Source: Lepidodermella squamata
Taxonomy: Eukaryota; Animalia; Gastrotricha
Assembly (NCBI GenBank): GCA_047495785.1
Contig: JBLDXI010000009.1
Location: forward strand, 3,348,001-3,412,000
Length of the DNA: 64,000 nucleotides
Direction of reading: 5' to 3'
Notes under the pieces: generated by a model
Seen by the model: only the letters and a program-made list of their open reading frames with translations
Told to the model about the DNA's origin: nothing
Database searches by the model: none
Translations under genes and position numbers: made by a program
Shown here: positions 1-64,000 of the stretch, one piece after another
Layout: each line of letters begins with the position of its first letter
Numbering within the stretch: the first letter of the stretch is position 1

Positions 1-472
1 TATTAGCAGAAAAGTTGCGATAAAATCCGAGAAGTTTTTCATGTAATGACCTAATTTCTAAAAGTTTAATTGGCCCTCACTAATAAGGAGGTCTTTTTTG
101 TCACAATAAATAATGATGCTAAACCGAGCAGCCGCAACGTGTCGCGTGGAATCCTGACACGATTTTCGTTTTAAAATAGCCATTTTCAAGGTAGACAACT
201 GGCTGATCCTCTCTTCGTGCAATCGAAATACAGTGCGGCAGCAAATCATAAGCGTTAGAACTCGGAACTGGCATACCATGGACATACTTGGACGTAGCAT
301 TAGGCGGTATCAGCGTCTCCCAATCTGGGTCAGAATCGCGGCACAGCCCAGCGCAGTGATGAATATAAATAGGATCGCCTCTTGGTATCAAGATATCACC
401 GGCAATTAGCCCGAGAGCTTTTGCGAAATCCTTTCTTGAAATCGGAAGTTTTCTTATAGTGCGTTCACAAAC

Positions 473-702
473 TACTTCGGAGAGGCGTCCGAAGTTTTCG
501 GCCTCCGAAGAATCGTAACAGGCCTCCGAAGTTGCGTAATCGCTGCCCGAAGTTTAGATTTTCGTTCACAAACGCGCGCACTTCGGCCGCGCTGCCCGAA
601 GTTTGAACAATAGACCCTCCGAAGCGGCGCGCGCGCACTCATCAAAGCACTTCGGTTCGGAGAGCCTGAAAACTACCCTCCGAAGTGCGTCCGAACCGAA
701 GT
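473..702. repeat. Left subterminal array of (CT)CCGAAGT / ACTTCGG motifs
   Basis: About a dozen copies in both orientations just inside the left TIR. Likely binding sites for the element's Myb-like protein. Confidence 0.75.
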
Positions 703-826
703 TTTAAAACAATAGAGTTGCTCGTCTGACAAGCAGTTACTTTATTGCCCAAGACTGCTGCAGTACAACAATTATTAGCTGAGTGAATGAACAGAGTAAA
801 AAACGAACGAGAGATACCAATAACAG

Positions 827-1928
827 TCAATAACCGAGAAGTTTGCGGCGAACGACGTCATTAATGTCGAAGTATAAGTGCGTAATTTCATGATCAGACA
901 AATTAGAACGCTCTAAGGCATTAAGAATAGAAGAAAACAGTTCATTTATGAAACGGCGGCGATCTGGCACGTCATCAGGCTCCAGCGACTGCAAAATGGC
1001 TCGCAGCGTCGGGTCTTCCTCGTTCTCACCGTTGTCACCGTTGCGCCGCTTCTTGGCCTTCTTGTAGCCGTTGGTAGCGACAGGTGTAGCGCTTTCGGCC
1101 GGCAATACGGCACTGGGCTGAGAAGCGGATGGCGGCAAAACATCTCCTTGAGAGTCATCGATCGGCTGTGCGGCGGCTTGATCGAAATGCGGCAGGTTGT
1201 CGTCGCCAGCGGTAGACGAGTCAACGCGATTGACGGCGGCAGTGGTGGCGGCGACGGCGGCGTTGCTTTGGCGGGAGACAGATGCCGGTGCGGAGTCGGC
1301 GGGCAGATTTCCCTTTGTTCTAGAAGAAAAACATGATTTTATTTATGAAACCAAAATTCATGATTTTTCAAACTTACTTGTTTTTGTACACGATGACGTC
1401 AGCAAGGAACGTCATGGCGTCGTAATATGGGAACCGGCTCTTCTTGTCAGCTGCAGCCGAGCCACTCGCGATGTAGGCCTTGTGGCATTTCGTAAATTTG
1501 TCCCGAAGCGAATCCCACATGTCGCGGGCTTCTTGGGCGGAGTACGGCTGCGGACCGGTTTGAACGGTGGCGGGTTTTAGTGGCAACCGTGTCGCCAGCG
1601 CGGCCCAATGGGTGTTTTTGAACACTACATCGCAGTACTTGGCGTCGGTGGGTCGCCAAAGGCACGGGTTGCACCGGACGTACTCGATGATGGCTGTGTC
1701 AACTTCGTTGCGGTGCTGATCGATTGAGATGCGGGATGACGACGACAACGACGACGACGAAGCTGGGCGAGTCGATTGCGACTGCGGTACCGGAGTGAGC
1801 GGCAGAGACGTTGAATGCCATGCTTGGGCTGGCTGCGAGTGAGGCGTCATGTTGTGGTATTGCGGCTGGCTGTCTTCAAAGCTGTTTTGGCTGGCTGGCG
1901 GGTAGTAGTAACGCATGTCGTTCATCAT
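827..1928 (-). CDS. Harbinger MADF (Myb/SANT-like) DNA-binding protein with a C-terminal BESS-like motif
   Basis: Two exons (1378-1928, 827-1319) join in frame across a GT-AG intron. MADF signature: IIEYVRCNPCLW...W...A..MWDSLRDKF...FPYYDAMTFL. C-terminus: LFSSILNALERSNLSDHEITHLYFDINDVV. Confidence 0.85.
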
Positions 1929-2179
1929 TTTCAGGCGAGTGAAATCGTAAAACTTCGAATAATTATAACGAGAACTGAAACCTTAGTGAGCAGAGCATTG
2001 CGTTTTATACCGCAAATTCCGCGCCACACTGAACACGCCCGTCAGTAATGATCAAAGGGCGCCGCCCAAGATGGCGCACGTTGGCGCAAATCTCGCAAGC
2101 TCGTCAGCTACCTTTTAATCCCTGGATCATTAATCTGCTCAGACCTACGCTAATCTTCTGTAATACTTCTGCTTTACTA

Positions 2180-2851
2180 ATGATCAGCAAGAAGAAGCGC
2201 ACGATTTTGGCCGTGGTCGACGCCAAGTACCGATTTGTTCTGGTGGACGTTGGCGCTCACGGACGTTTCAGCGACGGCGGCGTCTTCAAAAACAGCGGTT
2301 TGCTAGATTACTGCAACCAAACGACTCCAACCGAGGTCATGTCACTTCCGCCCTCTCACATCAAGGCGAATCACTATTTCGCCGCTGATGCCGCCTTTGG
2401 TTTGGATTGGAACCTACTCTCTCCGTACCCGGGCCAAACCACCGGCAATTTACCCGCCAACAAGCATACTTTCAACTACCGTTTGTCGCGCGGCCGTCGT
2501 GTCGTCGAAAATGCTTTTGGCATCGCATCGGCCCGATTTCGGCTGCTGCGCAAAACTATGGAGCTGTCGCCCGAGATGGCCGAGGACGCAGTTCTAGCGA
2601 TCACCGTTCTTCATAACTTTGCAATGGCCGAAGTCTCATCGTACCAAATCAGTGATCGAGAGGTGTGGGAGAGCTGGGAAGAGATCCAGAGCGAGGGCGC
2701 GCTGCCGAGTTTCATCCCTGAAAAGGTGCGCGACACCGGGAAGAAGGGCCTCGAACATGGTCAGCAGCTGCGATCAAATCTCACGTTGTGGTTTCAATCG
2801 GAGACGGGCATGGTTGATTGGCAGAGCAAAATGATAAATAAGAAGTATTGA
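2180..2851 (+). pseudogene. C-terminal half of a Harbinger (HARBI1-like) DDE transposase
   Basis: Motifs LAVVDAKYRF..VDVGAHGRFSDGGVF, FAADAAF and FNYRLSRGRRVVENAFG are present. The N-terminal helical region and the first catalytic GAIDG-type motif are absent; MISKKKR is fused directly to TILAVVDA. Confidence 0.85.
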
Positions 2852-3168
2852 TCCTCTTTGAAATATTGCTGAAATTTTTGCGACCGTTGAACTGCTGTTT
2901 CTCTCTTCGAAAATTGTGTCTCTCTTCGAAAATGTTGCCTAAAATTGAATAACGCCATTTATGTACTGCTTTTCATGTACTGTTTTTCGAAAAAATATTG
3001 ATTGAAAAATATTTCAATAAATTTTAGACGCTAGCGTTGCTCGTGATGTGAACATTTCGATTTTTCCATGTTCTTCGTGATTCGAGCAAAAATGGAGAAA
3101 AAATAGGACGTACAAATTCGAACCAAACCCGCGCCAGATGTGTCACGCGGTGTGAGAGCGCGCGGCCA

Positions 3169-3290
3169 AACTTCGGTCGTCACGCTGCGCGCGCGCGTAG
3201 AAAATGCCACTGATAAGGCCTCCGAAGTTTTGCTATTTCTCTCCGAAGTTTGCACTTCGCTCTCCGAAGCGTTCGGTCTCCGAAGTAGTT
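3169..3290. repeat. Right subterminal array of CTCCGAAG(T/C) / ACTTCG motifs
   Basis: Several copies of the same motif just inside the right TIR. Confidence 0.75.
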
Positions 3291-3628
3291 TGTGAACGCA
3301 CTATTAGACAGCAAAATGAGGATTGAGGATCAGTTCTAGTTTGGGCAAGGCACCAGGTTACACCCCAGGTTACCGGTGATTCAGTTGCAGGATTCAGCCT
3401 AGAAATTAAATATTTGAGATCCAAAAAAACTTCAAGATCTTAGATTATCATACCAAGTCTGTGCGTGGGAAAATTGGAAATTGGAAAGGTTCAATAATAG
3501 GAAAAAAATTATAATTTTGCTTTTTGTCATGGCTAAATTCGAGCTGGTAATTTTTTTATTTTCTCGTAATATTATGGAAAAATTATCATTAATTCCACAT
3601 AATTTATCAAGATTTTCTGGTTTTTTTC

Positions 3629-4180
3629 CTAAAGAACACAGCCACATGTGGTAGCGCTGAATGCGCTTAGATTTCGCCGAACCGTGTAACCACCCGATAC
3701 CACCAGCAATTCCAGCGGCTTTTTCGGCCCGATGGAAATGCATTTCGCCTCAATGTTGGGCAGATGGTGAACAAAACTCCAGATGGTAGCATTCGGCGAA
3801 ATTAGATGGTGCCAATTAGGATCTGCCTCGCGGCACAGCCCGGCGCAATAGGACATCGTCACGGTTGGGCCGAGGGGGAGCAGGATGTCTTTGGGGTCGG
3901 ATATTCCCAGAATTTCGGCGATGTAGCTTTTCGGCACTTTGTACTCGCGGAGGCAGCAATATGATTTGTTTGGATCTTCCCGAGTGTTCGAGCACTCTGA
4001 GATTCCAAAGTTCGGGGAAACCAAAGATTCAGACCTTGAAATGTTTTCAAATTGAAATTCAAAAAAATCAGTAAAAACAATTTACCACGCGTTGGCGAAT
4101 GAAATCAAAGCAAAAATTGTAAAATAAGCTAAATTGAAGTTCCCAGCTTCAAAATTGGAAAAACTAACAAGGAAAGACAT
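3629..4180 (-). CDS. Secreted TGF-beta-superfamily-like ligand, copy 2 (166 aa, no prodomain)
   Basis: Exon 1 (4086-4180) ends in hydrophobic ...YFTIFALISFANA. A 51-bp phase-2 intron splits a Trp codon, exactly as in copy 1. Exon 2 (3629-4034) carries C..CC..DILLP..YCAGLC..KC..CGC. Confidence 0.85.
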
Positions 4181-4701
4181 TTTTTCTGCCAAAATAAATT
4201 ATTAAAAATATGCGCAGAAGATGCGATGTTTATAACAGCCTGATGGTGTCGGCTAATTTTGTCTCGGATTATCGCGATAGCCCGATGTTAATCGCTTCAT
4301 TATAAAAAAACATACCTGGATTAATTAGGTGCCGCAAATTTGTGTGATAAAAATTGATACCTTGTTTTTCAACAGCTGCTATCGTTTATAATGGTACTGA
4401 ATAAGATTATTATCTCCACCGAAAATAGGGTTGCCATAAATGAGAGATTAATGAGGCCCAGTTTTGCCTCCCAGATGTGGAACATTACTAAACTAATTAT
4501 CATTTTTTACGGCAAAAATAACATTTGAAGACTGCTTCGAATTTTATTTTTCACACTTCGATAATGATTCTATTTGACGAAAGGCATTTTTTGGATGAAG
4601 GCCCTTAGAAATGTGTTCACAATTATTACCGACCGAAGGTGAAAGATGAGCTAGTTTTTATCTCAGTGAAATTGAATATTCTACGGAATTAGTCAATTAA
4701 T

Positions 4702-5365
4702 TCAAGCTGAACAGCCACACTGCCTAATATGAAAGTTTTTGATGGTAATGTTCCGGAATCGAGACCCGCCAAGCCGGCCGGACATTTCGTCTTCAATGTA
4801 CAACTCTTGCGATTTCACGATTTCCGAGTCGCCAATTAACGGGATGCATTTCGTGATTTGCGCGGCTAGGTGGTCGTTGAGCAGTTTCTGGATGAAAGTT
4901 GTCCGATTGTTGACGTGCAGGAAAGGCCAGTTTGGGTCGGATTCGCGGCACAGCCCGGCGCAGTATGGGACGTAGAGAACCATTGGTAGGATGATGTTAG
5001 GGTTCAGGATTTGGCGCAGTTTAGGTAGTTCGATCTGCATAGTCCGCATACAGCAAAAAGATTTGTAGGGTGTCTGATGTCGGGAAACTTCATCGCAATC
5101 CGCTGTATCACGCCTATTTCGGCTAAAAAAAAATAAAAAAATTATTACGAGAAAATTCGAATTTGTTGGAATCAAAGTTGAAATTTTTAGTTTGAAAAAT
5201 TTGAAATTTATAAAAAATTTTAAGAATTTACTGTTGCTTGTAGACGTAGTCCATGATTGCTTGGTGCGCCTTTTCAGGTGTCAAATGACCTTTGACCTCG
5301 ACCTCAGCCCCGACAACAGCAATGTAAACCAGGAAGAGTGAATAAATCGAATCGAAAAGTTTCAT
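4702..5365 (-). CDS. Secreted TGF-beta-superfamily-like ligand, copy 3 (184 aa, mini-prodomain with furin site)
   Basis: Exon 1 (5232-5365) encodes signal peptide MKLFDSIYSLFLVYIAVVGA plus about 25 aa. A phase-2 intron follows. Exon 2 (4702-5122) reads HRNRR|DTADC...FCC...NIILP...YCAGLC...KC...CGCSA. Confidence 0.87.
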
Positions 5366-5888
5366 ATTGCTAGACTAATCTAAGACTTGATTTGCTTTTA
5401 AGGTTAAACACGGGAAAAATTATATAGTTTCCTCTATGAACTAATTTTTTCGTTGTGTTGTGCGTTTGCGAGTGCGCTCGTGAAATTCCGCTTCTAATTC
5501 ATTCGAACTCGCCTTTCAAATTGTCAGCAACCTGTTATAATTAGTGCGGTTTTCATGCTTTTATATATAACAAGAACACGTAACGAAAACACGCTTCTTT
5601 ATTCACCCAACGTTTTTTTTACGCCATGAATGTTAAAAAAAAGAACAGAGCAAATTCCAGATTTTTATCAAGAAATAATTTATATAATATAATACACATC
5701 GAGTAACGGTCGTTTACGACCTATAAATAATTTACCATGGCCCGTATGATGACAGATAAATATATCAAGATGAATAATTTTTTACGTCCTTTTATATACT
5801 TCGATTAACGTGAGAAAGTGCGAAATTCTTTAAGGTGGAGTTATTAATTAGCGCGCGTTGATAAATAATAATACTGATTATAATTCGA

Positions 5889-7587
5889 CTACTTTTTCTG
5901 GCAAAACGTCAAATGCCGGTCATAGTTGTTGTGCCGCAGCATGCACTCTTTACAGCCCTGAGCGTTGAGGCCATGCGCTTCGTGAACCGCGTGAGGCGCA
6001 ACGAGGCGAGAAAATAGGAAGGTGTCCACAGCGAGGTTGTCGTGTTTCGCGAGTTGTAGCACCTTGGGAGCGTACGCCGGCATTGGGCGACCGTCGCGCC
6101 GGAACCCGGTCACCCAGTGGTTGGCCAGGTGGATTGGCGAGGCGAGGCTAACATGTCGCGAGTGAATTATATTCAACAGGTGGTGTTGCGAGGTATTCAC
6201 GGTTGATGTTAGATTTGCGCCCAGATGAGGGTAATGGCGGGCCGAGATCAAAGCTAACGAATGCCGCTGCTGGCCATAGGTGCCGAACCCAGCTTTTCCA
6301 GCGACCCACCAACATCGACGCTTCACAGAGGGTGCTTGCTGTAATAATTAAGGGCTTAATTCTGAAATTTAAAATGGAAAAAAAGAAACTAACCTGGAGT
6401 CTTAGCCGACCCCGCCGGCTAACGCAAACGAATTCGCGGGTTGAGAGGGTTTGGAGGGTAAAAAGACCCGATTTACCAGGTACTGGGCGCTCGATAAAAT
6501 ATGCTAAATTGGAGAAAGATAATGTTTAATGTCCTATATTATCGAAAAATACAATCGAAGGAAATCTCGAAGCCAGTAAATCTATATTAGGAATCAATGT
6601 CCCATTGAAAATTCCAAATTCCAGGGGAGAGAAATTTAACTACCAAACTTTCCAACAAGAATAAATTGCGTCCTATCGGGTAAATTATCATTTGTTCCCG
6701 AGCCTCTTACCAACGGGCTGCTGCCTTAAATTGAAAATTAAATTTAATTATTTAATTATTTAATTGATCGGAAATCTTCCTAAATATAATTTTTTTTTAA
6801 TTATGAATTTGTTAAAAATCGATGGAAAATTCGAAAATTCAAAAATGGTCGTTCAGTTAATGGGACCCAATTAATACAATTTATTAAATTTCTTATTCTA
6901 AATAAGTTTCTGAAATTAATTAATTAATTAAGAATTACTTGATTCATCATGAGGATCTTCGTGGTAGCTAGTCAACCGAAGCGAGGGTGCGTTGTAGCCG
7001 AATTCGTGGTACCGCATCTCCGCCGTATCGGTGCCTTCGACGCTATTACTGCTATCATCGATAATGTCGATGTCATCGCTAGGGGTCGAAATCGGCCGGC
7101 AAGATCGCCGCTCCACGAATTGCACAATGCAAGCCTGTTGTACTGGCGGTGCCGGGTTGGAACCGACTGGTAAAGGAGCTGGGTGATTGAGATCTGCCTC
7201 CCGCCTTTGTCTTCGATTTAGCGGAGGCCTCTGAAATATGCGTGCGATTTGACTAGTCAACAATGGATTGTTACTCTAAATAAAATTAAAGTTTTCTCAA
7301 ATTTACAGAAAATTAAATTAAATTTGGCTTACCAAATTATTTTTTGGCAAATTAATAACAACGGGCGTTGCTAAAGCCGTAGAAAAAATTAGCGACATGG
7401 CGGTGATGAATGAGATCAACAACAATAGGGTGAGCAACACGTAGCGCGACGATGAGGTAGGCGGTCGTTTGTCGGGGCGGGCGGCGATTACTAGCGGCAC
7501 TTTGGCGGGTAAAAATTCAACGCCAGTAATGAACAAGGCCGGCGGCTGCTGGGGCTGGTTATAAATTCTGTCGTTGTCCCATGACAT
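5889..7587 (-). CDS. Divergent fibroblast growth factor (FGF8/17/18-like) with an N-terminal hydrophobic anchor and furin site, ~410 aa
   Basis: Exons 7333-7587, 6939-7275, 6644-6724, 6394-6503 and 5889-6338 join in frame. FGF-core motifs: GLFTLQTLSTREFVCVSRRGRL, RRCWW, LALISARHY, HWVTGFRRDGRP, FLFSRL. The 110-bp exon is bounded by phase-1 and phase-0 introns, as in the conserved FGF middle exon. RRQRR precedes the core. Confidence 0.72.
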
Positions 7588-8706
7588 TAAAACAGTTCAT
7601 CGAATTATATCTGAAACAGGTATGAAAAATTGTAACCGTAAAAAAACCTAGCATAAAATTGATAGAGTTGTAGCAATGTAAAGAAATCCTGTCATTCCTA
7701 AGCTGTATAGTAAAACCGGAAAAATTTCCATTTAATTTTTGAATTATTTTGCAACGCGTGGTAAACTGGCACGCGAATTGTTTGAATAATCGCGTGCGTC
7801 CCCGCCAATATGGTTCTAGTCTATCATGTGAGGATTGGTCATTGAAAGTAAACTTGGTCTTGCTTTTTATAGCTTCCAGGTCCCACGCCTGGTTTCGAAA
7901 TGTCTGACGTCGGAAAAATTCAACAATTCAACAAACGCCTCGGGCTGGATTATAATATTTTACCTGTTATTTCACCCGCATTTGATCTCGTTTTTTATTT
8001 CATCTATTCAAGGAAAGGCGCAATTATTTTATTGCTCTAAGCGGCTCATTATCATAGGTATCCAACATTGTGCAAAGGGTGACTCATTGCGCGCTGGTCT
8101 TTTTAATGATGAATCAACCTTATTTCATCGTTTTTTTCCACCTTTCGACACGCGTCATTTAGCTAGGGAAATAGCTTCGAGAATTTATTTTAGTCCAGTG
8201 AAAAGATTATCTCCCCACGCGTGTCGACTACTTTGACTTAAGGTGTGATAAAACGATAATCCAGTTCAGCTCACCTGTAAAAAAGTAGTGACTCATCTTG
8301 TTTAATCCAAGTGCTCAATTTTCGCTCCATTTATGACCATCCTTTTATTCTTTGCCGTCAATTAAATTTCCTTCCGAGTGCAAAATCGGAACTGCGTTAT
8401 TTCATTTAAAAACAAAAAAATTATCATTCCATGTTTTTATTTCTTTTCAACACTTTTCCAATTTCTATTTTTGCATATCTTACGCGTTTTTCACGGTTTT
8501 CAAAATGAAGGTTATTGTTTTTTGTTTTTATACTCAACTCGCGAAGAATATCAGCGATTTTTACAGTGTTATCCGCGAAAAATAAATCATAAAAATAAGC
8601 GCATTCCTCGCATCAACTCTGTTTTCAGTATAAAAATATCATGATTTTTCGAAAAAAAACTCAAAACAAAAAAGATGAATGCGAAAGCTTAAAGAGATAG
8701 GTATTA

Positions 8707-11700
8707 TCATAAATCGACGCTATTTTCTTCAAGCTCGAGGATGCACCGATCAGGCGTTGATGCCAAGGCGGCGTCGGAAGTGTTGTTGTTGTTGCCACGA
8801 AGATTGTCACCACTTGCACTTAAACCAACGTAAAACGAAGCCGACATGGGCGTAACCGGCGAATTTGTGAACACGGTCGTCGCCAGGCTGAAACTGCTCT
8901 TACTCTGCGCCGGTTTCATTTCGGAAGGAGCGCTATCACACTTGGTCGGCTCAACAGCGGTTATTTCGGAAGTTTTGTTCGGTATTAAATTGCCGTTATT
9001 ACTGGTGACTATTACCGGTATTTTTCCGCTTGACGGCGAATTTGGCGGGAATTTCGACAAGCTACTCACGCTGATTGCCGGGGAGGTTACCGCATTTTTC
9101 TGGCTAATTGGCGATTTTGTGGCTATACTGCTATTCGAGCCTTCTTTTTCCGTTTTACTGCCGATTTTCGACAGCGCGGTGCGCCACCGCGACTGCGGCG
9201 CCAAGTTTTGCATCGGTTTCGCCGGGTGCATTTTCATCGCGGAAGAACTGCCGGTGGAGACTGGATCGGTCGCCGAATGGCCAGCGGCTTCGCTGGTTTG
9301 GCCTGCGTCGTTTTGGTCACCCTGCGCATCGCCGTCACCCCTCGCTTTACTGCGCGCACGAATTCTCCGCGCAAATCGTACCATGAGCAAGCGCCGGAAA
9401 GCGAGTGACGCTAAATCATCCTGAAAAATTGACAAATTAAATTAAAATTCTTTAAATATATTTTAAAACTAAAATGAAATGTATTCACACGAAAATTAGA
9501 AAAAAGCTGTTAATATATAAGCAGAAATTAAAATCAAATTCGTTAGCAAAAAGGACACACGGCTATAGGGTTTGTGCTTGGGTAGTAGCAGCGATAGTTC
9601 TGTCAACCAAAATATTAAACGATAATAAGAAAAATTAAATTTCCGATGAAGTTATACATAGGCCTAAAGGGTTGTTGAACATCAAGCGATCAAAAATTCG
9701 TCAGATTTTTCAGATATGATAGAATATCGCGGGATAGATAGCTATTTTTTTTTACTCAAGTCGAAAACCGCTATTATATGAGACAAATTAAGTCGTTTAA
9801 TCACACACCGCTACTCATGAGAATGATGCTGATCAAAGTTTTTCAATCTCCATTTTACCATTTTAGAAAAACGCGATGCGGAACGGTTGCGGGTAGGGCT
9901 GAGATGTGCCTGTGGTAGGTGGTGTTCTTCCATCGAGGGCGTCTTTTTCGCCACAATAATTAGACAACAAAAAAATGAGAGGATTTAGGAAAATGACGCG
10001 TGATTTGATTTCAGAATTTTTCTATACGCACTTCTGCTATCATTGTCGGTATTGCGACGTTACTGATGAAGCGTCGCGTTCGGCCAAGCGGAACAGCTAG
10101 CTCCAGGGAAGACCGCCCTGGGGATATCGCAGGGCTATCACTCGAAAGCCGATTCAGCTCGGAATTTGTTGAGTTAATGTGGAATATCGGTTTATGAACA
10201 ACGCTTTGAGCCCGTCTATCCTCCGTCTGGCTCTCGGTATTGAAACCAAACGCTAGGCTAGACCGTTTGACGATAGCTCGGTTGAGTAAGGAACTGATTT
10301 TCGACAGCCCGGCGCCGGCTGAGCCTCGCGACGGAATCAAAGAAGCTTTTCGCAACTTCTCATTTTGTCGTTTTTCCAGCATTTTCAGCTTCAATTTTTT
10401 TACAAAGATCGAAATTAATTTCAAACTGAATCGAGAGTCAGGGGTCAATAAACCAGCAGGTCACGCTCTATTAAATTCGACTACAAATCAAGATGTTGAA
10501 GGCAACCCAAAGCATTTTCCAGACTTTTAATTTGTTAGGTAAGTATGTGTTAGAACAAATATGAAAACAAAATTGTTTTCCAATGTGCAGGGGTGGTAAT
10601 AAATATCTTTGTTAAAATTAGGCTCAATATCATGTAATGAAAGATTGGGGTCATCATCGATCGCAATAAATACCTCCGAAAAGAGTGTGCTGAGTTTCAG
10701 TGAGCAACCTGAATATTCATAATAATTATCGATTTTGAAGTCGAATTTTTTAACATATTGCAGAATTCTAACATGAAGTGTAGAATTTCCATTAAAAAAC
10801 TAAGATATTTAAAACTCAAAATATTAGCTTAAAAAATAAAAGGGTGAAAATTATTGTAAAACTGAAAATTTTAAAACAAAAATTCTAAAAAAATTGCAAT
10901 GCATTCCGTCTTATATTTTAAAAACTTACGAAATGTTTCTTGCGCCTGTGTTCCCGGCTAGCACGTTTACGCATTTTCAGCTCCTCGTCATCGCTGTCGC
11001 TTGGTGAACTGAGCGTGCTCAGTGAGCTGAACGAGGTCACGCGGTCGCGGCCTTGCGCTCCAATGTCGCAAGGCGGCTTCTTGGATTCTTTGATTGGAGG
11101 CTTGCTAGATTGAGGTTTCATCGATAGCGGCTGAATCGGGTCATTGTTATTGCCTGGCGCCCGGTCTGACGGGGATCGGCGGTCTTGGGCAGCGGTCGCG
11201 GTATTATTTGAGCGATCAGCGACCGGCGTTGCTTCCGGCTCCGAGTCAAAGGGCGCTAAGGGCGCTGGCGAAGGCGCTCTCAAGGTACGCAAGCTCGTCG
11301 TCGACGTCGAAACACCTAAAACAAATTAACGAGCAAACAATGCATTATTAGCAATATCGACAGGCACGTGAAAAGCTTCACAATTTGTTATTAAAAAATC
11401 ACCATAATTTGACCTAATTTTAATTATTCTGTATGTGTTATTGTTGTACTAAAAAAGTTTCTCTATAAATTCTAAAAACTGTTATAAAAGCTAAGGTCAT
11501 GCAGAAACGGGGACAACCCGTTTTTTGCTCTCGCCGTAAAAAGTTCAAAAACGAGGCTTTTGCTAATTTTCAGCCGTAATTTCACGCGCACGCAGCTAAC
11601 ACCGGCTGAAGTTGATTTTTTAATAAAAACTCCAAAATTCCGAAAATGTACCGTAACTCCTGAGAAAAAGCATCTTGTCCTGAAAATTAAATAAAAACGC

Positions 11701-14700
11701 TTGATAATAGCACCATTTCCGAATCGACCAAGGTAATACCACCGCATTAATTTGCCCTTTAAAAATGGTTTTCGCACATTTGAGAAGTGTGCTCTCTACC
11801 CGGACAACACGTGGGCAGCTTTGCCCCAATTATAGGCTACATAATCATTTATAAAACCTAGCAGGGTAGGTTTCAAATTTCTGAAGAGATATTTCTGACT
11901 TCCCCACGGAAGTTGTCGGTAAGCTCAATCAGATAAAAGCGACATCGATCAGAAAATTATTTATAGAGATCAAAGACATTTTCTGTAAATTTGCTATCAC
12001 TTGACCGAGTCTTATCGAATAATCAATTTCAGCTTTTCAAATTATTTCTACTAAAAAAATTATTAAAAATCAGATAAAATTCTAAAATCCAGTTTTATGA
12101 CGATTGAAATTTTTTGTGAAAAATATCAAAAAAAAAATAAAAATTGAAACTGTAACAAAATATCGATGAATTCACTATACCTTTCTTGCCTGCTAAACTA
12201 CTGCCCTGTTCGCTGGTCAGAGCTGCGAGGTCGCCTAAACTTGGCCTCGAAACAATGACTGTAGTATGGCCGTAGCCGTCAACCAGCGACTGGGCAATAG
12301 CTCGATTTTGGTCGTTGAAATCGCCGAGCATACCGCCGCTTCCAGGCACCGGAACCGCCAGCAGGCCATTTGCACCAACAGCCGGCGGTACTACAACAGG
12401 AGAACACGGCTTGTTGAGCGATAGCAACGACTTGGCCAGTGAAGATTTATTGGTAGTCGCCGCGTTGGGCGTAGTTGAGAAAGCATCGTTTGAAACTAAC
12501 GACTCATTTTCTTCCTCCTGCGTCGGCAGCGTCGAGGCCTTGGCGTAGGAAGACGGCGCGTTGCCGTTGTTAGCAGCACCTGTTGGCCGGCGGGACGCGA
12601 GTAATTGCCGCCGCGTTTTCGCCAGTAACGACGCCCCGGCGCCATTTCGAGCCGCGCTAGGCCCGCGATAGCCCAGCACGCTTTTCTTGCCGCATAGCAA
12701 GCGTTTAAAAGCAGTTTGAAATTCGCGACTGTCGGCGCCGTAGATGAAAGGATTCATCAGGCTGTTGCAGTACCCTAGCCAGAACACAACTTTGAACAAC
12801 TGAGCGGGAATGCACTCGCAAAATGCATCTAAAAATTAGCGAAAAATTGGAACAATCAAAAAAACTCCTCCTTAAAATAATTACTAGTCGGTAGAATGAC
12901 GAAAAATGGAACCCAGCAGGCAATAAAGACTCCTACGACAATGCCAAGCGTTCGGGCTGCTCGCCGTTCCCGCTTGAACTTAGTCCAATCGATTTTTCCT
13001 GAAAAATAATTATAGGAAATTATTTGTGATAAAATGAAGTTTCAACATTAAAATTTGAAAAAATCATTAGGGGTTCTAAATCAGAAAAGACGTTTAGAGA
13101 TGACATGATATAATACAGGCACATCGACTTTGATGGGGCTAAGACTTTCCATCAGGAGTGAAATATTTAGCTTGCGACATGCTAAAGGAGGCCCGCTGCA
13201 TGCTAAAGGAGGCTATTCAGTTAAATGTGAGGGTATCATTAAATGTTGAGGGATTACAGGGAGAAAATGGTTATATAGGCTTACTTTGCCGTAGATTGGT
13301 GTCTATTGCCGCTGCGATATCGCTAGATATAGTGGAATCACGCTTGGAAGACCGCGCTGTTTGCATCTGATAATTACAGCCGCCTGCGCCGCCACCGGTC
13401 GACGACGCCGCGTGAACGCCGGTATGTATCCGCAACACGACGCCGTTCTCGCCTTTCGAGGTCATTTTCGCCTCTTTGTAACCCAGTTTCATGAACCTGA
13501 AATTATGCAAAAGTGAGTTTAAACAGTAAATTATTACTATAATAGAGATCGGTATTTTAAATTCCATAATTACATAAGGCTCTCATGAATACAACAATTA
13601 TAAAAAAATACAACTGATCTGACCTCAATTTTTTTGAGACTGAACTCAGGGGCGAATCCTAACCGCTAATTGCCCTATAGGTAAATACCGGACATTTTGC
13701 CGAAACTCAGATCAAAATGCCCAAATTCTCAAAAATTGCAGGTAAATCAGAAATAATCTTTGCTTGAAAAACCTAAACAAGATCCTTCAAAAGACTTCCC
13801 GAGGGAAAAAAAATTTCATCTATGAACGTGACGCCACGAGCATCAGTAGCCAACTCTCAAATTCTCTCAATAATAATAGAAACTGTGAAAAGTTTTGTAA
13901 TTTCAATTTTTTTAAGGGAAATTCAACTAATTATTTGAAAGTAAGCCAACTGGAGGAATCTTCCATCCTTTATCAACGATTTTACCGAAGAAAGTGAAAA
14001 TTTACTGGAGAACACCCTGAAAACCCCGATGGTAACCGATTCGGTAATTTTCGGGTTTTACCTGGTTGGATCCAATTTCTTCGGGGTTTTAATCCCATTC
14101 ACTAGAGACATACTTGAATACTATTCTTGTGCCATTTTAGATTGGTCTAAGATTTTTCTGGTCATGAGATAAGGCTTCCCCTCTCATTTTAGAGTTTCTG
14201 ATCCCTTCTCCGAGTAATTCCTTTGTTTGCGTTACTCATAGGACACGCTGTATTATAGGCATCTTGAAATTTCATGCCGCCAGGACACTGTGTACGTGCA
14301 GTAGAGAGAAAACTAATAAATAATGATCGCTCCTTACACACCCTCAATCGCTTCTTTCCATATTGGGATTTTGACGTTAATTTCGATATTTTATTAATGA
14401 GAAAATTCCCATGTACTAAGGTATTATGGCCCATACTTTTTTATATGATATTCTACTAGCCAAAAATAGCCTCGGAAATTTACAAACCGGAAGGAGGTGC
14501 TGCGGTTAAAATGTGTCGGTTCCAAAATTAATCCTGTCTAATATTAAACCTCAAATTAATAATGTAAACCTCGGATAATTGACCTTAGCAAGCGCAATAA
14601 AAAATGACAAACTAGGGCGATTTGTTTTTGTTAGTTTTAAAATTTAGACTACCTATATACAATTTTAGAGCTTCTACAGGAGAGTAAATATTTCTGGAAA

Positions 14701-15474
14701 TTAAGTGGAAATAAAGGCTTCTGCTTACCGAGTTTGTTGAATAGCTTTGAGATAGATGCGCCAATAAACAAGCATAACAACAGTACAAGGCAGAAAGAAG
14801 GAGCAGGTAGCACTGAAGATCACATAGGCCTTATCCTCGTTGACCTCACACCGGCCCGTCGACTCAACCGGCAGCGATTTACGCCAGCCAAAAAACGGTA
14901 CAACACAAATAGCCGCCGCTAATAGCCACACGCCTAAATTGATCAAAATCGCGCGTCGCTTGTTGACAATTTGATGGTGGACAAGCGGCTTTGAAACGCC
15001 GATGTATCGGTCGATTGATATAACGCAAAGGCCGTAAATTGACGCTGTACAACACAGCACGTCGATGGTAACCCACATGTCACACAGGGCCTGGCCGAAA
15101 ATCCAATATTCATCCAAAATTTCGATGGTCGTAGAGAACGGCAGGACGGTTATGCCTAGCATCATGTCAGCTATTGCCAAATTGACGATGAAGTAATTAG
15201 TCGCGGTTCGGAGTTTACGAGTTGTTACAACAGCGAGTAGGACGAGCAGATTGCCGCAAACCGTGCATAGGCATATTAGGATAAGCGGAAAGGCGATTGC
15301 GATCGAGCGAGCTGCGTCGAGAGTTGGAAATTCGGGCGGGCTCGCTTCGGGTGGTTCGGAATTAAATTCGGTATAATTAAACGCACCGCCATTCGCGCTG
15401 TTGTTAAACGCCGGCGCCATGACGAGAGAAACGTCTCGAACTAGCCCGTTGACAAAAACAGGCGTCTGGTTCAT
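8707..15474 (-). CDS. Alpha-1-adrenergic-like (aminergic class A) GPCR with a very long C-terminal tail
   Basis: Exons 14729-15474, 13285-13496, 12885-12998, 12181-12828, 10930-11315, 10032-10388 and 8707-9420 join in frame (1058 aa). Motifs: [23 protein letters not shown]5 S5.42/S5.46, ICL3 [27 protein letters not shown]. The receptor core is certain; attachment of the last three exons is inferred. Confidence 0.8.
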
Positions 15475-18400
15475 GGTGCTGATGGCGCTTATTACGGTGG
15501 CGGTGTGCGTCGTTAGAGCCGCAAAAATGCATCACGTCGGCGTCTTTTCTCGCGCACGATTATCCCCAATTTGTCAAGGGGTGGAGTCGAGCGCATATTT
15601 TATGTAAAAGTGAACGCACTTTTTGTGCCTATATGCCTAGAGTTCAGAAATCAATATACAGCGAAGGTGTTATTTGTTAGTAGTTGGATCGTTCACTACA
15701 ACTACCACTAGGCGCGAAATTCGCCCACGTAAATATGATAATGAGTTTGGGCGAGTTAATTTATACCTGTAATTTGCGCCGGTCACGGTACGCAGTTCGG
15801 CGCGCGGGCAAAAAATTGCTCTACCTATAATACAGATGAATAAAAATCGTATTGTTTATAGCGAAGCGCTGCGGGCTGCCGATTACTTTAGCCGCACCTT
15901 TTTATTAGAACTTATAACTTTACCTACATATCATATAGTATGTTTTTATTGCAGGGCTCGTCTACAATAGATAAGAACGGCAGGCGGTGATTTTTTTGCA
16001 GCGAGAAGCGCGCTAACAATAACAACAACCTAGCCTCATCGTGATGTTCGAGCTAGCGGCAATAAAACCCAACGCGCGTAGTGTATAATGCGTTCCATAT
16101 TTTGCAAGCTCGCACAAGGGGGAAGTTTCGGCGACCGATTATTGTTGTTCTTAGCGCGCATATATTCTCTGAACGAACTCAGATAACGAGGCATTGAAGT
16201 TTGGCGATTGTGCGCAAAAAACTAGCCCACAGTAAGTAATTAGACTATCAGGGTGCGTACAAAAAATGTGCGCGTCCGCTTAATAATTGTTTATTGCTAT
16301 ATAAAAAGCCGTGCTAAAAATAACAAATAATTTTTGGTAATAATGAAACTGATTGATATGATGTCTTCCAGCTTTCACAATAAAAAGAAGGTCAATACCT
16401 GCTTGGCCGGTATCTTTTTTCAAGGCTGTAATGAGATACAGAAGCGTGTAAAAATATTTGCACAAATATCAGTGAGAATTGAGAAAATATTAGGATTAAA
16501 TTAAAAAAAATCTGCAGTAAAAAAATTTCCGTGCAGCAGGTCTCTATACTTTCTTTCATCAACTCAGCGATAAATGCAACGGCGCGCATCACGTGACAGA
16601 GATCAGCTGTCGTCACAGCGTCATCGCTCATTTTTTAATGATATGATAAGGAGAAAAAATTTAATAAATATTGCAAGCTAGTGAAATTAAAACCGTGAAC
16701 TCCTAGATTCACTAAAATTTTAGTCTAACTACAGCATGGGCCCACGAGCGCACCCTCTTGAAAGCATAGCTGCTTTCCCGTTCATAAATAAAATCTAACC
16801 AAAGCGCTCTCTGTGTATATTTTGTAATATAAAAATGATGTTTAAAAATTTAGTGCTAAAAATAAAAGCAAATTATTAGAGCGCATTATCTCAACATAGT
16901 AACAATACATGAAAAAAAAAGTCGATAACATCGCTTTTCACTGGTGTTTAGTAGCGATTTTGAAAATTATTGCGCTAAGCCGGTAGCCATTGATTTAGCG
17001 AAAAATTTCCTGCCCATGTTTGCTATTGCGTATCACAAAATTCTTGCTGCTGTAATGGCCATGCAATGTAATCCTTCGTATTAGAACGAAAAGATTTCTA
17101 CTCAAGCTATAGGTGTACATAAATGTTAAAAGATTAAAGAATATATAAAAATGAACTTGATAAATAATTTTTTGGCTAAGAAAGGCGTAAGGTTATTTAT
17201 TTTATTGTGGAGCATATTCGTACATACATGGGCTATAGGCGATAAATTGTAGCCGATAAATTATTACTATACACTCGAGGATGAAAATGACGAAACGTAC
17301 AGCGTTTTAAAATGAATAAAATCGCCGTTTGTGTGCCGTTCGATGGTTCGAGTCGCGACGAAGATGCGATACGGGTCGCGAAAAACGCTCCCACGAGGCC
17401 GCCTGCAAAGCGCAGAGTGACTACAAGCATTTTTCATTCGCGTGCATATGTCGTATAGTAAAAAAAAAAAGATAATAATAATTATGTTTACAGTATTATA
17501 CTTTCCTGCCCTCTATGCTTTTACGTCGTATTAACGTGATCGTACGCAGTAAAATGTTAGAGAAGGTATTAAAATTATGAATCCGATATTGATTAGGCCG
17601 AAGTTAATGCTCGAATCACCCCTAAAGCGAGACAGCAGGTCTAGAAAACGGGACTTCGTCTATACTAGCCTAATTAAAAGGATGAAATAAAAAACAAGGC
17701 GCCAAAGTCCCGCACTATCATTTCTTCAAAAAACGTACACTCAATTCTACAAAAAAAACGTACATTTGTGCACTAAAAATTGAAATTAATAATGCAGGAA
17801 TTTGCCAGTGAATAAATGACGCTGAAAGGTGGATGAAAAAAGCACGCTGAGTGTGAAAGATATATTACTTTTGCTGAAAGGATGGGTTCAATAGAATTTT
17901 CATTCTGTCCAAAACCCAAAAGACAGCAAAAAAATTACGAATGTCAGAAACAAAATCCAAGTACTATAATATTATTGTTGATTTTCTTAGAATCAATGTT
18001 TGGAGTTTTACTTATATAAACTAATCGCGTATACGAAAAGGTGGGCAAAACCCACTTCAGGAATTTTCATAATACTATGTAGCGTAAAAAGAAAGCCGGC
18101 ATTGCGAAGCGATAAAGCTTAGTGATTTAAAAAAGGTCCAATTTATATTGCCTATCTCGGCCACTTAACTGCGATATTATTGACCAATAAATCGCAATTG
18201 AAAAAAATCACCTTATTTAGTATTGCATTTTGACAATAAAAAGATGGAAGACTTCATATTTGGAGTACAAACGTTTTTTTAGGAATATTGTAAATTATTA
18301 TATAAAACTGAGCTTATATATTATTGCTATTTATTGCAACATCGCGACAGTAATGATTGCCAATTTTTTGTGCCGTATTGCCGGGTTTAATCGATGTCTT

Positions 18401-20095
18401 GAAGAAGAACCGTAGTACATCGGATCTCGCGAAGCGTAAATTGGTTGTCTTATATGTCTCATCAAATCATTGTTAATTTTTTCAAGCATCACAAGCATTG
18501 TCGACGGTGCAATTTATACGCCAAAAAGAATAATACATATATAGAAAAATGGAAAAAGCTATATGATGAAGATAATGTTTGTTTTGGACGCCTGAAAAAA
18601 TAATGTGATATGCGACCAATAAGTCGCTCGAGTTTTTTAATTGAATTTTACGTATATAAGTAAAAGAGCCGACAATTTTATCGCAATTTTTTTTACGCAA
18701 AATAATGGAATGTATACCTATTTTCATATGAAACAGGATGATTAAATTTTACCCTATCGCCACATATAATAAGATACATAGATGCAAAGGCCAAATATCC
18801 GGCCATCCGAGTAAAAACTGACAGCGAAAAAATTTATTTTAACTGATAATAAAATATACTCGTAAATACAGTGGAAGTCACATCGTTTTAAAAGATTCTA
18901 TAAAAAATGAGACATCCATCATTATACTGAATTTTGTATCAAAGATTGCGTGCCCGAGCGGAAGCCGGCGTCAATTTGTAACTTGGTTTTTATGGCGATT
19001 ACGCAGAATTTAAGGGAAAAATCGACGTCAACAAAATTTGCGCGCATAAGAACATACATATCTCGTAAGCTAATATAATTACACTCGATATTCGACCTCA
19101 ATTTGGCAAATAATCTTGCATGATTTCTTGCGGCTGTATTGAAAATCAATTTCTCAACGGGCTTAATTCCCTCTCTGAGTCGAAACCTAAATTTACTATA
19201 AAAAGAAGAGGAAACATATAATGGGAACGTCCTAAAACTCCAAACTATAAACAAGCATGTGTCACGATTTTTCTCACACTTGCGTCATCATGCGGAAAAA
19301 TACGCGCTCCAGACAGGGTCTCAAAAAAAATAAGAGACAATGGCGTGCGTAAAATGGAAAGGATAATCTACTAATTTTCAGATAATTCAAAAATCCATAT
19401 CCAAAAAATCATGATTAATATACGAAATATAAGACGATGTGTTAAGTGCGCTCAAGACCACTTATTCAGTTATCCAGCCGTTGTTTACTTATCCATGCGT
19501 GTAACTTCCAAGGTATTTCCGCCTCTTAAGACGGCTCTGAACGATGGGCCAGCTATATTGCAAGTACGATAAAAGGTGTGAGGAAAAAAGTCGGAGTTAG
19601 GTAAATGCGCTGATTATCACCTCTCAACCATATAAAATAATTCGGGCAATAAAGTCTTTATATGGTTGAAATTTATTAACATTAAAATATTCGAGGTGAC
19701 ATCAAATTATGTTCTCACAGTATTGCAGCTTTTACGCCTGCAAATGACGTCTCAAAGAGATCAAAATTAATTCGAAACATTCTGAACAATAAGGGGCTAT
19801 AATGTATTTTCAGCAAATACTTAATGCTATTCGATACGATAATGACAGGATGCTTTTGACGAGCCGGCAAACCAACCCCCAACTATAATTTGTATCGCAA
19901 GAATTTGCACTGGAAATTTACAAAAAAGTTTATTTTATTCAAAAAACATGAAACAGGTAAAAATATAACCCATTGATTTTCACAAGATATCGCTTACGAA
20001 ATTATCATAATCACTTTTTGTTATTTCATTCAATCAGCATTCAGCCTTTGTAATTTACTACTTTTTCAATTAAACAGTATCAAATTTCAGAGAGT

Positions 20096-21542
20096 TTACA
20101 TATTTACAGGTTTGCTGTTGTTGTTGTTGTTATTGATGTTAGCGTTATTGTTTTCTTCATCCTGCCTATTATTGTTATTAGTAGCAGTCGGCTTGTTATT
20201 GAACATGCGATCGCGCCATTTGGCCCAAATGTTAGCTATCTCGTGATTACTCATCGCGTAAATGAACGGATTGGCGATTGAGTTTGAGTACGACAGCCAC
20301 ACAGCGGCCTTGAACATGTAATTAACCAAGGTCACGCCCCACTTTTTCGTTCGAAGTGTGCGCTCAAACACGCCGATTGAGTCAAGCAGGAGAAGGCAGA
20401 AAAACGGCGACCAGCAAATGATGAAACAGCCTAAAATTCGGCCGAGTAAAACTTTAGTTCGAAGAGCTACGCCTTTTTTCGGCTTCGACTTCTCCTCGCC
20501 TTTCACCGCTGATTTTTGTGATGAAACAGCTTTATGAAGCTGGTGGTGGTGGTGGTGATGGTGATGATGATGGTCATCATGTGAGCCTGAATGTTCGTTG
20601 TTGACCCCGTCCTTTTCAACGGGAAATGGCCACAGTTGGGTGACAAGTAACGGCGCAGCTTGGCACAACTGGTCCAGTTGCTTTTTAGCCCCGAAGTAAA
20701 TTCTCAAATAAACAAAAGACATGACAACACAGGGTAGCCAGTAAGAAATCGCGCTTGAAACCAGGGCGAAGATCGGGTTCACCTCAAACCGGCAAATTTC
20801 GGTTGTTGAGTTGAATAAAGCTGGTTTGCCTGATTTCGAATGAAAGTGAAGATGAACTGGAACGTGGGATAGGACAAAGCTGACGATCCATGCTAATATC
20901 ACAATGCCAATGGATACTCGGCTTGTCATCAGTGAGCTGTAGCGAAGTGGCTTGAACACGGCGATGTAACGCTCGACGGCTATGCACATGATGCCGAGTA
21001 AGGAAGCCGTGCAGAAGAAAATGTCGTTGCCGATGAAAGTGTCACAGCCGAACTGGCCGAATGGCCAGTAGCCAAGTGCGTTTTGCACGATGTGTAGCGG
21101 CATGACAATCAGGGTGACTAATAGATCGGCAACGGTGAGTGCGAAAACAAAAATTAGATTCGTTTTTTTCGACCTCAACCCTCGGACAGCAAACAGGCTA
21201 AAAAAACAGAAAAGATTCACTTTGTTGCTATGGAAAATTCAATTTAAGCGTCCTTAGCAACCGATGATTCAAACTTTCGTACCTTCCTAACACGAGGAGA
21301 TTTCCTACGAGTGAAAATAACAGAATGAAAATTTGGATGAGGGTTTCCACGGCGAGAATGATTGATTGCCAACTGCCGTCGTTGCCGTCAGACAGCGGCA
21401 TTTTTTGCGTTAAAAGGATATCAGAAGGCGGGGCTTTCGTACTGCGCCTCAGCACCCCGAACGGTACAACAGGCGGTGCTGTCCAATGAGAATTGTAAAT
21501 CTCATCGTCGATTATACCACTTGTAAACTGGATGACGGACAT
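20096..21542 (-). CDS. D1-like dopamine/biogenic-amine receptor, paralog A
   Basis: Exons 21283-21542 and 20096-21197. Motifs: GYWPFG..C, D3.32 in NDIFFCTAS, ERY, TM5 SSAIS, CWSPFF, NPFIY. Poly-His run in ICL3. Confidence 0.8.
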
Positions 21543-22378
21543 GTTTTAGTTTTCTAAAAATGTTAGCCTAAAAAATGGGTTTTTAGGAAAACTTATAAGC
21601 AATCGAGAACGATTATCGGCTCGCGCTCTGCTTAGATATATAAGGTTTTCATTTATGACGAGTCAAAAACTGCGTAAGCTCACAAGGTATGCGATGTAGG
21701 CGTACATGAGGGAATCCGTTGTTTGAGGCGTGAGGCGCATGATAACTGCCGTGAACAAGGTAATTTCGCCTCGCTCACACTTTCATCGCGAGGCGACGCA
21801 TATCGCATTTCTGCCGAGCGAAAAACGCTACTCAGTTTTCGCGTGAGCCGCGCTGCGCAAAATACACTGATGATTATAATTAGCGGCTCAAACACAAGGG
21901 CGAGATCGGCGTTATTATCACCTGTGCTGTGCTGGCGAAAACAACGGGATGATTTTGATTCGATCATCAATTCTCACGGCGCGCCCTGATCGAAATCGGA
22001 TCGTCCTCTAGCAAACAACTCGTGGACCAAAAAAATAAAAAATACGGCTGGGAAGATTATCGAATCATTACGGTCAGATGAATTAAAAACAAAAAAGTTC
22101 AATTATCCTTTTAATCATCAGCGTAAAAAAAATATAAAATAAGTCTGTGCATTGTTTTTACTCTCAGTAAAAAATCACGACATGAAAATTGTAGATGTTC
22201 TCAAATATCGCGTTTGTAAAAAAAAATTAGGAGACAAGAACGTATGAGAAGAACGCCTTGATTCCGCATATTTTGAAAAATTACTGTATAATTTCCGTGA
22301 AAATTTAATATAGCATTTCAAGACTCTTCCCACTGGCAATTTGTGAATTCGAAGATTTTGATACATCATAACATGGCA

Positions 22379-24928
22379 TCAAGTTACTGGAAGATGCGTT
22401 TTCATTTGAAGTTCGCCATAGCGACTACAGTCGCATGAGCTTTTCGTCGATTTGGAAGGCGTTGTAGCTTGGTTACTATTATGTCCGTTAGCTAGTTGCG
22501 TCGGGTTGTTTTGGCTGTCTTTACGGCTGGCGACCATGGGCGACGTACTCGCTGTTGTTGTATCGCTGTTGGCGGTCTTGAAGCAACGCTGCTTGCTGCG
22601 ATTCAGCTGGAAGCATTTCGCGGCACAGTAGGTCTTGAAGCGACTCCATAGCGGGTCGAATTCGCGGTTGCTCAGGGCATACTAAAATGAAAAGTAATTA
22701 TTCAAAATTCAGTTTTAAATTTTTTCATTTTTTAGCTTAATTTTAAATTTTTTTAAATTTAAAATTTAATTTCCATTTTTTTAATATTGGAATCGTAATA
22801 TTTCAACCGGTCATAATATTTGACAGTCTTTCGATGCTTATTCGCCTACTTCTTTGAAGTGGCTTTAAATTGGCTGGGTTGCGTCTTTTACTCTTCCACC
22901 CGACATTCTAAATTCCAATGTTAAGAATCAATGTTCAAAGTATAAGACACGCATGTTCGCCATTCAAACGTGCTAATTTCCTCTGATTTTTCGCGCACTT
23001 CCTACAGTGAAAATTTTGTCCCGAGAAAATGATAATGATTCATATGAGATTGACCTATATTTCCCAGAAGCATGCGGCTAATGAGAGGAATCGATTATTG
23101 GCAAAATTTGGGCGGAATTCGCTTATATTTTAATTGGTTCTCTCAAAGGTCCTTCCATCTTGTATTATCGAAATTAAAATTAAATCTTACAATGAAAGGA
23201 TTTGCAGTTGAGTTAAGATAGCCGAGCCATAGCGCGGATTTGAAGAGCCAGCCGTATTTCTCCGGATCGAGGGGCTCGGCTAAGAAGGCCGTGTCTACAA
23301 CCAGGAGAGTGAAGAAAGGAAACCAACACAACCCGAAACAGCCGAGAATTCGACCTGAGGAAAAAATTACTAAAATTTGACAAAATTAAATGATTATATC
23401 CGGCCTACCTAAAGTGACTTCAGTACGTAAATTAGCCGATTGATTCGAACCTTTTCGCCTAAATGAAAATTTCGACAGCGATAATTTGGACCATTTTGAC
23501 CCGCCGGTGGCTCCAGTTGAACTTCTTGATTGAGCAGGCGCCGATAATTGGCGAGAAGCCAACAGTTTACCCCTGAAATAAAATGGCGTGGAAATGCTGG
23601 AAAAATAAGCGATTTTAATGACTCACTTTTCTTCGTTATTACACGTGCTTAGATGCCGGTTAAATTTAACATCTCGCCCCGTGCTAATCTCACGGGTATC
23701 CATGGTGTTCGATGTAGTGCTCGCCCCAGGTGCCTCATTCTTTCGCTCAGATCCGCCGCGCGATTCTACCGATGACGGTTTATAGCTAACCGATGAGGCC
23801 TTCGCCAATGCGTAGAGTTGCCGCTTCGCAGCCACGTACATTCTCGCGTAAACAAATAGCATAATTCCGGTTGGGAACCAGAAAGAAACCATGGAAGAAG
23901 CTAGGGCGTAGTAAGGATTCACGTTGAACCCGCACACTGTTATATCATCCTCTTGATTTGCCGAACTGTTGCCAACCTGGCTCGAATTTCCAGCAACTAT
24001 GTGCCAGTCTAATTGAACGGGAATGTAGGATATTGCCAGGCTTAACACCCAAGCCATGCACGTCATTGAAACAGCGACTTTTGTCGTCATTAAAGAGCTA
24101 TATCGGAGGGGTTTAAATACGGCTACGTATCGTTCCATCGCTATGGTGATGATGCCAAGCAGCGAGGCTGTACAAAAGAACACGTCATTTGCGATGAAAA
24201 TTTTGCAGAACGAAGCGCCGAATGGCCAGTAGCCGCTTATATTTTGGACAATGTGAAAGGGCATGACGCAAATTGCAACTAGAAGATCGGCTGATGCGAG
24301 GGACATTACGAAGATGACGTTCGATTTCTTGGCTCGTAATCGATTAAACATAGCCAAGCTAAAATTTAAAAAAATGAAAAATTAGGGGCTCAAAATATTG
24401 GAATAATTTTTCCGAGAAAACTCGCTCAATAAAATTCAGAAAAATCCTCCTTAAATTTTTAAATTTTTTATTTTTTTATAATAATATTTAATTTTTTGTA
24501 TGATTTCCATTATTTTATTTTATTTTTGTTTATTTTATTATTTTTATTTTTTGGGTAGAAACCATCGTTTTCCCAACTAACCTCAAAATGACGAGAACGT
24601 TTCCAACAATTGACAATACAACCACGAGAATTTCTAGTATAGCCTCAGCAACGATGGTCCAGTCAGCTCCGTTCTGTTTCGCGTCATTGCCAGATCTCGA
24701 AAAATCACTCGCGAGACCTGAACTGTTGCGAAAGGTGCCAAAGACTTGCGAGGCGAAGACAATGTAATCGAGGTTAGCGCTATCCTCTTGCTGCCGATCG
24801 AAGCCACTCGTCGTGTCATCATAGTCGCTGATGAAAAGCGGCAAGGCAGTTGTAGACACCCTGGGTCTTAGTACCGTGATAGACGGTGGCGGCGGTGGGG
24901 TGGTGCTGATTTTTGATAAACTCCTCAT
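22379..24928 (-). CDS. D1-like dopamine/biogenic-amine receptor, paralog B
   Basis: Exons 24582-24928, 23627-24358, 23409-23572, 23191-23354 and 22379-22681. Motifs: D1-type ISYIPVQLDWH, NDVFFCTAS, ERY, YALASSMVSFWFP, CWFPFF, WLGYLNSTANPFIY. Confidence 0.82.
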
Positions 24929-27543
24929 ATTAACTGAGTAAATCTCGCAAGGCCGGCCATACTAGTCTCATGAATGGCGAGAAACACCACGGCACTTATC
25001 GCAGTTCGGCGCTATATAATATCGGAATAAAAATTATTTTTAGTTATTACACAGTAGGCATAATTATTTATCGAATTATTGGTGCGAAAAGATAAAAAAA
25101 TGTTCGGTGAACTGAAATGAGGAGACGCAAAGAAATTGGTGACCAAAACATATGGGCCTTCTATTAATAGCTGCGATGAGGAGGCGATAAAGCGTGAAAT
25201 TTGTTTAAAAATCTTCCCCCAACTGCGAAGACGAGAACAATGGAATATTATGTAATATCGTAAATTGACGTATTTACAGCAAGAAATCGTTTCTGAAGCC
25301 GCGATTTTTTCGCGTATATAAGGTCGCTTTTATTAGATTTCTGACAGACGATGATGATTAGTACCCGCTAGGACCGAGGGACTCGCGTTGGAACCCCAGC
25401 GGAGCGCAGGCTCTTTGTTATTTGGAAATCGTATTTTTTGAGATGACTAACTTTCCGCGGGCACGCGCAGATATGACCTATATATAATAAAATCGCTGTA
25501 AAAATTTCTCCTCCATCAACTTGTCTGTTGAAATAATTAGCTAGACAAATGTGGTGGGCCACGGGGCAGGAATTTTCAAAAAATGAATGCAAAGATATTT
25601 TGAAATCAGCACTGCCTATAACCTCCTGGGATAGAAATGATATATATGCGCTCCCACGAATTATTCCACGCCAGCCGAATTGCAGCTGAGACATAAATAT
25701 ATGCGAGCTAAATTTATGGAAATTTCACAAAGAAAAAACAAGCATATGCGTCGAATTATAAGCCATTTTTATTCAAAATAATCCCACCACAACTTTTCCC
25801 GAAACCAGTCGATTTTGAGGCTATTTCGAGGTTTAATTATAAAGTAAACATTCTCTTTTAGGAAGTGCGTTTTTTGTAATGGATAAAAGTACGTTGCCCC
25901 CGTTACCACCGGTAATAAAGTACAGGAACGAACAGATGCCGGCACACATGGTGCTATTTTTGTCTGCGTCAAGGAGTTCCCCTGGGCACGTCTAGGTATA
26001 TGAACGAAAATCGAACGAAAAAATGAATGAAAGGCATTGTTATAGACTAAAAATAGACATGATATGAATATCTCACTTCGCCGCGCCGTTTGGGGGCCAA
26101 ATTTGGCTCAGAAACTTCACGTCACGTTTCATTAATAAAGTCAGCAGTCAGCATTCATCGATAAATTATGGCCGCTATTTTCGTTTCTTCTCGGCGTGCA
26201 TTGGCAACGAACGCAGAATTTGACAGCTTATTCATATTACAAGCAGTTTTGTCTAACATTACTGCATTGAGTGTAGAATGTCATAGGTACTCGTCTAATG
26301 GCCGTTTACCGCGTTCGAATTTTCGCACCTTTTTCAATCGTTTTAGCATGAGTGCAAACGATGCCTATAAAGTTAGACTGAGAGAAAAAATAGGAGTATG
26401 GTTTAGGAATTTCGAGATAAATGAAGAAATTGGAAACAGGATCCTATTACAAAACCCCGGATATCATGCGCGGTGAGGTAATTAGAGGATATATATCACG
26501 CTCACATGTGACTGATGAGTTGGGACGACTTCAAACCACGAGCGAAGTAATTTCCAGATTATAATAATGCTAACTAAGAAATCTCCCCCACTTGACTTCT
26601 AAGCCACTTGCAAATTGCTTCCCGATAACGTTCGAATCATTTCAAAATCCAGAACAACTCGTCCTTTTGAACTTTTCGAATTCAAGTCGGAAAAAGAATT
26701 TCACTCACACGTTATGACGTGAAATGTTCTCTCTGGCGGAAGCTTTCACCGTCTCTACATCATGGCGTACCTGGGGCACGTGTCTAGATAGCCAATGTTG
26801 GGAAATCACGCTTTTGATTTTGAAAGCGTTCATCGGTTGATCTTAATTTTAGGTACACAAAATCGAAAACACTTCCGTCAGTGTTTTTATTTGCTTTTAG
26901 ATGTCATGGAAATATGATTTGTTATCAAAGATCGCGCAGGTCTTCGAAGGATCAGTCTTTAAGATATTCGATACTGCGGTGGTGAAATCGCTGCTGAACG
27001 GAAGAAGGAACGCGTCATTAGCTCGCCCCGCCGTATCATTACTCTAATTTTGCGTCGAGTCGAAAAACAACAGCGTTTTAGTGATTATTAAAGCGCGACA
27101 CGTTGAGAGTAGAGGCGCCGGATGCCGATCAACGTAGCGCAAGTATAGCTGCGACTGCTAAAATGACTCGGGCATTGATTTTTAAGAGCGTTAATGATAA
27201 CAAACAGGCTTTTTACAGGCGCCAAAGTTATGCCGCATCGTCATTATTATAATCGAGTATCATCTTTCAACTGCTGCCTGTCATTATTATTATCATCCAT
27301 CAGCCGAATAACACCTACTCGAGCTTCAATCTAAAATATGTGCCGTTTCATCTCTTTTTTCCTCACCCACTGACTGCTCACTTTTTGCTATCAACTCGAC
27401 TCCAACGTAAGTGAGAGAGCATAAAACAAATTCGCACGATTTTCACCTACTTACTATTATAAAAACGCAAGATTATGGCAATATATTTCTCGAACTAAAC
27501 AACTGCTGTTAATTTCAACCGCTGATAATCTCACCTGTAAATA

Positions 27544-29077
27544 ATGGGTTCGTGCCTTTCGGGCCCAAAAGCTCCTGTCGTGGAGGACCCTTACAAAGAG
27601 AGTAAGAATGTCCTATATTTTTAAAACTTCCTCCTTAATAATTTTTATTTCAGTTGATTTTTATAGTTTCAACCTACTGCGAGCAATCGGTCGCGGTGCG
27701 TTCGGTAAAGTATGTATCGTCGAGAAGAAAGATTCGAAAAAGCACTTCGCCATGAAGTACATGGCTAAAGACATATGCATCCAGTCTGGCTGTGTGAAGA
27801 ACGTTATCCGCGAGTTGGAACTGTTGAAAAAACTCAGCCACACCTTCATCGTCAATCTTTGGTTTTCGTTTCAAGACGACGAAGACCTTTTCATTGTTCT
27901 CGATCTTATGCTAGGCGGTGATTTGCGCCATCATCTAACGCAGAGTAAGTTCTAGAAGGTCAAAGTTCAATAGGAAATCAAGAGTTGAAATTTGATATTT
28001 TCAAACAGAGGTCAGATTCAATGAAAAAATGGTTAAGCTTTATATAGCCGAGTGCGGAAGTGCTCTGGACTACTTACGCTCCATTAACGTGGTACATCGT
28101 GATATTAAACCCGACAACATTTTGCTAGACGAGAATGGTCATGTATGTTGGCAGATTTCTATTTTTAGCTGAATTTAAGTGATTTTTGTAGGCTCATTTG
28201 ACGGACTTTAACGTCGCCGTCCTGTTGGAGGATGGCAAAATGGCTCACGGAGCGTCCGGAACGCGGCCCTACATGGCTCCTGAAGTATTCAGGTGTTACA
28301 TAGACGAAACCTCAGTTTACGCATTCCCGGTCGATTGGTGGAGTCTCGGCATCACAGCTTACGAGCTACTCCGCTACAAACGCCCCTTTGAGATTCACTC
28401 AGACACATCGACCCACGCGGTTTTAGAGCATTTCAACAAGCCCCTGGAGGTTTCAACGCATTGGTCGCACGAATTCGCCGATTTACTCGTGCGAATGTTG
28501 GCGATTAATCCGGACAAACGGTTGTCAACTCTCGACCAGCTCAAAGCTCATGCGGCTTATAAAGACACTAATTGGGAGGAAATTATGAAAAAAGAAACGA
28601 AGCCGTTGTTTGTACCTAAGAAAAACGAACTACACTGCGATCCCGCCTACGAGCTTGAGGAGATGATTGTCGAGGCTCGACCTCTACACGCGAAAAAGCC
28701 GAAGAGCAAAAAGGGCAAGCCGGTGAAGAAGGGGCAGGTGACCCCGGACAACCCTAACGTAAGACAACGCCTCATCGATTTTCCACCCTTGAGTGCATTT
28801 TTGATTACAGGATCCTTTCCAGTTGGGATTGAAACGCCTCGAAAAAGACTTCGTTATCTTCAATCGATTAAAGTAATTTTCAAATTACGCGCGAGTTGAT
28901 ATGATGAATGATCATTTTTCTAACAGGGAAACAGCTGACAAGGGTCAAAAATCGAACCGGCCTGATGTCGTGCCAAATACGTCAATCAACGGTACTTCTT
29001 CGGGTGAAAACGAAACAAATAAAACCCTGAAAACCATTATAGAGCCAGGAGCGTTCAACTCTGTGGCGCCAGTTTAG
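27544..29077 (+). CDS. STK32: Serine/threonine kinase 32 (YANK family)
   Basis: Multi-exon. Starts MGSC (possible myristoylation). Motifs: [39 protein letters not shown], the family-typical [38 protein letters not shown]. Confidence 0.92.
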
Positions 29078-29731
29078 CCAACCGCAGTCGGCTCCAACAC
29101 AAAAAATAACCACGTTCCACAAAATTTTCACTGGCTCAAACGTTTACCTTCATTTCTTTTTACTGTGTGACTGCGGTTGTGCTGATCTGAGACAACTATT
29201 TTATTCGATTTTTTTTATTCTAAAATTGTACATATATATATAATATTATGACAAATTTATAAATAACTATCGCATGTTATCACAGTATAACCAGCAACAA
29301 CTAAGATGAATGTTTGGCATCGCGCAGTCCAAGTCAATCAATTGTACAGAGCATTATTTCTCTTGGCTTTCTCATCATCATCAATCTTCAACAGCGATAA
29401 ATAGGAACAGGTAAAGACATTATCTTGATTTCATCACAACAAGCCCATTTATTCGCTATTAGATTACTGGAATGTAATTGTGGATTAGAATGTCTATGAT
29501 TTTTTTCAACTATTTTTTTGTTGTGCTCGTCTCTTTGCATCTGCTAAGAAAAGACCAGTATTTTTGTATGACGAAGCTATTAAGTTCTTTTGCTCGATGA
29601 TGTTATAAAATATATATATATGCGAGAGCATCATCAACGGACGATATTATTACTATGGAAAAAAATTATGAATAAAATTGCGCTGATTTTCTCTTCATTA
29701 TAGGTAACAAAATTTGGACGTTTTTTTTATA

Positions 29732-31972
29732 TCACTTTTTTACGGCAGCTGCTGGCGGCGCGGGAGGTTGCTGCTTCGCTTTGCGGCTTTGCAACTCGTC
29801 GTCGATTAATTTAGCGATAGCGCGTCGCTCCATTGCTCGCGCCTGTTTTGCGAAATTACATGTCACATGTTTTGCTATAAATTTCCTAAAATTACTACTC
29901 ACCATGTCGAGGGCTGTTTTGCCGTAGCTGTTTTTAATGCCTACATCCGCACCAGCGTCGAGGAGTACCTGAACCAGGTTCGTGTGGTTGTTTACCGCTA
30001 ATTCATAAAAAGACACAGGATATTAAACAAGAAACCTCGCTGACACGCACACAAAAAATCTCAGGGACAGAGCTAAGTAGGTCATATTTAATTTTAGCAT
30101 ATTGTGCTAAACGGAAGAAATATAACGCCAGAGTTAAATTTCCTGTACGTTATGCATTAGGATATTTTTTGAATAAAAATATGTCCAGAAAAACAAAGCG
30201 GCATATTCAAGGCTAATGTTTTTCAACCTGGGCCTGCCTAAAAACCTAAATTTAAGCTCAATCAATCAATTAGGAAAATTCTTCATTTCAGACGAATAGG
30301 CTGGAAAAATTTCGCAAAAAATTCTTTTAATTTTTCAAATTTATTGCACGTAGATACTACTTGAAATTTCGTCGAAATTCTTTGGGAATTATTTGATCCG
30401 ATTATTTATTAATCCTTTTCTCAAATCGAATAATAAAAATCTGAAATTTTCGGGTGGTCATTTTGGAGCTTCTTGGTGTGATCTTTTTGCACAAATTATG
30501 AATCATCACTATGCAAAAAAATGCAGCGATGATTCATAATTATTAGCTCTTGTTCACACTAAGTTAATAAATATTCAAAATTGTGTCCCGCTTGCTGGCA
30601 AATTTGGTTTCATTCAAAAAACCAAATTTGCCAAAACCCAAAAACCATGGAAAACGTCGCAGAAATGTTTAAGAAATAAATTGAATATTTATCAAAAAAA
30701 TGGAAATATTTGAAAAATATTAAAAAAAGAAACAAATTAGCTCCCTCGAAAATTAAGCCCAAATTTCAATTTTGTGTTCTAAAGGAAAATTTTAGATTAT
30801 GTTTATCGTGTGGGTTCATACATGTCTAAATGGCTCTTCGACTCCTATTTCAAGACATTTTTATAGCATTATCAATCCCAGACCGCCTACATTTTTTCAT
30901 GCAAGCTCGCTCCTACATAATTAATAATTATGAAATCTGCACGTGATTTATTTGCGTTGATTGACGGTGCCAAAAAAAGCGTAGAAAAATTATTTTACCT
31001 GCAGTCATCAGCGCAGTTTTCCCGTCCTTGTCCGTAACATCAACGTTAGCTTTACGCCGAATGAGGATCCTCGCCATATCGGCATTGCCGGTCACCGTCG
31101 CCAGCCGCAGCAACGGCGTCCAGCCCGTTGTCGAATCGGCAATGTTAGCATCAGCACCATTTCGCAGCAACCACTCGATAAGCTCCGTGTTATTCGAATC
31201 AACCGCCCAGTGAACCGCCGTTGAACCGCCGCGGTCGCACAGCGTTAGCGACGCGCCGCGTTCTGCTAGCATTTTAACAACGGGAATTTGACCGGCGAAG
31301 CACGCCAGCATGAGCGCCGTCTTGCCGGCCTCGTTTTGATGATCGATTTCGGCACCGCGATCGATTAAACACTCGACAATATCCACATAGCCGCGCTGGC
31401 TGGCTTGCATTAGCGGGGTGAAGCCATACTTATCGGTTACATGAATCGAGACCTCCCTAAGCAAACAATACATTAGTCATAAAAAAAGTCGGTCAAATCG
31501 ATATTTCTACTTGGTGTCTAGAATTTTGTTTAGTCCAACGAGGTCATTTGCGATGATGGCTTTATGAAGATGCTCGCCTGTTAGAGGTTCGCGAATAGTT
31601 TTGACGGTAGTGACCGCACTCCAGTCTGAATTGATATCTTGCGACACGGTGAAGCGCAACCGGTATCGATAGCTTTCTTGAGGGTGAAGATTTTCGCACG
31701 AATGAGTTTTCGCAAAACCACTGAAAAACGGTCAAGATTTTTAAATAATCGCAAGAAATAAAAAATACATACGCGTAAATATTAACCCATTGGCCTTGCT
31801 TGTCCTGTTCCTGAAGCGTTACCTTGATTCGCTCAGCATTTTTGAGACGTCGCGAAACTTTCTTCTCAGCCTCGGCTAGGCATTCCTCCCAGTAGAGTTC
31901 GATTGAGCAGTGAGTAACTTTTCCAACCACGGGCGGGTCAGGTTTCGGCAGTAGGTCTGTATCGTTCATCAT
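29732..31972 (-). CDS. FANK1: Fibronectin type III and ankyrin repeat domain protein 1
   Basis: [18 protein letters not shown] and YRYRLRF...SDWS (FN3), followed by ankyrin repeats ([23 protein letters not shown]). The start could lie upstream at 32101. Confidence 0.9.
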
Positions 31973-34698
31973 GGCTGTTTTTTTCTGTGAGGTCATACGA
32001 CTGAGACTGAGGCGGTTGCTCGATTCCGTACGAATTAAAATTTGCTTCGCAGCCGCTTTGTTAATCTCCTCATTTTTAACAGCTTTCAATAAATCGGTCA
32101 TTTCTGCCGCTTAAATCACGCCTACAGAATACGGAGCATATTATAATAGAACAATAGCACAATAATTAATGCGTTTATACGGGACTCAAGTGCGCCCGAA
32201 GAGAAATGAGCAACATACCTCGCCATGCTTTCCTACGATATCGCGAATCACTGCCAATATAATAGCTAAAACCGCTCCTTTTCACAACGTTGCCAAGTAA
32301 TCGCCGTCTAGCAGGAAGATTGCACGTCTACGTCGAATAACGATTTTTCCCGATAGCAAGAAATCAAGCTCGATAGCGGAGCGGAAATGAAACGAAAATA
32401 CCAACACAGCCGTAAAATGAGCTAAGGAACTTTTGAATTAAACCAAATAACTATCGCGCTATTAATGCCTGCTAAATTTTTTACAGCCACTTTAAATACT
32501 GCCCGCGCAAAGCATAAACGCTGAAAGTTTACCAATACCAACAGTCAATAATTTTTGCTGGCTCATCTGAATGCACATCGGATAGCATTAATATTTCAGC
32601 ATAAATAATCTAATAAATATGCTCACATGGTTCATGTCGCGTCGAAGTGCGCACTCTCGATGGCAACATGCGAAGACTCAGCCATAAACATCACCGGCGT
32701 TTGTGTGAAAGTAGAATGTATGAGCAAGTCGGCAAGTGCATTGCCAATAGAATACTTGACAGTTTAAATAGACATTTGAATGTCTGGGTGGTAAATTTTT
32801 GCACACAAAAAATCATGAATGCCCTGACTTTGACCCTTCTCAATGCCGAGGAGAAGTCGACTTCTGCACCGCGCCTCTTTTAGCTAGCTATCGTATTCCT
32901 TTTTAGTTGAATGGCTCGCTTATAACGCCACCTTTTACCTTGGGTGAAAAAGAATAAGCAAGGGAGAAATTGGGTTTTTTCTAGAAATATTAACACATGA
33001 TAGGTATAATAAAATGAATGAACGACTCGCCGAGGTCAAAAATGCCGCTGCCATTTATTCGTGGCGAGTTGGCCATTAATTGATCTGAAAAACTGGTACT
33101 TGCGGAGTAAAGAGGCGTTTGCAAAGATTTGACGGTATTCACTTCCCAAATAGCAGCAATGCTAAATAGACTATCATTATCTCGCGGGTTGCGCGCCCGA
33201 AAATTTTGCCAGAAATAGAAACAAGTGGTGTAATGTTTTTGATGCGCAGAAAACCATTTCTTTCTGCGCATCAAAAGCACGATCAGGCTATTTTAACGAT
33301 TTCAAAGATCAGGCCGCGAATGACTTGGTGACGATGCAAAGAAGTTAATTTTACGTCATTTGTTTCTATTTCCGGCACACTTTTCTGGCGCGCAACCCGC
33401 GATATGGTTATTCTCTTGGTGGTTTTAAATTAGTGAGTAGTAAATAAAACCTAAATGGAGGCATCCTTAAATCAAGAGGAATTATGGTCCAAAAGGCACA
33501 AGTAGCCTGCCGTAAACAGATAGTTATGCTGACGCAATAAATACGCAGAAATGAGCTATCTCAAGTTGATGAATCTGATAAATTGATGATACACAAATCG
33601 TCCATCAAAGAATATAAGACTAATATTCGGGAGTGAAAATCTTGAAATTACGACCGAATTGCCCGATAAGAAGAACGCAATTGCCTACATTCAGTCGATA
33701 TACTCAGTTCAGAAATGTATATTCAGTCGATAGGCAAAGCACCTGGTCATCGCGGAATCGCACCAATGCTCACTCACCAATGATATCCTACACATGTTAC
33801 GACGCAAAACCATGGCGACAATGGCAGTGAAGTCGGTATCAGCTATCATCATGCTTGGTGCCCACTGGCGCGGTTCCACGATGCCCGTGTGATACTTATG
33901 ATACATATGTGATGCAAAATAAAACAAAAAATCTGCAAAAATTGTACCTAAATGTTCGATGATTTCACCCCAATGTTTAACGCTCAGTCTCCCAGCCAGG
34001 TGGAAGTTTCATTCCAGTGCGTACAGAATATTTAGTGGCCACTGGCTATCGACAGGCAGCCTATTGGGTACCCAGTTGCTGGAAGCTGCTGGTAAGGACG
34101 CGTTGCCACGTGCTTATCGGCAACCTTGAACAAAATTGAAAATGTTGACTATTCAGTTGATCACAAATTGCATGAAAATAATCTTTATAAAATTTAACGT
34201 ACTATTGAATTTTAATTTATGTGAAAGAATTTTTATGGTGATTTTGGCGCCATAAAGATTTTCGAAAACCAAAGAAGAAACCTAGAATTGGCATCGCAGC
34301 TGTAGCATTTGGGCCTTGGGACTTTGGACTGATCATCTTGTTTAAAGCCAAAGATACTTATCTTGTCTCGGTGATAGCTCAATTAGAATAATCAAATCTT
34401 CAAAACCATTAAGTGTTTATTTCCCATTATTTCTGGTGTCCTGCGTTGGATCGCTGTTTTCTAGAATGTTCAATGTTCCTCGCATTTCTTGTTCATGACG
34501 GTCACAATTTCAAGTTGCAAAATAGGAGAGATGTCTGTCCAAATTCATTGAATCCTTTCGAGTTCTTGTGATCTGCTGATCTGATACTCATCTTTTATTT
34601 CATTCTGCTTTTCCGCTGGTGCCGAAAAATACAACAGAAACAAAAGCAGCTTAGGTCTTGGGTGTCTAATTTATATTCATTTAAATTTATCTAGTGTC

Positions 34699-37600
34699 AT
34701 GCTTATTTTGTATTTCACTCTTCTAACTTTGCTAAGCGTTGTTGGTTTGTCTGAGCAAGCGGAGAGCAAACGGCATGTCGAATTCCCGGCTACCCTCAAC
34801 GCCTTGGGATATCGCGTAGAACCCCTTATTGGCAGTCATTCTCTCGCAAAATACGAATATGAGCAGGCAATGGGGGCTTTCCGAATTCCAAGAGGATACG
34901 ACCTCACGCTTCGTATATACGGCACTAATATGAGCGTATATAATAGCGTCGCATTTACGAGGCGTTCTACTGCTGGCTCGAATACTTCAGTAACTTTTTG
35001 CGACAAACTCGGCCATAGTCGTGCCTTCCCGCTGACTCCTGAATACGATGGAGGCATAGCTCGCTCTGCAGTAGCAACAGTTGTTTTTGACACAGATTCT
35101 TCTTCGCACGATGTGACCTATTATTTCTGCCTGGAGCACAACGCCACTGATGCCTTCGTTCATCAAGGAGATAAACTGGTAGTTGTGGCATATCATCTGC
35201 AGCCTTATGTATTGCCTCTGCCCCTGCAACTATGTATGATTTGTTTTTGTCTGACGCTGTCTTGGATATTCAGTGGTCTCAATTTGGGTTTAATGTCCCT
35301 GGATTGTACTGAGCTTCAATTGATCCAGCGATGTGGTTCTGATGACGATAGACGGTTTGCAAAAGCGTTAGAGCCTATTCGTCGCCGAGGTAATACGTTA
35401 CTATGTACCATTCTTCTTGCAAATACGATCGTCAACTCAAGTTACACGCTGCTTTTGGACGATATTGTTGGAGAAGGCTTATATGCCCTTATCGGTTCAA
35501 CTGTTGGCATTGTTATTTTCGGCGAAATCCTACCCCAAGCAGTCTGCTCCCGATATGGTCTCAAAGTCGGTTATTACACCAGGTGGATCGTCATGTTCTT
35601 CATGTACGCTTTGTATCCGCTCACAATGTCGATCGGACGCCTTTTAGACATTATTTTCGGGCACGAAATTCATCAAGTTTACAGCCGAGATAAACTCCGA
35701 GAAATTGTGATGATGAGTGCCCAAGTCGACGCAGACGGCTCCGTTTCAGGGGCTGGCGACGTTTCTGGGGGTCATCTACGTCCGGAAGAGGTTAAAATTG
35801 TAACAGGAGCTCTGCAAATGAACGAAACTACCGTTAAAGACATTATGAAGGGTCGAAATGAGATTTTCATGCTTGATATTACCGAAGTTATCGACTATGA
35901 TCTCATTGCGTTAATTGCTCGAAATGGTTATACTCGCATTCCGATCTATGCTAATGGAGATCGTGATAACATTGTCGGACTTCTAAACGCCAAAGATTTG
36001 CTGGGAATTGATCCCGAGGATAAATTACCGCTTAACTCTCTTATCGAGTTCTACGGCCGTGAGGTTATTCGAGTCGAGGAAGATCGCACTGTTTTAGCTA
36101 TGTTGAATACTTTCAAAGAAGGTTTGTGATACATTTCTTTAATTTGACCGATATGACAGTTATGTTTATTCCAGCCAAGGTTCATTTAGCGATAGTCGAC
36201 CACGTGGACTCAGGCTCGGAGGACCATGACCCAGTTCGTCATATCGTTGGTGTTGTCACGCTGGAGGATGTTATCGAATTTATTCTACGCGACGAAATCG
36301 TCGACGAAACTGATGTTTTGAAGGACGTTTTGCGCCACGAGGAACAGATGGAACGAGCTGTTGGCATCCAAAACACCGGCCACCCGTCTCATTTCATGGG
36401 CGATCATGCTGAGATTATGCCGCAGCAACTGTGCACAGCAGCTACACAGTTTCTTCTTGCTAGTAAGTTTATTTTTCTAATTTAGAATAAGTTGATAATT
36501 TATTTATTTATAGATGTCGAGCCGTTCCGAAAAGAGGTTGTTGAACGCAAGGTTTTGGCTCGTCTGCTTCGTTTCCCTGGGCTGTTTGTGATTAAGAAGT
36601 TCAAACCGGAGTCGCAACATGAAAATATTCTTTACTCGATCGAACAACAATCAGACTTTTTCACGCTGATTCTTCAGGGCACTTGTCACGTTTACATCGG
36701 CCGCGAGCGCCTGCCCTTTGAAGCCGGGCCGTTCCACTTTTTCGGACTGGAGGCACTTGCTGTGCCTTACGAGCAGCATCACACGAACGAAAATAGCACG
36801 CCCACCAACCGCAACCGTTCCGACTCGTTGACGAGCGTTTCGCCGAATTACTGCGCCGAGCTCACCGTATTCCGGCCCGACTTCACCGTCGAAATCACCA
36901 GCGATGTGCAATACGTGCGAATGACCCTTACGATGTACCGCGCCCTGGTCAGCGTCAGCCGCCTGGCTCGCCTCCTCAACAAATGCGACGACCCGGTGTT
37001 TGTTGTCGATAAGTTGCGGCTGGAGATGCAGAACCATCTAGCGGTATCGCCTAGCCCGCTATCAACGCCTCATTTTTTAGCCTCGGCGAACGGGTCGGTC
37101 TACAACACGGCTCAGCACTACGTTGGATCGAGCAACAATTCGCAGACATTCAGGCAAAACTCACTGGTACCAAACGTGCCGTCGACGGCTTCTTTGCTGA
37201 AACTCGCGAATTTGAAACGCGGTTCGATCACGAGCGGGACCCCCGATCGCCAATTTTCATGTGTTGAATTCATCAAACCGCAACGACCTGCGACGGCGCT
37301 GAACGGCAAGGGCGGTCGCGATTCTTCGGCTATCCACTCGCGTTCCGGTTCACTGGTCGGAATCAACCGTTTTCTATCAGAAATGCCGATGAATACCAAC
37401 CCGAATCACACATCGCCGTTGTTGAGCAAACGATTTTTGTCGAATTTACAGAGCAACGAGGACTTATCCGGCAGCGAGTCGAGTCGAGCTGTCCCGAACG
37501 GCGGGGCTGGTTTTGTAGTCGGCAGCAGTCGCAGTCTGCTGCGACAGTCATCGAATCAACCAAGTATGGCCTGGCCTAATGTTGGGCGCCCTCCACATGT

Positions 37601-38628
37601 TTTAACGCAGGGCTCTTATAATTTTTTACAATTTTGGAGAAACTTTCCAATTGCTCAAAATTCGAGGAACAGTTCGCCTTCTACTAAAATTGATTGACTA
37701 TAATAACTCACCGCTTTCATAAAACAGAAACAAACGTTCAATCATTTGTATTTATGAATATGCATTCTAGTCATCAATTCAGATTTTTTCGATTATTTTT
37801 TTTATAATTAACCAATGCTCATTCCAGCGTTGTTTTGTGATTCAAAGATAGCACTTATATTTACAAGAATAAATTCTTATTTTTCGTGTTGATATTTCTG
37901 TTAGTTTTTTTGCTTGCATGTTGTAAGCTTTTGGGGCTTGTCGGCTTGGAAATTTCTAGATAAAATAATATTTGCATTTAATTCGAGTAGAAAAATCCAA
38001 TTTTAATTGATAAAAAATTTAACTCAAAATCAATTATGGAAAAATGCTTGCGCGATGAATTATACATTTTAAGGCGGATTTTTAATAATTTTTATCGGCA
38101 AATTTAATTCGAAATTAATCATAGCAAAGTGGCGGCTTGCGCCGATAATGACATTTTAACGTGGATTTTTCATATATTTTTCCAAATTTTTCAGATGACC
38201 ATCATCGAATGGAAACTGTGCCTAGACGAGAGTTGCATCAATCCAATGGCCAGAGAAATTTAACAGCTGGCGAGAGTCTTCCAAACAGCCCAAATCGACC
38301 CGAGAGCCGGCAGTCTGAGGGCGTTTCCGAACCTGGCGTTCGGCTTCGAAACGGCAATAGCCAATGCGAACAAATGCCGCTGTTAATAATTCGCCAGCCC
38401 TCGAGTAATGATACCTCACTGTCGCCGAATGAAACGATGTCAAACAGCAACGGTCGTAGGAGAAATCGGCAGAATGGCAAGGCGGCGAATGGGGGCGACA
38501 AGGCGCGGCTGAAAGTGCCGCCGGTTTTTCTATCGGACACATCTTCCACGTCGTCGGATCAAATCGTTAGCGACGACGCGCTTTCGCTTGATTTCAACAA
38601 CATTGGCGCTGCTTTTTCGCAAATGTGA
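34699..38628 (+). CDS. CNNM: CNNM (cyclin M) Mg2+ transport protein
   Basis: Signal peptide; DUF21 (FSGLNLGLMSLD, LLCTILLAN, IVIFGEILPQAVCSRYGL); CBS pair (GYTRIPIY, GVVTLEDVIE); CNBH-like domain (DFFTLILQG, FEAGPFHFFG). Last exon 38195-38628. Confidence 0.93.
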
Positions 38629-39250
38629 CCTGTTTTAAAAAAATGGATTTTTTTGCTCAAGCGGAAACATTTTTATCATAATTTCACTCTTGGATGCATC
38701 TCGTCTGTGGTATAAATGCATTATTATTATCAATTTCAGCGCGTTTTTTCCGGGAAATATTGCTCTTCATTGAAAAATGCTTTCACTATATCTTGCGGTG
38801 TTTTTATTGCTCGCAAGTTTCAAGCTCAATTCAGTAAGTTTTAGACGATCTCGATGAGATGATGAAATAGTACATGGAAATATTCAATATTATGCAACTA
38901 GCGCTTTGTGTTTTTATACGTCTTATATATTCCTGCTTTTGTTTATTTCTCTCTTTCAAAGCGGCCAAAAGCGCAGACTGTTTCTTGTAATATCATCACA
39001 ATTTTGCTGTTTTTCTTTTGTTTATTCTACAGCTCGCTGGGTGACCGATGCAAAAATAATCGGGAATATTGCCTTTCTGTGACATTCGCTTTATTATTAT
39101 AGTAGTATATTATATTATAATTTGTGTAATTTTCGCGGCTCAAAATATGATGACCTGAAAACATTGCTCAGAAAGAAATGAAAACGGAAAAATAGCGGTT
39201 TTTCATTGAATTATTTTTCGAAATTCTAGTGAGTATTATATCGCGAAAAA

Positions 39251-42200
39251 ATGGCTGACTCGAAGTTGGCGATCAACATTGATAAGCCGCGTTATGACCA
39301 GTCGACGTACATCGGCCGAGCCAAGCATTTTTTCGTCGTTACAAACCCGCTGAATGTGCTGGCGAGCGAAGCGCAACTCGATCAAGCGAAGCGCGTTATC
39401 GACGATTACAGGGCTGGAAAATTGAAAAATGTCAATGAAGACGAGTTGTGGCGCGCGAAATACCTGTACGATTCGGCGTTTCACCCGGCCACGGGTGAGA
39501 AAATGCTGCTCGTCGGCCGCATGTCGGCGCAGGTGCCGATGAACATGGTGATTTTGGGCGGCATGTTGACGTTTTACAAGTCGACGGTGGGCACAATTTT
39601 CTGGCAGTGGTTTAACCAGTCTTTCAACGCCCTGGTTAACTACACCAATCGCAGCGGTGGCTCAGTTGATACAACGTGAGTTAGATTACATAGATTTTCG
39701 AAACCACGGCTTTAAATAACATCAATCAAGCATAAAAAAGTGGCTTCTATGTCTCCGGTTTATGAAAAGCTTCATAGCAATTGAACATTTCTAAAATTTC
39801 CCTGATTTTCCGAAAAATGTTGGTGCTGAATAGTTTGAAACCATCAAGTCGATGAGCGATAGGTAGGGTGAGTCATAGGTAATACAACCGAATAAAGTAC
39901 ATGAAAAAGGAACAGAACAAGTCTATAAACGAAGAAAGCGATTTCCAACGATATGGCCCAAGGGTATTTTAATGCCCTGGAATGCTGATCGAATTTGAAA
40001 CTTGTCAAACTGAATGAAAATTCAAACGAAATCCAGAAAAGTAACACATCGCAAATTACTAAACCATTCCTATTATAATTTTTCGGGTTTTATTCGGTGA
40101 AATTGTAGAAAGGGAAAATAGTTTATAGTTGATATAATCTCGTAAAAAAAATCGAAAATTTAGTTGCATCCTTCTTGAGCTTCCTTTATTTTAAATTGAA
40201 ATTGCCCGCGAAAAATTTGATAGAAATTAACTCATTTTCTAACCTCTGCTTTCAGACAACTTGCGGGTGCTTATGTCGGAGCCACTGGTGGAGCTTTGGT
40301 TACCTCCCTCGGCCTCAACCGGGTAGCAAACGTGAGTTGCAAAATTTATATCATTTTTATTCAAAGTCATGCTAATTTTTTCAAAAAATAGAAATTTCCT
40401 CCAATTGTCGGCAAAATGGTTCCTTTTGTCGCTGTTGCTCTGGCTAACTGCATCAACATCCCTTGTAAGTTCATTTTTTCATTGGATTTTTTCATTTTTC
40501 AATTATTTTTCCCTATTTTTCTAGTGATGCGATCTGCTGAGCTGAAAGATGGCATTGCTGTGTATAACGATAAGGACGAAAAGTTGGGCGACTCCGTGCC
40601 GGCTGCTAAGCAGGCCATTACACAGGTTGTCGTCAGCCGCATCATTATGGCCTCGCCTGGCATGGTCATCCCGCCGGTCATCATGTCGGCACTTGAATCT
40701 CGCTGGCCAGCTCTGGTAATTTCAGTCGCTTAATTCAATACCCTAACAAAAGATGACTGTTAAAATATTATTCTATCGGCCCCACCCAGGAAAAATTCAT
40801 AGCGTTACTTTTTTAAATTCAGCGAATTCATACTCAGGTTTTCTTTGGGAAATGCTCAAAGTTGGAATTAATTTGCGTCCCATGTACTCAAACAATTGTT
40901 TTCGGCATTATTATTTTTTTCATGTAATTCAGTGGCAATATTTTGGGCATCTCTACATTCAGCTAAGAGGCCCAATTCATTTGACACGACGAATTTCATT
41001 TATTCAGAAATTTCCCGACAGTCTTGCACAATCGACTGAGCCAGAAAATCAGAGATAAATAGACAGATTTTCATTTTACGCGATGATAACTGGTCCAGCG
41101 CAGGATCTGAGGTTAACAGCTACACACGCATAGAAAATGTCATCAATGTGTTCGAGATGAAGAGAAACCCTCGTCAGATTCAAGGGAGAGATATTTCGAA
41201 AAACATGGCAATATTAGAGAAGTCTAAAGGTCTGAGACATTTCAGTGGCAGTATCGAAGAATTGACGGCATACGGCTCGTATAATTTCATTTATTCAAAA
41301 ATGCAATTAACATTTTCCGACAATCAACCACAATCGTTTGAACCATTTCAGACAACTCAACCCATCGCACCTCGTCGCTCATCAAAGAATTAACGCACTC
41401 ATAAGCTTTAGTCACGACTGATTTCATTGAGGCGTCGTAATCATTAATAAAAGTGGAGATGAAACGGCAGATATTCATTTTGCGCGATGATAATTGGTCC
41501 AGCCAGGACTAAGCTTTGAAAACGATCAGGTCAACGGCCGCACAAGCATGGAAGATATCATCACTGTGTTCGTTTTCGAGGAAAAGGGCGATTTTGGGCA
41601 GATTCAAGTCATTAATATTTCGGAAAAAATACATCAATATTGTAGAAGTGTAACGGCCCCAGATTTCAGTGGCAATATCGACGAATTTACTGCATGAGGC
41701 TCGCTGGTATTTAGAAAGGCCGGGTTAAAATTTGAAATTTGAAATACTATCTAGTCTTGCAACCCGAGCCTTCAGTCCAGTTGATCAAAAGGCAGTTTTT
41801 CATGAAAGGAACAAGAGTTCTCTTTTTTCTCCTCTAAGAAGGAGGCATGACTACTTGAAATTGTCAATAAGAATTACGTTTAAGAAGGTAGTCATTCGGG
41901 GCTGAGAAGGCTTGAGGACATACATTAGGATACCCATCGCGTTTCTCTCAGCTTTAAGAGAAAAACTTGCATTACATGGGAGACTTATAAATAGCAGTCT
42001 AAAAATAGCCGGCATATTAGTTAGTGAACGCACTGTAACTTCTAGAACCTGGAGCCTGCATAAGTGTTTCCTATAAATAAGGAAAATATAAAATTTAAAT
42101 AGAATTACGATATAAAAATATAATATAATATAAAATTGGGAATATAATATAAAAATGATATAAATTTTTGTATGTTTCACTAAAATTCACCAAAAAATAT

Positions 42201-42424
42201 TGCAAAAAATTGATTTTATATTGTAGAAAAGACCTCTGTTGAACGCGCCCGTTCAAACGCTGTTGTGCGGTATCTGCCTGGTCTTCGCCACGCCCATGTG
42301 CTGCGCCCTGTTCCCGCAACGTGCTTCGATCACGGTCAATAAGCTGGAACCGACTCTACGCGATCGTTTGTTGGCGCAGGGCTACAAGCCGGAAGACCGT
42401 CTTTTTTACAACAAGGGCCTGTGA
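39251..42424 (+). CDS. SFXN: Sideroflexin (SFXN1/3-like mitochondrial carrier)
   Basis: Exons 39251-39675, 40256-40331, 40392-40464, 40525-40715 and 42227-42424. Motifs: [53 protein letters not shown]-terminal FYNKGL. Confidence 0.95.
40925..41710 (-). pseudogene. Degenerate tandem (~400-bp period) coding remnants inside the SFXN intron, similar to the C-terminus of the orphan gene
   Basis: 41065-41280 and 41470-41705 are diverged direct copies. The minus-strand frame [44 protein letters not shown] aligns by eye with VARHTFTIIDDYETFVQDISLKSWNSVLRDASFESESAELRDVI of 43870-45297. In-frame stops are present. Confidence 0.5.
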
Positions 42425-43033
42425 GTGGCGGAGCGATTCGGAAACAATTCGATTGCCCACTTTCAGCCAAGCTGTCGATTTTTTGTGAAATTAAATGAAC
42501 TGGATATATAACTTGTTAAAGACTCTTCCCACTGCCTTGAAATTGAGTTCAAAAATGTTAGAGTAAAACTTTATCTGCACTGCAGGTTTATATAATATTA
42601 TATGCCAAAAAAGTAATAAATGCACTCATAAATTCCTTCCTTATTCTTTGATTTATTGCAAATCGCTGGGTTTTTTTGTGTTTAGCTGAACATTTTATGC
42701 GAACTCCGGTTTTGCGATGTGAAATGCAATGTTGATTCATCGAAACTGTGACGTCCTCTCTGTTGATTGTGAAAAATTAATACCGTTATTGTTATTATCA
42801 TGTAGCGTATTGGCGATTGATTGCAAATCATCGCGTGCTTATATCAACCCACCGGCGTGCTAATTTTTGAACTGTGACACGTGTGTGAATACTTAAAATA
42901 ATTCGGGAATATTTTTCATCATATTTTGTTTCTTGTTTTCTGCTGCGCTTTGTTAGAACAAATAAAAACGTAGGCTCTTGAATTTCGTGGGGTGATCCCC
43001 TGTTGAAGATTTCTCAATATCCAAGGCGATTCA

Positions 43034-43346
43034 CCGGGTCCCCCACAGAGCAGAAGGCTTCAATGCAGGATAAACCCAAAAAGCGGTGCAAACGCCACGC
43101 AACAATAAATCGAATTAATTACGATAAAATTCTGCGTAATTTTCTGAATATGGGCTCATCATAACTTTAAGAGCCCGGCTTATGAATTTTGGAAAATTTT
43201 CGAAAATCGATTTTTGGTGTGAAAAGCTAGAATAGCTGGCCATCCCGTTAGTCCATTGGTTGAAAATCAGAGGCTGAGCGCCTGCTGGGAGGACTGTAAA
43301 GTGCGTTTACCCTGCTTTGAAGCCTTCTGCTTAGTGGGGAACCCGA
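43034..43346. mobile_element. Degenerate MITE-like/foldback element
   Basis: Imperfect ~42-bp inverted repeats at 43034-43075 and 43305-43346 (core GCAGAAGGCTTCAA) around ~230 bp of non-coding sequence. No TSD resolved. Confidence 0.55.
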
Positions 43347-43869
43347 TTCACCTTCAGGTAAGCAAAATTCATTCGAAAAATTTAAAACTCACGATATCTG
43401 AAAACAAATGTGGCAACTGAATTTTTATTCGTAAGATTGACCGGTTATAATTGGAAGTACGAGTTCCAAATTAAAAAAAAAGAAACATCCCAGCAGCAAT
43501 TTAGGCGCATCTGAACATCTGTAAAGAGGTATTTTTAAACAATCCGCCGAGTAACAAGGAGGGAAATTTATATTGGATCTAGCGGAGGACGACAGCGTGA
43601 CAGGTGAAAAAAGCACAGGCATAACATGTTTGTTTTGAGAGAACCATATGAAATCATCAAGTTGTAACAAAGTGCATTTCAAGTACCAAACGAAATACAT
43701 ACAAGAGAAGATAAAATGATATAGGTCAGGTCTTCAAATATGGAACAATTTTGAAGGATATGAATCATTGGAATAAAAATATTTTACACCAAAAGCCTTT
43801 CGAGCGAAAAATGGAAGTATAGGACAGATTCGTTGATTAAAAAAAACAGATCGATAATTTAGGAAGCAC

Positions 43870-46800
43870 TCAAGCCAGGCGATGATCGTTGGCCTTCATT
43901 TTTTCTTTCAATTTCGAGATCACATCACGCAATTCGGCGCTTTCACTTTCAAAACTCGCATCCCTCAATACAGAGTTCCAAGATTTTAGGGATATGTCCT
44001 GCACAAATGTCTCATAATCATCGATGATGGTAAAAGTATGCCTTGCCACGTCTTCATAGTATTTGGCGCCACTGCATAGTAATGACTCGCTTTTTTTCAA
44101 AACGCTCAATAAGGCACCTGAAATGCGGACATTATTCACAAATGAGCAGTGCAGAAGATGCTTGAGGGTATCTGACTTCAACTTCTCACTCATTTCACGC
44201 TTTTGCCAGTCATTTTCAACAAAAAATTCGTCCATGAAGTGGGGGGTAATGATTTTCAAAGAGATTCGATCATCGATCAGGTAAGCGGAATCGCGCACCA
44301 TTGCCGAGAGATTCGAGTTGATAATCAGATAGAAGTCATCGATTCCGTACACAGAAGCACAAACCGAAAGGAAGTCGCGAAGTTCAGAAGCTGATACAGA
44401 CAAGATGATGTATTGGAATTTGACCTTTTCCGGATTAGAACTCAGGTAGTGAAAAAGATCTGGCATGAAACAAGTTTCAGTGACAATGATTTTCACATTT
44501 TTTCCTTGTTTTTGGAAAAACGTTTCTTTCGTCGAAAACTTTTCGCGAAATATTTTTCTCGGTATTACAATTTCACCAGAAGAGAAATACAAGGCATCGG
44601 CATCACTTTCGTTGATACTAGCAATGCTCATTTGGGACAGATGAAACAGACCAAAATGCTTCAGAACACCGTTGAGTAGTTTCGTGAAGTCTTGCCAATT
44701 TATCAACACATCGCTGCCCTTCTTCCAAAAATCTTCGAGGAAGAAAAAATAACGAGCAGTAAATAACGAGTCGTGCAGTAACGGAGACTGTTGATATTTA
44801 AATAGCAGATCAGAGAATCTTGAAAAACTAAAAGATAGTCGGCAAATGTCAGCTCTGCTGTCAATACTAGGGAGTATATGGGCGAAGAAAAAGAGAATTA
44901 CAGCGAACTGAGATGCTAGCACATGGCCAGTTTTTCCTTTCAAGAGTGAATGCGTAGTGGCTGATTTGCGGAGATACCTGACCCAGGACCTGCTCACAAT
45001 GTCGTCCTCGCACTCATCGAATTCGATGTAGAAAAATTCATCGCCAACTAGGCTGAAATCGAAGACTACGCCGTCATATCTCCTGAATTGTGTCGTGAAC
45101 GCGCGAGATTGCCGAGCTAGACTCGCAGCTTGGTTCAGATATCGATCATAGCACTTTACTATGCCCAACTGATTAACAGGCGATCGAAAGGTCGAGGATG
45201 AATTTTCTCGCGCTGGGTTGCTTCTTCGGGATTCGTTCGATTCTGATTGCTGATTTTGCGATGAAGATTTCCCTTTAGGCCCTGGGTTACTTTCGATCTG
45301 AAATTTAATTTTGATTAAAAATTGATTTCAACGAAAATTTCAAATTACATCGCCACAGAGTTGCAACAAATTGACAGCGAAAAGGACGGGGAGTCGCATT
45401 GCAACGACTCGATAGAAGCACTGATCAGTTATTCTTGGTCGCTTCGTAGGTTGGCAATTTCGAATTGAACCTGAGGATTTGCCGATTTGACGTTGGACAT
45501 GCGCATCGTACAAACTCTAAATAAAATAATAAAATCATGCAATAAAATCAAGCATCGATGTCGAATAGTAAGCCCTTACCTTTGAAGAGTCGACGAACTC
45601 GGAAATGGGAGTAGGGGGCTCTTTCGCAAAGACGGACGTCAAAAGAACGGCTTCATCGATAGCCCCAGCCTCGTATGAAAGGCAAGTCGAATCGGCTTTG
45701 GTGCACTTGCCAAAAATTGATTTCTCAGACCCAAGGCTTTGGGTAATGCGAAACCAATCGCAAAACTCAGGGTATCTGATGTTGAAGTCGGTCAACCTCA
45801 TTAAAGAGAACGCTATTAACGAACCAAAGAAAAATCGATTAGACAAATCCTTCGAAAATTGGAAACAAATCAGACGATTAATTTATTTTTATTCTCATGC
45901 ATTTCTGACCGGTAACAGTTAACATTTAACATTTTGAGCAAGAAAATCGCCGCGGCAATTACGGCACATTTCAGCGTAAGAAAACGGGTTTTTAACAATC
46001 GATTAGGCATAAAAAAACAATTTGTAAAATGTCACTGTCATCTCGCAGCACCAAAGATAATTTTGATCAGTATAAGCCGTGCCCTCAAAATCGAACAACA
46101 CTATTTACAGCAAATCAAGAAGTTGATTGATAGAATCAGAAGAAGAAAGAAAAGTTGAATATCAAAACGATTGTAAAAGGCACATTGTAGAGAGTTCAAC
46201 GAAAAACCGAATGACCAAATCATCAAATGAGGTCACAGCGCTCGATGGAAAGTCGCGACAAGGAATCCATGTCCAGCTCAACCGCAAAAAACCGGGGAGC
46301 CATCCTTGGCAGGTGCGACAAATTTGCGATGAACGTGCACCCAGACTTGGACGTAGTGATAGAAAATGGCTTAGAAAATGGCTATAAAAAAAATGGCTTA
46401 GAATCGATAATTTTTAGATTTTTGATGATTGCTCACCTGGAAACCGCTGGCTTCGCAATAGTAGGCCGCTCTGCCATCGGCGTTGAAACGCCTGATCAGC
46501 AAGTGAGCTCGTTTTTTTCGCGGTTGCCAGGCAGGATTTTTGCTTGATTCGAAACGCCGCTGTCTCTGCTTCCCGGCTTTCTTCGAGCGATTGTTTCGTT
46601 CTTCGTCGTACTCAGCGTCATATTGCGTCTCGAAGTCTTCATCGGTCTGGAAACCTTCGTCGAATTCCGAGCACGGATTCTGCCAATCAACTTCGAAGTC
46701 TTCAATTTCCATCGGCTTGACGTCCTGCTAAAAAAAATGGAAATTAAAACTGGTTTTTAGTAAAATTTTCGGCTTGAAACTAACTTTTTCGGTTTTAACG

Positions 46801-47162
46801 CCGACAACAGGCGGATTCCATGGTCTAGCAGCCGTTTGTTTCGATTCAGCATCGATTCCAGGCGTTCCAGATCGCACAACATCGGCCCATGTCTAGAAAT
46901 GATAAGAAATCAACAAAAATAGCGAGTTTCCGTTATTTTCGCCTACCTTGGTTTTGTAGAGCTCGGGATCCTGAGGCTTCTCCATGACGAATTTGGCCGT
47001 TAACTCATCGGCTTCTTCGATGCTGTCAGACTCATAGTGAAGACTCGATGACGAGTCAGTCTCGTAGTCGAAGTCGCCGCAAGTCGTATTTTCGCAAGTC
47101 TCACCTCGAGACGAAATGTAGCTGCAACCGGAAAGACCAGAATCAACGCGTTCAACAGTCAT
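43870..47162 (-). CDS. Orphan 7-exon gene encoding a predicted 2A-linked polyprotein (~390 aa + ~469 aa)
   Basis: Exons 46947-47162, 46785-46892, 46437-46727, 46283-46381, 45580-45849, 45349-45516 and 43870-45297 join in frame through phase-0 GT-AG introns. The 46283-to-45849 junction is the least certain. No known domain recognised. Confidence 0.65.
45277..45369 (-). other. 2A/StopGo ribosome-skipping motif split by a 51-bp intron
   Basis: TTG TTG CAA CTC TGT GGC GAT | GTAATT...TTTCAG (45298-45348) | ATC GAA AGT AAC CCA GGG CCT encodes LLQLCGD-IESNPGP, an exact match to G-D-(V/I)-E-x-N-P-G-P. Confidence 0.88.
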
Positions 47163-48262
47163 TTTAGAAGAAAAACTAAAATCAAACAGAGGAAGGGTGT
47201 TTAAAATTACGGCTATAACGACTTTATGGAGCCGAAAGTAAAAGGAACAACATGAGCTGAGATGTCTAAATTGGGACAAAAACTTTGATTTCAATAAGAA
47301 AATTGGCAATACTCCTCATCCGCAGCGTGAAATCGGCAACATTTAGGCGAAGGCTGCGGTTAGTCGAAGAAATCATGATAATTACTGATGAAGATACATG
47401 TTATGACATAACCGGCTACTCATGATCTCGGAGGACTGTGGTAGCGTTCTCTCGCGCAACGTTGACGGCGGCTTCTGTGCTTTGATGTTGTACCGCAGCG
47501 GCTGCGGCGGGGTCAGCACATTTGTGTGTCGGGCGGCGCGCAACCGCCCTCGGATTATTGCACCCCGACGCCGCTCCCAGATACACTAATGACTTCGCAC
47601 TAATGATCAAACCGAACGGCAAAACCGATTACTTAACACCGAATAATATGAAGAAGATCGAAAAACGAATAAAGGAAAAAATTCGGATAAACTGACAAAT
47701 AAATGACGTTGGAGTGTCGCAAACTTGGCATGTAATCAAGCTCCAACGCACCTGACGCTGCGAAAATCGCTCAGTTTTTTTTGCGGCGCTCGCTCAGCGT
47801 AGGTCGTTTTCCGCTTAGAAAATGGGTTCGCAAATAGAATTCGATGGTCCATGTAAATGGAGTAGAAATTCAGCTCGCGACTATTATGAAAAATTTCATT
47901 TAATCAGCCGTCATGAGAAAATATTCTGGATAATTTTCCGCTTATTTAAAGTTTGACCATTCTGCCCGTGCTTTAACATGTTCCAATGAAATGAAATCCG
48001 CAACACCTTCAGCTCTCAGATAAACCGGGCGCTAGCCTATTCAACTCCCGTCATGAAAAAATCGATCTTTTATCAAGTAAAATGTGTTTTATTTCTTGTT
48101 TTTCTGCAAAAATTCAATTTTATTTTCCAGCACAACAAGTATTTGGCGACTCATCATCGTATAGTGTGTGATTCAGAATTTTTGTAGAGTAAGGTGAGCA
48201 ACTATCGTTTATACAAAACAGCAGCAGCAGCATCTCGCTTCGAACCCGCCGAATCGCTGCGC

Positions 48263-48863
48263 CTAAAAACCGGGCAGTTCTTTCGTCTCCGAAAAGCACG
48301 TGTCATACAAGTCCTTGTAATCGTCGTGCGCTTTGACTAGAACGGCACAGGTATTGCGGCGGGATCCGCACGCAAGGCCCAAATCCTGAAAAATTAAAAA
48401 AAAAATTAAAAATTAAAAAAATCCACCTTAAAAATTTTAATTTCATTTTTTTTACCTGTTTTGAAGGCGTGAAACAGTACGGAATTTCAGCCTCTTCGCA
48501 CACCACCGGCATGTGGGCAATAACGTCAACCGGGCGCGTATTGCCGGCCAGGAAGACAATGCCCCGCTCACCCTTGCGGATAAACTTCTGCACCTCGCGA
48601 ACGCCCTTGCGGATGCAGCCCTTCGTACGGCTCGCTTTACGAATCAGCTTGTACAAATTCTTGCCGAGGCTGCGCGTCGCCAGCGGCTGCGCGATCGGGA
48701 TCAAATACGCGCACTTTTCGGCCCAGTTCTCCGACGAACCCGCCAGTTCTTTCGGCGACTTCAACGGCCGCTTGCCATCGGCAGCTTCTTCCTTGGCCGG
48801 CGATTCTTCAACCTTAACCGGCGCATTTTCTTCATCACCAGCTTGAATCTTATGCTTGCCCAT
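48263..48863 (-). CDS. NHP2: H/ACA snoRNP/telomerase subunit NHP2 (L7Ae family)
   Basis: Two exons. PIAQPLA...LYKLIRKA...IRKGVREVQKFIRKGERGIVFLAGN...[23 protein letters not shown]. Confidence 0.93.
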
Positions 48864-49211
48864 TTTACCAAAATTGACAGAAGACAAAAAAAATTAACAC
48901 AACACACTATTGAAAGAGAAAAAACGGTTAACAGATTATTTTTTTAATAGCATTATTCTATACAAATATAAGGTCGAGCTCGTGAGAAAAGTAAACAAAC
49001 TGCAACATTTACACCGAATTGGCCATTTTTTGCAAGTATCAACTATTTTAGAATTGTGAGCTGGAATAAACAAAAAATTGAGGTCAGCGCTGCCACCGAG
49101 ATAACAATGAAATATGAGCATACTACAATTTTCGAATTGCCGTCCTACTGTAAAGAAATCGAAAACTGAAAATAGAAACAGCCATTCCCGAAAAATCAAC
49201 AAATTCAGTTT

Positions 49212-50681
49212 TCAATATGGCAAATTTGTTTGAATCGCAACATCGCGCATTCTCACAATTTCCCACTCGTCATCGTTTTCATCATCATCGTCATCGCCGC
49301 CATTTTGAGCTGAGCTGCTCGGACCAGGTTTAGCCACCTTAGCCGGGGTTCCACTTGTAGATTCAGACGCTTTCCTCCGCGGCGAGCTTCTCGTCGGCGA
49401 TCTCACGGGTGATTGTTGATAACGCGATTGGCGATGTAGCAACTCCGAAAACGGGCCTAAACTTTGATCGGCAACACTTCGGCTGAGATTTGCATGCTCG
49501 TCATTTTCCGCATGCGCTTTTTTCAATATTTCAATACGTTCGCTGAGCAATTTCGAAACCGGCTCGTCTTTGGCCATTTTACGCAAACCACGGCCGAAAT
49601 GCGTCTTACCATGCAGGACCAGCTCGACACACTGCTGCGACGATGTGTGATGGGTCGATCCTAGTAGGCTAACCCCGGCTAGGTTTGATGCCTTTGCCGC
49701 GACGCAGTGAAGATTTCGCAAAAATACGTAATCGCCGGGCTGAAGAGATTGAGCGGTCGGGCAATGATCGTCGAAAATGACTACAGGCACCATGTAGCTC
49801 GAGAACTGGTCATACAAATCCTGGTCCATTTTCACCGAGGCGAGCTCTGACGGGCTGATAATAGCGAGGGGAGGCAGCATCCTGGCCTGTCTTTGGCTAG
49901 TCATCGAGCCATCGGTCACAAATAACACGCATCGATCACTCGATTTGACGCCGATTCCAATAACGAGACACGCTGTGTTGAAATAATTGTTCAGCACAAC
50001 AGATTCGATCCATTTAACATCATCGCGATTTATCGGGGTGGCAGGTGCTGCGACGATAGCTGGTAATTTTCTGGGTGATGGCGACGTTTGAGGTGACGTG
50101 AAAGTCGTGTGATTTCGGACGAACCAGTTGCGTAACTCAACCGCGCGGGCTTTGTCCGATTCTGAGAAGGTGAATTCAGCTGAGCCTGATCGAGGGGTGA
50201 TTTCTGACGACGGATCACCGTCGACAACGAGCCACGAGAAGCCGAACGAACTGACGGCCTGGAGTTTAGACAGCGGGTGGGTCGGGCCGGATGGCACGAT
50301 TGACGTCGGCTCGTCACGGGCTGGTTTCACGTTGATACGGTGAAGCCGCACAACATCGCCAACTCGACGTATTGTTGGGAAGGTTTTGAAGTCGGAATTG
50401 AACAAAACGCAAACCTGATTGAAAAAATTGAAATAAAATATCCACCTTAAATAATATTTTTATACCAATTTAGCTGTCGGGTCTCGTGGATCCAGCGAGT
50501 CGTCGACAATGGAGAACATCTGAAAAAAATCCGTGCCACGCGACCTTTGTGGTTCCTTGTAAAATTTGACAACAGCCCATATGTTCACTCTGCTTGAAGA
50601 CGCCGATAAATCCGCAAGTCTCGTGTACACGTACTGCTGCGAAGCCGCTCCGTGTTGACCCGGAGCTACGGCTTTCGACAT
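49212..50681 (-). CDS. POT1: Protection of telomeres 1-like, OB1+OB2 only (472 aa)
   Basis: Exons 50466-50681 and 49212-50414. OB1: YVYTRLADL..VNIWAVVKFYKEPQRSRGTDF..SIVD, FPTIRRVGDVVRLHR, FTFSESDK..ELRNW. OB2: FDDH..LQPGDYVFLRNLH, LHGKTHFGRGL. A disordered tail follows. Confidence 0.88.
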
Positions 50682-51863
50682 TTTGAAACTCAAAATTTTA
50701 CGCTCTAGAAATAACACAAAAAATCAATAAAACAAGTCACATTTTTCTCCACGTCCTCTTCTTCATTTACTTGTTTTTTTCCGTTAATTATCACAAACTC
50801 TCTGATTTTTTATTCGACGCGTTTCGTAAATTTTACAAAATAGTACACGAACTAACAAGTGTGTGCATGTTCATCAATATAATAATAATATATAATTTTG
50901 TCAATATATATAATATTTTATATCATGCTGCTGTTTTCATTTATACATCATGGTTGCTGTAATGAATGAAGAAAAGCAACTTTCGGTTTCTTTTTTTGTC
51001 AGGCGCAACAATTTTCGCTCGCGATTTGTCAACATATTATCATGGCAAGTTCGAGCGAATTTAAGGCGAAACAGGACCGCTGCTATGACGATAACGATGT
51101 GTATATAAGTTAAAAGCAGTGAGTTAAATTGTTGTTGTCAATGATTAAGAGGCCATCGGTTCAATGAGCTGCAACGATTGCTGAAATCCAGCTTAGCCAA
51201 TAGAAAAAAATAAAACTGAAATTTCGTCGACAAACGCGGACCGACAATCGTTCAACTGCAAAGAATCACGGGCAACTTCAATCGCGAAGAAGTAGAAGAA
51301 GCAAATCGCATCATGCCAATGAGAGAACAGCGCTAGTTAGAAAAAACACAACTATCAAGAGCAATTTTGTGGACAAAAAATGTAAGGTTTTTTATAATTA
51401 TCATTCATTTCTCCGGATAAAAACAATTGAGCTTGATTATCTCGCTATAGATATGTATTCTTTTGTCAAATAGCCCAAGTTCAACTGACGCTCATCGCTC
51501 TAATAAAAATTGCAGATTTAATTTTTTTCATGATTTTATGTAGTCATTCAATCGCAACAAGCCGCGCTCTACAGAGATGAGAGTATGCATAGAGAAATTA
51601 TATAGAAAAAAATAGAGTATGCAAGATGTGTCTAAATTTGTCATGACTCGCCTTAATTAATGGTGGAAAAATAACATGACTAAATTTCAACCCGCGTAAT
51701 ATTAATATTATTATGCGCTATTTAAGGTGGATTTTCTCAAATATTATAATGATGATGATGGAGAGCCGCAGTCAAACTACGGTAAAAATCGTAGCGTAGC
51801 AGTTGAATAGTCAAATTAGATGATTATATGTGTATATTGTATATAATAAGTAGTAGTGACGAG

Positions 51864-54121
51864 CTAGTGGTGAACGGATTGCTTTGGGCGTTTATTCGAG
51901 GCGACGGCAGCGGCGCCCCGCCTGAGCGCTCGGGGCGACGTTTTTCTCAGCTCATTCGGGCTTTTCGAGGGTGTTGTTGTTGCTGTTGTGGGCGACTTCG
52001 CGTTCGGAACCCGCGCATCTTCCTCGACCTTGTCGATTAGCGCGTGCAGATCACCGATAGACATGCGAGCCGCGTCCTCGCTGAGTTTGCGCCATCGATT
52101 CAGGTTCGCGTCGACCGCCGCCAGCGTCGGGTGCGCCGTTGGGAACAGTCGCGTGATTTCGACGAAGATGGGCCGGACGAAGCGTTCCATGAAAAGGCAC
52201 TGGTCTTGGCCGATGTTTTGCACGCTGTTGTGGGCGGACGAGGCGAGCGCGTCCTCCTTAACGCGCTCGGTGTAAATGCCGCGCGCCGCTTTCAAGGAGG
52301 TTAGCCAGTCGCGCGCCGCCGCGCTCAGGTCGCAGGCGCCGATGAAAAGGCTGAGAATGGGGTTGAGGGGGAAGGGCGCCGAGGTGGTGAGGTCGGCGGG
52401 GCGCATCTGCTTGACGGACTGGACGACGCGCGGGTGCGCCACGAGATCTGTCGCGAGAATGATCACCTCGACTAGCCGGTAGAAGTGCGACACGTCACTG
52501 GGCGAGAGACGATCGAGAATTTGAGGGTAGCAGGTCTTGAACAGACCGTAGAACAACGTCAGGTGGTGCACCTCTAACAAGGGCCCGCTGCCGTTGCTGT
52601 TATTGTTATTGTTATTGGTATTACTGGAAGTTTCGGGATTTTGCTTCAGGTGTGTACACGAATACGAGTAGGCCTGCCATACAGAAGTGTGCTGTTTCAC
52701 GTTGAAGGCATTTGTGGTTCCTGGAATCATACAAAAAACAACCTTTATGTCTTTTTCGGTTTCGAAGTATCCATCTTAAAATTAAAACGAGCGATGAAAA
52801 ATAAATTAAGATTTTAAAGCCCATATCTCTCAGTCTCAGAAATCAAAATTGTCAAAAATTTGCAGCCTTTCTATTCTGATTTCTAAGATTGAAAAAGCGT
52901 TTTGTGATTCATTTTTATTTGAAATAAATGTTACCCCTTAAATATTCTAAATAAATATTAAAAAAGAAAACGAGGGCATTCATAAAGCTCCCGATTAAGA
53001 GTCATAATAGGCTCCTCAAGCCATTCCTCGTGTGCATTCCTCATAACGGTCATTAATGCTTCTTCACACAACGATGTGCCCCTATTCATCCATCCGTAAG
53101 TATTGATACCCTTGACGAGCATTGTTCGAAAAAGTCAAGCCATGCCAGCATTTATGCGCCGGCGATAGGCAGCCAATTCGGGTTAAAACACGCTAATGAT
53201 GGCTACGACCCAGAATCCTATTTGCCCCACTAAACTATGATCAATTCATAGCAACGACCTACAAATGCCCAAAAAGACGGCAAAATGACACGCGATTTCA
53301 AAGTAAAGCTAATCGGCTGGGGAAAATTATTTCTCCGCAGGACAAGTCGATATCAATGAAATGCCAAGGGTCAATAGAAAATCTGAATAGAAAGCAATTA
53401 AGAGCCCAATATTACCCATTAATTTTCTACATTTACGCGAAAAGCTACAAAATTGCCCAAAATCAGGCCAAATTCGTTAAAATTTAAAAAAAATCGGAAA
53501 TAAATTGTGTCACAAATGTTAACATTTTCAAAATAAACGCTAATTTTACCAAGAAGAAATAAAAAAATTGCGAATAAAAATATTACCTCTATGATCCATA
53601 TCGTGGCATAGGGCGGCTATGATGAGCGCAAAGACAGGCAGTGGCGAGGCGAAGCGGCGTGCGAGTTCTAACCGGTAGGCGAGGACGCAGGCGTAGTGCG
53701 CGACGGCACTCGCGTGCGCCCAGTTGTGGTAGGCACACTCATCGGGCAGGCGGTACAGCTTTTTGATCGATAATATCAACTTGGCCAGTTCGCGCAAGTC
53801 CAACTGAAGGGTGGCGACGACGCCGAGGTCGCGCAGCGTCTGCAGCACGATGGCCGACGCGTCGGCCGGCGCCGGCGTCGTCCAGCCGAGTGACGAGTCG
53901 AGCGAGGAAGCGGCGAACGACGCGGCACTCGGCGACGAGGCCATCGGAAGCGAGGCTAGCAGCGCGTCCGTTTCGGCCTCGGAAGGCTTCAGTTGCAGCG
54001 CCAGCACCTCCCACAACACTTCGGCCCGGGCGATGAGGGCCTCGCGGGGCAGCTCCGACGACGTGGAAAGCATCGACGTCGACTGCCTCGCCTGGCTGTT
54101 GTGACGGTGGTGGTCGGCCAT
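51864..54121 (-). CDS. Class I cyclic-nucleotide phosphodiesterase, catalytic domain only (463 aa)
   Basis: Exons 53587-54121 and 51864-52720. Motifs: YHNWAHA, AALCHDMDHRGTTN, LEVHH, ILATDL, ACDLS, Q..F. The YHNW and ACDLS motifs resemble the GAF-type PDE clade. Confidence 0.82.
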
Positions 54122-55898
54122 TTAATGACCGAGGTCAAAAAATAACAAAAATTAAAATTCAACACCTATAAAAAAGCAAAATCAACAATCGTTAAAAATC
54201 AAGTTTTTTATAAGGAAAAAATATATGAAAAAGAAACTGGGATGGAAATTAGTCCAGAATCTCATAAAAGAAAACGTCAAATTTTGCACCAAAGCAAGCA
54301 GCTTTCAACAAGAAAAAGAATAGTTCTGAAAAAATCCTCCTTAATCAAGCTGTCATTTTTGTTATAATAATTGGTCGCAAATACCTGAAGGACGAAATAG
54401 AAAGGCGGAATTTGTTAAATCAACACGACTTGTGACGTTTTTTGTTCGCAATGATAAGGTATTTAATCAGAATAAACACTCGGTATCAGAATGTAAATAT
54501 TTAGTTGGCACTTCCTATAGAGCTAGGTTAAAGAATTGATGAGAAGAAAATCTGTCGAGATGAAATATCTGACAAGATTAAGACAAACTCTGCTCAACAA
54601 TTTTTATCGCGCACGTCTTCGAATATATTTACGACTTCAATATAAGAAAATACAAAGAGGATTGAAAATGCACCTGAGATTGATTTGACAAAATAAGATT
54701 CTTCAGGTAGCAAGATTGTCGTGAATAATTGATGCGGAAAAATTATATTATAATAATCCCAGACGCAAAAAATTTCCGCATAAAATGATCGATTCGCCTA
54801 TTTTCTTGCGCTAATTCTATTATACAGTTAGGTACTATAAGATACTATTTAGGCACACGAGTAGTGTTTGCATTTTTCTTTACTCAGCAACGGCGCAGCG
54901 AGAAAGAATCAGGCGCACCTGCATCTGAAGAAAAATCAGCAGTCATGCGAAACGGCGCTATTGAGTTTCATTCATTGAAATGAATACAAAACACGCAAAA
55001 ATCTTGAAAGCAAGAGACAGAAAACGGCGAAGACGACGACAACGACTAAGAAGAAGGCCGAAAGCGCTAAAAAGCAGCGGCAGCAGCAGCAAGTGCGTGG
55101 TTCGAATTAATTTTATGACAACTACACACGGAAGACGTTAGGGAAAGAAAAGAAAGGGAACTCGTAGTTTTATGGCTTTAGTGCCAAATCGGGGCCAATA
55201 AGCTGCCGGCTCAAGAAGTTGATTAATTCCCATGTTTACAAAACATTCCTCGGCCGGGTTAATTATACCCAAATATTTAGGCATCAAAACAAAGCGCTCA
55301 GCACGGATTGCTGGGAAAAATAATAACAATTTAATTTCGCAATGTTTGACGCCTTTATTTAATACTTTTCCTATGAATATACTGAGGGCGAAAGTGTTTT
55401 ATATATCGCCAAGAGGATACGGCTGAAAACCTATTTTCAAGAAGCGATGGTATTGCCAAACGAAACAGCGTGCCGTTCGTTTATTATTATGATTATTTCA
55501 TTATAGACTAGCGGTAACTCTAGGAAGCGGACAGGAAGCGATTCGAATAAAGAAATCGAAGTTTAGCTCACAGGCAGGCCATGTGCTCATCCCCTGAGGA
55601 ATTCTATATATATGTATAATAAAAATAACCTCAGCGAAAAAATGCGCGCGCGCGTAACCAAGCTCGTAAAAACGACCCGTCATTTTTCATAAATAGTAAA
55701 AATTGTTAGCGATACATCGTACAAAATAAGCACAGCGTGAGATCGCGCGAATTACTACCGAGCGTGTTTACATTTTTATTCCATTTTTTTCCGTTTCAGC
55801 TTCTGATTCCGACAGCGTCTTTGATGCAGATAGAAAAAAGCGACTATTGAATCGTCGTTTCGTTACTTTTTCGTCGTCTTCTCCATAGCAGTAAGCAC

Positions 55899-58800
55899 TC
55901 ACGGGCGCGTCGATAGCGACGATTGGGAGGACGACGACGGCAGCGAGCCGTAGAGAGCTCTGGCGATGAAAAGTGCCGTGTCTTCCGACTGCCTGAATTC
56001 ATTCAAGAGACAAAACGAAATGAGATGGGCTTAATTGCATTATCACAAAACGCATTTTCCACTGCTGGTGATATGTGTGTACACGCGACGTGTTTTGAAT
56101 GCCGCATCTGAAAAGCTGGCCGGGCTTTCAAGTGTCGGGGTGAGAGATCGCGACTAGACGGCGATATAATGTAAAAAACATATGCACAAACACACGACCA
56201 AGCAAGAAGTAATGCGGCGAAAATTGGTCCAATATATCTATTTCGCGCGCCACGCCTCTCAAAGAGGCCGTTTTCTTGAGTACCTTGTTTAGAACACCGG
56301 TTGTGGCTAAAATGCATGCGTGATTGTGAATAGAAAAACGGAGGGACAAAATCGTGACCCAGAGGCGTTTCCGGTGAGGAAATTGAACCCACACCCCTCT
56401 AAAAACGACTTCTCCTAACGCAAAACGGGTCTTGAATTCAAGTGACTTCTACATGTAAAAATAGGCGGAAAACAGACAGCCACGCCCTCATAACCTAATC
56501 AAAAATTATTTCTCCTAAGCGACAAGCCAAATTTAAGGTACAAAAAAATTAACCAGTAAATTTAATTATAGACGTTCCTGAAATCGATAAACAAATCGGA
56601 CAATAAGAAATGCCCCATAGAAAAATCTCTGGATACTTACAATTTAATCACTGTTGAAACACGCAATAATTCATTGACGCAATATTCGGTCATTTCACCG
56701 TAGGAGAAAATCTCTTTGAGGAATAAAAGACGTAAAAGCTATCAATCATCATATAAACATAAATAAAAATCAAACGGATGCCAAGATAATGTATGTCTAG
56801 CTCAATGAAAGGCCCCATGTCTGAAATTTTGATCGCGTTTTCGAGTTTCATTACAGCAAAAATATTTGGAACAACCCCATGAGATGCGAATGAAGTAAAC
56901 AAGGAGCACCAGGTCCTTAGGGCAAAAATTTATTAGAAATTACGAAAAGGTAACCGGAAAGGCAGGCCAGCGCTAAATGCGCATTCGATTTTTGCCGCGC
57001 GCGTGTGTGTGAATGATGGTTACCTAGTGTCGTAGGAAACAACCTACCAATAGCACAGGTGAGAAGCTATCGAGAACAGATACGGGTTGACAACTTCTAG
57101 CGGGTGTTCCTGCAGGGCGTAATCGATGCGGTGCGAGCCATTTAACGCGCCGTAGTCGTAAATAATTGACGCCCCGTCGCAATTCGATTGCTGCTGCTGC
57201 TGTTGTTGCGCAGCTAGTTGAATCGCGTCTTCCTGCTGCTGTAAGAATGAAGGCGACGCTGTCATGTCGGCATCCGCCGGCGTGCCGGAAACCAATTCAC
57301 CCACGGCCGCCTGATCGACAGCGGCCAGATTATACGAGCTCGAGAACGTGCGAGTTCGCTTGAAAAACCCGGCCATCGATTGAAAAGACCCAACGACTCG
57401 CCGTCGGATATCATCGCCGATTTTCGTCACTACGTCTTTGACCTCGAGATGGAACCGTTTCCGGCCACGGTGGTGTGGCATCATAAACGGCGGCGGGGGC
57501 ATGGCGGCTGAATCACCCGATATTTGTTGAATCAACGGCTCGATCCGATAAGCCACCACGTCAAATGGGTGGAATATATTAAATAATTGTTTGCACGATG
57601 GCAGCGAATAATTGTGCGGAATTTCAGTCACACCAGCTACCGATAGAAACATTGCAAGAGGCGATCCCAATGCAAAGAACACATGGGGCTCAAACAGCAG
57701 CTTTGTCTCGCTATGTAAATGGCACGGGCCCAACGGCATCGCTGGAGAGGCGGCTTTAGAATAAAGTCATTACCTCAAAGCTAGTTATAAAAATGAGGTT
57801 GTTTACAGTTCGATGAAGCGGATTGCTGATTCGCCAGAATATCGTACACAATAACGGAGCCTAGACTGTGGCCGATTAGTGAGACGCGGCCGTCGAAAGA
57901 CGGGTGTTTCGATTTAAACAGGGCATACACGCGATTTATTTCGGCCACGACGTTTTCTATTATCGCCTTGATTAAAAATCGATAAGAGGCAAAAAATAAT
58001 ATGGCTTCTCCGCAATAGCTGAAACATACTTGATGGTACACTGCGCTGCTGAATAAAAGTACGTCGAGTAATGTATCGTTGACAAAGCTTCTGATTTTCT
58101 CAATCGACTCGAGGCTAATTCGATTTAGCCGTTCGATCAACTGCCTGTCGTGAATTGAATCGTGCCATTGGATCGGCAGAATTTCTATTGCACCGCCCAC
58201 GTGTCCCGGCTCGCTCCCACTCATTGAATTAGAATGCTCGCTCTTCTGCAGCGGCGATGGCGGTTCTTGTTGCTGCTGCTGCGAGGTACATGGCGCAGTA
58301 GAAGCGTTGTGCTCACTACATAAGCGATTAACTAACTGGCGCATGTCGTTGACGCAATCCGGAAGAGTGCGAAATCGCAAATCGCAAACTCCTCCGATAC
58401 CATGAACTACAAGAACTAAATGGTCAAATGAATCGGGTTCGCTTTGAGGTAGAGCAGCGTAAAATTCAGGAGGGAAACCACGCTTCAAAGTACTAAAACG
58501 ATAAACTCAACTTAACTGGCATTCGAACTTATCTGAAGTAAACTCACGTTCCGGATACCAGAGGAGTGAGTATGACGTGTTCTGCTTTAGCAATCTCCGA
58601 TTGCTCGGAGAGATCAAGAGTACGTCCGGTTTCGTCAACAGCAAACACTCTAATAACAGATATGTCTTCCATAATAACTCGACCAATAGAAGCAAGATCA
58701 AGGCTGACGGGCCATGCGTTAGCTGCCGCCGCATTCATGAATGCCGTTTCAAGGCTTGAAACATGAATTCTCATGAGTCAATCTTATCACGACCTTAAAG

Positions 58801-59126
58801 ACTTACATATCACAATCTTCACTTTTCAATGGAGAAATGCTTTGGGAGCTCCCTGGAGGTGATGCGTACCACCAACTACGTCGAAGACTTATTTTAGTAC
58901 TACTCGACCAGTAAATCGGCGCTGCAGTCATTGTAGATAAATCTGCTTGAAATCTACACCCGAGTATATCAGCAGAGCGACTACCACTCTGGAATGCAGT
59001 TTCCAACTTTGCACTGTCATTCACCGTCAGAGGAGCCCAGGTGTCATCGCTGTTAACAGCTTGAAACCAGTGGGGCGATATGATTTCGGCTTCCCGAGAA
59101 TCATAGGAAGCTTCTGTATCCATCAT
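55899..59126 (-). CDS. DDHD-domain phospholipase A1 (SEC23IP/DDHD2-like)
   Basis: WWE-like N-terminus, HLVLVVHGIG, lipase GHSLG, FFALGSP, NIFHPFDVVAYRIEPLI, RIDY. The final exon (55899-55992) completes SHLCYWQSEDTALFIARALY. Confidence 0.9.
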
Positions 59127-60056
59127 TTATCAAAATTCTATGGTCAAGTAATATCAACAAGATAGGAGGCGAGGAGAAAACATATTTTATCAAGAATGAG
59201 AGGAGGTCTTAGTCTTAGTCTTAGGTAGTACTCCCGTTTAATTCGAGGTTCTGTCAGATGTCAGGAATGGTAAGAAGGCCGCATAGAACTGACAGGTTTA
59301 TTTTCATATCATTTCTTCAATAATATCAACGCTTAGTCATTGTTTCTCTTACATCAGTAAATCTTCAGAACTTTTACTAACAATAACATCCTCAAGGGAT
59401 TAACCCCAGATGTGAAAGGTAACAGGTAACAGGTAAAGTGTGACAGGTGAAGTTCTCAATCGAATATAACAACTTCAGCAACAACTTTGACCTGACCTTT
59501 AATCGAAAAGGCATGCGAAAAGGTGATAAAAAGAAGCCGAGTCGATTTGACCTTTCAGGAGTAGGGCGTGAGGCGTTTTCTTAATTGAACGATCTATGGT
59601 CTTGCTGCAGCACTACAGAGTAAAATCTAATTTTGAACAACGAGCCGCAGGTCGTGACTTGTGCCTTGTGCCTCCTTTGCGGCTATGGCATCGGCTAAGG
59701 CGATGCCGAACAGCAGCAGAACGCGTTCCTCTGGCCGTCGACACAGGTGTGCAAGGCAAGGTCAAGGGCATACGGTGACACTTTTTTCAAAAAATAGTCG
59801 AAAGAAAATTACATTTTATGAATAGCGCTGTTGAAAGGTTTCAACAACTTTATGAATTTAATTAATTGCAGTTTTATTTATCATACGTGAAAATGAAAAA
59901 ATGGCCATAAAAATACGTTTCTTGCTTTTCATCTGCTAGGCTGCTCATTCAAGCGCGTTATTTTCAGCGAATCCATGTTAGCAACGAGTTAAAACCGACT
60001 TCAGTGGACAGTTGTTTTCCTCCATTTTAACTCCAAATTTCGCTTCTCGAACAGTT

Positions 60057-60800
60057 ATGGCTATACTTTTTTCAGTGGTTGCCCGTGGCACCACTATTCT
60101 GGCTAAGCATGCCAGCTGCTATGGAAATTTTACTGAGGTTGTCGAACAAGTTTTCACTAAATTGTCTCCTGAGAATGGCGAGCTGATCTACCAATTTCAA
60201 AACTACTACTTGCCCTACATCTGTGAGGACAAAATCGTTTTCTTGGCTATCATCGATGCAGATTTTGACCATGGTTTGGCTTTTCAGTTCCTACGTGACA
60301 TCAAACAGCGTTTTCAGTCAACTTATGGTGCTCGTGCACAAACCGCTCTTCCCTACGCGATGCAGCCAGAATTTTGTCGCATTCTTGAGGCTCAAATGAA
60401 CTACTTTTCTGTTCAGCGTCGCCAATCTGTTCTTGTCAGTGATCATTCAGAAACTCCCTCTGTCGACGTCAATCAACGCGCTGCCTTAATGGGGTCGAGT
60501 AAGAAGGACAAAGTCGAAAAGTTGCGTTCACAAGTCAATGAGGTTCAGCAAGTTATGGTGCGGAATATCGATACAGTTATCGATAGAGGGGAGCGCTTAG
60601 ACTTGCTGGTAAACCGAAGTGAAGAGCTGGAAAATACATCTCTCATCTACCGTAGAAGTGCAGAGCATGTCAGGAGGAAGATGTGGTGGAAAAATGTCAA
60701 AATGTGGATTATTCTAATCCTTGTCATCGCAGCAGTTCTTGCGTTAATTGTTACCTTGACATGCATTTCCACTGCAGGTCACTGTGGAGTAAGCAAATGA
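60057..60800 (+). CDS. VAMP7: Vesicle-associated membrane protein 7 (longin R-SNARE), intronless CDS
   Basis: MAILFSVVARGTTILAKHA longin start, AQTALPYAM, SNARE motif MVRNIDTVIDRGERLDLLV, MWWKN, and a C-terminal TM helix. Confidence 0.95.
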   Translation: MAILFSVVARGTTILAKHASCYGNFTEVVEQVFTKLSPENGELIYQFQNYYLPYICEDKIVFLAIIDADFDHGLAFQFLRDIKQRFQSTYGARAQTALPYAMQPEFCRILEAQMNYFSVQRRQSVLVSDHSETPSVDVNQRAALMGSSKKDKVEKLRSQVNEVQQVMVRNIDTVIDRGERLDLLVNRSEELENTSLIYRRSAEHVRRKMWWKNVKMWIILILVIAAVLALIVTLTCISTAGHCGVSK

Positions 60801-61141
60801 ACCATCCAACCAGCATAATCCTGTTATCACACCTGTGTCATCCAATACTGCTGTCATAAGTGAAACTGTACAAATTACGAACACCAAATTTTTAATACTA
60901 TGATCGACCTGGAGGTTTTATATCGCCTGCAATTCTCACAGAGACTTTTATTATCACTTACGCTTGTATCGGTCGCTAAATTAAGGCATTATGAACCAAA
61001 AATTTTAAATATCTATGACGGTGGAAGTCTTATTTCTAATTTGCAATTTTAAATCAATTGTTGATAAAAATTGTGTAAAGCAAGTGTTTTTTGCCTCTTA
61101 GTGCTTTTTACCTGTGATATCAACTATTCCACGTGCCTAAA

Positions 61142-63491
61142 ATGTCTCCCCCAATGATGATGGCTCCTCAAATCATTCTGTTGAAGGAAGGTACCGATAC
61201 CTCCCAAGGTAAGCCTCAAGTTGTCAGCAACATCAACGCTTGCCAAGCCGTGGTTGACGCTGTTCGCTCAACCCTCGGCCCTCGTGGTATGGACAAGATG
61301 ATCGTCGACGAGCAAGGCCGCGCCACAATCTCAAACGACGGTGCTACTATCATGAAGCTGCTCGACGTCGTCCACCCGGCCGCGAAAATGCTAGTCGACA
61401 TCGCCAAGGCTCAAGATGCCGAAGTCGGTGATGGCACAACCTCTGTGGTCTTGCTTGCCGGCGAATTCCTCCGCCTCATCAAGCCCTACATTGAGGAGGG
61501 CATTCATCCTCACATCATCACTCGCGCGGTCCGCAAGGCAACTGAAATGGCTGTCAAGCGTATTCGCGAGATTGCCGTCGTTATCGACAAGGCTGACAAG
61601 GCGTAAGTTTGACATCTTGAAATGTCAGATAATACAATTCTGTACTCTAATATTTATTTGATTTTACAATTTTGTTGGTGTAATTTGATTTTCATCTGCT
61701 GGATTTCGAATTGATTTTCCTCCTAAGTGAATTTATTGATGCTAGAAGAAACCAGGCGTGTAAAATTTTTAGACGAGACTAAATTGATGGATACTTCAAG
61801 TGCTACGAATTACGATTCGAACAGCTGGCTAATATACAGATAAACAAATTGAGAAGGAGGAATACCCAGAATGTTCTAAGCTTCAAAGATAGCCTGAGTG
61901 AAAAACAATTCTTGATTTTGTTTTACAGTGAGCAGCGTCGTCTTTTGGAGAAATGTGCCGCGACTTCGCTGAACAGCAAGTTGGTCGCTCACTCGAAAGA
62001 GTTCTTCGCGAAAATGGTCGTCGACGCCGTTTCTCACCTTGACGATCTGCTGCCCCTTGACATGATCGCCATGAAGAAAGTCGCTGGCGGCGCTCTTGAA
62101 GACTCGATCCTCGTATCTGGTGTCGCTTTCAAGAAGACCTTCAGCTACGCCGGTTTCGAGATGCAGCCGAAGAAGTACAAGGACGCGACCATCGCCCTGT
62201 TGAACATTGAGCTGGAGCTCAAGTCTGAGAAGGAAAACGCCGAGGTGCGCCTGAAGTCGGTCGACGAGTACAAGGCCGTTGTCGACGCTGAGTGGCGCAT
62301 TTTGTACGAGAAGCTCGAGGCACTGCACAAGGCCGGCGTCACCGTTGTGCTGTCGAAGCTGCCCATCGGCGATGTTGCCACGCAGTGGTTCGCCGACCGT
62401 GACATGTTCTGCGCTGGCCGCGTTCCGGAGGACGATCTGCGCCGTGCCATGAAGGCTTGCGGTGGTTCGATCCAGACGTCGGTGTCAAATCTGACCAAGG
62501 ACTTGCTCGGCCATTGCGACGTGTTCGAGGAGCGTCAAATCGGCGGTGAGCGTTTCAACATTTTCACCGGCTGCCCGCACGCCAAGACGTGCACGTTGAT
62601 TCTGCGCGGCGGTGCCGAGCAGTTCATTGAGGAGGCTGAGCGGTCGCTGCACGATGCCATCATGATTGTGCGCCGCATGCGCAAGAACGACGCCGTTGTT
62701 GCTGGCGGTGGCGCTGTTGAGATGGAACTGTCGCGCTTCCTGCGCGACTATGCTCTGTCCATTGCAGGTAAATTATTACGATTTATGAGACCTATCAAGG
62801 AAACTTGAATATTGAGAGCGAGTGAGAATTCGGTATTTATTTAAAATTCTCGAGGTTAATTGAATAGTTAACCAGGCGGAGTCCAATTTTGACCGTTGAG
62901 ACAACTCAATTAATTCGTCGGTGTAAAAAGATAATTTTTTGGTTTTTTGATTTTCCGATCCAATTTCCGCATTTCGTTTGAATTTCGAAGTTTTGTCTTT
63001 TGGATTCAATTTGATCTCAAAATCGACGTACTTATTTTCTAATTTTTCCAATTTTCCCAATAAATTTGACAACTGCACTTCATAAAAAATTTGAAATCTT
63101 GATGAATACTTTTTTTTAATTTAATTTTTCTAACCATGCCAATTTTTTATATTTAGGTAAAGAGCAGCTGTTGATTCTGGCCTTCGCCCGTGCTTTGGAA
63201 GTCATTCCGCGCCAACTGAGCGACAACGCTGGTTTCGACGCGACCAACATGCTGAACAAGCTGCGCCAGAAGCACTCAGCCGCCGGCGGTATGTGGTTTG
63301 GCGTTGATGTTGCCAGCGAGTCGATCGCCGACAACTTCGAGCGCTGCGTCTGGGAACCGGCCGTTGTCAAGATCAACGCGCTGCAGTCGGCCTCCGAGGC
63401 CGCTTGCCTTATTCTCAGTGTCGACGAGACTGTCAAGGCGCCGAAGGCTCACAACCCGTCCGACCAGGCTCGCGGTCGCATGGGCTTCTAA
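61142..63491 (+). CDS. CCT7: T-complex protein 1 subunit eta
   Basis: Three exons. Motifs: [78 protein letters not shown]. Confidence 0.97.
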
Positions 63492-64000
63492 GAAGCTGCA
63501 AACGTGGCAATAGGTAACAGCACTAGTGATCCATTCAACCATCCCCATGACTGCTGCTGATAATTATGAGACTGTGATTCCCGAAAACAAAGGATCGAAA
63601 AACTTGTAGTCTTTTGCTTATTATGTCTGCAGTGTGTTACAAAAACCTGTGTTTATTGCTGGTATAAAACAAAAATTTACGTTTAAGCAAAAAAAAAATC
63701 ACGCGCACGCGTTGCATGAAGTGAGGAATAAGTACGTGTATGTGGATGCAATCTTATATTGAGAACGTGGAAACGTTTCGAATAAAACGGCGCACCAATG
63801 TTTTGAATTGCGTTTTTTCCAAATTCCAATCCGAGACATTAAGAAAAGCTAAAAAAAACAGAACCGGCCACCAAGCAAATTTCAGGTTTCGGTTTACTTT
63901 GTTCCCGTCGTTTTCATGTTTAGTTACGTGCATCTTACAGTTTGTTCAGTTACTTCAAATCTCTTGGTAGAAATAAATGCAAAAATATTCATGGTTCATG

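Follow-up and report, generated by a model that had tools for sequence, protein, structure and literature searches.

Three genes lie between positions 119 and 5365 of the window (the whole 64-kb stretch of DNA analysed), all on the minus strand and each consisting of two exons, and their products comprise 168, 166 and 184 aa for copies 1, 2 and 3, respectively (Table 1). An ATG exon encoding a hydrophobic core (KD 2.67 in the signal peptide of copy 3) opens each gene, and the introns of all three copies are of the GT..AG type and in phase 2; they are short and have TTTCAG-like acceptors. The stop of copy 3 is separated from the ATG of copy 2 by 521 bp and the stop of copy 2 from the ATG of copy 1 by 98 bp. 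The copies retrieve one another by tblastn at E values of 1e-11 to 1e-26, neighbouring copies being 28-38% identical, and a tblastn search of the 64-kb window for a fourth copy returned none. With these mutual matches and the end-to-end matches of the products to the Pfam profile PF00019 (see below), the cluster pattern is well above chance. The sequence-only reading had described a signal-peptide exon, a phase-2 intron and a knot exon in every gene; this structure holds in all three, except that the knot exon of copy 1 is split by a transposon, which was absent from that account. The short introns and their acceptors might suggest a nematode origin, but this was rejected: the best matches of a CCT-eta exon were environmental (93% and 87%), followed at 77-79% by mollusc, brachiopod and hemichordate sequences.

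Table 1 Positions in the window of the three genes and of the transposon inserted in copy 1
Feature	Position	Strand	Description
Copy 3 exon 1	5365-5232	-	Signal peptide MKLFDSIYSLFLVYIAVVGA and most of the short pro-piece; phase-2 end; from gene model and translation
Copy 3 intron	5123-5231	-	109 nt, GT..AG, phase 2; orthologue on L004 has an intron of the same phase
Copy 3 exon 2	5122-4702	-	RNRR furin-type site, then 8-Cys TGF-beta-like domain, stop
Copy 3 RNRR site	5121-5110	-	Start of exon 2
Copy 2 exon 1	4180-4086	-	Signal peptide alone, end ...SFANA/W, phase 2
Copy 2 exon 2	4034-3629	-	Mature TGF-beta-like domain, without basic cleavage site
Copy 1 exon 1	3530-3454	-	Signal peptide MTKSKIIIFFLLL...SHA, phase 2
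Copy 1 exon 2, 5' part	3398-3304	-	To CC motif; ends at transposon target duplication (3304-3306)
Copy 1 exon 2, 3' part	453-119	-	Residues past CC, CAGLC, CGCSV, stop
PIF/Harbinger DNA transposon	457-3303	.	2,847 bp, within copy 1 exon 2
Transposon TIRs	457-482 and 3278-3303		Perfect, 26-bp
Transposon TTA target duplication	454-456 and 3304-3306
Transposon MADF/Myb ORF	1374-1928	-	MADF, E 4e-13
Transposon DDE_Tnp_4 ORF	2048-2851	+	DDE_Tnp_4, E 3e-23

The insertion in copy 1 shows all the hallmarks of a PIF/Harbinger element, i.e., TIRs, a 3-bp TTA duplication, a DDE_Tnp_4 transposase and a second ORF of the Myb/MADF type. As assembled, the frame of copy 1 reaches a stop 24 codons inside the element, and therefore the 168-aa product is obtained only with the element excised; when the element and one duplication are deleted, the frame runs unbroken from 3398-3304 into 453-119. 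DNA run X2 contains an empty-site joint that connects 453 to 3304 and skips 2,850 bases, its shorter side measuring 27 letters where the tool advises a minimum of 31. Alongside the insertion, copy 1 thus seems to have an intact allele with the empty site; in the assembled haplotype it has been knocked out by a recent, apparently still polymorphic insertion.

How widely are such genes distributed? Among 1.84 billion representative proteins, just two relatives (P0001 and P0002) were found; each lies on a metagenome contig from a second animal. P0001 is the orthologue of copy 3, to which it is 57% identical, and on L004 this orthologue has kept the pro-piece motif, the furin-type site (as RMKR) and the phase-2 intron; linkage to an FGF-like gene is also conserved. 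P0002 has no prodomain, and a single ORF without interruption encodes both its signal peptide and its knot. A word-index protein search gave zero matches with copy 2 as the query and P0001 and P0002 alone with the alignment of the five sequences, while a scan of JGI metagenomes with the alignment yielded 282 pattern matches, none of which was confirmed. So narrow a range is in keeping with the lineage-specific family that had been proposed.

All five family members in the two species possess exactly eight cysteines in an identical spacing pattern, which in the window copies reads C-x(11-13)-CC-x(29-35)-CxGxC-x(30-36)-C-x(31-42)-CxC. The knot itself (C-x3-C, 30-36 residues, C, 31-42 residues, CxC and 1-2 residues to the C-terminus) is found in each of the five. 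Judging from this pattern, the products would combine the canonical CxGxC...CxC knot with an additional disulfide pair at the N-terminus, C..CC, of the kind found in the TGF-beta/activin/GDF8/GDF15 group; the likeness of the N-terminal C/CC to the TGF-beta/activin branch, pointed out in the sequence-only reading, is borne out by its alignment to the CC of inhibin beta-A. Two losses had gone unmentioned there. The interchain cysteine is missing: at the site of the canonical CC there is a single C, and the residue before it is K, H or R. Finger 1 has also lost its two tryptophans, canonical DWIIAP being replaced by DILLP, NIILP or QIVVP. The invariant motif LCR-x-x-DP-x-W, which follows CxGxC, is new with respect to canonical ligands.

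Another important question is whether the domain should be placed in the TGF-beta superfamily or in a different family of cystine-knot proteins. The Pfam TGF_beta profile (PF00019), suggested earlier as a check, matched all window copies over the whole model (positions 2-104 of 104 in both complete copies, 2 and 3), with 22.3 bits for copy 3, 23.5 for copy 2 and 15.1 for copy 1 (3' part alone) at E values of 1e-4 to 4e-2, but every score remained below the curated gathering cut-off (15-23.5 vs 27 bits). The match runs end to end in five of five family members (best E 1.6e-6). When the five-sequence profile was compared with the PDB, all 37 matches at E<=1 were TGF-beta-superfamily chains, the best being an activin A/BMP2 chimera (E 8e-5); inhibin beta-A reached E 4e-4, with an alignment spanning CC to the C-terminal CGCS, and GDNF chains E 2.4e-3. 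Structure prediction, also suggested earlier, gave a copy 2 model (AF2, pLDDT 68.8, pTM 0.60) whose top 50 Foldseek matches were TGF-beta ligands alone, i.e., activin, TGF-beta2, myostatin, BMP, GDF5 and GDF11 chains (E 6e-5; TM by matched chain 0.55-0.68 for mature-ligand chains). The Foldseek matches of the copy 3 model are likewise all TGF-beta ligands, but weak, and little weight is given to them because the model is poor (pLDDT 55). In VIA-align, which is independent of Foldseek, the top 10 consisted of superfamily members only (Z 5.6-7.8), with GDF15 at 7.8, myostatin at 7.5, TGF-beta2 at 6.7 and GDNF at 6.5, Z differences within 1 being ties; VEGF/PDGF reached at most 5.6 and the glycoprotein-hormone, DAN and CTCK families at most 5.0. 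Feature and shape searches of the Atlas also indicate TGF_beta. PDGF/VEGF, glycoprotein hormone, DAN, CTCK, NGF and Spaetzle were rejected as the primary family because they ranked below all TGF-beta-superfamily chains. A grouping of the fold with another knot family, named in the sequence-only reading as grounds for abandoning its proposal, was not seen, superfamily chains outranking VEGF/PDGF in VIA-align. Profile and predicted fold support assignment of the domain to the TGF-beta superfamily and to no other knot family.

Within the superfamily, GDNF-family and GDF15 chains score about equal to activin in both the profile and VIA-align comparisons. GDNF-family ligands act through RET and GFR-alpha and are regarded as vertebrate-type; they have short pro-regions and lack both the finger-1 tryptophans and the N-terminal C..CC, and one of their seven cysteines is the interchain cysteine. 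The cluster genes could encode short-propeptide ligands of this GDNF/GDF15 type, signalling via a GFR-alpha-like co-receptor and a RET-type tyrosine kinase and not via Smad. GDNF, neurturin, artemin and persephin belong to the superfamily as distant members, and their profile and fold scores are comparable: GDNF is among the best PDB profile matches (E 2.4e-3 vs 4e-4 for inhibin beta-A), the top VIA-align match is GDF15 in the RET/GFRAL complex (Z 7.8), GDNF and artemin stand at Z 6.0-6.5, and the short pro-region and the missing finger-1 tryptophans are common to both groups. However, VIA-align Z values that differ by no more than 1 count as ties, and the cysteine pattern of the cluster proteins is the opposite of that of GDNF-family ligands (eight Cys, with C-x(11-13)-CC at the N-terminus and the interchain Cys absent). 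We regard such ligands as quite improbable here; if present, they would give invertebrates a counterpart of a system whose ligands are considered to be of the vertebrate type only.

A large prodomain (LAP/TGFb_propeptide) is absent from all three copies. The distance from the predicted signal-peptide end to the first Cys is 14-15 residues in copies 1 and 2, where, as previously described, the signal peptide of the gene models runs directly into the mature domain, and 33 residues in copy 3. The short pro-piece and RNRR furin-type site that had been reported for copy 3 are indeed present; it is the sole window copy with a pro-piece, about 29 aa in length and ending in RNRR. Furin-type RxxR sites occur in copy 3 and its orthologue and in none of copies 1 and 2 and P0002. 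Both architectures occur in the second species as well (P0001 with and P0002 without the pro-piece), and the split is therefore old. The "stepwise prodomain loss" suggested earlier is not supported as it stands, the second species having both architectures and neither an intermediate series nor a polarity being seen.

Comparison with known ligands places these features in context. With the 9-cysteine branch (activin/inhibin beta, GDF8/11, TGF-beta1-3 and GDF15), which provides the best fold matches, the cluster proteins share the CxGxC...CxC knot at near-canonical spacing and the extra N-terminal C..CC, and copy 3 further resembles it in having RNRR a few residues ahead of the first Cys, followed by DCDE. 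Unlike the cluster proteins, that branch has a prodomain of 150-300 aa, and relative to it the cluster proteins have K, H or R for the interchain cysteine, have lost the finger-1 tryptophans and have gained LCR-x-x-DP-x-W. GDF9, BMP15, GDF3, Lefty and C. elegans TIG-3 also have no dimerising cysteine, like the cluster proteins, but keep full prodomains and furin sites. A lysine replaces this cysteine in TIG-3, and GDF9 and BMP15 are non-disulfide-linked dimers (PMC11210861). According to Wisotzkey and Newfeld, 45 of 45 worm, fly and mouse members can be divided into prodomain and ligand at a furin-type site (PMC7017013). The engineered mmTGF-beta2-7M is a single-chain TGF-beta knot of ~10 kDa, also without the interchain Cys, and mmTGF-beta structures (5tx2, 5tx4, 5tx6 and 8dc0) are among the Foldseek matches of the copy 2 model. 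This monomer can be a type II receptor-binding antagonist and, when secreted without the prodomain, largely misfolds (bioRxiv 10.64898/2026.03.23.713733). It is man-made, whereas the cluster proteins are natural, have apparently evolved to manage without a prodomain and, in contrast to mmTGF-beta2-7M, keep the length of the wrist-helix region. BFVD contains avipoxvirus proteins of 141-158 aa with a TGF-beta-like fold, and for a mainly nematode PF00019 cluster of the ESM Atlas (162 aa) the entry names no propeptide family; there is thus precedent for short forms, although these may be prodomain-less or fragments and show no detectable sequence relationship to the genes described here. Phrase searches of the literature for prodomain-less TGF-beta ligands returned nothing relevant.

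These data raise a further question: are the genes maintained, or are they decaying remnants, i.e., mature-domain fragments of canonical ligands that have lost their prodomain exons and are functionless today? Decay could be read from the transposon that disrupts copy 1 in the assembly, the sub-threshold PF00019 scores and the very thin transcript evidence. Contigs of run X1, which we guess to be RNA, cover 4554-5032 (copy 3) without mismatch; the coverage is limited to copy 3 and includes odd fold-back joints, and neither a splice junction nor a transcript start was seen in it. Against decay, every gene has an open frame, a signal peptide and splice sites that fit the consensus, eight of eight cysteines are retained in five members from two species, the orthologue keeps its pro-piece and furin site, and copy 1 appears to have an intact empty-site allele. 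Moreover, in the list of haplotype differences, which leaves out a further 30 and whose contigs may mix paralogues, all 12 from CC onwards, in the knot, are synonymous, as are 10 in copy 2 exon 2 (vs 3 non-synonymous) and 15 overall (vs 6). Decay is a highly improbable explanation. The same variation bears on a second alternative, in which the knot is a scaffold for a non-receptor role in a fast-evolving, tandemly expanded secreted family (defence, mating, adhesion or toxins). The tandem array with neighbours just 28-38% identical, the very narrow phylogenetic range, the loss of receptor-contact hallmarks (tryptophans and dimer cysteine) and the new invariant motif are what such a role predicts, but the knot is under purifying, not diversifying, selection and the second-species orthologue is kept at 57% identity, and we consider this role unlikely.

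The explanation we favour, and think probable, is that the three are genuine genes kept by selection and belong to a small TGF-beta superfamily branch of restricted lineage, encoding secreted knot proteins without a prodomain or an interchain cysteine. Each product is predicted to be secreted and is probably N-glycosylated. In copies 1 and 2, signal-peptidase cleavage alone would give the mature protein, and in copy 3 a furin-type convertase would make a further cut after RNRR, freeing the ~29-aa propeptide. The mature proteins would be monomers or non-covalent dimers and would most likely engage TGF-beta-type receptors, either as ligands or as competitive modulators. Since the dimerising cysteine is missing, as are both tryptophans of finger 1, they would be no less likely to work as antagonists or modulators than as agonists that activate Smad, and the absence of the W-x-x-W finger motif and of the interchain Cys makes binding to canonical receptors far from certain. 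More tentatively, the proteins may form a natural clade that folds and is secreted without prodomain or covalent dimers and acts as monomeric receptor-occupying modulators, which would make them nature's equivalent of the engineered mini-monomer TGF-beta antagonists; in the copy-3 subtype, the conserved ~29-aa helix released by furin would then be a pared-down chaperone or latency peptide.

To our knowledge, all TGF-beta family members that have been studied well depend on the prodomain to guide folding, dimerisation and latency. The cluster genes would be natural test cases for folding and signalling without a large prodomain or a dimerising cysteine, and the prodomain-less and mini-propeptide subtypes, paired in two species, offer a ready experimental comparison. 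A conserved natural prodomain-free family would reveal the sequence features that permit autonomous knot folding, and its proteins could be starting points for the design of small receptor modulators that can be delivered genetically. The cluster would also document how a core family of developmental ligands can be turned into secreted proteins that are lineage-specific and expand in tandem.

Three co-oriented genes occupy the minus strand of window positions 119-5365 and share a common layout, in which an ATG exon with a hydrophobic signal-peptide core is followed by a phase-2 GT..AG intron, short in every case (55, 51 and 109 nt), and a single exon encodes the cysteine-rich domain, ending in CGCSV, CGCVL or CGCSA. 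The gene models recover the lengths of 166-184 aa that the sequence-only reading had given; for copy 1 the length stands, but the split of its second exon was absent from that reading.

Features of the TGF-beta-like array and its surroundings in the window; differences are between the window and a second haplotype or strain (DNA run X2, contigs), among those listed, and are lower bounds
Feature	Position	Strand	Product or remark	Synonymous	Non-synonymous
Copy 3	exon 1 5365-5232, exon 2 5122-4702	-	184 aa	at least 1	at least 1
Copy 2	exon 1 4180-4086, exon 2 4034-3629	-	166 aa	at least 10	at least 3
Copy 1	exon 1 3530-3454, exon 2 3398-3304 joined to 453-119	-	168 aa	at least 4	at least 2
PIF/Harbinger DNA transposon	457-3303		2,847 bp, splits exon 2 of copy 1		
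TTA target duplication	454-456 and 3304-3306				
Gap between copies 2 and 1	3530-3629		98 bp		
AATAAA	3560-3555		inside the 98-bp gap		
TTACCAG	3550-3544		acceptor-like, inside the 98-bp gap		
FGF-like gene	5889-7134		upstream of copy 3; homologue L001 3101-3920, 42-65% identity per exon		
Rhodopsin-type GPCR exons	12095-15474, 20096-21220, 23623-24357	-	in a row within 12095-24928		

The transposon that splits copy 1 is bounded by perfectly matching terminal inverted repeats of 26 bp and carries MADF/Myb and DDE_Tnp_4 ORFs, and the assembled copy 1 reading frame meets a stop 24 codons inside it. Run X2 contains 84% of the words sampled from the stretch; in one of its contigs, position 453 is joined to 3304, skipping exactly 2,850 bases, that is, the element and one duplication. 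The shorter side of this joint has 27 letters against the 31 advised, and the contig differs at further variant positions, which have about half the depth. It thus looks as if the insertion is polymorphic, with copy 1 intact on the other haplotype. The element itself is apparently complete, with both ORFs open. Its terminal regions reach a depth of 1,100-5,800 in X2 versus ~60-80 in the flanking single-copy DNA, and internally deleted forms occur (joints 898->2514 and 1368->2208), which suggests that the family is abundant, was recently active and has given rise to MITE-like derivatives.

To which family does the cysteine-rich domain belong? A TGF-beta affiliation had been claimed from the sequence, and all three copies do match the Pfam model PF00019 (TGF_beta), both complete copies over the whole model (2-104 of 104), with scores of 22.3, 23.5 and, for partial copy 1, 15.1 bits, none of which reaches the curated cut-off of 27. 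When two relatives from a protein search, P0001 and P0002, are included, the model is matched by all five members (best E 1.6e-6). A profile of these five sequences retrieved 37 PDB sequences at E<=1, every one a TGF-beta-superfamily ligand, led by an activin A/BMP2 chimera (E 8e-5); the alignment with inhibin beta-A (E 4e-4) spans the N-terminal CC through the C-terminal CGCS, and BMP6, GDNF and GDF5 followed at around 2e-3. The AlphaFold2 model of copy 2 is of moderate quality (pLDDT 68.8, pTM 0.60, core 74-85), and its best 50 Foldseek matches in the PDB are only activin, TGF-beta, myostatin, BMP, GDF5 and GDF11 chains (best E 6e-5). In VIA, an independent aligner run against 48,161 representatives, the Z scores were 7.8 for GDF15, 7.5 for myostatin, 6.7 and 6.5 for TGF-beta2, 6.5 and 6.3 for GDNF, 6.4 for AMH, and 6.0 and 5.9 for artemin. 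VEGF/PDGF scored lower than these ligands (5.6-5.2), and the other knot families considered (glycoprotein hormones, DAN, CTCK, Norrin, NGF and Spaetzle) also ranked below TGF-beta-superfamily chains. Feature and shape searches in the Atlas agree with this assignment. Since Pfam, the PDB profile, Foldseek, VIA and the Atlas concur, the fold groups with TGF-beta ligands and not with another cystine-knot family. These scores do not separate the activin/TGF-beta type from the GDF15/GDNF type; signalling via a RET/GFR-alpha-type route is unlikely in our judgement, and TGF-beta-type receptors would be the most likely targets.

Each of the five members has exactly eight cysteines, arranged as C-x(11-13)-CC-x(29-35)-CxGxC-x(30-36)-C-x(31-42)-CxC. 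TGF-betas, activins, GDF8/11 and GDF15 share this arrangement but have a ninth, interchain cysteine. Ahead of finger 2, where canonical ligands have CC, these proteins have a single C preceded by K, H or R, and the alignment shows D-I-L-L-P, N-I-I-L-P or Q-I-V-V-P in place of the canonical finger-1 motif W-x-x-W-I-I-A-P, with loss of both tryptophans. A new motif, LCR-x-x-DP-x-W, follows immediately after the CxG of CxGxC and is invariant; shortly beyond it, four of the five members carry an NxT sequon. As the interchain cysteine is missing, the mature proteins would be monomers or non-covalent dimers, and with the finger tryptophans lost, an antagonist or modulator role is as plausible as agonism. 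The TGF-beta mini-monomer, an engineered protein, binds TGFBR2 and inhibits signalling (bioRxiv 10.64898/2026.03.23.713733). A secreted role without any signalling seems rather unlikely.

The claim that copies 1 and 2 run from the signal peptide straight into the mature domain is borne out by the models, in which only about 14-15 residues separate the predicted signal-peptide end from the first cysteine. The short pro-piece described for copy 3 is likewise found: the corresponding stretch has 33 residues and includes EVEVKGHLTPEKAHQAIMDYVYKQH-RNRR. Only 98 bp lie between the copy 2 stop and the copy 1 ATG, and 521 bp between the copy 3 stop and the copy 2 ATG, so that prodomain exons could not be hidden in these gaps. 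The smaller gap contains AATAAA and an acceptor-like TTACCAG, and similar acceptor-like motifs lie just 5' of the other two ATGs; such an arrangement could reflect promoters that are very compact, or genes transcribed as in an operon and supplied with a spliced leader.

Among 1.84 billion representative proteins, the profile search found only P0001 (134 aa) and P0002 (148 aa) at E<=1e-3, and neither word searches nor a scan of JGI metagenomes yielded further relatives. Both lie on eukaryotic contigs of ENA metagenome assemblies (L004 and L001, respectively), which show no nucleotide similarity to the window and therefore come from another species. P0001 is the copy 3 orthologue (57% identical): an upstream exon on L004 encodes a signal peptide and a piece ending ...QAYQTITDYARQQQ; beyond a phase-2 intron, exon 2 starts with G-RMKR-QTSECDE. 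Conservation thus extends to the mini-propeptide with its A-x-Q-x-I-x-DY motif, to the furin-type site and to the intron phase. In P0002 a single uninterrupted ORF encodes both signal peptide and knot, with 5 residues from the predicted cleavage site to the first cysteine, which independently supports the absence of a prodomain. P0002 lies ~600 bp upstream of a gene homologous to the FGF-like gene next to copy 3; because this homologue adjoins P0002, the FGF-like gene and its linkage to the family are conserved. A 7tm_1 gene lies directly upstream of P0002, and the window has its own row of GPCR exons. The window also contains a CCT-eta exon whose identity is 77-79% to proteins of molluscs, a brachiopod and a hemichordate, and 93% and 87% to environmental sequences; the genome is accordingly that of an invertebrate other than a nematode. 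Because mini-propeptide and prodomain-less forms both occur in the second species, the two architectures are older than the divergence of these species; this supports function but gives no evidence of the "stepwise" prodomain loss proposed earlier.

From the CC motif onward, all 12 differences listed are synonymous, and the non-synonymous ones listed fall only in the N-terminal tail or pro-piece. This synonymous bias in the knot is no more than indicative. Decay of the genes is highly improbable. In the putative RNA run X1, single-copy sequence was covered without mismatch at 4554-5032 and more thinly up to ~5290, which corresponds to exon 2 and the 3' UTR of copy 3 together with a portion of its exon 1; copies 1 and 2 and intergenic DNA had no X1 coverage, and no spliced joint was reported in the X1 contigs. 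Opposite-strand joints, 86-122 nt apart, occur in X1 at 800-967, 4577-4780 and 5168-5290. These fold-back joints look like an amplified-library artefact, which limits X1 as transcript evidence, so the indication that copy 3 is transcribed is weak.

We consider it likely that the products of these genes are secreted, functional members of the TGF-beta superfamily and that they fold with no prodomain. Maturation of copies 1 and 2 would need signal peptidase alone, and copy 3 would be cleaved after RNRR. Short pro-regions are a feature of the GDNF family. Short TGF-beta-fold proteins, which may be fragments, also occur in avipoxviruses (141-158 aa) and in an Atlas cluster rich in nematode sequences (162 aa). 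All 45 worm, fly and mouse members are divisible into prodomain and ligand at a furin-type cleavage site (Wisotzkey and Newfeld, PMC7017013), and the interchain cysteine is lost in GDF9, BMP15 and TIG-3 (PMC11210861). In the literature, we found no description of these traits together: a nine-cysteine-type N-terminus, the lack of both prodomain and dimer cysteine, an arrangement in tandem, and retention in two species.

Follow-up and report, generated by a model that had tools for sequence, protein, structure and literature searches.

StopGo (2A) peptides have been described as common in RNA viruses, whereas cellular genes seldom contain them (PMC12846837). Rao et al. 2025, in an HMM survey that covered the UniProt and MGnify proteomes including proteogenomic predictions, list 56+478 predicted eukaryotic 2As, most of which lie at the very start of the ORF, a location in which their function is unclear (PMC12338488). 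Activity of a 2A depends on at least 30 aa of native upstream context, and residue D12 is accompanied by Leu-rich upstream hexapeptides (PMC12846837).

Here we describe gene B, a predicted minus-strand gene of a small-genome invertebrate, located within a 64-kb window (the whole stretch of DNA that was analysed), which is probably a new example of this rare, already known phenomenon. With the viral class-A 2A/StopGo sequences of the FMDV F2A type (Leu-rich motifs 2/6, Li et al. 2026), gene B shares DIESNPGP, G11 and L6/L7/L9, but it is nuclear, has an intron between D12 and I13, carries V at position 4 where F2A has F, and places the peptide between orphan proteins instead of capsid and replicase; its activity is a prediction. 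The 2A-like signals of the sea-urchin NLRs (Roulston et al. 2016, PMC4981915) are likewise encoded by a host gene, and a short hydrophobic stretch immediately precedes their GD(V/I)ExNPGP; a dual fate (skipped or fused), as in those proteins, is conceivable for gene B if its internal Met is used. The gene B 2A differs in its most likely location, 113-136 residues from the start of the ORF, and no DEATH, NACHT or LRR domain was found downstream of it when exon 3 was searched against Pfam (E<=10). The 2A-like sequences that Odon et al. 2013 (PMC3708506) described in APE-type non-LTR retrotransposons are also class-A 2As that reside in a eukaryotic genome, close to the 5' portion of an ORF, whereas gene B lacks APE and RT domains, is present as a single copy in the window and contains spliceosomal introns.

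Structure of gene B and its paralogue

Gene B (45801..43870, minus strand) is modelled with three exons and 605 codons, and a tandem paralogue, gene A, is located upstream:

Gene A, 46223..47162, minus strand: paralogue without 2A, four exons, stop 46225..46223; 257 aa, pI 4.9, acidic
Gene A exons, 47162..46947, 46892..46785, 46727..46437 and 46381..46226, minus strand: introns of 54, 57 and 55 nt
Gene B exon 1 (alias E4), 45580..45801, minus strand: ATG 45801..45799; 74 codons; donor AAG/gtaagg
Gene B intron 1, 45517..45579, minus strand: 63 nt, gtaagg...ttatttag, GC 0.29, in-frame stop inside
Gene B exon 2 (E5), 45349..45516, minus strand: 56 codons, no in-frame stop between acceptor and donor
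2A positions 1-12, 45384..45349, minus strand: in exon 2, LFAVNLLQLCGD
Gene B intron 2, 45298..45348, minus strand: 51 nt, GT-AG, phase 0, between 2A residues D12 and I13
Gene B exon 3 (E6), 43870..45297, minus strand: 475 codons plus stop (43872..43870)
2A positions 13-19 (IESNPGP), 45277..45297, minus strand: first codons of exon 3
Predicted skipped bond, minus strand: between Gly 45282..45280 and Pro 45279..45277

The 605-codon ORF is taken to start at ATG 45801, a position fixed by alignment with the first exon of gene A at an equal distance from the ATG, where residues 38-63 of gene B exon 1 are 46% identical to residues 38-63 encoded by gene A exon 47162..46947 (E=2e-5). The sequence ttaatag, ending at 45813 and thus 12 nt 5' of this ATG, represents a candidate 5' (trans-)splice acceptor. 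Codon usage of exon 1 resembles that of the training genes (log-odds of +0.17 in frame, with -0.42 and -0.25 for the two alternative frames) and that of exon 3 is also of the coding type, whereas the score of exon 2 (-0.05) is neutral and ambiguous, as expected for a short linker. The strong donor of exon 1 leads via the 63-nt intron 1 into exon 2 in phase 0 and without a stop, followed by 40 open codons up to the internal Met, an arrangement for which we estimate a chance probability of about 3%. The final exon of gene A, with a codon score of +0.02, is the one predicted with the least certainty.

A single long gene spanning 47162..43870 was considered and rejected, since exon 46727..46437 most simply runs via the 55-nt intron to 46381..46226 and its stop, and since the first-exon paralogy sets a new start at 45801, although an in-frame AAG acceptor at 45850 would be possible. 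Scanning the window for Rfam families and for tRNAs gave no hits. The window is not of human origin: its NHP2 and CCT7 are best matched by molluscan, brachiopod, hemichordate and insect sequences (56-79% identity). A 93% match occurs in transcript contigs of runs SRR12835387/8, which derive from a close relative (84-86% nucleotide identity in CCT7), and an 87% match in an ENA metagenome contig. Judged by eye, the style of the introns and the putative spliced leaders resembles that of nematodes or tunicates.

The 2A motif is predicted to be assembled at a splice junction

Exon 2 carries a basic patch (TKRPR) and ends with ...M-R-L-P-V-L-F-A-V-N-L-L-Q-L-C-G-D, whereas exon 3 opens at 45297 with I-E-S-N-P-G-P-K-G-K. 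The initial annotation had proposed that a 51-nt GT-AG intron at 45298-45348 separates these two parts, and its coordinates prove right: once intron 2 (45348..45298) is removed, ...LLQLCGD runs directly into IESNPGP..., and the reading frame of the 475-codon terminal exon is kept. Intron 2 (gtaatttg...aaatttcag) contains two in-frame stops and has a GC content of 0.18, compared with ~0.47 in the exons on either side, and use of the other GT among the final codons of exon 2 would, as read from the sequence, change the frame such that a stop follows at once. Short introns are usual in the window (51-58 nt, GC 0.14-0.35, GTA/GTG donors and T-rich YAG acceptors), for example in the CNNM, POT1, ankyrin and GPCR genes and in NHP2, where one is confirmed by homology, and intron 2 matches these in size and site type. 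Both introns of gene B are presumably spliced as drawn and the gene expressed.

That the motif arose by choosing a convenient GT-AG pair is effectively excluded. By extrapolation, 100 Mb of six-frame translation should contain a few IESNPGP-type heptapeptides; for a 64-kb six-frame translation, the expectation is 0.0016 for contiguous [VI]ExNPGP and 1.7e-6 for GD[VI]ExNPGP. Against a chance origin, only this junction among 146,802 GT-AG pairs (35-500 nt, both strands of the window) creates GD[VI]ExNPGP, and an LLxLxG element is also present upstream. In addition, the first Met of the exon 3 ORF is codon 223, such that an upstream exon must be spliced on, and the same junction is the sole frame-preserving one for this ATG-less stretch of 222 codons. 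We estimate the joint probability at about 1e-4 per genome or less.

The peptide had also been proposed to exist only after splicing and to be hidden from six-frame scans. This holds for D12 and the Leu-rich upstream part, which are the only elements derived from exon 2, and consequently for the strict D[VI]ExNPGP pattern, but not for IESNPGP, which comprises seven of the eight core residues, lies contiguously and wholly within exon 3 and is visible in a plain six-frame scan.

Comparison of the peptide with active 2As and its closest relatives

With intron 2 removed, the core octapeptide D(V/I)ExNPGP is present as DIESNPGP and is adjoined by the upstream element LLQLCG, with G at position 11 and L at positions 6, 7 and 9, and the ORF then stays in frame for 469 codons, of which Pro 45279 is the first, before it reaches the stop at 43872. 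The motif, initially annotated as a 2A with an upstream LL..G element, reads as a complete class-A 2A with a Leu-rich/G11 upstream element. The F2A sequence, which we take to be LLKLAGDVESNPGP, is identical to the gene B peptide at 11 of 14 residues, and the other three are conservative changes. In F2A numbering, L6, L7, L9, G11, D12, E14, N16, P17, G18 and P19 are all present in gene B, and it is these ten positions of F2A that are reported to be intolerant to change (bioRxiv 10.64898/2026.09.24.754024). Q8 and I13, both found in the gene B peptide, are among the substitutions tolerated by F2A in the same study, and S15 corresponds to the F2A residue. At position F4, only aromatic or basic residues were tolerated in F2A (bioRxiv 10.64898/2026.09.24.754024), and the Val at this position of gene B may therefore reduce the efficiency of skipping. 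The sequence GDIESNPGP is a classical core, for which ~99% 'cleavage' is tabulated in iflavirus and cypovirus examples (PMC8623073).

Closely similar peptides are found in dicistro-like Picornavirales contigs from IMG/VR, two of which (L005 and L007) carry LLELCGDIESNPGP and two others (L006 and L008) LLKLCGDIESNPGP. These are identical to gene B at 13 of 14 residues, including C10 and the I13/S15 combination, and differ at position 8, where E or K replaces the Q of gene B. The similarity does not extend beyond the 2A, and the viral genomes, in which RdRp or helicase as well as CRPV-type capsid ORFs are present (L005, L008), are without introns, unlike gene B.

An identical 14-mer, LLQLCGDIESNPGP, is encoded in a cellular 5' exon of a spliced eukaryotic gene (L009, JAAUYG010090731.1), where a Met is positioned 10 residues upstream of the LL, as in gene B. 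Of the 14 codons, 10 differ between the two sequences; this indicates a constraint at the peptide level, although it is suggestive only. In contrast to gene B, the L009 2A is not interrupted by an intron, and its exon is tandemly duplicated with one copy decayed (LLRLCDDIESNPGP). Among the downstream ORFs of L009, the 501-aa one has weak P-loop NTPase/Schlafen-like matches that lie under the Pfam cut-offs. L009 shows no similarity to gene B exon 3.

Predicted products of gene B

One reading frame probably yields two proteins of 15 kDa and 54 kDa. The predicted upstream product comprises 136 aa (15 kDa) and would terminate in the non-tryptic peptide LPVLFAVNLLQLCGDIESNPG, whereas the predicted downstream product, starting from Pro 45279, comprises 469 aa (54.2 kDa), with a Ser/Asn/Gln-rich linker of ~40 aa followed by a mixed alpha/beta body that includes one hydrophobic 19-mer (KD 1.88). 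Single-sequence AlphaFold2 modelling of the 469-aa product gave a pLDDT of 37 and a pTM of 0.24.

Both products appear as orphans, the upstream half in Pfam and PDB searches. The exon 3 product has no Pfam family even at E<=10, no match in PHROG or in a PDB sequence search, no relative in IMG/VR, and no match either in a word-indexed search of 5.8 billion proteins or in an exhaustive phmmer search of 1.84 billion representative proteins, which was performed without a length limit such that fusion proteins would have been detected. Similarly, gene B exon 1 and the gene A exons gave no match in Pfam and PDB searches, and exon 2 gave none in Pfam, the one database against which it was searched.

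Model for StopGo-mediated expression and alternative readings

We favour, as the probable reading, a model in which gene B is a three-exon nuclear gene whose internal class-A StopGo/2A, assembled across the exon 2/exon 3 junction, directs the synthesis of two proteins. During translation, the nascent chain LFAVNLLQLCGDIESNPG would occupy the exit tunnel, the ribosome would not form the Gly-Pro bond and the 136-aa protein ending in ...NPG would be let go, after which the ribosome would resume at Pro to produce the 469-aa protein. Skipping and its efficiency are predicted from the peptide, and the Val at position 4 as well as the neutral codon score of exon 2 weigh against this model, as does the tendency of published eukaryotic 2As to lie close to the N-terminus (PMC12338488).

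The latter observation, together with the similar layout of the SpNLR leaders (PMC4981915), is also what would be expected if the 54-kDa protein were translated from the internal Met at 45399..45397, which is situated 23 codons ahead of the skip site and 10 residues ahead of LLQLCGD. The 2A would then form part of a 23-aa hydrophobic leader (KD19 1.74) on a transcript that, for example, is trans-spliced at the exon 2 acceptor or begins there, as the lineage appears to trans-splice, and the leader would be skipped off, or act as a signal or anchor if skipping fails. The first Met of L009 is equally spaced, although the L009 ORF extends further upstream, and position -3 is a purine (G) at ATG 45399 but T at ATG 45801. 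We nevertheless consider this arrangement unlikely, since exon 1 codes for protein and connects directly with exon 2 by its donor, phase and frame. Moreover, the would-be 5' UTR (45516..45400) stays open in the 2A frame, and contains two upstream ATGs that open a 25-codon uORF in a different frame. It is quite unlikely that the motif is instead an inactive or weak relic of a virus- or retroelement-derived cassette, with a 605-aa fusion protein, or nothing, as the main product. Many tested cellular D(V/I)ExNPGP motifs were inactive (Odon et al., PMC3708506), both halves of gene B are orphans without detectable relatives, V4 stands where F2A requires an aromatic residue, and decay of such a cassette is seen on L009; but all ten intolerant positions are intact in gene B, the 475-codon exon is still open with coding-type codon usage, and the 14-mer has the same residues as that of L009 despite the divergent codons.

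The prominence of 2As in picorna-like viruses and APE-type non-LTR elements (PMC3708506), as well as the dicistro-like contigs among the nearest peptide matches, raises the question of whether gene B is a fragment of a picorna-like polyprotein or the N-terminal part of an ORF from a non-LTR retrotransposon. This is highly improbable, as no RT, APE/endonuclease, capsid, helicase or RdRp domain is present in the gene or in window ORFs of at least 150 aa, no relative exists in IMG/VR and no second copy within the window, the two spliceosomal introns are typical of the genome, and exon 1 is held in common with the neighbouring host paralogue. Indeed, the surrounding genes are ordinary host genes (sideroflexin, NHP2, POT1, PDE, CCT7 and GPCRs), in agreement with the initial annotation of a nuclear, spliced gene rather than a fresh viral insertion. 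Inverted repeats flanking gene B, examined as possible transposon boundaries, are short, AT-rich and 74-81% complementary and were judged to be due to chance; convincing terminal repeats were not found around gene B in the window.

A more elaborate scenario, which we regard as doubtful and distinctly speculative, combines a splicing switch at the 2A intron with an origin of gene B by fusion, the 2A serving as an alternative to an operon. When intron 2 is retained, the frame ends two codons past D12 (...CGD-V-I-stop), such that retention would produce just a near-identical upstream protein, whereas splicing would allow both proteins to be made by StopGo, and the ratio of two unrelated proteins would be set by splicing rather than by transcription. 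Gene B itself would have arisen from a duplicated host first exon that became fused to a once-independent gene that began with a 2A leader. If this were true, the 2A would represent an operon alternative in a trans-splicing animal.

Implications

The suggestion that 2As of this class could be systematically missed is overstated, given that a survey with proteogenomic entries already predicts >500 eukaryotic 2As (PMC12338488), and these hundreds of predictions temper the impact of the present example. The limit on finding such 2As is annotation, and not the type of scan; for genome scans, we caution that the NPGP-proximal half should be searched alone and a splice acceptor then sought. In gene B, a canonical 2A probably separates two proteins of considerable size within an ordinary intron-containing gene, and gene A, which lacks the 2A, provides a built-in comparison for the origin of such a gene. 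The intron through the motif would prove long residence of the 2A in the nuclear genome and, if the 2A is active, gene B would be a clean natural case of a host using a 2A as a true bicistronic device.

A class-A 2A peptide encoded across a predicted splice junction

Gene B, a nuclear orphan gene on the minus strand of the window, contains a real, statistically secure and canonical class-A 2A (StopGo, or ribosome-skipping) peptide whose coding sequence spans a predicted splice junction. The minus strand from 45408 to 45349, the end of exon 2, translates as V-V-A-M-R-L-P-V-L-F-A-V-N-L-L-Q-L-C-G-D and is followed by a 51-nt intron (45348..45298) that starts with gtaatt, finishes with tttcag and contains two in-frame stops. 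Exon 3 begins at 45297 with I-E-S-N-P-G-P-K-G-K... and has 475 codons before its first in-frame stop, at 43872..43870. Both the translation and the intron borders agree with the initial annotation, which had correctly located and described a 2A peptide formed by splicing at 45277-45369. The intron has a GC content of 0.18, compared with ~0.47 for the exons on either side, and resembles the other short introns of the window, which are 51-58 nt long with a GC content of 0.14-0.35, GTA or GTG donors and T-rich YAG acceptors; one of them, in NHP2, is confirmed by aligning it with a homologue. Read from the sequence, the last codons of exon 2 contain a single further GT, and its use as a donor would shift the frame into a stop. 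The first Met of the exon 3 ORF is codon 223, and entry by splicing is therefore the only sensible reading of the 222 open, Met-less codons.

By chance, 0.0016 contiguous [VI]ExNPGP and 1.7e-6 GD[VI]ExNPGP motifs are expected per 64-kb six-frame translation. When every potential GT-AG intron of 35-500 nt, on either strand, was enumerated and the resulting junction translated, GD[VI]ExNPGP arose from one of the 146,802 junctions, that of gene B itself; one further donor gives a D, but immediately past an in-frame stop. Six-frame translation of the window shows just one further NPGP, at 49817 (plus frame 1, TGHTNPGPFSP); it lies antisense to a POT1 exon with no D/E/Leu context, and we judge it to be a chance occurrence rather than another 2A.

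Gene B and its neighbour

Gene models were based on three-frame analysis and codon-usage log-odds, trained on 19 Pfam- or homology-supported ORF or exon segments of recognisable window genes (4,875 codons). Segment 45882..45580 scores as coding (+0.17 in frame versus -0.42 and -0.25 out of frame) and terminates at the strong donor AAG/gtaagg, from which a 63-nt intron with typical features leads in phase 0 into 45516..45349 and onward into the 2A. The predicted products are 136 aa (15.2 kDa) and 469 aa (54.2 kDa).

Features of gene B and the neighbouring gene A
45801..45580 / 45516..45349 / 45297..43873, minus strand: gene B, 605 codons
Gly 45282..45280 / Pro 45279..45277, minus strand: predicted skipped bond of the gene B 2A
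46223-47162, minus strand: gene A, immediately upstream of gene B
46381..46226, stop 46225, minus strand: end of gene A in the simplest model, exon entered via a 55-nt intron

The first exons of gene A (47162..46947) and gene B share, in pairwise comparison, a 26-residue block with 46% identity (E=2e-5) at residues 38-63 of both, counted from the ATGs, and both finish 9-11 residues past this block at AAG/gta. This same-register similarity argues that ATG 45801 is the genuine start and shows the two predicted genes to be tandem paralogues. Gene A has no counterpart of the large orphan exon of gene B, and its predicted product is an acidic protein of 257 aa lacking a 2A.

If translation began at Met 45399, the 2A would form the end of a hydrophobic leader of 23 aa (KD 1.74), a layout shared with the 2A-like signal sequences of sea-urchin NLRs (PMC4981915) and most predicted eukaryotic 2As (PMC12338488). 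However, the exon 2 sequence ahead of this Met, 120 nt, has no stop in the 2A frame, two out-of-frame ATGs in the upstream stretch open a 25-codon uORF, and the exon 1 donor has no other place to splice to; by our estimate, the phase match and open frame would arise by chance in ~3% of cases. We therefore place the model with an internal 2A well ahead of a leader starting at Met 45399.

Speculatively, an operon-like or trans-spliced arrangement is suggested by an AATAAA at ~45893 together with an acceptor whose last base is 45813, 12 nt ahead of ATG 45801. Some 500 nt past the gene B stop, a 44-nt inverted repeat (43035-43078 / 43302-43345, 86% complementary, spacing 223 nt) may form a hairpin or represent a MITE-like element.

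Exon 3 had no match in Pfam, PHROG, PDB or IMG/VR, and none in a 5.8-billion collection among candidates of 0.55-1.75x its length; an exhaustive phmmer search against 1.84 billion representatives of any length likewise gave nothing at E<=0.001. AlphaFold2 without an alignment gave a pLDDT of 37, too low to warrant a fold search. For the upstream exons, Pfam and PDB gave no match. Neither RT, endonuclease or viral domains, nor a second copy of gene B within the window, nor credible terminal repeats around it were found.

Skipping potential of the peptide

In the numbering of FMDV 2A (F2A), the peptide reads L1 F2 A3 V4 N5 L6 L7 Q8 L9 C10 G11 D12 I13 E14 S15 N16 P17 G18 P19. Deep mutational scanning of F2A and P2A found L6, L7, G11, D12, E14, N16 and NPGP to be essentially intolerant, with L9 named among the most sensitive positions; F2A K8 tolerated four substitutions, Q included, V13 only I, and F4 only aromatic or basic residues (bioRxiv 10.64898/2026.09.24.754024). 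Thus, all essential residues are present, with one doubtful position (V4). D12 is associated with Leu-rich upstream hexapeptides (PMC12846837), and GDIESNPGP is a classical core with ~99% activity listed for several insect viruses (PMC8623073). Full activity can depend on a native upstream context longer than 30 aa (PMC12846837). Inferring splicing, expression and skipping alike, we regard StopGo on the gene B mRNA, which would yield separate 15-kDa and 54-kDa proteins, as the most likely function and a reasonably probable one.

Relatives of the peptide

Searching IMG/VR with a degenerate DNA pattern encoding LLxLCGDIESNPGP retrieved four contigs with LLELCGD... or LLKLCGD..., two of which (~9.9 kb each) carry RdRp or helicase and CRPV-type capsid ORFs and are therefore dicistro-like Picornavirales. 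The exact 14-mer pattern had no match in IMG/VR and one in the metagenome collection, the eukaryotic contig JAAUYG010090731.1 (L009), where the 2A exon is preceded by ttccag and followed by gtgagt. Codons differ from those of the window at 10 of the 14 positions (for example, Ser TCC versus AGT), so it is the peptide sequence that is identical. No similarity outside the 2A was found between gene B and the relatives of its peptide.

Features of L009
9047-9256 and 11380-11706, minus strand: tandem 2A-bearing exons, intact LLQLCGDIESNPGP and decayed LLRLCDDIESNPGP

The decayed copy lies 2.3 kb upstream of the intact one. Further downstream on the same strand are ORFs, one with weak P-loop NTPase matches (AAA/NPHP3_N/Schlafen-like), and L009 possibly holds a family of immune-type genes with 2A leaders.

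Genomic setting

The window covers a gene-dense stretch of a metazoan chromosome and is not human.

Other genes of the window
Whole window: three rhodopsin-type GPCRs, CNNM, sideroflexin, NHP2, POT1, PDE, DDHD lipase, VAMP7, CCT7, and a Harbinger-type transposase and MADF gene
14725-24357, minus strand: three rhodopsin-family GPCR genes clustered within 10 kb (7tm_1, E=1e-38 to 1e-50)
1374-2851: MADF-domain ORF (minus) adjoining a DDE_Tnp_4 (PIF/Harbinger-type) transposase ORF (plus); the two probably form a Harbinger-like DNA transposon or a domesticated pair

The window's own proteins were not found in the searched collections. For CCT7, the closest matches come from transcript contigs of SRR12835387/8 (93% aa, 84-86% nt) and an ENA metagenome contig, L004, with 87% aa identity in CCT7 and the same VAMP7-CCT7 order; named matches, at 75-79%, are scattered over many phyla. 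CCT7 is intronless in L004 (2856-5400), whereas that of the window (60012-63488) has two introns, whose lengths of ~330 and ~380 nt far exceed those of the 51-58 nt class. Two transcript contigs from a closely related species (L002:1-19, L003:1-13) have unlike 5' leaders, ...TTTGTCTAAG and ...AATTTGAG, which meet the CCT7 5' UTR exactly at the TTAG acceptor of the window (~61088-61100, plus strand), pointing to either spliced-leader trans-splicing or alternative first exons in the lineage.

A cellular 2A in a probable internal position

Known cellular 2As include those of trypanosome and metazoan non-LTR elements (PMC3708506) and of sea-urchin NLR genes (PMC4981915), and an HMM-based search of the UniProt and MGnify proteomes predicted 56+478 eukaryotic 2As, mostly near the ORF start (PMC12338488); the kind is therefore already known. 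The initial annotation had proposed that the intron hides the motif from six-frame scans, which is only partly true, as IESNPGP is contiguous; its idea that such genes could be overlooked systematically loses force given surveys of proteomes that include computationally predicted (proteogenomic) entries. The 2A literature searched contains no discussion of introns within 2A coding sequence. What sets gene B apart is the probable internal position of its 2A, between two substantial proteins of an ordinary spliced gene; also unusual are the placement of an intron between D12 and I13 and the presence of a tandem paralogue without a 2A.
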